Part shown: positions 1 through 27,136 of the stretch, piece after piece | How the letters are laid out: the number at the start of each line of letters is the position of its first letter | Position numbering within the stretch: position 1 is the first letter of the stretch | Virus record (IMG/VR): IMGVR_UViG_3300042465_001447 | Span: 1 to 27,136 of that record | Direction: 5' to 3' (one strand) | Source of the DNA: a virus | Taxonomy: Duplodnaviria; Caudoviricetes | DNA: 27,136 nucleotides | Notes under the pieces: generated by a model | What the model was told of the DNA's origin: nothing | Databases searched by the model: none | What the model saw: the letters and a program-made list of their open reading frames with translations, nothing else | Program-made: the position numbers and the translations under genes

Positions 1-122
1 CGTTGCGCCTCGTCGACCGAGAGATTGCGTGTTGCTAGATACTCTGCTGCTAGATGAATCTGACTTGCGTACTGGTGCGTCGCCTGTAAGAGAAATTGTC
101 TGTGCGAACTTGACAGCCTCAC
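1..122 (-). CDS. DNA primase catalytic (TOPRIM) subunit, N-terminal part, runs off the window
   Basis: Manual translation from GTG at 122: MRLSSSHRQFLLQATHQYASQIHLAAEYLATRNLSVDEAQ. AGGAGG lies 8 nt upstream. The 'AAEYLATR' motif is typical of the start of primase catalytic cores. Confidence 0.75.
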   Translation of the reverse strand, partial: MRLSSSHRQFLLQATHQYASQIHLAAEYLATRNLSVDEAQ

Positions 123-333
123 TGTAGTTACCTCCTTCTCTATGCATAATTAAATCGTATACATCTCCACCAACACCACATCCGTGGCATTTGAATCTTT
201 CTTCTTCAAAGTTAATACCTGCTGATGCATGACTGTCCGCATGAAATGGACACTTAATTTTGCGCCAGCCGTGTCCCTCAGCAGGCACGGCTGCGCCTAC
301 ATATCTTAAGTAGTCCGCGATACTATGTTTCAC
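1..333 (-). CDS. DNA primase zinc-binding (CHC2) subunit, no stop within the window
   Basis: Manual translation from GTG at 333: MKHSIADYLRYVGAAVPAEGHGWRKIKCPFHADSHASAGINFEEERFKCHGCGVGGDVYDLIMHREGGNYSEAVKF. CPFH...CHGCGxGGD is the zf-CHC2 signature. Confidence 0.9.
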   Translation of the reverse strand, partial: MKHSIADYLRYVGAAVPAEGHGWRKIKCPFHADSHASAGINFEEERFKCHGCGVGGDVYDLIMHREGGNYSEAVKFAQTISLTGDAPVRKSDSSSSRVSSNTQSLGRRGAT

Positions 334-667
334 CCATTGCCTTTCTGATTAGGGCAAGCCAAATGCTGGCTGGCATTGTGCAATACCACTCGCCAACATC
401 TGACTTACCTTTCCGTTTGTGCAGAACTGTCCCAGTCCACGCGTTGTCGTTTTTAATCTCTACCTCTAACTCTTTTACCCAAGCGCTCAAGTCCATGCGG
501 ACGTGGTCTTTAACCTCGATGGTCACTCCATTCACACCGCTAATATCACCTTTGTCTAGTTGTGCTCCTGCGATTCTGCGGTCTGCATATGGAAAGCCAT
601 TAACCTTTAACCACTTGACAGCATCTGCTTCTGCTTTACTGCCTTTACGCTTGGCTGCTGTACTCAT
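323..667 (-). CDS. Holliday junction resolvase (Hjc-like PD-(D/E)XK nuclease)
   Basis: KRKGSKAE...GDI...TIEVK motif pattern in a 114 aa protein within the replication module. Confidence 0.8.
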   Translation of the reverse strand: MSTAAKRKGSKAEADAVKWLKVNGFPYADRRIAGAQLDKGDISGVNGVTIEVKDHVRMDLSAWVKELEVEIKNDNAWTGTVLHKRKGKSDVGEWYCTMPASIWLALIRKAMGET

Positions 668-807
668 TCTTGTGGCTCGTCCCTAACTTCTGTTAGTTCC
701 CATCTACCTGTTTCTGCTTTCTTTGCACGTTCTTCTGCTATCTTTAATGATGATGCACGAATAACTTTTACTTTATATTGTGAGTATGTAACTCTATACT
801 TTGGCAT
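664..807 (-). CDS. small hypothetical protein (47 aa)
   Basis: MPKYRVTYSQYKVKVIRASSLKIAEERAKKAETGRWELTEVRDEPQE. TAATG overlap with the helicase stop and ATGA overlap with the resolvase start; GGAGG upstream. Confidence 0.75.
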   Translation of the reverse strand: MPKYRVTYSQYKVKVIRASSLKIAEERAKKAETGRWELTEVRDEPQE

Positions 808-1619
808 TACACTACCTCCTCTTGTTGGTATCTAACTGCTACATCTTCTAAGTACATAGACTCAGGATTAAATGACAGAGTAACATAGTTACTGCCTGTC
901 TGGTCAGCCCGTCCGTATCTGTTTTTAACTGGTGCTACACATAGATATGTGTCATCTCCCTGTTTCATCTGTCCGATTGTAAGTACCATTGCTGGTATCT
1001 GATTGACCATACCCTGCACTGCGCTACGCGGCTGACAAGGATAGCCATCAAAGCCTTCTTTAGTATGGTGTAGTACCAACACTGCTGCGTTGGTATCTCT
1101 GGCTAGGTACTTAAGTTCTTTCATAACGGCACGCATTGCACCGAACTCATCGTACCCATCCATTGCTACATCCATTAGGTTGTCTACCACAATCAAGGTA
1201 GGACTCTTACCCCATACAGTTTCAAAGGCTGAGACTTCATCATCTAAGTCCTTGAGTGTGGGGCTAGATTCAAATGACCAGAACAAATGATTGTTGAGTT
1301 GCAGTATTTCATGTGATTTGTCTGGGTTATTTTTTAGCAAACTTTCTGCTGCTGTCTGTGTCATCTTGCCAGTCATGGCAATCAAGCGCATAGCCATTGT
1401 GTGTGCATTGGTATCTGCTGAAAAGTAAAGTGTCGGATGTTTTGTTTTTGCAGCAATAGACAATGCAACTGATGACTTGCCTGCACCTGGAGTGCCAGCG
1501 ATTACAGTTACTTCTGCTCGACGCAGAATAATACCAGCCCTTTCAAATGCAGCAAAGGCAGGTGGCAACGGTTCGCCACCCACCTCTGCTTTATTTATAG
1601 AGCGTTTGAGGGTCTTCAC
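807..1619 (-). CDS. DnaB-like (SF4, RecA-fold) replicative helicase
   Basis: Walker A GTPGAGKS, Walker B LIVVD, 'LKYLARDTNAAVLVLHH' and 'VKNRYG' arginine-finger motif; adjacent to primase. Confidence 0.9.
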   Translation of the reverse strand: MKTLKRSINKAEVGGEPLPPAFAAFERAGIILRRAEVTVIAGTPGAGKSSVALSIAAKTKHPTLYFSADTNAHTMAMRLIAMTGKMTQTAAESLLKNNPDKSHEILQLNNHLFWSFESSPTLKDLDDEVSAFETVWGKSPTLIVVDNLMDVAMDGYDEFGAMRAVMKELKYLARDTNAAVLVLHHTKEGFDGYPCQPRSAVQGMVNQIPAMVLTIGQMKQGDDTYLCVAPVKNRYGRADQTGSNYVTLSFNPESMYLEDVAVRYQQEEVV

Positions 1620-2071
1620 TTAATCTGTTCTGGAACAAAGGTGTTCCATTCAGGTGACTGAACTGTTACGTATTGGTTCTTACACTTGTCGAAAGCACCC
1701 TTAGGTGCTGGACAAAACCAACCCTTGTATGGCTTGCCATCTTTACCCATACCTTGAATTGCAGTCATCTTGCCGTGTGGACAATTGCGCCCACCAATGA
1801 TTTGAGTTGGTGCTGGTTGTGTGTAATCTTGTGCAGGAACTGGCGCTCCTGTTTCAATGATGTTGCCACCAAATGCTTGAGCAACTGATGTAACTGATGG
1901 GGCTGGAGTACCGCGTACTGCTGACTCTAGTTCCTGTGCTGCTGATGCGATTGCATGCACTGATAGTGCAATGATGTTGTCTAGTTCATCTCCGCTTTCT
2001 GCGCGGACTGTTACAAGACTACCTGCTGGTGTCTTTACTGTGATACTGATTGGTGCTTCGGTGCTAGGCAC
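1616..2071 (-). CDS. conserved phage protein with C-terminal zinc-binding domain (GRF-zinc-finger-like)
   Basis: CPHGKM...GKPYKGWFCP...KC after a Pro/Ala-rich linker. Start moved from 2089 to GTG at 2071 because AAGGAG lies just upstream. Confidence 0.7.
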   Translation of the reverse strand: MPSTEAPISITVKTPAGSLVTVRAESGDELDNIIALSVHAIASAAQELESAVRGTPAPSVTSVAQAFGGNIIETGAPVPAQDYTQPAPTQIIGGRNCPHGKMTAIQGMGKDGKPYKGWFCPAPKGAFDKCKNQYVTVQSPEWNTFVPEQIK

Positions 2072-2846
2072 TATCTTCTCCTTGCTCAAATGGAGTGGCT
2101 AGACCCTTCTGGTCACGCCACTGTCTTACTTTCATTGCAAACTGTACACCTTTCCATCCTTCTTTGATGTCAACCCATACTAGTTTGCATGTTCCTGTCC
2201 CTGCTGGGGCATGAATTATAATTGCTTTATCTTTGTTGATGTCGCCCCATGTGCCACGGCTTGCCGTGTCCACCATATACGGCATGCCGTTGGCATAGAT
2301 AGCCAACTGCATTGATATATTATTTGGATGGTCGATGCGACCTGTCTTAAGGTCAGCAATGAATCGCTCACCTTTATACTCAACAACTCTATCTGGTGTG
2401 CCAGCAATCTTAAACTTATCAAGAACTGTGAACTGTTCAATAAATAAGTTAGTTAATATACTGGTTGCTTGTTCGTAGGCTTTGATGTCTGGCATCCATT
2501 GTTCTGGTACTGGACCTAACTCTAATCCTAAATCTAACTTTTCTGTTAGTGCGTGTATGGCTGTGCCTATTGTTGCTGCCTTACTTGCACCTGCTGCATC
2601 CATTGCTTCTTCAATGTATGCATTAACTAACTTGTTATCTTCTGCTGCTACACCTATTGCTAGTAACAAGTCTGGTCTGCTTGTTAAACCTATTGCTGCC
2701 ATTCTCATTTTCCATGCCGTTAATGCTGACGCATCATCAAGACTATTAGCGATTGTAGTAGCGCGAGTATAAGCAATTGCTTTACCACCTTTGGGTGGGA
2801 CAACCATTGGTCTACCGTATCTATCTCTTGCTATTTCTGTTGGCAT
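2064..2846 (-). CDS. PD-(D/E)XK exonuclease (Cas4/RecB/YqaJ-like)
   Basis: GTAIHALTE, IEQF, AGTPDR, IADLKTG and QLAIYA are the RecB-family nuclease motifs. Confidence 0.88.
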   Translation of the reverse strand: MPTEIARDRYGRPMVVPPKGGKAIAYTRATTIANSLDDASALTAWKMRMAAIGLTSRPDLLLAIGVAAEDNKLVNAYIEEAMDAAGASKAATIGTAIHALTEKLDLGLELGPVPEQWMPDIKAYEQATSILTNLFIEQFTVLDKFKIAGTPDRVVEYKGERFIADLKTGRIDHPNNISMQLAIYANGMPYMVDTASRGTWGDINKDKAIIIHAPAGTGTCKLVWVDIKEGWKGVQFAMKVRQWRDQKGLATPFEQGEDSA

Positions 2847-2865
2847 TACTCTCCCTGTTAATTAG

Positions 2866-2893
2866 TGAGCAGTTTACACACATACTCAGGTGT
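2866..2893 (-). promoter_or_regulatory. H-type RNA pseudoknot in the exonuclease leader
   Basis: Minus strand ACAC-C-UGAGUA-U-GUGU-GUAAAC-UGCUCA. S1 is ACAC/GUGU and S2 is UGAGUA/UGCUCA, whose U-G pair works only on the minus strand. It ends 19 nt before the ATG. Confidence 0.55.
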
Positions 2894-3015
2894 TGAAGGT
2901 TTGTGCTGCGCGACAGGTCCCACAATACGGTTTATCCAGAGAAGGGTTTTAACCATTCATAAACCTACCTTCATTGGCGCTATCGCTGCTATTGCAGTAT
3001 GCATACCAATTCTAT

Positions 3016-3048
3016 GTCCCGTGTTCGCAGATGGCGGGACCACCCATC
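3016..3048 (-). promoter_or_regulatory. H-type RNA pseudoknot, intergenic
   Basis: Minus strand GAUGG-GUG-GUCCCG-CCAUC-UGCGAACA-CGGGAC. S1 is GAUGG/CCAUC and S2 is GUCCCG/CGGGAC, both perfect. Confidence 0.6.
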
Positions 3049-3054
3049 CCCAAG

Positions 3055-3095
3055 TCTAACACATAGTAGAAATGAACAAACTCCTATGTGTCAGA
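3055..3095 (-). other. 12-bp stem-loop downstream of the 3114..3551 gene
   Basis: Minus strand TCTGACACATAG-N17-CTATGTGTTAGA with one G-U pair (A-C on the plus strand). No U tract. Confidence 0.6.
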
Positions 3096-3113
3096 TAGCG
3101 CTGCTGATGTTGG

Positions 3114-3551
3114 TTACTCTCGCTCGATGTCTTGTACTCGTACATCTGGGTCGTGCAACTCTAAGTCGTAGCCGCTGACTTCGATGTTGTCCGTAATAAT
3201 ATCTTCAACTTCCTCAGGGGAGGTAGCCTTGATACCAGTAACAGTAACTGTAATCTCTACAGTTGCTGACCAGGTTGTAGTAAGTACATCTGAACCGATT
3301 GCTTCAAGCAATTCGTTAACGTCGTCACGATTAACTGTTGCTTCATCTGAACCATCATCAAATGCTTCTGAAAAGAAATCATACACTTTGCCACGCAAAG
3401 TTGCAATCTTTCTATATGCTTCTTGTGCTTCAAGCGAGACTGATTCTAGTCTCAACTTAATAGTAGCCTCACTCTTGATTAGTTCTTTGAGTGATTCTTC
3501 TGTGAAGTTGTAGGTTACTGCGTCTACTGTGATTGGATTTAAGTACATCAT
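3114..3551 (-). CDS. hypothetical acidic protein
   Basis: 145 aa ORF with AAGGAG RBS, collinear with its neighbours. Confidence 0.8.
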   Translation of the reverse strand: MMYLNPITVDAVTYNFTEESLKELIKSEATIKLRLESVSLEAQEAYRKIATLRGKVYDFFSEAFDDGSDEATVNRDDVNELLEAIGSDVLTTTWSATVEITVTVTGIKATSPEEVEDIITDNIEVSGYDLELHDPDVRVQDIERE

Positions 3552-3556
3552 TCTCC

Positions 3557-4510
3557 TTAGATAGAAAGTAATTCTAGTGCTCGTAGTTTGATGCCATCAT
3601 TGCGCCCTGCTAGGGTAGCAATACTAGCATCTTTCTGAGAGTAATGGTCAGCATATTCTACAACTGCTTGCCACAAACCAAACTCTGTGTCGCGAATGTT
3701 CTCTTGCGTTGGGCTATCTGAGTAGATAGCAAACGCTTTCTGCCGTGCGTTGAGAGCACGGGACTTAGCGTTCTTCTCACCCTTGGATAGTAGGTGCAGC
3801 GGTGCGTTCTCTATCTTGGTTGGCAATGCCCATACTTTTTTGAAGTAGGCTGTTGCTCTGTTGATGTCTGACTCACGTTGCATGAGATGGTTAGCCAGGT
3901 CGCTATACATATCAATGCTTGAGTAGGTTAGGTCAAGAAGGTTTCGCATATCAGATACTGATAGCACTGCGTTTTGTGTATGACGCAGCGTATAGGTATG
4001 TGCTTTATCCTTGGCTCTAAAGATACGATTGATTTGATTGGCACAAAACAATCGCTCAATGATAGGGCGTAGTACTACTGATGATGAACCATCATGACTG
4101 GTCTTGGCTAGCAAGAAGGCAGCATGTGGGTCGCCTTTGATTCCCATCTCTCTTGGTAATGACATGAGCATCCATACTTTTGCTCCGTCATCATACTCAC
4201 CTGCTGCTGCATAGCGAGCCTCGCCTGAATCAATTAATCCATCTAGTGAGCCAAAGACTTCAGAGTTCTGAAAGACTTTGTATTTGTTACCCACTACACC
4301 AATGACTGACTCTTTTCCATCGTGTGTTTTTACGACTGCTTGTTTCTTTGGTACATGCAAGAAGTCAGAGGTGTGCATCTCAGATAATCCAACAGTCCAG
4401 TTAAGTCCCGCTTGTTGTGCTACCTGTGCTGCGCTGGTTGCTTCTACCGCTACGCCTGCTTTAATCCAGGCTGAACGGTTTTTCTTTTCTACTACATCTG
4501 CTGTAGTCAT
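3557..4510 (-). CDS. DUF932 / TIGR03299 phage-plasmid protein
   Basis: AGLNWTV, GVVGNKYKVFQN, SHDGSSS, RLFCANQ, LRHT and GLWQAVVEYADH match the family pattern. Confidence 0.88.
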   Translation of the reverse strand: MTTADVVEKKNRSAWIKAGVAVEATSAAQVAQQAGLNWTVGLSEMHTSDFLHVPKKQAVVKTHDGKESVIGVVGNKYKVFQNSEVFGSLDGLIDSGEARYAAAGEYDDGAKVWMLMSLPREMGIKGDPHAAFLLAKTSHDGSSSVVLRPIIERLFCANQINRIFRAKDKAHTYTLRHTQNAVLSVSDMRNLLDLTYSSIDMYSDLANHLMQRESDINRATAYFKKVWALPTKIENAPLHLLSKGEKNAKSRALNARQKAFAIYSDSPTQENIRDTEFGLWQAVVEYADHYSQKDASIATLAGRNDGIKLRALELLSI

Positions 4511-4522
4511 ATGTCCCTTTCT

Positions 4523-5008
4523 TTACCATGAAGCCTGATACTCGAAGGCCCATCCTTCGGGTACATCTTCAATGAGTTTACTTACCATTCTCACAGTCTT
4601 TTCAAGACCATGAAAATACCATTCGTCATACTCTGTGCTTCCAAAGAAGAAGCCACCACCTGGTGGTAGTAGTTTACTTGCTTTAGTATGGTCTGCCAAT
4701 ACTTCTTCGCAAGCAATTTTTAGGTCAATTAAAGAACTGCGTGGTACATAGATTGGTTGGCACTCATCAACGCCGTCTGCTAATTCTTGAATGAACCAGT
4801 TGTGGATAGCATTAACCTTGCGCCAGTATCCAACTTGAATAGACACTGATGCAAAGGCTAAGTCTTCTGGGTTGTATACCCAATCTGTTGCCCCCACAAG
4901 GGAGGTTAAGATTGTGAAGTCAGCGTTCATTTTTTTATTGTGTGTTTCTGGTTCCCACTCAATAGATGAGATGCCCTTGCGGGCATAGAGATACATATCC
5001 AATCCCAT
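4523..5008 (-). CDS. conserved phage hypothetical protein (MGLDMY...YWRK family)
   Basis: MGLDMYL, VGYWRKVNAIHNWF, GFFFGSTEYDEWY and terminal YQASW are motifs recurrent in phage proteins. Confidence 0.85.
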   Translation of the reverse strand: MGLDMYLYARKGISSIEWEPETHNKKMNADFTILTSLVGATDWVYNPEDLAFASVSIQVGYWRKVNAIHNWFIQELADGVDECQPIYVPRSSLIDLKIACEEVLADHTKASKLLPPGGGFFFGSTEYDEWYFHGLEKTVRMVSKLIEDVPEGWAFEYQASW

Positions 5009-5010
5009 GA

Positions 5011-5508
5011 TTAGATACCCATTCCTTCTTTAACCTTTGGGTGTAGTTCGTATGTCATAGCAACGAACGCACCTGCAGGCCAGCCTGAAGTAAAGACTCT
5101 GTTAAGTAGGTTTGCTAGTGAATAACTAGGATTACTTTGTAGTGCCTGTGATAGCACATCTTTTGCTGATGTATCTTCAATTGAATACAAGTTAGCAGCC
5201 AATACACTAGCAACTGGTGCAATGAACTCACCTGGAACTACATCCATAAAGCATGCAAGGTATGTATTGACTACTGCAACTGGACGCTCAGATGGTAGAC
5301 CTAACATAAAGTCACGCAACTGAATGTCTCTATGCATACCTGCTGTTATTTCTGCAATGTGGTCAAAGTCTGGCGCTTCGCCTGAATCAATCTGTGTATA
5401 GATTGCATCTGTTAAACGCTTGCGCTGCTCTAACAATGGTGCTTCTTTACCATTCTCATCTGTAAGAATAGTAAGATAGTTTTGTATTTCTTCTATTGTT
5501 ACTGTCAT
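5011..5508 (-). CDS. DUF4192-like protein
   Basis: DIQLRD, APVASVLAA and ALQSNPSYSLANLLNRVFTSGWP resemble the C-terminal half of actinobacterial DUF4192. Start revised to 5508 (ATGA overlap, AAGGA RBS). Confidence 0.7.
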   Translation of the reverse strand: MTVTIEEIQNYLTILTDENGKEAPLLEQRKRLTDAIYTQIDSGEAPDFDHIAEITAGMHRDIQLRDFMLGLPSERPVAVVNTYLACFMDVVPGEFIAPVASVLAANLYSIEDTSAKDVLSQALQSNPSYSLANLLNRVFTSGWPAGAFVAMTYELHPKVKEGMGI

Positions 5509-5681
5509 TTGTTTTCCTTTTCTTTTGTATAGCGCTGGAAGGATTCCAACACATCTTGTTGTTGCTCTTGGGTAAGCATTGCCCATAGGTAGCCAAGTAA
5601 ATAAAAGGGACCGAACTCATCATCATAAAGTTTTCTGGCTAACTCTTTTACCTCTGTTAGTTCTGCTATTCCTACTGTCAT
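5505..5681 (-). CDS. hypothetical protein (58 aa)
   Basis: MTVGIAELTEVKELARKLYDDEFGPFYLLGYLWAML...; start revised to 5681 behind AAGGAG. Confidence 0.75.
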   Translation of the reverse strand: MTVGIAELTEVKELARKLYDDEFGPFYLLGYLWAMLTQEQQQDVLESFQRYTKEKENK

Positions 5682-5691
5682 TTGTTTCTCC

Positions 5692-6111
5692 TTAGTACCA
5701 GCCATGTTCTCTCCAATGCGTCCATGCAACTGATGGTTTGTCGTAACGGTGCACTATGTAGCCCAGCCCCCGCTCAATCTGAAGCGGGGCTGGGGTATCG
5801 GGGTCAAGTTTTAATAGTTGTGGCACACCAAAGGCAGAACTAGTAGGGTTCTGCGCTTTGTGATTCCAACCTGATTCCTTACCCCATAGTTTCATCAGAG
5901 CACGATGCTCAGACAAGTTCCATTCGGGGTATGCCATCTTCATAAACTGTTTGGCATATAGTTTCAAAGCACGGGGAGTCCAATGGAACTCGCTCATCTC
6001 CGTAGGCTTGGCTTCTGTGTGTGGTTGTGCGTGTGCTACTGGCGTGTGCCCTGGCAGCATTGACCAGAACACTAGATACCATGCTGTAAGCAAGGCGAAT
6101 AGTTTTTTCAT
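5692..6111 (-). CDS. secreted lytic transglycosylase (SLT/lysozyme-like fold)
   Basis: Signal peptide MKKLFALL...AHA, catalytic LWGKESGWN, SSAFGVPQ, QIERGLGYIVHRY and terminal HGWY typical of actinobacterial transglycosylases. Confidence 0.88.
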   Translation of the reverse strand: MKKLFALLTAWYLVFWSMLPGHTPVAHAQPHTEAKPTEMSEFHWTPRALKLYAKQFMKMAYPEWNLSEHRALMKLWGKESGWNHKAQNPTSSAFGVPQLLKLDPDTPAPLQIERGLGYIVHRYDKPSVAWTHWREHGWY

Positions 6112-6203
6112 CTAACAACCCATCTGTAGAGGATATAGAAAACTGTAATGATGAAGACCCAGGACTGTAATGGTGTGAGAGGGAGGATTGATATGTCATT
6201 CAT
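6108..6203 (-). CDS. small membrane peptide (31 aa)
   Basis: MNDISILPLTPLQSWVFIITVFYILYRWVVR has one hydrophobic helix; ATGA overlap with the transglycosylase start. Confidence 0.6.
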   Translation of the reverse strand: MNDISILPLTPLQSWVFIITVFYILYRWVVR

Positions 6204-6270
6204 CATCATCTTCTGTGTTGCAGACATCGCATAAAGTTCCGCATTGACTGCAGCAAGCATCATCATTCAT
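6196..6270 (-). CDS. Cys-rich acidic micro-protein (24 aa)
   Basis: MNDDACCSQCGTLCDVCNTEDDDE fills the gap between coupled ORFs. Confidence 0.5.
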   Translation of the reverse strand: MNDDACCSQCGTLCDVCNTEDDDE

Positions 6271-6364
6271 CTCCCCACATCCTGTCTGGTTCTCCTGTAT
6301 CATCTTTATCTTCTACATCTTTGTCTAGTGCTATGTCATCTTCAAGTGGTGGTTCGTAACTCAT
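6263..6364 (-). CDS. acidic micro-protein (33 aa)
   Basis: MSYEPPLEDDIALDKDVEDKDDTGEPDRMWGDE; GAGGA upstream and ATGA overlap. Confidence 0.6.
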   Translation of the reverse strand: MSYEPPLEDDIALDKDVEDKDDTGEPDRMWGDE

Positions 6365-6474
6365 TCTTTTTCCTCACAATCTCCGCAGTCTATACATAGA
6401 CCGCAATCGTCACAGAACTTTTCTGTGTACTGGTCACATGCATCGCATTGAGGTGGTACGTATGGGCCTGTCAT
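6361..6474 (-). CDS. Cys-rich micro-protein (37 aa)
   Basis: MTGPYVPPQCDACDQYTEKFCDDCGLCIDCGDCEEKE; ATGA overlaps at both ends. Confidence 0.65.
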   Translation of the reverse strand: MTGPYVPPQCDACDQYTEKFCDDCGLCIDCGDCEEKE

Positions 6475-6659
6475 TGTTTTTTAACCAATAGTCTTTCGTC
6501 TACTGGTGGTATTCTGCTAGACCTAGATGTATCTATACCACGATTGTGGCAGTATGCTTCGTATAGTTCGGCGTATTCTAGGGCATACTTGTGTGCCAAG
6601 AAACGCTTAGCATAATCAACTGCATTGTTTTTAATTATTGTTTCTTGTTTCTTATCCAT
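6471..6659 (-). CDS. hypothetical protein (62 aa)
   Basis: ORF track; GGAGG RBS. Confidence 0.75.
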   Translation of the reverse strand: MDKKQETIIKNNAVDYAKRFLAHKYALEYAELYEAYCHNRGIDTSRSSRIPPVDERLLVKKQ

Positions 6660-6662
6660 TTG

Positions 6663-6791
6663 TTATTCCTCCACGTAGATTCGTCCAGTCGCCATCATCT
6701 CTTCGAGGATAGCGTTGGCTTTTTTGATTGATGTTATTGCTGTATCAATGGACTCGTTTAACTCCGCTATTTCATTTACTGTATAACTCAC
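6663..6791 (-). CDS. small helical protein (42 aa)
   Basis: GTG start with AGGAG RBS and GTGA overlap: MSYTVNEIAELNESIDTAITSIKKANAILEEMMATGRIYVEE. Confidence 0.7.
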   Translation of the reverse strand: MSYTVNEIAELNESIDTAITSIKKANAILEEMMATGRIYVEE

Positions 6792-6955
6792 TTGACTTCT
6801 CCTATCTTTGCCCATGCGCATAGCACACAGTAGTTTCGGGGTGCTGTTCTATTTATATCTACAAGAATGTCAGTGCCACATGAGTGGCATGAATGTGTTT
6901 GGAACCTGGGTGTCAGGGGATAGTGTGCTTTTGTTATGAACTCTTTACTGTCCAT
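6788..6955 (-). CDS. small zinc-ribbon protein (55 aa)
   Basis: MDSKEFITKAHYPLTPRFQTHSCHSCGTDILVDINRTAPRNYCVLCAWAKIGEVK with CxxC...CxxC; AGGAGG upstream. Confidence 0.7.
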   Translation of the reverse strand: MDSKEFITKAHYPLTPRFQTHSCHSCGTDILVDINRTAPRNYCVLCAWAKIGEVK

Positions 6956-7149
6956 ACATCCTCCTTTGCTACATCTGGGTCTATGTAGTAGTAGTTACTG
7001 CGCGCCTGCTTTTCCGTTCTTAAAGCACGGCGCAGATTTGTATTCTCTTTCATTAACAACATGTTCTGCCTAATGGCTAGTGTAATAACTGCAATACTTG
7101 TAGTCAAGGCTATCAAGATTGCTAACATTGTCATGGAATCTAATAACAT
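6934..7149 (-). CDS. membrane-anchored coiled-coil protein (71 aa)
   Basis: N-terminal hydrophobic helix then LMKENTNLRRAL heptads; GAAAGG RBS. Confidence 0.75.
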   Translation of the reverse strand: MLLDSMTMLAILIALTTSIAVITLAIRQNMLLMKENTNLRRALRTEKQARSNYYYIDPDVAKEDVWTVKSS

Positions 7150-7212
7150 TTTGTTACCTTTCTGGTTAGATAATGAACTCGCTACTGTCCGTTGATGTTA
7201 CTGGCCCTGCTT

Positions 7213-7253
7213 AAAAAAGGGAAGGCAGGTGAGAGCCTAAGCCCCCACCTGCC
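7213..7253 (-). terminator. intrinsic terminator
   Basis: Minus strand GGCAGGTGGGGGC-TTAG-GCTCTCACCTGCC (13 bp, two G-U) followed by TTCCCTTTTTT, just after the stop at 7261. Confidence 0.8.
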
Positions 7254-7260
7254 TTTGTCT

Positions 7261-7575
7261 TTATGCTTGTGTAACTGCAGTTAGTACTACCTGCTTGAGA
7301 CCTGGCTTGCGGTCTTTGTTGTCAATGTTTGGGCGACGGTCCCATCGAGTGTTACCGATTCCCTCTGCGTTGATGTACGCGGTTTGGTCATCGAGCCAGT
7401 TGAGTGCTCGAAGTTCTGAGATTACCTTCTCGTCGAAGATAACTACTCGAGTGGAGTCAGAGCAAATCATGCGCCCTGTTGGTAGTTGTTCGTAGTCGTT
7501 GATGGTTGCTGTGTAGAAACCATTGCGGTCAACAACATTCTTGATAACGCTGTTCTTGAATGTGACTGTGTTCAT
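7261..7575 (-). CDS. putative OB-fold single-stranded nucleic-acid binding protein
   Basis: Beta-rich 104 aa protein; 'INAEGIGNTRWD...DRKPGLKQVVLTAV' parallels the last SSB strands. The ORF is secure, the function tentative. Confidence 0.55.
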   Translation of the reverse strand: MNTVTFKNSVIKNVVDRNGFYTATINDYEQLPTGRMICSDSTRVVIFDEKVISELRALNWLDDQTAYINAEGIGNTRWDRRPNIDNKDRKPGLKQVVLTAVTQA

Positions 7576-7607
7576 TTTGTTTCCTTTTCTGTTGGTAGTG
7601 TTGTTGT

Positions 7608-7644
7608 GCAGACCTGCTCCTGCACTTGTTCAGAGCAGGTCTGC
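7608..7644. other. perfect 12-bp inverted repeat between two early genes
   Basis: GCAGACCTGCTC-N13-GAGCAGGTCTGC. Confidence 0.75.
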
Positions 7645-7652
7645 TTGGTTTG

Positions 7653-8024
7653 TTAGTTACAACTTGGACATACAGCGTGCTTGTTGCATACCATTCGACA
7701 GTCTTGACAGACCATCTCATGTGGACCTAAGTCCACGACCAGTTCAAAGAACCTATCGGATAGGTTGGTGATAGGTTCAACGAACTCCTCGCGCTCAGCC
7801 TTTGGGTCATACCATGTGCCCAAAGTGGTGGGCGCTATCCACTCATGACCACTTGGCTCAGTGATGCTGTGCCATTGGTTAGGGTAGATAAGGTTGCCTT
7901 CATCTACCATGTCATGGGCGAAGTCAGTCGCCCGTGAGTCGCGTAGGTCTTGGCAGTCCACGCATAGTTCCATCTGAATCATGCACTGGTAGCATGGGTT
8001 GGAGACAGTCAGTTCATCAGACAT
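7653..8024 (-). CDS. Cys-rich, probably zinc-binding early protein
   Basis: CYQC..CVDC at the N-terminus and CQDC..CNKH..CPSC at the C-terminus; GAAAGGA RBS; first gene of the left arm. Confidence 0.8.
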   Translation of the reverse strand: MSDELTVSNPCYQCMIQMELCVDCQDLRDSRATDFAHDMVDEGNLIYPNQWHSITEPSGHEWIAPTTLGTWYDPKAEREEFVEPITNLSDRFFELVVDLGPHEMVCQDCRMVCNKHAVCPSCN

Positions 8025-8043
8025 TGGTCTTTCCTTTCTTTTG

Positions 8044-8502
8044 GGTTGGTGCTAGCCACCAATCTTTCGGGCTATTCGTAAATCGCCTTGTCACTCTACA
8101 CCTGTCTGCCGAATAGGCAGACGCTCAAGGTGGACAATTGGCAGGCTTGCCAATTTGACAAGTGCGATTACGATATGCCCGCGCCGTAGGCGCAACGGCC
8201 CAGAAAGTTCCGCGATTAGGCAAGGGCGCAATTAAGCATGGCAAACAGTGCTAGCCCCTAAAGGCTAGCCTGTGCAGACAGGCTATTGCGTTGGACGAAC
8301 AGCATGCACAGCGTGGCTTTAGACACGCTAGCATCGGCTGGCGTACCGACTGGTGAGGGGTTGACCATTGCCAAGGCTATAGAATTTCATTTATTAGCCA
8401 GCACTCTACAGTTATATTATAAACAGAACTGGGGGCGAGACATGGTCGAGCGGATAGACTACAGTCCAGCATCGCTCTGTACAGTATAGACACCTGTTCT
8501 GT
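8044..8502 (+). ncRNA. putative large structured non-coding element (RNA or ssDNA)
   Basis: Nested helices forming a three-way junction (8068-8181), a four-way junction (8226-8291) and further domains; wobble pairs favour the plus strand; no credible ORF. Confidence 0.5.
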
Positions 8503-8539
8503 CAGTACTGGGGGCAGATATTTCTGACCCTAGACTGTT

Positions 8540-8720
8540 TAAATCTCTAGTAAATTATATATAGTATCTCTACAAAAGATTTTCCCGTACAATCCCCATG
8601 CCCTGTTTAGGCTGTTATTTAATAGTTTTAATTAAATAAAAAGATTTTTGCCTTTGCACCGTTCGGAATGGCTGTTTGAACGGGTTAATACTATATAGAG
8701 ACTATTTCTTTTACTACCTA
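8540..8720. promoter_or_regulatory. AT-rich control region upstream of terminase (promoter, origin or packaging site candidate)
   Basis: Visibly AT-rich, with inverted repeats TTATTTAAT/ATTAAATAA (8615-8639) and TATATAGTAT/ATACTATATA (8558-8567, 8688-8697). Confidence 0.4.
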
Positions 8721-8806
8721 AGCAAGTTCTTCAGGAACTTGCGTTACAGACTGTATCTACTATCCGTTACTAACTGGTCTGTACTATATGCAGATGGGAC
8801 AGTTAC

Positions 8807-10693
8807 GTGACTTTTCAGAAGACTAATAACCCTCGTACCGCTATGGCGGCAGAGGCTAAAGCCAAAGTTTTGGCGCTGGTTTCTGAAGGTATGTCTGTGC
8901 ATAGGGCTATGGAACAAAATGGCAAAAAGCCAGACACTGTTCGCATTTGGTGTTTAAGAGACCCTGCCTTTGCTACCGCCCTTGCCGAGGCAAAGGAAAA
9001 CGCTAAAGAGCGTTCATTAAAAGCCATGGGCGTAGCCCGTGAAGATATTACCTTTCCTCAGTTCTCTGAGATGTTTTTGGACCAGCGGGTCTTTCCACAT
9101 CATATGGATTGGATTGACCTATTAGAGGGACGCGAGCCTTCGTGGCTGCATCCCAATATGATTTATGAACCAGGTAATCGGAACCGCCTTCTTTTAAACG
9201 TTCCCCCCGAGCACGCCAAATCAACCGTCATTACGGTTAACTACGCAACTTATCGCATCGCTCTCAATCCGAACGTCCGCATTATTGTGGTGTCAAAGAC
9301 CCTTATCAAAGCACGCGAGTTCGTGTACGCAATCAAGCAGAGATTATCTCACCCGCGCTGGCTCAAGTTACAAACAACCTTTGGGCCTGAAGGGGGATGG
9401 AAAGAAGACTCAGATACTTGGCGAGTTGATACGGTCTACCTTGGGAGTGATGCGAGAAACTCAAGTGAAAAAGACCCAACAATCCAGGCACTGGGTATGG
9501 GTGGGCAGATTTATGGTGCCCGCGCTGACCTGATTATCCTAGATGACTGCATAACTACCTCTAACGCTCACGAGCATGAGAAGCAGATTAACTGGTTGCA
9601 GAAGGAAGTTATTACCCGTCTGGGCAAAAATGGTAAGTTACTGGTGGTAGGTACCCGTATTGCGCCATCTGATTTTTATAAAGAACTCCGCGACCCTAAA
9701 CATTGGTCTGGTGGCAAGTCACCTTTCACATACATGGGTATGCCAGCCGTTCTTGAGTATGGGGATAAGCCAGCAGAGTGGGAAACCCTTTGGCCTGCAA
9801 GTGATATACCTTGGGATGGGGATGAAGATACGCCACCTGATGAGAATGGGTTATACCCTAAGTGGGATGGCGAAACGCTTTTCAAGCGTAGAAGCGAAGT
9901 AACACCAGCAACATGGGCGCTTGTTTACCAACAAGAAGATGTAGTTGAAGATTCAATCTTTCCACCTGAACTGGTGCAAGGTTCCATCAATGGTATGCGT
10001 AAGCGTGGACCGTTAAGACCAGGGGTTACAGGACATCCACCTCAAGTTGAGGGTTACACTATTGTGGGCTTTGACCCCGCTATGGCGGGTAACGCTGCAT
10101 TTGTGGCTATTACCTATAACAGAACAGATGGAAAGATTTATGTTCTGGATTGTTTAAACATGACAGAACCAACACCGCAAAAGATTAGGCAGGCCATTGA
10201 AGATTTTACGCTTCGGTATAAACCGCAAGAGTTCCGAGTTGAAATCAATGCCCACCAAAAAGCCTACTCCCTTGACGAAGAACTACGAACATGGCTCTCT
10301 TCACACGGCGTACGGCTTAATTCTCACTTTACAGGCAAGAACAAATGGGACACAAACTTCGGTGTGGCATCTATGTCAACACTCTTTGGCACTAGCCGTG
10401 AAGGCAAGTTCCAAAAGAACAACATTGTAGAATTACCTAGTACTGAAAACTCAGAAGGTTTAAAGGCGTTAGTCCAACAGTTAATTACTTGGAAGCCTGA
10501 TACCAGAGGTAAGACAGATACTGTTATGGCTTTATGGTTTGCGGTTATCCGCGCCCGTGAGTTTATGCAGCAAAATAGCAACATTGCTAGGTACGCAAAT
10601 AATCGTTGGGCTACTAGAGCACAGCAACATAAGCGTACATCAATTAACCTAGATGAAGCCGCATCCGAAATGTGGCAACAACAATACGGATAG
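8807..10693 (+). CDS. terL: terminase large subunit with N-terminal TerS-like HTH
   Basis: Walker A variant PPEHAKST, GARADLIILDD Walker B, VVGTR coupling motif, LVYQQE, nuclease GFDPA, VEINAHQ and DTVMALWFA. Confidence 0.95.
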   Translation: MTFQKTNNPRTAMAAEAKAKVLALVSEGMSVHRAMEQNGKKPDTVRIWCLRDPAFATALAEAKENAKERSLKAMGVAREDITFPQFSEMFLDQRVFPHHMDWIDLLEGREPSWLHPNMIYEPGNRNRLLLNVPPEHAKSTVITVNYATYRIALNPNVRIIVVSKTLIKAREFVYAIKQRLSHPRWLKLQTTFGPEGGWKEDSDTWRVDTVYLGSDARNSSEKDPTIQALGMGGQIYGARADLIILDDCITTSNAHEHEKQINWLQKEVITRLGKNGKLLVVGTRIAPSDFYKELRDPKHWSGGKSPFTYMGMPAVLEYGDKPAEWETLWPASDIPWDGDEDTPPDENGLYPKWDGETLFKRRSEVTPATWALVYQQEDVVEDSIFPPELVQGSINGMRKRGPLRPGVTGHPPQVEGYTIVGFDPAMAGNAAFVAITYNRTDGKIYVLDCLNMTEPTPQKIRQAIEDFTLRYKPQEFRVEINAHQKAYSLDEELRTWLSSHGVRLNSHFTGKNKWDTNFGVASMSTLFGTSREGKFQKNNIVELPSTENSEGLKALVQQLITWKPDTRGKTDTVMALWFAVIRAREFMQQNSNIARYANNRWATRAQQHKRTSINLDEAASEMWQQQYG

Positions 10694-10700
10694 GAAATAA

Positions 10701-12443
10701 ATGCTTTCGATAGAGCAGATTTCAGCGCGAGTTGAATCCTTAAGGGAACGCGCTGCTGAGCGTGATGCACGCCAACAAGATGTTCTTGCTGTCCGTAAAG
10801 GACAGATAGCAAGTGTTTACCCAGACTTTTTTCCGCAGGGTGTTGACGCTAATGTAGTTGCTAACTTTATTGACATTGTTGCCCGTGACCTATCAGAGGT
10901 AATGGCACCACTGCCATCTGTTAACTGTTCTGCTGCTAATCAAGCAAACGACCGTGCTCGCAAGTTTGCAGACACACGTACCCGTATTGCTAATAATTAT
11001 TTTGCAAACTCTGATTTGCAAGTACAGATGTATACAGGCGCAGACATGTACATCACATTTGGTTTCGTCCCTTTCATCATTGAATTAGACGAAGAAGCAG
11101 GGCTACCGCGTATCCGCGTAGAAAATCCAGTGGGGGCTTACCCAGAATTTGACCGCTACGGACGCTGTATCGCCTTTGCTAAGCGTTATTACTTAAGCAT
11201 TGGAGAACTCGCTTCAGAGTTTCCTGAGTATGCAAGAGAACTGCTTGGTCCAGAAATGTACAAGCAGGACCTTAACGCTCAACTAGAGATAATTCGTTAT
11301 TACGATGCACAACAATCTCTGTTGTTTGTTCCAGAAAAAAATAATCTAATTCTTTCTAGAGCGGCTAATCCGCTTGGCAAGATGATGGTTATTGTTGCTA
11401 AGCGTCCATCAGTTGATGGTGAGATGCGTGGACAGTTTGATGATGTACTTGGTATTCAATTGCTTCGTAATCGATTCGCATTACTTGCGATGGAAGCAGC
11501 AGAGAAGTCAGTACAGGCTCCAATTGTTCTACCAACAGATGTAACAGAACTTGAACTAGGTGGCGATGCAATTATTCGCACAGCCAACCCAGCAGGTGTA
11601 AGACGTGTAGACCTAAACATTCCGCCTGGTGCATTTACAGAACAGGCTTTGTTGCAGCAAGAACTACGCACAGGAACACGTTACCCAGAAGGACGTACTG
11701 GAAACATTGATGCTTCCATTATTACTGGTCAGGGTGTTCAAGCACTTATGGGTGGCTTTGATACACAGGTTAAATCTGCTCAGGCTATTTTTGCTTCTGC
11801 ATTACGAGATGTTATCTCTGTATGTTTTGAAGTAGATGAGAAGTTCTTTGATGTTGAAAAGACAATTCGTGGTGTAGATGCAGGTTCTCCTTACAGCCTT
11901 ACATACAAGCCAGGCAAGGACATTAAGAGCGACTTTACTGCCGATGTTCGATATGGCATGCTTGCTGGACTTAACCCAGCACAGGGACTTATTTTTATGT
12001 TACAAGCATTAGGTGGTGGATTGATTTCTACAGACCTAGCAATGCGTGAATTACCGTTTGGTATTAACGTAACACAAGAGCAAGAAAAAATTGAAATTGA
12101 AAATATGCGTAAAGCACTGGTTAGTTCTTTGCAGGCATATACACAAGCAATTCCACAAATGGCTGTACAAGGTGGGGACCCATCGGGCGTGGTAAAGAAA
12201 ATTGCTGGAGTTATTAAGGCTCGTCAACGTGGCATACCAGTAGAGGATGCGGTTGAAGAAGTCTTTGCCCCAGAATTACCTCCTGCTGGTGCACAGGTTG
12301 AGCAACCGTCCCCTGTTCCCGCCGCGCCAGCAGGAGGCGCACCTCAAGCACCACAAGGTCCAGCACCACTACAAAGTCTTTTAGCAAGTTTAACATCAGG
12401 CGGAGAAGCCTCAGCATCAGCAAGGACAGTTACGCGACGCTAA
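10701..12443 (+). CDS. portal protein (podovirus-type)
   Basis: 580 aa directly after terL, mixed helical/beta core, Pro/Ala/Gln-rich C-terminal tail. Confidence 0.85.
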   Translation: MLSIEQISARVESLRERAAERDARQQDVLAVRKGQIASVYPDFFPQGVDANVVANFIDIVARDLSEVMAPLPSVNCSAANQANDRARKFADTRTRIANNYFANSDLQVQMYTGADMYITFGFVPFIIELDEEAGLPRIRVENPVGAYPEFDRYGRCIAFAKRYYLSIGELASEFPEYARELLGPEMYKQDLNAQLEIIRYYDAQQSLLFVPEKNNLILSRAANPLGKMMVIVAKRPSVDGEMRGQFDDVLGIQLLRNRFALLAMEAAEKSVQAPIVLPTDVTELELGGDAIIRTANPAGVRRVDLNIPPGAFTEQALLQQELRTGTRYPEGRTGNIDASIITGQGVQALMGGFDTQVKSAQAIFASALRDVISVCFEVDEKFFDVEKTIRGVDAGSPYSLTYKPGKDIKSDFTADVRYGMLAGLNPAQGLIFMLQALGGGLISTDLAMRELPFGINVTQEQEKIEIENMRKALVSSLQAYTQAIPQMAVQGGDPSGVVKKIAGVIKARQRGIPVEDAVEEVFAPELPPAGAQVEQPSPVPAAPAGGAPQAPQGPAPLQSLLASLTSGGEASASARTVTRR

Positions 12444-12458
12444 CTTAAGGAGGGGACA

Positions 12459-13031
12459 ATGACAACGCTTGTAGCAATTCAAGGAAATGGTTGGGCAGCC
12501 GTTGGCTGTGACTCTCGTTCATCTGGTGATGATGGTCGCTTTATGGAATTAGCAACACATAAGATTATTGAAAACAACGGAATCTTAATTGCAGGTTCAG
12601 GCGCTAGTCGTGGTTCTAACATTTTGCAGTTTGGGTGGAAAGCCCCTAAGCCACGTGCTACAGATGACTTAGATGTGTTTATGACACAAACGTTTATACC
12701 AGCAATGCGTAAATTGTTTATTGATTCTGGTTATGACATGAAAGAGGACGGAGACGCAGCAGCACATGATTCGCAATTTCTTGTTGTCGTTCGTGGAGTT
12801 ATTTACCCTATCTTTGAAGATTATTCTTGGGACCGCGATGTTCGTGGTATCTATTGTTCTGGCAGTGGTGCTGACATTGCTCTCGGTGCCATTGAGGCTT
12901 TTGCTAATTCTAGAAAACAAACTACGCCGAAGGTGGCGGAACTAGATATTAGAATGGCAATTAAAATTGCATCTCGTTGGGACATTCATACGGCTGAACC
13001 AGTTGTAGTAAAAGTACAGAGTGCAAAATGA
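12459..13031 (+). CDS. Ntn-hydrolase, HslV/proteasome-beta-like peptidase
   Basis: N-terminal MTT, CDSR, HKI, IAGSG and SGSGADIALGA are the proteasome-beta/HslV catalytic motifs; AAGGAGG RBS. Confidence 0.88.
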   Translation: MTTLVAIQGNGWAAVGCDSRSSGDDGRFMELATHKIIENNGILIAGSGASRGSNILQFGWKAPKPRATDDLDVFMTQTFIPAMRKLFIDSGYDMKEDGDAAAHDSQFLVVVRGVIYPIFEDYSWDRDVRGIYCSGSGADIALGAIEAFANSRKQTTPKVAELDIRMAIKIASRWDIHTAEPVVVKVQSAK

Positions 13032-13294
13032 GTAAAGAGTTTAGAGACAAAATAGAAGAAGCATTACGAATCCTTGTAGAAGAGGATGAGAAGGGGACTG
13101 AGTTTATCTGCACTAACTGGTTAATTATAACCGAATGGGCAGACTACGAAGGGTCCCGATATTTACACACAGAAGTTAGCGATGCCATGACACCGTGGAA
13201 CGCATACGGCATGATGAAAATGGCACAAGAATACAACAGCGAAGTACTTGGTACTAAGCACGAACCTATTGAGCAAGAGGAGGATGAAGAGTGA
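13028..13294 (+). CDS. acidic hypothetical protein (88 aa)
   Basis: ATGA-coupled to the peptidase gene. Confidence 0.75.
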   Translation: MSKEFRDKIEEALRILVEEDEKGTEFICTNWLIITEWADYEGSRYLHTEVSDAMTPWNAYGMMKMAQEYNSEVLGTKHEPIEQEEDEE

Positions 13295-13719
13295 CAACTG
13301 CACCTATGGATAACCGTGGTGGGTATCGCCCAACAGCCCCTCAAAATAATCCAGCAAATGTTTCAGCAACTGGTGGCAATGGACAATCAGGCCGTGCTAC
13401 ACAACCTGCAAAGTATATTGCTGGCATGCCATACGGCGAAGGACAAGCAACCATGGAACAACAAATGGGTGCACCTATGCAGGGTACTGAGCAAGTTGGA
13501 ACTAGTCGTTTAGATATTACTCCATTAACTGCTGAAACAAAGTTTAAAGATGAACCAATTACTGCTGGTGCAGATTTTGGTCCTGGTCCTGATTCTAGCA
13601 TTTTAAATCTTCCTAGCACTGAGCAAACAATTCTTTCTGTTATTAGAAAGATTGCACAGCAAGACCCAACTGGTGACAGTGAATTAATTTATCGTATGCT
13701 AGAAGATAGTGGTGCTTAA
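13291..13719 (+). CDS. Gly/Pro-rich hypothetical virion-associated protein
   Basis: GTGA and TAATG overlaps; low-complexity N-terminus and helical C-terminus. Confidence 0.75.
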   Translation: MTTAPMDNRGGYRPTAPQNNPANVSATGGNGQSGRATQPAKYIAGMPYGEGQATMEQQMGAPMQGTEQVGTSRLDITPLTAETKFKDEPITAGADFGPGPDSSILNLPSTEQTILSVIRKIAQQDPTGDSELIYRMLEDSGA

Positions 13720-16700
13720 TGCCAGAGGTGCCACTAGACCCATCTGTAGCACAGTTAAGTCCTAACTTTTATTCTGCTGCTATTAAATCAACCCTTGATG
13801 CTAAATCAAGAGTAATGATTGAACAGTTATCTCAAAGCCACAAAAAGGGTAAAGACTTACTTAAACTAAGTGATAAAAAAGCACGTGAAGAGTTTTTAAA
13901 ACTTGACCCAATTGTGCAAAACAACATCCGTTATATTTATTCTGACAAAGAACAATTCTTACCAGAACAAAATTTAGTAGGTAAAGTTGTTCAAGGCATT
14001 GGTAAAGCAGCAATGGGAACTGCTACAGGAATCTTTAGTCCATTTATTGCAGCATTTAAAGTTGCAGAAGAATATGGACAGGTTTTAAATACAGCAAACA
14101 TTGCTCGTGCTCAAATGGAACAAGGTAAACCATTTACAAAGAAACTTCTTTCAGATTCTTATAATGGATTAAACTCTTGGCGATGGGATAAAGTTGCTAA
14201 ATTTGAAAAGCAATATGGAAAAGCATTAATTGCTTTAGCAAGAGGCAATGCAGAAGGCCGCACAATTAGTGAGTCAATTGATGAATATGGCACAGTTGAT
14301 GCTGACATGTATGCTGCTATTCAATTTATGGGCGACGAGCCTACTAAGTTTCAAAACCTTTTAGATACTCTTAAGTTAGAGACTCAGGTTTCACCAGGCC
14401 GTGACTTTGCAAATAAAATGCCAACAAACAACACTACTGTTAATAAAAATCACTGGGCTGTTAAGTTTACTAAAATGTTGGGTATTGATGTATCAACTAA
14501 AGAGGGCGTAACAAAAGCCAAAAAACTTGTTTCAGGACCAGTTGATGCTATTTACCAGGTTGCTATTGACCCATTAACTTATGTTGGTGTAGGTCCTGCA
14601 GTTAAAGCATTTACTAAAGGTGTAGACGGTATTCAAGTTGGTGCAAAAGAGGCCTTGCAATTTGTTGGTTTAAAATCTCGTGGACAAAGAATGGCAGACC
14701 AGTATCAGTTTATTTCTGAAAAGGCTGGCACTGCTTCTGCTGGAATGGACTGGGCGTTTCGCCAACCAGAAGTTGTTAACCTTTGGGATAACGAACTAGG
14801 TCCTTTGTTTAAAAAGTATACAGAGTCTTCAAGCCCAACTGTTAAATCACAGGTATGGAATGAAATTAAACAAGGCTATCCACAGTATCGCAATAGAGAG
14901 TTAGTAAAATTAGTTTCAACAGAGATGAAAAAAACTAATGATTACAATGCTGCTGGTGCAAAACGATTCTTTACACAAGTAGATGACTTTGACACAATGC
15001 TTAGTGGTCCAGTCGATGGTGTTTCATTTCGCCGTGATGGTATTCCTGTTGCTCGTTTTTATAGAAACATGACATCTGCAGTTCATAGAACTGCTTATGA
15101 TTTGTTTAATCCTACTGTTGGCGCAAAAGCAACTGATGATGCAATCCGTCAAAACGACGAAGGTCTAAAGTCTATTATGGATACATTAAAAACAGTATCT
15201 AATGACTCAGAAGTTTTACTTAATCCAAACATTGAAGATATTTTTGCACTACAAAGCAATGTAAAAAGCGCACGTAAAATTGCCTATCAAATTGGAACTG
15301 GTTTAAGCCGTTCGCCTGGTCGTATTCTTTGGGGCGATGATTCCATTAAGACGGTTGAAAGCGTAAGAAACCTAGCCAACCAGGTAATGGATACAAAGTT
15401 TGCAGATGCCTTTGCTGAGGCTTATCCAAACGAACCAGCAGAAGTTCAGATTACAATGATTCGTAATCTTTACAATGCATTTATGATTAAAATTGGAATG
15501 TACGGTAGCCCTGGCGGTAAGGCTCAAGCAGAAGAAATTCTTGCTAAAACCTTTAACGAAACAGGTATGCTTTCTACAACAAGAAGCGAAGTGCCTCTTG
15601 AGTGGGTAGATGAGATTAGCCCTAATTTAATTCGTTATGAAAACGATATTCCATTTCAGGCTTCAAAGGGAATTATTGAACCATCTCAGATGACAGATGG
15701 TATATCACCACTTCCTTACGATTTGTTGTATCAGTATGCTGCTACATCTAAACTAAGTGAAAAGACTAACTTTACAAATCTACTTGGTGGGGCAACAAGA
15801 AATAATTTTGTTCGCAAATACACAGACTTTTGGGCAGACCTTACACTTTACCCACGTCTAGGTATACGTTCTGCTATTGACGAAACATTTTTCTTTTTTA
15901 TGTATGCTCCTTACTACGATGTCAAAGCATTTCTTAAGGGTGAGGCAATATTCCCAACAAGAGCCTTAACCTCTATTACTGGTTCCAAGGCATCTCAAGG
16001 TCAGTATGCTCGTGGCGTTTATAAGGTCATGAAAAATCTTGACCCAACCAAAAAGTTTAGCCCAGAGGTTCGTTATAACGCTATTAAAAAGTTAGCGGAA
16101 ATGGAATCTGTTAAGCGTGGATACAATGTTCCACAAGCAGAAATCTCAATGGCATTGATTCGTGAAGACATGGTTTATCGTGCTCAAGATTTGTACAAAA
16201 ATACTGTTTCAGAATCAACTTGGAAAAACATTGAAAAGTTAATGCGTAATAATCCAGTTGTATTTGAGTCAATGATTAACTCAATGGGTGCACGTTCTTC
16301 TATATCTGGAAAGATAGATGTAGATTTTATAGATTCAATGTTTACTCCTAGCAATTTGAGTAAGATGATGACAGATGCTGGACTTGTAAAGAGTGGTAAG
16401 TATACTCCTCGACAGGTTTCAGAAATGTCAGAGTCAGCCATTGCTGTAACTCATTTTGATAACTGGTCTATTCGTTTTCCTTACAACAGTGAGCCTATTG
16501 CACCTGGAATAAAGTTATCTCCAGCCCCAGTTTTTTACAAGCATAACGCATTAAAGACAAAAGATGATTTTATTGCAGCCCGTAATGAGTTAATGGAATC
16601 TATGGGTGTTGGATACAATGATGAAATTGAAGGCTTCGCTGTAACTAACCCAGAACTAGCCAAAAGATTCTTATCAAAGTTTTCATCAACAGTTTACTAC

Positions 16701-19022
16701 CGTCAAAAAGGTGTACCAGATGAGGCAATTGCACGTATCCATGTAGAGAACATGCTTCTTGACATGAGAAATACATTTCATGGTGGGCCAAACACTTACA
16801 ATGAAGAACTATTTGATTTAGTTAAAAGCAAGTATGCAGAAATTGAAATTTTCCGCATGAAGTCTAAGCAAAGCATGGACAATGCTTGGGAAAATGCATC
16901 TGCTGCTCTTACCTTTGATGAGTTCCAGAAGGCAACAGTAGGTCGCCACCCAGTAAGTGGGGAAATTAATACACGACTTGTTAGCCATGGAGACAATAAA
17001 GACATGGCTGTCTTTGAAGAAGAAGGCGGATTGCCTAAGATTCTTGAAAAGTTCCAGAACTGGTCTATGGAAGTAATGGATGCAACCGTTACTGGCATGT
17101 ATCGCCAGAAGGCTTTGTGGATTTACTTTGACCAAAGAATGGATAGTCTTGTTCCTTACGAAAACATGCTACGCAATCGCATGGAAAAGGAATTAATTGA
17201 GCAAGGCATGTCACCAGCACTGGCTAAAACAAGAGCGGCAGCCCATGCTGAGAAACAAACTGTTGAAATTGCCTTTAAAGACTCAAGCGAAAAACTTTTA
17301 GAGTATGTAGATAACCCAGAAGTTAAGTCTAACTTTGCAGTATCGGTCCGTTCTGTTGGTAGATTCTACCGTGCAACAGAAGACTTCCATCGCCGTATGT
17401 ATCGCTTGTTTACAAAGGCACCATTACGTACTCTATATCGTTTGCGTTTACTAAACACTGGTTTAGATGCAGCAGGAGATGTTTACGAAGATGATAAGGG
17501 AGACAAGTATGTTGTATTCCCTACAGATACTATTATTAACTCTGCAATTGAACCAGTTATTCGTACCTTAACTGGCAACAAGACATTTAACATACCAACA
17601 TTTAATGACATCACATTAAAGTTGCGTTTGATTAACCCATCTTTTGCACCTGATGCTGGTCAACCAGCGTTTGCTGGTCCTATTGGAGCAGTAAGCATTC
17701 TTTCTCTTCGTGCATTACTACGTAATATAGTTCCATTTGCCGAAAGAATTATACCTGGCAATCAAGAGGGTATGGTTGCAGAATTACAACCTAGATTTGA
17801 AAAAGCCGCTGACGTAGTTGGTCAGATTGGATTAGGCAACTTTGCTGATTCAATGACATTTAGAAAAGCAATAACACCTATGCTTGTTGATACAAGTATG
17901 GGTGCATTATCAACGCTTACTCCATATGAGTGGGATAGACAGACTACAACTGCAACTCTTCAGGCAATGGCTTATTTCCAGGCTAATGGAATGGGTATTT
18001 CAGAGGATGCCACAGCCGAAGAAAAGAAAAAGTATATTGATAATCTAAAGATTTCTGTTAGCAATATTATGATTGGTCGCACTATCTTGGGTTATATATC
18101 TCCAGGTATGCCAACATTTAAGGAAAGTAAAGACCTACCTGCATACATGCGTAAGGTTGGCATTACATCCTTTAAGGCAGAGTTCTGGGATATTTACAAT
18201 GGTATTCTTCGTAATGCTGGTGATGATGTTAGCGATGTATTTGACCTAGCAGTTGCTACATTTGTAGGCAAAAATCCAGGCAAGGTAATCTGGACAGTGC
18301 CACGCACCGATAAGGAATACAAAGTATTTATTGCACAGACAACTGAGGTTAAAGACTGGGCTATTAAAAACAAGTCCTTTGTAGATACCTATAAAGAAGT
18401 TGCTTATTTGTTTGCGCCACGTGCTGGTGATTATAACTCAGATGTTTATAACTGGCTACAAGCAGAAGGTTTAATTAAGTTACCAGAGTTTGAGGATTAC
18501 TTACTACGCCTTCAAATTGCAGAAGATAAAGAAAAATACTTTGAAATCGGCAATCAATTAGAAAAAAGACTTGAAGTGGTTGGCATAACACAAGAACGCA
18601 AAGAGTTAATTAACATTGCTGCTCAATCTAAAAAGGATTTAATTACTTCTAATCCTTACCTAGAGGCTGCTATTAATGGTTCTATTAATGAGCGTGGCGA
18701 ACTAGGTAAGAAGTTTAAGACCCTTAATGAGGCAATCAATAGTAATAAAACTCCTGTTGATGCGCAGACTCGTAAGGCCATGAAACTAATTCTTGAAGAA
18801 GTAGCATCCTTTGTTGTCATGGCTGAGGATGAATCTATGGGTAGACGCTATGACTTTACTCAAATTAAAGAACAAAGAAAACTAGAGATAGTAGAAATTA
18901 TTGACAAGTTAGTTAAGTCTAGCCCAGCAATTTCTGAAGCAAATAGGTTGATATTTAAACCATTACTTAATTCATATTCAAGAGATGTTAATACGGCAGG
19001 TCCTACGGAGGTAAATAGATAA
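13719..19022 (+). CDS. very large putative internal virion (ejection) protein
   Basis: 1767 aa, apparently mostly helical, in the virion operon of a podovirus-like phage; no catalytic motif recognised. Confidence 0.65.
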   Translation: MPEVPLDPSVAQLSPNFYSAAIKSTLDAKSRVMIEQLSQSHKKGKDLLKLSDKKAREEFLKLDPIVQNNIRYIYSDKEQFLPEQNLVGKVVQGIGKAAMGTATGIFSPFIAAFKVAEEYGQVLNTANIARAQMEQGKPFTKKLLSDSYNGLNSWRWDKVAKFEKQYGKALIALARGNAEGRTISESIDEYGTVDADMYAAIQFMGDEPTKFQNLLDTLKLETQVSPGRDFANKMPTNNTTVNKNHWAVKFTKMLGIDVSTKEGVTKAKKLVSGPVDAIYQVAIDPLTYVGVGPAVKAFTKGVDGIQVGAKEALQFVGLKSRGQRMADQYQFISEKAGTASAGMDWAFRQPEVVNLWDNELGPLFKKYTESSSPTVKSQVWNEIKQGYPQYRNRELVKLVSTEMKKTNDYNAAGAKRFFTQVDDFDTMLSGPVDGVSFRRDGIPVARFYRNMTSAVHRTAYDLFNPTVGAKATDDAIRQNDEGLKSIMDTLKTVSNDSEVLLNPNIEDIFALQSNVKSARKIAYQIGTGLSRSPGRILWGDDSIKTVESVRNLANQVMDTKFADAFAEAYPNEPAEVQITMIRNLYNAFMIKIGMYGSPGGKAQAEEILAKTFNETGMLSTTRSEVPLEWVDEISPNLIRYENDIPFQASKGIIEPSQMTDGISPLPYDLLYQYAATSKLSEKTNFTNLLGGATRNNFVRKYTDFWADLTLYPRLGIRSAIDETFFFFMYAPYYDVKAFLKGEAIFPTRALTSITGSKASQGQYARGVYKVMKNLDPTKKFSPEVRYNAIKKLAEMESVKRGYNVPQAEISMALIREDMVYRAQDLYKNTVSESTWKNIEKLMRNNPVVFESMINSMGARSSISGKIDVDFIDSMFTPSNLSKMMTDAGLVKSGKYTPRQVSEMSESAIAVTHFDNWSIRFPYNSEPIAPGIKLSPAPVFYKHNALKTKDDFIAARNELMESMGVGYNDEIEGFAVTNPELAKRFLSKFSSTVYYRQKGVPDEAIARIHVENMLLDMRNTFHGGPNTYNEELFDLVKSKYAEIEIFRMKSKQSMDNAWENASAALTFDEFQKATVGRHPVSGEINTRLVSHGDNKDMAVFEEEGGLPKILEKFQNWSMEVMDATVTGMYRQKALWIYFDQRMDSLVPYENMLRNRMEKELIEQGMSPALAKTRAAAHAEKQTVEIAFKDSSEKLLEYVDNPEVKSNFAVSVRSVGRFYRATEDFHRRMYRLFTKAPLRTLYRLRLLNTGLDAAGDVYEDDKGDKYVVFPTDTIINSAIEPVIRTLTGNKTFNIPTFNDITLKLRLINPSFAPDAGQPAFAGPIGAVSILSLRALLRNIVPFAERIIPGNQEGMVAELQPRFEKAADVVGQIGLGNFADSMTFRKAITPMLVDTSMGALSTLTPYEWDRQTTTATLQAMAYFQANGMGISEDATAEEKKKYIDNLKISVSNIMIGRTILGYISPGMPTFKESKDLPAYMRKVGITSFKAEFWDIYNGILRNAGDDVSDVFDLAVATFVGKNPGKVIWTVPRTDKEYKVFIAQTTEVKDWAIKNKSFVDTYKEVAYLFAPRAGDYNSDVYNWLQAEGLIKLPEFEDYLLRLQIAEDKEKYFEIGNQLEKRLEVVGITQERKELINIAAQSKKDLITSNPYLEAAINGSINERGELGKKFKTLNEAINSNKTPVDAQTRKAMKLILEEVASFVVMAEDESMGRRYDFTQIKEQRKLEIVEIIDKLVKSSPAISEANRLIFKPLLNSYSRDVNTAGPTEVNR

Positions 19023-19870
19023 TGGCTGCTTCTTCACCAGACCAAGCCCGTGCTCAGCAGGCGGCAAAAGACAAGGCTAATGCTAATAAGGCTAATGCTA
19101 GTCGTGACCAAAAGAACTCTCTTGAAACAAACTTTGGCGGTTCACAACCAAAATACTTTTTAGACTTTGACCCAAGCGGTAGAGTTCGTATTCTTCAGAC
19201 TCTTATTGGCGGAGAAACAGAACAAAGATTTTTAATAATTAATCCAAATGGTCTTGACTATAGTTTTGCTAACAAAACACAGGTAGTCAAGGCAATTCGT
19301 GGATTATATAAGAATCAAAAGGAAGCATTGCGAAAGCAATTACTTGACCTTGGTTATATAACAGAGCGAGAGTTTGACACTCGTAGCGAAACTGCACTTA
19401 ACAGTGGTGTGCTATCTGCTGCTAATGAGTTCACAACAGAGGTTGTAGATGCTTACACTGTAGAAGGCACAACAAAATTTCCTACATTTGATAAGTGGTT
19501 AAACGGCAGACCTGCTGCTGGTGGTGATGGTGGCAAAAAAGACTTACCAGTTCGTGACATTAACCTTATGGACCGCGATGTAGTTGAGGCAATTATTAGA
19601 GATGTTTATATGTCTGAACTACAAAAAGAAGTAGACCCAAAAATTATTAAAGCCAAGACTGACCGTTATATGGAGCAGATTGAAAAGGGTACTTTAACTA
19701 CCATTAAAGAAGGTAGCAAAGAAGTAGTGCGTAAATCAACAGTCCCTTTTTCTGAAGCACAAGTACGTGCTGAACTAGGTGAAGAGATACCAAAAGAAAA
19801 TACTGTGGATTACAACAGGGCACAGAGTCTTAACTTTCTTACTTTTTTATCAGGAATGGAGCGTAAGTAA
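19022..19870 (+). CDS. putative internal virion protein
   Basis: 282 aa, TAATG-coupled to the large gene. Confidence 0.6.
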   Translation: MAASSPDQARAQQAAKDKANANKANASRDQKNSLETNFGGSQPKYFLDFDPSGRVRILQTLIGGETEQRFLIINPNGLDYSFANKTQVVKAIRGLYKNQKEALRKQLLDLGYITEREFDTRSETALNSGVLSAANEFTTEVVDAYTVEGTTKFPTFDKWLNGRPAAGGDGGKKDLPVRDINLMDRDVVEAIIRDVYMSELQKEVDPKIIKAKTDRYMEQIEKGTLTTIKEGSKEVVRKSTVPFSEAQVRAELGEEIPKENTVDYNRAQSLNFLTFLSGMERK

Positions 19871-20869
19871 ATGGCAGACTTGGCTACCCTTCAGCAACAG
19901 TATGACAATGAATTAAAAGCAATTAATGATATGCCACCAGGGGCTGCAAAAACAAGGATGCAATTAGATTTTGATGTTAAGTATCCTAAAGGCAGGCCAC
20001 AAAAGGTAGAAGATACAGCCAATGAAGGCGCAGCAGCGGCATTAGCATACGGTATAACAGAATCTTTAATTGCTGCCTTTCCAGAACTACGTCCTATCTA
20101 TGAAAAGTTTTTGGCTAAAGATTATGCTGGTGCTAGATTAGATTACTTTGCAACTAATTATTATAAAAATCTAACTGATTCTGCTAAGACTCGACAGGGA
20201 TTAAAGGCAACAGCCCGTGGTCAGTATGACCAACAACTAGAAGCATACCGTTTAAATCAACGTAAGCGTTTAACTTCTAAAGGTATTAACCTAGATGATG
20301 AATCTTTTAATCTTTTTACAGAAACTGCATTTGATTCAGGACTAGATGAAAATCAATTAGATATTAGGATTCTTAATTCTGGAAAGTTTGGGCCAATTGG
20401 TGGCTCTACCCTTGGATTAGTTAATACACTTAAAGCCTATGCTGATGATTATGGTGTAAACAATTTATTAAACCAGTCATTCTGGGACCAGAAGTCTATG
20501 GATTTATTTGCTGGCAGAATTACAGAGGATGACTTAGAACAAGAAATTCGTAACCTATCGGCTAGTGCCTACGCTGCTTATGCACCTGGCATTATGGCTG
20601 GTCGTACTCTTGCTTCACAAACATCTGCAATTAAACAGACATATGCAAACCTATATGGATTAGACCCAGATACTGTGTCATATAGCGCACCAAACTTTAT
20701 GAAGTTACTTCAGTATGTAGACCCTAGGACTAAACAACCAGCACCTATTCCTTTATGGGAAGCGGAAAAGATTATTAAATCTCAAGATGATTGGTTGTAT
20801 TCAAAACCCGCTCAAGACCAATTCAACCAGGTTGGTGTTGGAATCCTTAAAGAATGGAAACTTATTTAA
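19871..20869 (+). CDS. putative internal virion protein
   Basis: 332 aa helical protein abutting its neighbours. Confidence 0.6.
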   Translation: MADLATLQQQYDNELKAINDMPPGAAKTRMQLDFDVKYPKGRPQKVEDTANEGAAAALAYGITESLIAAFPELRPIYEKFLAKDYAGARLDYFATNYYKNLTDSAKTRQGLKATARGQYDQQLEAYRLNQRKRLTSKGINLDDESFNLFTETAFDSGLDENQLDIRILNSGKFGPIGGSTLGLVNTLKAYADDYGVNNLLNQSFWDQKSMDLFAGRITEDDLEQEIRNLSASAYAAYAPGIMAGRTLASQTSAIKQTYANLYGLDPDTVSYSAPNFMKLLQYVDPRTKQPAPIPLWEAEKIIKSQDDWLYSKPAQDQFNQVGVGILKEWKLI

Positions 20870-22563
20870 TGGCTGATGCAAGCGTTGCGTTAAGAAAACT
20901 TCAGTCAGGTCAGGCATTAAATGATGCTGAAAAAAAGATTCTTGGTATATCTGTAACTGTTGTTACTCCTACCCCTACACCTACTCCAGCACCAGTTGCT
21001 GCAAATGATTTTATGGAAGAGGCTATTCCTTTAAATGTTAAAGGTAGCACGGGCGGAACTCCTACTGACACATCTAAAATAACACAGGCTGAAGTTACTG
21101 CTGCTTCTATTGCTGCTGCAAGAGAACTAGCAATAACGCCTTATACAGAACTTTCTGCTGCTGAAAGAGCAATGATGAGTCAGTCAGAAAAAACTGCTTA
21201 TCTTAAGGCAGCCCGTGAAGAAAAGATGCGCCTTGATACGGAAGAACGTGCAGCATCTGACCCAATGAAAAACCCAACTGAACGTCCACAGGCTGCACAA
21301 GATGAAGAAGGTTATATAAAGTATTATGGTTGGGTTGGCGGAGCATCATCTGGAAGTTGGAAACTTTACAAACAAAATAAACTTTCTGCTTCAGCAGACC
21401 AAATTCGTTCTGCAACGGAACGTTCTCAAGGTGGAACAACACAGGCTAGTTTTAGTAGTGCAGTAGGTGCAAACTTTGTGCCTACGGGACAAAATAACAT
21501 AACTGGAACAACTGACACAACAGTTAATCCAACAGTAAGTACTACCACAACTACTAATCCAACAGTAAGTACAACTACTACTACAAATCCTACTGTAAGC
21601 ACTACTGCTACAAGTACTACAGGATTAGATGCTCAGACTACTGCTTTAATTAAATCCTTACAAGACCAAATTGCAGCATTGACCAAACAGGTTACTGGTA
21701 CAACAACAGCAGCAGCGGAACAAAAAGCACTTGATGAAAAGATACGTAAAGAAAATGCGCTTGCTAGTTTAACTTCTACATTTACTAAATATAACTTGCA
21801 GTCTTTAATTCCAAAGATTAAAGAACTAGTTATTAATGGTGCAACTGAATCTACCATTGCTTTAGAACTAGCAGAAACTCCTGAGTATAAGCAAAGATTT
21901 AAGGCAAATCAGGAGCGCTTAAAAAAGAACTTAGCAGTATTAGACCCTGGTACTTATATTGGTATGGAAGATTCATACCGCCAAGCATTACGTGCATATG
22001 GCTTAAAGCAATTTGATACTGATGATTATGTATCTCAGTTTATTGCTAACGATATTTCTGCTAACGAGTTGTCTAACCGTATTGTTACTGCCGTTCAGCG
22101 TGTGCAAAATGCTGACCCAGCAATTACCAAGCAGTTACGAGACTTTTATAACATTGGTCAAAATGACCTTGTTGCTTATGTGCTTGACCCTAACCAACAG
22201 TTTCAGAAGATTGAGCGTCAAGTTCAGGCTGCTGAGATTGGTGTTGCAGCAGCCCGTCAGGGCATTACTGCTGGTGTTCAAGTTGCTGAACAATTGGCTG
22301 CACAAGGAGTTTCTCAAGCAGAAGCACAAAAGGGTTATGCAACTATTGCAGATATCCTTCCTGATGCTAAGAGACTATCTGATATCTATGGTACAACCCT
22401 TGAAGGTTATGACCTTGGACAGGCAGAGCAAGAAGTATTTAATCAACTTGCCTCTGCTCAGCGTAGACGACAGAAGTTAACTCAACGAGAAGTTGCAGCA
22501 TTTGGTGGTTCAAGTGGAACCAACAGAACAAGTCTTACTACATCAAGCGTAGGACAAATCTAA
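20869..22563 (+). CDS. putative internal virion protein with Thr/Pro-rich linkers
   Basis: Start revised to 20869 (TAATG). Low-complexity N-half and Ala/Gln-rich helical C-half. Confidence 0.65.
   Translation: MADASVALRKLQSGQALNDAEKKILGISVTVVTPTPTPTPAPVAANDFMEEAIPLNVKGSTGGTPTDTSKITQAEVTAASIAAARELAITPYTELSAAERAMMSQSEKTAYLKAAREEKMRLDTEERAASDPMKNPTERPQAAQDEEGYIKYYGWVGGASSGSWKLYKQNKLSASADQIRSATERSQGGTTQASFSSAVGANFVPTGQNNITGTTDTTVNPTVSTTTTTNPTVSTTTTTNPTVSTTATSTTGLDAQTTALIKSLQDQIAALTKQVTGTTTAAAEQKALDEKIRKENALASLTSTFTKYNLQSLIPKIKELVINGATESTIALELAETPEYKQRFKANQERLKKNLAVLDPGTYIGMEDSYRQALRAYGLKQFDTDDYVSQFIANDISANELSNRIVTAVQRVQNADPAITKQLRDFYNIGQNDLVAYVLDPNQQFQKIERQVQAAEIGVAAARQGITAGVQVAEQLAAQGVSQAEAQKGYATIADILPDAKRLSDIYGTTLEGYDLGQAEQEVFNQLASAQRRRQKLTQREVAAFGGSSGTNRTSLTTSSVGQI
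21526..21615 (+). repeat. three tandem 30-bp coding repeats (NPTVSTTTTT)
   Basis: AATCC(A/T)AC(A/T)GTAAG units start at 21526, 21556 and 21586. Confidence 0.85.
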
Positions 22564-22567
22564 AATC

Positions 22568-22651
22568 CTGACATGGACCTATCGGCCCCATGCAGCGTAA
22601 TAGACCGATAGTAGGAGCCAGCCAGTTTCCCCGAACTGAACTGAGGCCTGC
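22568..22651 (+). promoter_or_regulatory. pseudoknot plus hairpin in the scaffold gene leader
   Basis: CTG-a-CATGG/CCATG-CAG crossed by CTATCGG/CCGATAG, then an imperfect hairpin GTAGG..CAGTTT-CCCC-GAACTG..CCTGC. Confidence 0.6.
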
Positions 22652-22682
22652 GAACTAACAACGAATAGAAGGGTGGGTTGCT

Positions 22683-23153
22683 ATGAGCAACAACAACTGG
22701 GATGAAGAAGACGATGACTTTGATACAGACATCGATAACTCTGACGGAAGTGACTTGGTAAAGAAGTTACGGAAGGCAAAGCGTTCGGATGAAAAACGTA
22801 TTAAAGAACTCACAGAGCAACTTGAGGTATTTTCCAAGGCGCAGCGTGAGTCAACCGTTAAGGAAGTCCTAGAAAAGAAGGGCGTAAATACTAAAGCAGC
22901 ACGGCTAATCCTAAAGGACATATCCGAAGTTAATGAAGAGTCAATTAATAATTGGCTATCTGACAATGGAGATTTAATTGGGTATCAGCCTCAGTCAAAC
23001 AATGACGAAAACAATCTTGCGGCATTACGTCAGCAAGACATTGTTACGCAGCAGGGTATTTCGCCAGATAAAGCAAATGATATGAACGCTCGACTAAATG
23101 GCAATTTTGAGAGCGCTGAAGATTTTATTGCTTTTCTTCAATCACAACAATAA
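22683..23153 (+). CDS. capsid scaffolding protein
   Basis: Acidic N-terminus and coiled coil, 156 aa, immediately before the major capsid gene. Confidence 0.8.
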   Translation: MSNNNWDEEDDDFDTDIDNSDGSDLVKKLRKAKRSDEKRIKELTEQLEVFSKAQRESTVKEVLEKKGVNTKAARLILKDISEVNEESINNWLSDNGDLIGYQPQSNNDENNLAALRQQDIVTQQGISPDKANDMNARLNGNFESAEDFIAFLQSQQ

Positions 23154-23184
23154 TATCCGTTCATAGTCAAGGAGACTAAAAAAC

Positions 23185-24387
23185 ATGGCAAACGCATATA
23201 CAGATACCTCGAGCGGTTCGTTCGGCGGTACAGTAGGCGGCGCTGGTCTCGTACAAAAGGCGTATGACCGCCTTCTCGAGTTCGCTCTCCGTTCAGAACC
23301 CCTAATTCGTTCTGTCGCAGATAAGCGCCCCGCACGTCAATCAATTCCAGGTTCAACAGTAGTTCTACAGAAGTACGTTGACCTAGATACAGTAACAGGA
23401 ACACTGACAGAGACAGTTGACCCAGATGCAGTAGCACTGACAACACCAACCTCTATCACAGTAACACTTAATGAGTACGGTAACGCAGTTCTAGTAACTC
23501 GCGCATTGGAACTCTTCTCACTTGCAGATGTAGACCCAGCAATTGCTAACATCATTGCATACAACCTAGCCGATTCTATCGACACAGTTGCAATGACAAC
23601 TCTACGCTCAGGTACAAACAACATCTTTGCAGGCAACGCAACAGCAGTTGGAAACGTAGACGCAGCAGATACACTAGACTCAGCAGACATCCGTCGCGCT
23701 GTAGCAAAGTTGCGTGCTAACAAGGCTAAGGGCCGTCGCGGAAATGCATACTGGGTTGGTATCCACCCAGAAGTTTCACACGACCTTCGTGCTGAGACAG
23801 GCGACCTAGGATGGCGCTACCCACAGTCACAGTCTGCTTCAGAAGCAAGCAAGATTTGGGCTGGAGAAATCGGTGAGTACGAAGGCGCGTTCTTCGTAGA
23901 GTCATCACGTTTATACAATGCTAAGACAGGTGCAGACCAGTCAACACTAGCAACAACAGCAGTAACAGTAGCAGGAACATCAGCAGGATTTACATTCGGC
24001 GTTGCTTCATCTGCAGTTATTGCAACACGTGCTGAAGTTGGTGACAAGATTGCAGGAACAGGTATTGCTTCAGGTGCAAAGATTACTGCTATCACTACAT
24101 CAGGTTCAACAACTACATTTACTGTAGACACAGCAAACACAGCAGCAGTAACAGTTTCAACAACTGTAACTGTAACTCCAGTAACACGTGTATTTAACAC
24201 AATCGCATGTGGTTCACAAGCAATGGCAGAAGCCGTAGCGGAAGAACCACACGTAGTTATTGGTAACGTAACTGATAAGTTGATGCGTTTCCGCCCAATG
24301 GGTTGGTACGGCGTACTTGGCTTCGCAGTCTACCGTGATGAGGCTCTATACCGAATCACATCTGGTTCATCAATCGCTGCTCTCTAG
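23185..24387 (+). CDS. major capsid protein (HK97 fold, N4-gp56-like)
   Basis: PGSTVVLQKY, TLTE, TLNEYGNA, IHPEVSHDLR, GEIGEYEGAFFVES and DKLMRFRPMGWYG; strong codon bias; AAGGAG RBS. Confidence 0.95.
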   Translation: MANAYTDTSSGSFGGTVGGAGLVQKAYDRLLEFALRSEPLIRSVADKRPARQSIPGSTVVLQKYVDLDTVTGTLTETVDPDAVALTTPTSITVTLNEYGNAVLVTRALELFSLADVDPAIANIIAYNLADSIDTVAMTTLRSGTNNIFAGNATAVGNVDAADTLDSADIRRAVAKLRANKAKGRRGNAYWVGIHPEVSHDLRAETGDLGWRYPQSQSASEASKIWAGEIGEYEGAFFVESSRLYNAKTGADQSTLATTAVTVAGTSAGFTFGVASSAVIATRAEVGDKIAGTGIASGAKITAITTSGSTTTFTVDTANTAAVTVSTTVTVTPVTRVFNTIACGSQAMAEAVAEEPHVVIGNVTDKLMRFRPMGWYGVLGFAVYRDEALYRITSGSSIAAL

Positions 24388-24398
24388 TAGTTAATTGA

Positions 24399-24428
24399 CT
24401 GTAGGGCTGGGGCAACCCAGCCTTATGG
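24399..24428 (+). terminator. GNRA-capped stem-loop after the capsid gene (partial terminator or stabiliser)
   Basis: CTGTAGGGCTGGG-GCAA-CCCAGCCTTATGG, 13 bp with G-U pairs; no U tract. Confidence 0.6.
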
Positions 24429-24450
24429 TGAGTCCACTAAAGGAGGATAA

Positions 24451-24723
24451 ATGTCTAACTGGTTATTTAAAACACCAACAGTTGAAGAAGGTCCTGCTGG
24501 CATGCACAGACTGTTTGAGTTTTATAAGTTGGACCGTGGTATATCTATTGTATTAAATACTAATGGACAGTACCAGCAAATTCGTTATCCACTTGATTCT
24601 GATTTACCAGACTATCCAGTTGTTTATCGTGGTGGATATAACTACACAGTAGACGATACTACTAAGGCAGCACTTATTGCTGGCAATGTAGGAATAACGG
24701 AAGCAAACTTTACGGAAGTATGA
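24451..24723 (+). CDS. hypothetical protein, probably head-associated
   Basis: AAGGAGG RBS; follows the capsid gene. Confidence 0.8.
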   Translation: MSNWLFKTPTVEEGPAGMHRLFEFYKLDRGISIVLNTNGQYQQIRYPLDSDLPDYPVVYRGGYNYTVDDTTKAALIAGNVGITEANFTEV

Positions 24724-25040
24724 GCCTACATCAAATACAGACACATCCTGAATATGTAGAAGGATGCTTTGGATGCAAGGTTATGACCCTTGAACTAGGT
24801 ACAGGTGATGCCGACTCTCGTCGTCAAAGGCCACAAAAAGCATTTAACGAAGAACTTAATGCTTACAAGGAAGCCAGAGCACAAGGCATACAACCTGGCG
24901 GTACATCAATGCAAAAGATTCGTGAAGCCGAAAAGGCTTCCGAAGTATTAGGCAAGCCATACAACTCAAACACAATGCCTGATGCAAACAAAGTAAACAA
25001 ATCAACCGCAGCAGTAATGAAAGAGATAGGACAAATATAA
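24720..25040 (+). CDS. hypothetical protein with H/H/CxxC motif
   Basis: HQIQTHPEYVEGCFGCK; ATGA-coupled. Confidence 0.8.
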   Translation: MSLHQIQTHPEYVEGCFGCKVMTLELGTGDADSRRQRPQKAFNEELNAYKEARAQGIQPGGTSMQKIREAEKASEVLGKPYNSNTMPDANKVNKSTAAVMKEIGQI

Positions 25041-25174
25041 TGCCAATGGTAGGAACAGAGAAGTTTGATTACACACCAGCAGGTAAGGCTAAGGCTAAGA
25101 AGGCTGCTAAGAAGATGGCCATGAAAAAGACTACAAAAAAGATGGCTATGAAAAAGATGGGCAAGAAGAAGTAA
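25040..25174 (+). CDS. Lys/Ala/Met-rich basic micro-protein (44 aa)
   Basis: MPMVGTEKFDYTPAGKAKAKKAAKKMAMKKTTKKMAMKKMGKKK; TAATG-coupled; below the ORF track cutoff. Confidence 0.8.
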   Translation: MPMVGTEKFDYTPAGKAKAKKAAKKMAMKKTTKKMAMKKMGKKK

Positions 25175-25447
25175 ATGGCAAACCCTGTTAAAGGAGTTAT
25201 TAAGCGAGTCAAAACGGTAGCCCGTGAAGTCCGTGATATTCCTACAGCATTGGGTACTGGTATTGCTGCTTCGCAGGATTATAAGCAGCGCGGTCCTGGA
25301 AATGCTGCTACCGCAAAAGCAAATGCTAACGCTTCAGATAAAAACTGGGATAAGCAGTTAGCAGAAGTTGCTAAAGCAATTGTTAAAGGAAAATCTGGAA
25401 CACGCTCAGACAAGTTTGATTCAAAAGGTAAGTATACAAGAGGATAA
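25175..25447 (+). CDS. basic hypothetical protein (90 aa)
   Basis: ORF track; abuts the previous stop codon. Confidence 0.75.
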   Translation: MANPVKGVIKRVKTVAREVRDIPTALGTGIAASQDYKQRGPGNAATAKANANASDKNWDKQLAEVAKAIVKGKSGTRSDKFDSKGKYTRG

Positions 25448-25449
25448 AT

Positions 25450-25614
25450 ATGAAGACTAAAAAGCATCCTGGATTTAAAGCAGTCCAAAAAAAGATTGCT
25501 AAGAAGTCTAATGTATCTATGGAAGCAGCGGGTGCAATTCTTGCATCATCTAGTCGTAAGACTAGCGCTGCTGCTAAGAAAAAGAATCCACGTTTAAAGA
25601 AGGTTAAAGGATAA
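25450..25614 (+). CDS. basic micro-protein (54 aa)
   Basis: MKTKKHPGFKAVQKKIAKKSNVSMEAAGAILASSSRKTSAAAKKKNPRLKKVKG; GAGGA RBS. Confidence 0.8.
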   Translation: MKTKKHPGFKAVQKKIAKKSNVSMEAAGAILASSSRKTSAAAKKKNPRLKKVKG

Positions 25615-25871
25615 TGTCAGACCCTAGACTAAAGCGAGCAGGAGTGTCAGGCTTTAACAAGCCTAAGCGCACACCAAATCATCCAACAAAATCACACGTA
25701 GTTGTGGCTAAAGAAGGCGATAAGGTTAAAACTATTCGCTTTGGTCAGCAGGGTGTTACTGGCGATAGAACGCCAACACCACGCCAGAAGTCTTTTAAAG
25801 CACGTCATGCTAAGAACATTGCCAAAGGCAAGATGTCAGCAGCCTATTGGGCGGACAAAGTCAAATGGTAA
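25614..25871 (+). CDS. basic protein, DUF5754-like
   Basis: KTIRFGQQG...RQKSFKARH...SAAYWADKVKW resembles the FG..G/RH/W viral motif family. Confidence 0.7.
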   Translation: MSDPRLKRAGVSGFNKPKRTPNHPTKSHVVVAKEGDKVKTIRFGQQGVTGDRTPTPRQKSFKARHAKNIAKGKMSAAYWADKVKW

Positions 25872-26050
25872 AGAAGAAGGCTAAGTCTAAAGTCAATGCG
25901 GCTGGTAACTATACTAAGCCAGCAATGCGTGCTGCTTTGTTTAAGAAAATTAAAGCAGGCTCTAAGGGTGGAGACCCTGGTGAATGGTCTGCTCGTAAAG
26001 CCCAGTTGCTTGCAGTTGAGTATAAAAAAGCAGGAGGCGGTTACAAATAA
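25865..26050 (+). CDS. basic protein, DUF5872-like N-terminal module
   Basis: YTKPAMR...GGDPGEWSARKAQLLAVEYKKAGGGY; start revised to 25865. Confidence 0.75.
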   Translation: MVKKKAKSKVNAAGNYTKPAMRAALFKKIKAGSKGGDPGEWSARKAQLLAVEYKKAGGGYK

Positions 26051-26286
26051 TGGCACTTGCTAAATCACAGAAGTCTTTAAAGAAGTGGACCAAGGAAAAA
26101 TGGACAACCTCTGATGGTAAACCTTCTAAGGGCAAGAAAAGATATTTACCCAAAAAAGCATGGTCTGCGTTAAGCGCATCTGAAAAAGCAGCCACTAATA
26201 AGGCTAAGGCTGCTGGCAATGCAAAGGGTAAGCAGTTTGTAAAACAACCAAAGTCAATAGCAAAGAAGGCTGCGAGGTTTAGATAA
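26050..26286 (+). CDS. basic protein, DUF5872-like C-terminal module
   Basis: SQKSLKKWTKEKWTT...RYLPKKAW..LS..EK.ATN..K...GKQFV. Confidence 0.75.
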   Translation: MALAKSQKSLKKWTKEKWTTSDGKPSKGKKRYLPKKAWSALSASEKAATNKAKAAGNAKGKQFVKQPKSIAKKAARFR

Positions 26287-26561
26287 TGGCAACAGGAGAA
26301 GCAGGTAGCACATTTGCTGACGAATTGAATCGTCTTGCAAACGGTGGAACATACCCAGCACTAACGGCATATAAGTCTGAGCAAGGTGCAGCCAATGCTT
26401 ACGCATCAACTAGTGGTTTAGGTATTATAGCAGCACTAAACATTAAAGCCAGTGCAAACCGTCAGCCTAACGATTACAAGATGCTAAACGCTATCTGTAA
26501 TGAATTAGCAGGAACTACTGGACTATCAGCCGTTGTTGCATTAAGGAGCATAGACCTATGA
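26286..26561 (+). CDS. hypothetical virion protein
   Basis: TAATG and ATGA coupled; internal repeat (ELNRLANG, YASTSGL, CNELAGTTGL). Confidence 0.75.
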   Translation: MATGEAGSTFADELNRLANGGTYPALTAYKSEQGAANAYASTSGLGIIAALNIKASANRQPNDYKMLNAICNELAGTTGLSAVVALRSIDL

Positions 26562-27136
26562 CAACTCTAGCACAGATGATTGATGAAGTCCTTATTAACC
26601 TTTCAGGTTATACATACCAACAGGACCGTTCAACAAACTTAAAGACTGCAGTTACAACACTTACATCTCCAAGTACAGCCCCTACAATCCTATCTCTAGG
26701 AGATACGAGCAACGTAGGTAAAGGCATACTTGAGGTTGATGAAGAGTTAATGTGGGTTGATTCATTTGACCGCGTTGGTAACACAGCGACTGTATCACCT
26801 TACGGCCGTGGGTATCTAGGCACAGGTGCTGCTACACACGCAGCCGATGCGAAGGTTACTATCTCACCTATCTTCCCACGCTATGTAATTAAGAAGGCAA
26901 TCAACGATACTATCCGTGCAATGGGTGCTAGCCTACTTGCCGTTAAGCAAACAACATTTACTTTCAATGCAGCAATTAATACTTACGAATTTGAAGACTT
27001 AGGTATTGAAAATATTCTTACTATGTCATGGCAGGATACAGGTCCTTCTAAAGAATGGATTCGTATTCGTCGATGGGACTTTGACCCATTCGCAGATGTT
27101 ACTAATTGGGGTGCAAACTCACAAACTGTAACCATC
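26558..27136 (+). CDS. putative head-tail adaptor / tail tubular protein, partial
   Basis: Manual translation MTTLAQMIDEVLINLSG...FPRYVIKKAINDTIRAM...TYEF, open to the window end; AAGGAG RBS; adaptor-like first and second helices. Confidence 0.65.
   Translation, partial: MTTLAQMIDEVLINLSGYTYQQDRSTNLKTAVTTLTSPSTAPTILSLGDTSNVGKGILEVDEELMWVDSFDRVGNTATVSPYGRGYLGTGAATHAADAKVTISPIFPRYVIKKAINDTIRAMGASLLAVKQTTFTFNAAINTYEFEDLGIENILTMSWQDTGPSKEWIRIRRWDFDPFADVTNWGANSQTVTI

Follow-up and report, generated by a model that had tools for sequence, protein, structure and literature searches.

Gene organization around the element

The window, by which we mean the whole 27,136-nucleotide stretch of DNA that was analysed, comes from an uncultured freshwater (lake) podovirus related to the Streptomyces phages of cluster BF. 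Its leftward early and replication genes end at 8024, and its rightward terminase, portal and capsid genes begin at 8807. The terminase large subunit, which contains an N-terminal small-subunit-like HTH region (8807–10693, + strand), has its nearest cultured counterparts in the Streptomyces cluster BF podoviruses (46–47% identity). Because of this kinship and of a WhiB gene found in four of the five complete relatives, the host is probably an actinobacterium, as far as sequence can tell. The complete relative G001 encodes its own primase, WhiB and a sigma-K-like factor; a sigma70 region 4 profile found no match in any of the five complete relatives.

The first early gene (gene 1; 7653–8024, − strand) encodes a protein of 123 amino acids with Cys clusters at both ends. 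The fetched loci contained 137 homologous ORFs, which belong to no Pfam or PHROG family. They have a conserved motif resembling SGH(D/E)W, and their middle part varies greatly in length. Gene 2 of the operon (7261–7575, − strand) encodes a protein of 104 amino acids that AlphaFold predicts to adopt an SSB fold (pLDDT 90.1); the top Foldseek matches were SSBs (probability 1.0, best E 1.8e-4). The original prediction had tentatively tied the non-coding element upstream of gene 1 to an SSB-like neighbour, and the fold supports that link. An SSB was found in all 38 focal loci whose upstream sequence reaches 2.5 kb or more, versus none of 76 loci of a sister clade (the ct2KA10 clade, whose terminase is ≈ 63% identical to that of the window; 2.5 kb flank, one profile). 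Immanuel3 gave no match to the SSB profile. A terminator-like hairpin with a 15-pair stem and a T tail (7222–7255, − strand) appears to close this first two-gene early operon, and gene 1 and the SSB gene are probably co-transcribed.

Further into the early arm lie a DUF932 gene and a transglycosylase-like gene (3557–4510 and 5692–6111, − strand); both gene types are also present in the leading region of F. In the rightward arm, a 1767-aa putative virion protein is encoded at 13719–19022 (+ strand). Searches of Pfam, PHROG and PDB with this protein gave no match, the nearest Atlas family was LPD38, and its similarity to Immanuel3 gp9 was faint. A virion RNA polymerase was sought by sequence, in this protein as well, and none was found. 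Thr-rich short peptide repeats occur at 21426–21602, within a 569-aa ORF (20854–22563).

The element is strongly folded on both strands

The DNA between the arms had been described as an almost continuously folded element, 8044–8502, and the description holds. In each of four folds the element beat all 100 dinucleotide shuffles, with z of −5.0 (+ strand) and −4.5 (− strand) for RNA parameters and −7.9 (+ strand) and −5.7 (− strand) for DNA parameters; the + strand as DNA thus folded best. A small hairpin (8044–8064), a three-way junction in which 8069–8093 pairs with 8156–8180 around inner helices at 8099–8132 and 8136–8155, and a hairpin with a GTA triloop closed by C-G (8181–8193, + strand) were all in the predicted folds at the places claimed for them. 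So were the AGCGTG/CACGCT stem (8310–8329) and the GGCTA/TAGCC stem (8375–8399); the latter has a compensatory variant in two relatives, L009 and L018, and together with two AT-rich tracts it occupies the stretch 8375–8421 adjoining the terminal repeat. Two larger domains, closed by GGCAA/TTGCC (8219–8372) and ACAGAAC/GTTCTGT (8423–8502), were present in the DNA centroid and missing from the RNA centroid. The former is a lineage-specific accessory branched domain (+ strand) and holds the recurring hairpin 8310–8329 with its G.A mismatch. The promoter domain discussed below folded equally on the two strands (−46.4 versus −46.5), and 8181–8456 alone had a z of −3.95.

A plus-strand bias of G-T mismatches, also part of the original prediction, was not found: the strands had 8 versus 8 with RNA parameters and 1 versus 1 with DNA parameters, and the 14 G-T against 10 A-C counted across alleles (11 versus 8 in shuffles) are not a significant bias. 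Purine–purine mismatches did lean to the + strand (G.A 16 versus C.T 8; G.G 14 versus C.C 2), about half of this being noise. The element had been assigned to no known family, in agreement with our searches. Rfam gave no match at gathering score in the window (best E of a relaxed search, 0.57), ARAGORN found nothing in the element, and blastn found no match to it in phage records, nor in plasmids at E ≤ 1. The allele was recovered identical letter for letter in two independent lake DNA runs.

Strong folding was also seen through 7500–8030, that is, gene 1 and the spacer between gene 1 and the SSB gene, where the z values of 150-nt windows, on one strand or on both, went down to between −3.8 and −4.9. 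The folded zone may therefore extend ≈ 1 kb from the genome end.

The element is a swappable cassette

Homology to close relatives ends at 8035–8041, next to the gene 1 ribosome-binding site (8029–8039, − strand), which forms the left edge of the cassette. Among 22 relatives with 95–99% terminase identity and > 1 kb of upstream sequence, 20 carry non-alignable sequence from ≈ 8041 to 8365 or 8521 between flanks that are kept and 78–96% identical. The element is thus not conserved as a unit; relatives hold replacements. To survey these, we delimited 117 loci, which gave 66 allele clusters. Seven clusters longer than 1,000 nt were left out as mis-called gene starts, and 59 were kept; five loci had no start call, and the start of L004 was corrected by hand. 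Measured from the ribosome-binding site to the repeat end, 17 alleles are short (231–299 nt) and 42 are long (426–860 nt). Of the long alleles, 40 fold with z < −3 (8 shuffles each).

What lies beyond the −10-like box described below is the most variable part: 40 alleles fall into 11 families that share no alignment, and 17 of the 59 alleles do without it. One relative, L114, has the allele of the window minus a 69-nt subdomain, the rest being kept. Comparison of L139 with L024, L006 and the window showed the alleles to be mosaics in which modules of different families are combined. Several alleles coexist within one sample, and this co-occurrence and the mosaic structure point to frequent recombination near the genome end. 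Since alleles are related and mosaic, counts of alleles overstate their independence. In L053, a short hairpin module is duplicated before two successive early genes, the copies lying ≈ 900–800 and 520–430 nt upstream of its terminase match; the module therefore behaves as a portable promoter unit. In the families of L036, L040 and L096, the fold-back arm reaches over the gene 1 ribosome-binding site.

Covariation had been suggested as a check on the fold, and it sustained the junction. Junction pairing is kept in nine related alleles. Both partners differ in 8 of the 26 pairs, and 97% of cells can pair, compared with 26–41% in slid controls (the sequences being related, the shuffle count is not a probability). 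The two inner hairpins (8099–8155, + strand) act as variable filler between the arms of the junction. A large non-coding RNA (packaging RNA, antiterminator or decoy), the option first put forward for the element, is not supported, because the downstream families cannot be aligned, 17 of the 59 alleles lack that part and cUUCGg loops are absent; there is no shared architecture. The element is a swappable cassette and probably not a large non-coding RNA.

A promoter-like register on the folded + strand

Actinobacterial −10 boxes follow the pattern TANNNT. The consensus of the promoter boxes is TTGACA/TATAAT (PMC11541004). The non-template arm of the junction carries a −35-like hexamer, TTGACA (8155–8160, + strand), 8 nt ahead of a −10-like hexamer, TACGAT (8169–8174, + strand). 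In the predicted fold of the window both hexamers pair with 8076–8093, and a short duplex resumes at 8069–8072/8177–8180. The + strand is the template of the early genes, and 8069–8093 forms the template arm in the fold-back; on the coding strand, the copy of this arm has TACGAA and lacks the final T of a −10 box. In the nine aligned alleles, TTTGAC is invariant, and so are the first two letters (T and A) and the final T of the −10 box. The −10-like hexamer docks at 8080, 41 nt from the ribosome-binding site. From this register we predict that transcription would start near 8068 and run leftward, just before the hairpin 8044–8064, which would be 5'-terminal in the mRNA, and the ribosome-binding site.

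We scored the register across alleles by a docking test that uses pairing alone. In 34 of the 42 long alleles a TANNNT docks 33–47 nt from the first ribosome-binding site, whereas four control windows gave 1, 2, 0 and 0. The coding strand at the dock reads TANNNT in just 1 of these 34. Ten new clusters, fetched later and held out, gave eight docks and none in the controls. By predicted fold, the template strand thus restores a −10 box in front of the gene in 34/42 and 8/10 alleles. The test failed in 8 of the 42 long alleles, and 5 of the 17 short alleles passed it. TTGA-type hexamers were paired with TANNNT on the + strand at spacers of 6–8 nt (21 allele counts) and 15–16 nt (15 allele counts), compared with 2 for the same pair on the − strand and ≈ 0.4 expected per spacer (n = 59). 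The L040 family has a −10 box only, without a −35, behind a short covarying hairpin. To our knowledge, sigma-A cannot span an 8-nt spacer between −35 and −10 in duplex DNA. Among 16 other early genes of the window there were three marginal docks, at 50–54 nt; gene 1 alone docks within 33–47 nt. The hexamer scan suits TANNNT boxes only, and it missed the −10 and −35 boxes of the Frpo regions of F. A second hexamer pair on the window, TTGCCA-6-TAGAAT (8368–8385), is not kept in close relatives and was set aside.

Relatives with ordinary promoters

The sister clade offers a contrast. There, an ordinary coding-strand promoter was found in 25 of 28 clusters, mostly with a 17–18-nt spacer and the −10 box ≈ 30–55 nt from the ribosome-binding site, and 3 of the 28 passed the docking test (14 of 46 sister-clade loci could not be delimited). 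Folding was weaker as well, −0.09 to −0.17 versus −0.17 to −0.32 kcal/mol/nt in the focal clade. An ordinary coding-strand promoter near the ribosome-binding site occurred in 6 of the 42 long focal alleles and 7 of the 17 short ones; a loose pattern matched 13 of the 42 long alleles, against 12.0 expected, and was rejected as a sign of such a promoter. Four BF phages each carry three coding-strand TTGAC boxes. Judging by this contrast with the sister clade and the BF phages, the −10 box of the long alleles seems to have shifted off the coding strand and onto the fold-back arm, in the same register. A folded single-stranded or hairpin promoter was among the options initially listed for the element, and the docking test and the sister-clade contrast speak in its favour.

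The probable right end of the genome

An 18-nt motif (8526–8543, + strand) is conserved in the terminal repeats; a similar motif occurs in the BF repeat, and in Immanuel3 it lies 22 nt before the repeat end. It is likely a packaging or processing signal. In the set of 172 loci with this motif, 26 contigs start < 300 nt before it, 14 of them at 66–76 nt (two of these duplicate other rows), and 10 contigs end < 300 nt after it, 3 of them at 22–24 nt. From contig ends, rather than raw reads, and the motif offset, we place a direct terminal repeat of ≈ 110 bp at ≈ 8457–8566. The direct terminal repeat of BF phages is 253 bp (PMC9753666); our own BF phage comparison gave 275 bp.

The cassette would therefore lie just inside the right terminal repeat and be unique to the right end, with the + strand as the 3' terminus there. 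Its last domain (8423–8502), closed by the helix 8423–8429/8496–8502, straddles the left boundary of the repeat at ≈ 8457. A functional tie to the terminase had also been proposed; what stands of it is positional, the terminal repeat lying between the element and the terminase gene. DNA contigs cover the cassette at about the depth of its flanks and thus give no hint that virions carry a permanently single-stranded tail. Short GC-rich inverted repeats surround an AT tract at 8405–8470 and at the equivalent places in relatives. In most alleles they abut or span the presumed left cut site, which makes them a candidate terminase or repeat-duplication signal.

Loops and transcripts

Loop types bear on whether the folded molecule is DNA or RNA. 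In DNA, loops of the GNA and GNNA types are stable (PMC13037366, PMC3201870). With stems of at least five pairs, G..A loops numbered 19 on the + strand versus 4 on the − strand (4.5 versus 3.1 in shuffles), with 6 GNYA, 2 GNRA and 0 TTCG; with stems of at least three pairs the excess was gone (13 mini-hairpins versus 13.3 in shuffles). The 20,630 nt of alleles contain no cUUCGg loop, and a hairpin with a G.A mismatch of the 8310–8329 type recurs on the + strand in 23 of the 42 long alleles. The loops argue modestly for DNA; promoter geometry carries the case.

RNA contigs covered gene 1 in three of six metatranscriptomes, from three studies, and stopped 14, 15 and 17 nt past 8041. The extra letters of two of these contigs match the allele type of L024 and L139, in which the predicted start lies ≈ 20 nt beyond the contig stop and which has a non-consensus −10 box, TACAAG, that failed the docking test. 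That RNA contigs stop near the predicted start of gene 1 is a weak hint, the data being unstranded and possibly from one campaign. The six runs yielded no RNA contig for 8042–8650, which says little, since the samples carry other alleles and contigs drop rare alleles.

A proposed single-stranded DNA promoter at a genome end

We propose, with a probability of about 60%, that the folded + strand of 8044–8180 serves as an ssDNA promoter for host RNA polymerase, one that resembles Frpo without being homologous to it; the proposal is a model built on the register and the fold. According to this model the right genome end would become single-stranded, the + strand being left as a 3' tail. The ssDNA could arise by 5'→3' resection for repeat annealing or as an unreplicated gap after replication; both would expose the + strand. 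A gap at the 3' end after replication from an internal origin is described for Streptomyces replicons (PMC5449611). The + strand of 8044–8180 would then fold back into a promoter-shaped fork, to which the host sigma-A holoenzyme would bind, starting near 8068 and transcribing the genes for the Cys-rich and the SSB-fold proteins. Gap filling would turn the promoter off, and SSB would therefore be made while ssDNA is present. The remaining 200–500 nt would serve as exchangeable filler, paired with itself, that conceals the tail. A bolder version, which we hold tentatively and put somewhat below even odds, is that these phages swapped their early promoter for a fold-back ssDNA promoter and that processing of the end is the on-switch, or sensor, of the SSB operon. 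It would concern a widespread freshwater clade of dsDNA podoviruses, an exchangeable self-paired tail and a −35 box that lies too close by roughly one helical turn.

Other explanations have to be weighed against this. The hexamers on the + strand could form a dsDNA promoter of the ordinary kind that reads rightward and makes a structured small RNA (≈ 8181–8400, ending at T-rich tracts), the inverted arm merely regulating that promoter. The 15 allele counts with a near-canonical 15–16-nt spacer on the + strand fit this, as does the downstream part, which folds (z −3.95) and often ends in a hairpin and T run. It would leave gene 1 without a driver, however, and the covarying pairing of an untranscribed arm at a constant distance from the ribosome-binding site of gene 1 would go unexplained. 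The 11 unalignable downstream families, with no cUUCGg and few GNRA loops, also speak against an RNA, and we regard the small RNA as unlikely, while taking it more seriously than the alternatives that follow. A single large non-coding RNA over 8044–8502 (packaging RNA, antiterminator leader or decoy) would account for the continuous strong fold of 40/42 long alleles and for the covarying junction. Alleles have no shared architecture, though, and 17 of the 59 are short; the span crosses the genome-end boundary, promoter hexamers are conserved inside it, and the RNA contigs of gene 1 stop at its left edge. This makes it very improbable, and the least probable of the alternatives.

The two remaining explanations keep the fold and change its use or its reader. 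In the first, the fold would serve mainly as a single-strand origin, with host RNA polymerase priming the minus strand on a displaced + strand, as at Frpo and the M13 origin. Frpo primes replication too (PMC12672017), the M13 origin has been suggested to do without sigma region 4 (PMC7948647), which fits alleles without a usable −35, and the SSB gene adjoins. Yet the register is that of an mRNA promoter, with a 5' hairpin and a ribosome-binding site following and the sister-clade promoter in about the same place; G001 has its own primase, and a leftward primer at 8068 cannot fill a gap on its right. We give an origin little credence. We think equally little of a structure formed without a free single strand (driven by supercoiling or SSB, as in N4), or of a phage factor that accepts the 6–8-nt spacing, such as the sigma-like protein, WhiB or an injected polymerase. 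Both strands fold alike, the 6–8-nt class is the commonest, G001 has genes for WhiB and a sigma-K-like factor, and the 1767-aa putative virion protein belongs to no family. Against this, the hexamers fit the housekeeping consensus, at the first step phage factors have still to be made, and the 1767-aa protein has no polymerase match by sequence. Extruding branched, imperfect stems of 130–300 nt from duplex DNA is moreover costly.

Relation to known systems

Promoters at which host RNA polymerase acts on ssDNA are known from conjugative plasmids and from the origins of ssDNA phages. The preferred reading, an ssDNA promoter at the phage genome end, has its closest parallel in the Frpo/ssi elements of F, ColIb-P9 and pESBL. 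The Frpo stem-loop rebuilds −10 and −35 boxes and is silenced once the DNA is double-stranded (PMC9849209, PMC11541004, PMC12672017), and Frpo2 of F precedes ssb (PMC9849209). Shared features are a folded template strand, boxes for host RNA polymerase, early-acting DNA and ssb downstream. In the phage the SSB fold is two genes downstream, before the terminator, and a DUF932 gene lies in the early arm as in the leading region of F. The phage differs in being a tailed dsDNA phage without a known ssDNA transfer step, not the leading region of a conjugative T-strand. Its cassette is branched and hypervariable, whereas Frpo is one long conserved stem, and its −35 box stands at 6–8 nt, at 15–16 nt or is absent. 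A comparison of the 117 alleles with the F leading region gave a best match of 16 nt (E 0.007).

M13 is an ssDNA phage, and the RNA made at its origin is a primer. At its minus-strand origin, too, RNA polymerase starts on a folded single strand (PMC7948647). The lake phage differs in that its register points to an mRNA and that it is a dsDNA podovirus. In coliphage N4, a virion polymerase reads a tiny extruded hairpin without −10 and −35 boxes. The N4 early promoters are alike in placing a template-strand DNA hairpin in a dsDNA podovirus (PMC5449611), whereas the boxes of the lake phage are of the housekeeping type and sequence searches turned up no virion polymerase. Streptomyces telomeres also have a folded 3' tail left by linear replication, with G:A-closed GNA loops; they are conserved palindromes patched by Tap/Tpg (PMC5449611), in contrast to the predicted direct repeats and the freely swapped tail sequence here. 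The BF podoviruses (Beephvirinae; PMC9753666) share the gene order, direct terminal repeats, a similar repeat motif and early genes that run inward from a non-coding right end; they differ in having three ordinary coding-strand TTGAC boxes and no continuous fold. Our search of an open-access library turned up no description of an ssDNA promoter in tailed dsDNA phages; some parts of the cassette may figure as unexplained RNAs among the candidate-RNA models of PMC10690425.

The cassette is a real, previously unassigned element, and most likely an ssDNA promoter in an unexpected kind of genome. If this is true, the end of an entering or replicating lake-phage genome would be single-stranded on purpose, with expression coupled to that state. 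This would matter for how linear phage DNA that ends in short repeats withstands resection by the host. The ≈ 50 alleles found in nature, which fall into three spacing classes, amount to a ready mutational scan of what actinobacterial RNA polymerase needs of a fork. More generally, strongly folded phage intergenic regions that are scored as RNA could turn out to be DNA elements.

Upstream of the terminase gene, a conserved hairpin (8660–8697, + strand) has a 3' arm that reads TTGAAC, 7 nt, TACTAT, the same short spacing as in the cassette. It is possibly a late promoter read with a phage sigma-like factor.

Follow-up and report, generated by a model that had tools for sequence, protein, structure and literature searches.

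A hypervariable fold-back ahead of the first early genes of a freshwater tailed phage is a candidate single-stranded-DNA promoter

Which strand, and which nucleic acid, forms the extensive fold located between the early and the structural genes of a tailed phage, and what is it for? The window, a partial phage genome of 27,136 nt, is of a freshwater, actinophage-like tailed virus (terminase, portal and capsid genes), with the terminase, portal and capsid genes running rightward from ~8807-8843 and the replication and small early genes running leftward from 8024. As the terminase is 63% identical to that of the cultured Planktophila phages E7/F5 (PMC10202952) and ~47% identical to that of Streptomyces Beephvirinae, the host appears from these sequence relationships to be actinobacterial. 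A near-identical complete genome, G001, encodes WhiB. BLASTN of 7200-8900 against annotated phages gave no match. DUF932 and DUF4192 genes are situated within the early operon (3557-5586), and a 1767-aa orphan, possibly an ejection protein, is encoded among the structural genes (13719-19022) with at least 161 relatives and no family.

An earlier note on this DNA had proposed a set of pairings for the intergenic fold, which were all recovered in place, including a 22-bp helix of 5+5+5+7 pairs between 8068-8093 and 8156-8181. The plus strand is organized as follows:

8068..8093, plus strand: 5' arm of the closing helix P1, the template strand for leftward early transcription, with the predicted +1 template base at 8068
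8099..8132, plus strand: inner arm P2, with the conserved GAATA-loop hairpin at 8104-8122 and a 5-nt bulge
8136..8155, plus strand: inner arm P3, directly abutting P1
8175..8181, plus strand: end of the 3' arm, with 8181 opposite 8068

The three-way junction of the plus strand has a minimum free energy of -67.0 kcal/mol (z -6.28; equally stable shuffles 0/200), that of the minus strand of the window allele is nearly as low (-66.2 kcal/mol, z -5.79), and when DNA parameters are used none of the 475 windows of 114 nt tiled across the genome reaches the stability of 8068-8181. Rfam covariance models gave 0 matches at the gathering threshold (best E 0.36).

The element resides in a region exchanged between close relatives:

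8042..8360, plus strand: hypervariable, strongly structured spacer holding the element, swapped between relatives whose terminases are 96-98% identical

In these relatives both flanks align with 81-95% identity, while ~8042-8360 is left unaligned by BLAST; the alleles differ from relative to relative, and every allele folded is highly structured. A search with a 17-nt pattern of the GAATA hairpin retrieved 66 viral loci, 53 with a match to terL or early genes. By the detector used, no such element was found in E7, F5 and the Streptomyces phage Percastrophe, with E7 possessing an ordinary leftward TTGACT-17 arrangement. The view that selection acts on the fold rather than on a simple operator palindrome is supported by 12 distinct three-way-junction homologues, in which 99.3% of cells are paired and 15 two-sided changes occur compared to 4.8 in shuffles (0/500), the number of pairs with two-sided changes being 4, not above shuffles (75/500).

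The conserved sequence features, absent from the earlier note, are promoter-like boxes on the 3' arm:

8155..8160, plus strand: TTGACA (-35-like), 3' arm, paired with 8089-8093; TTGAC invariant in 12/12 three-way-junction alleles
8169..8174, plus strand: TACGAT (-10-like), 3' arm, 8 nt past TTGACA; T, A and last T invariant in 12/12 alleles

Downstream of the GAATA hairpin, the pattern TTG[AC][CT]n-N6-8-TAnnnT is found in 41/45 distinct family contexts selected by the hairpin only, as compared to 0/9 unrelated contexts, 15/722 background windows and 3/120 random TTGAC matches; a looser pattern search, with ~12,000 matches unspecific, served as a control only. After removal of 6 of the 41 contexts, which had no confident partner, the other 35 reduced to 15 distinct spacer pairs, in which the Watson-Crick pairing of the box region with its own arm is 100% at -15, -13 and -12 (-14 being the anchor), falls to 60% at -11 and is 13-33% at -10 to -7. 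At -15 to -13 pairing with the arms of other alleles amounts to 26-35%, so that the spacer beside the -10 box finds its complement in the arm of its own allele and not in those of other alleles, again unlike a simple operator. Housekeeping sigma factors in the open complex bind duplex DNA ending at -12 together with the unpaired non-template box, and the pairing profile, as read from sequence, is the outline of a pre-opened bubble. In 3/15 spacer pairs, the window included, a one-base bulge offsets the register, with most of the box remaining paired, and in the window allele five of the six box bases are predicted to be paired.

Classification of 102 loci in 38 lineages, by patterns written after the data had been seen, assigned 22 lineages to a short-spacer class, 5 to a long-spacer class and 3 to an extended-box-only class; 6 lack the last T (only TTGA/TTTA-N-TA) and 2 show no match, while the opposite strand gave 0 for the short-spacer, long-spacer and extended-box-only patterns. 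The spacer between TTGAC and the box is 8 nt in the window allele, 6-8 nt in 22/38 lineages and 15-16 nt in 5, and TGn extended boxes occur in some relatives, one being TG-C-TATAAT. A spacer of 6-8 nt is about one helical turn too short and incompatible with normal binding of sigma region 4. Sigma70_r4_2 had no match in 5 near-complete relatives.

Could the early genes be transcribed from an ordinary promoter instead? The last T of the box is missing from the partner arm in 13/15 spacer pairs, which means that the ordinary duplex has no matching leftward -10 at this site. Within 8030-8470 we saw no strong leftward promoter of the ordinary type: minus-strand TAnnnT hexamers are accompanied there by at most 4/6 matches at -35, compared to 5/6 at the 7107 promoter. 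In the window allele TAGAGT at 8098 of the minus strand could be an ordinary -10; its first T is missing in 8/12 alleles.

With respect to the strand, 26 of 34 lineages were compared after exclusion of 4 near-duplicates, 3 without a located partner and 1 paired elsewhere; the lineages share ancestry, hence their counts are not independent. The body of the fold-back is more stable on the plus strand in 26/26 lineages with RNA and 25/26 with DNA parameters, with 55 versus 19 G.T pairs, a bias which counts against an RNA leader formed by the early (minus) strand. The earlier note had suggested that 8064-8072 can pair alternatively with a downstream segment, the two partners forming a switch near the first early start codon:

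8198..8207, plus strand: alternative partner of 8064-8072, allele-specific and not conserved

The alternative pairing does exist in the window allele, and in the 144-nt fragment its probability is 0.42 with RNA and 0.58 with DNA parameters. In longer contexts it falls to at most 0.01 (RNA) or 0.21-0.26 (DNA) with the core helices never disturbed, and the partner is found in only 2/15 distinct alleles, so the two-state switch is not supported as a property of the element; a conserved, mutually exclusive pairing acting on expression signals, as in riboswitches, was not found. It is thus highly unlikely that a structured 5' leader of the early mRNA toggles between two pairings and controls the first gene: while the minus strand of the window allele folds well and a long leader could begin from TATAAT at 8421 on that strand, the ribosome-binding site is untouched by either state, the strand bias points the other way and the promoter-like boxes would stay unexplained.

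A plus-strand transcript is the other RNA to be considered. According to this explanation the boxes constitute an ordinary rightward duplex promoter, possibly dependent on a factor such as WhiA/WhiB, and the structure belongs to a plus-strand non-coding RNA. The +1 position on the 3' arm is a purine in 33/34 lineages, the sequence right of 8181 is structured and plus-biased, WhiB is encoded by G001, and WhiA reads GACAC, which overlaps TTGACA; however, the same source, PMC10243135, places the WhiA motif upstream of the -35, and GACAC is absent from most alleles. Furthermore, RNA starting at 8181 would leave out the covarying helix, and RNA-type tetraloops are nearly absent, as among 162 hairpins just 1 GNRA and 1 UNCG loop occur on either strand, with 6 GNA triloops on the plus and 0 on the minus strand, a loop composition that by sequence is not RNA-like. 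We consider this explanation unlikely. Because a rightward start at 8181 would be located past the covarying helix, and because this helix is less favourable on the strand of the early mRNA, the simplest place for it to form is the template strand of the DNA.

The element can then be read, with a probability of about 0.6, as an Frpo-like fold-back, that is, a single-stranded-DNA promoter for the first early genes. The plus strand, template of the leftward early genes, would fold back when single-stranded, with the 3' arm acting as the non-template strand that supplies the TTGACA and TACGAT boxes. The fold would thereby build a promoter of the host type whose start bubble is already open, and from it the host RNA polymerase would initiate near 8068 and transcribe leftward across the first gene and the predicted SSB gene. 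Pairing, covariation, strand bias, boxes and the loss of pairing from -11 on in relatives are observed; recognition by the host sigma-A holoenzyme, the start site and the single-stranded state are inferred. Against this reading stand the short spacer of most lineages, the lineages with an incomplete box pattern or none, the largely paired box and plus-biased leader hairpin of the window allele, its candidate ordinary -10 at 8098, and the negative search in E7, F5 and Percastrophe.

The Frpo/ssi single-stranded-DNA promoters of the leading regions of conjugative plasmids were reportedly described by Masai and Arai in 1997. According to PMC9849209, PMC11541004 and PMC7690428, plasmid Frpo rebuilds the -10 and -35 boxes on single-stranded DNA ahead of ssb and is switched off by second-strand synthesis. 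As in F Frpo1/Frpo2, a stable predicted stem-loop is located on the strand that templates the downstream genes and harbours -35-like and -10-like boxes, and an SSB gene stands behind the promoter in the plasmid (Frpo2; PMC9849209) as it does, by prediction, in the phage unit. On the other hand, the phage element deviates from the canonical box spacing in most lineages (6-8 nt) and is a branched junction, hypervariable and sometimes extended to ~300 bp over the gene; while Frpo belongs to a conjugative leading region transferred as single-stranded DNA, the host here is a tailed dsDNA phage with no known single-stranded stage. By analogy the element probably works like Frpo, yet departs from this group in two defining features, the host element and the spacing. 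A literature search at the level of open-access titles and listings found no precedent for a fold-back promoter in a tailed phage.

How the template might become single-stranded is a matter of conjecture. Entry, 5' resection or replication could each give rise to it close to the early end of the linear genome; the plus strand would have its 3' terminus there and could be exposed by resection enzymes of the AdnAB type, which reportedly produce 3' tails (PMC5314763). That the element may lie near the early end is suggested by six relative contigs that begin 407-427 nt upstream of terL and by a 264-bp terminal repeat upstream of terL in the Streptomyces relative Percastrophe. Possession of a terminase and a portal indicates packaging of dsDNA, which speaks against a single-stranded template.

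Host RNA polymerase also initiates on a folded single strand at the minus-strand origin of filamentous phages and at plasmid ssoA, ssDNA replicons making short primers. The phage element shares the folded single strand and, as proposed, the start by host RNA polymerase, but is followed by a leader, a ribosome-binding site and genes rather than yielding a short primer; initiation on the M13 origin is mentioned in PMC7948647. Along these lines, the fold-back could mainly be a priming site, where an RNA polymerase primer on the single-stranded plus strand near the genome end starts complementary-strand synthesis with the early mRNA as a by-product. Frpo primes DNA synthesis in vitro too (PMC7690428), and the contig starts and terminal repeat described above hint at a nearby terminus. 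As the predicted transcript has a 5' hairpin, a ribosome-binding site and a start codon at mRNA-like spacing, we regard a mainly priming role as quite unlikely.

For the single-stranded-DNA promoter the predicted transcript was derived in the same 26 lineages by reading the 5' arm as template. A pyrimidine-purine start is present in 25/26 lineages, a feature sought over four positions and weak alone, and the start codon follows 32-53 nt downstream of the predicted start in 25/26. The hairpin begins at nt 1-2 of the transcript in 20/26 lineages, and this 5' hairpin is more stable on the mRNA strand in 20/26, with the reverse in 5, among them the window, whose hairpin begins at nt 7 and is favoured on the plus strand (-10.6 versus -7.2). 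In the window the predicted start at 8068 is 44 nt ahead of the ATG:

8025..8068, minus strand: predicted 44-nt mRNA leader, with a hairpin at 8044-8064 and a ribosome-binding site at ~8030-8037

The conserved GAATA hairpin brings phage N4 to mind, a dsDNA phage with a template-strand non-B structure for its earliest genes, involvement of SSB and a G...A loop, all features with a likeness here; N4, however, relies on a virion RNA polymerase and on short hairpins with their centre at -11 (PMC4496689), while the present element consists of long fold-backs with host-type boxes, and motif and profile searches of the 1767-aa protein detected no polymerase. A template-strand hairpin promoter of the N4 type, in which the GAATA hairpin would be the recognition loop of a virion RNA polymerase, could invoke the conserved G...A loop on the template strand and the 1767-aa orphan among the structural genes. 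That protein, however, lacks the polymerase motifs searched for and has no Pfam, PHROG or PDB match, many lineages lack the GAATA hairpin, and the hairpin-to-start distance varies widely, the GAATA loop being 43-47 nt from 8068 in the window and much further in nested alleles, in place of the fixed distance of N4. With the conserved boxes of the host-sigma type in addition, this explanation is very improbable.

The genes that the single-stranded-DNA promoter would drive are arranged as follows:

7653..8024, minus strand: first early gene, 123 aa, Cys-rich, no family match
7261..7575, minus strand: second early gene, 104 aa, with a predicted OB fold of the SSB type; RNA contigs cover the gene in 4/4 runs
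7222..7255, minus strand: terminator-like hairpin at the close of what is predicted to be the first transcription unit, with an RNA contig end at 7256

The product of the second gene is predicted as an OB fold with a pLDDT of 92, and all PDB matches listed are SSBs; Pfam and PDB sequence searches missed this relationship, which the fold search alone found. Just past the terminator a canonical TTGACT-17-TACACT promoter (7079-7107, minus strand) starts the second early unit, and between the terminator at 7255-7222 and this promoter at 7107, on one side, and the fold-back, on the other, the first two genes look like a separate unit. RNA contigs from four of six RNA runs, which show neither strand nor start, cover the SSB gene in all and the terL 5' region in three, with one contig spanning 7256-7610. 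None covers 7800-8700, a gap that is not evidence as the contigs represent one allele among many. Ahead of the SSB gene a perfect 12-bp hairpin at 7608-7644, possibly a processing or stabilising stem, coincides with an RNA contig end at 7610.

In part of the relatives the fold reaches into the coding sequence, growing to ~280-350 bp across an SSB-like gene:

Upstream of terL in L037, L038, L048, L070, L040, L041, L049, L055, L066 and L077: giant fold-backs

At these 10 loci the fold comprises 222-357 pairs and spans the first gene, which is a divergent member of the same SSB-like alignment. The giant folds are broken into helices of at most 13 bp, and in one group ~150 bulged bases are on the gene side versus ~20 on the mirror side, with bulges of 4-7 nt recurring almost only on the gene side. 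Of 16 loci retrieved with the SSB-like protein, one is too short and several were already represented among the earlier contigs; the better fold is on the template strand in 15/16, and a mirror-arm box was located in 11, one being TG-C-TATAAT.

A wider proposal, which we put forward tentatively as possible rather than probable, is that these abundant freshwater tailed phages go through a stage, so far unrecognised, in which the early end of the genome is single-stranded, and that this stage serves as a timer: a branched fold-back with compressed -35/-10 geometry, silent in duplex DNA, would drive SSB and the first genes for as long as the second strand has not been restored, as in plasmid leading regions. 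Should transcription from single-stranded DNA prove true, a family of dsDNA phages would have its first genes expressed in this way by the host enzyme, and a step of genome entry or end processing that has not been described would be implied. The element is small (114 nt), and its natural alleles offer ready-made compensatory variants and two box geometries.

Several further features are located to the right of the element. A GTGGC-N-GACAC hairpin (8314-8330 and relatives) recurs in many otherwise unrelated alleles, and within ~8420-8550 a GACCCYAGA-like motif is conserved at ~8525, possibly marking a genome terminus or terminal repeat. A terL-proximal TTGAAC-N7-TACTAT has similar spacing to the boxes of the element, but its long-range pairing is not kept in relatives and it was taken as a separate late promoter. 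Upstream of terL at 8661-8694 (plus strand), the relatives viewed, Planktophila phage F5 among them, retain the motif GTTCG-N-TTGAACGG(A/G)TTA, which is by its sequence a candidate late promoter or activator site.
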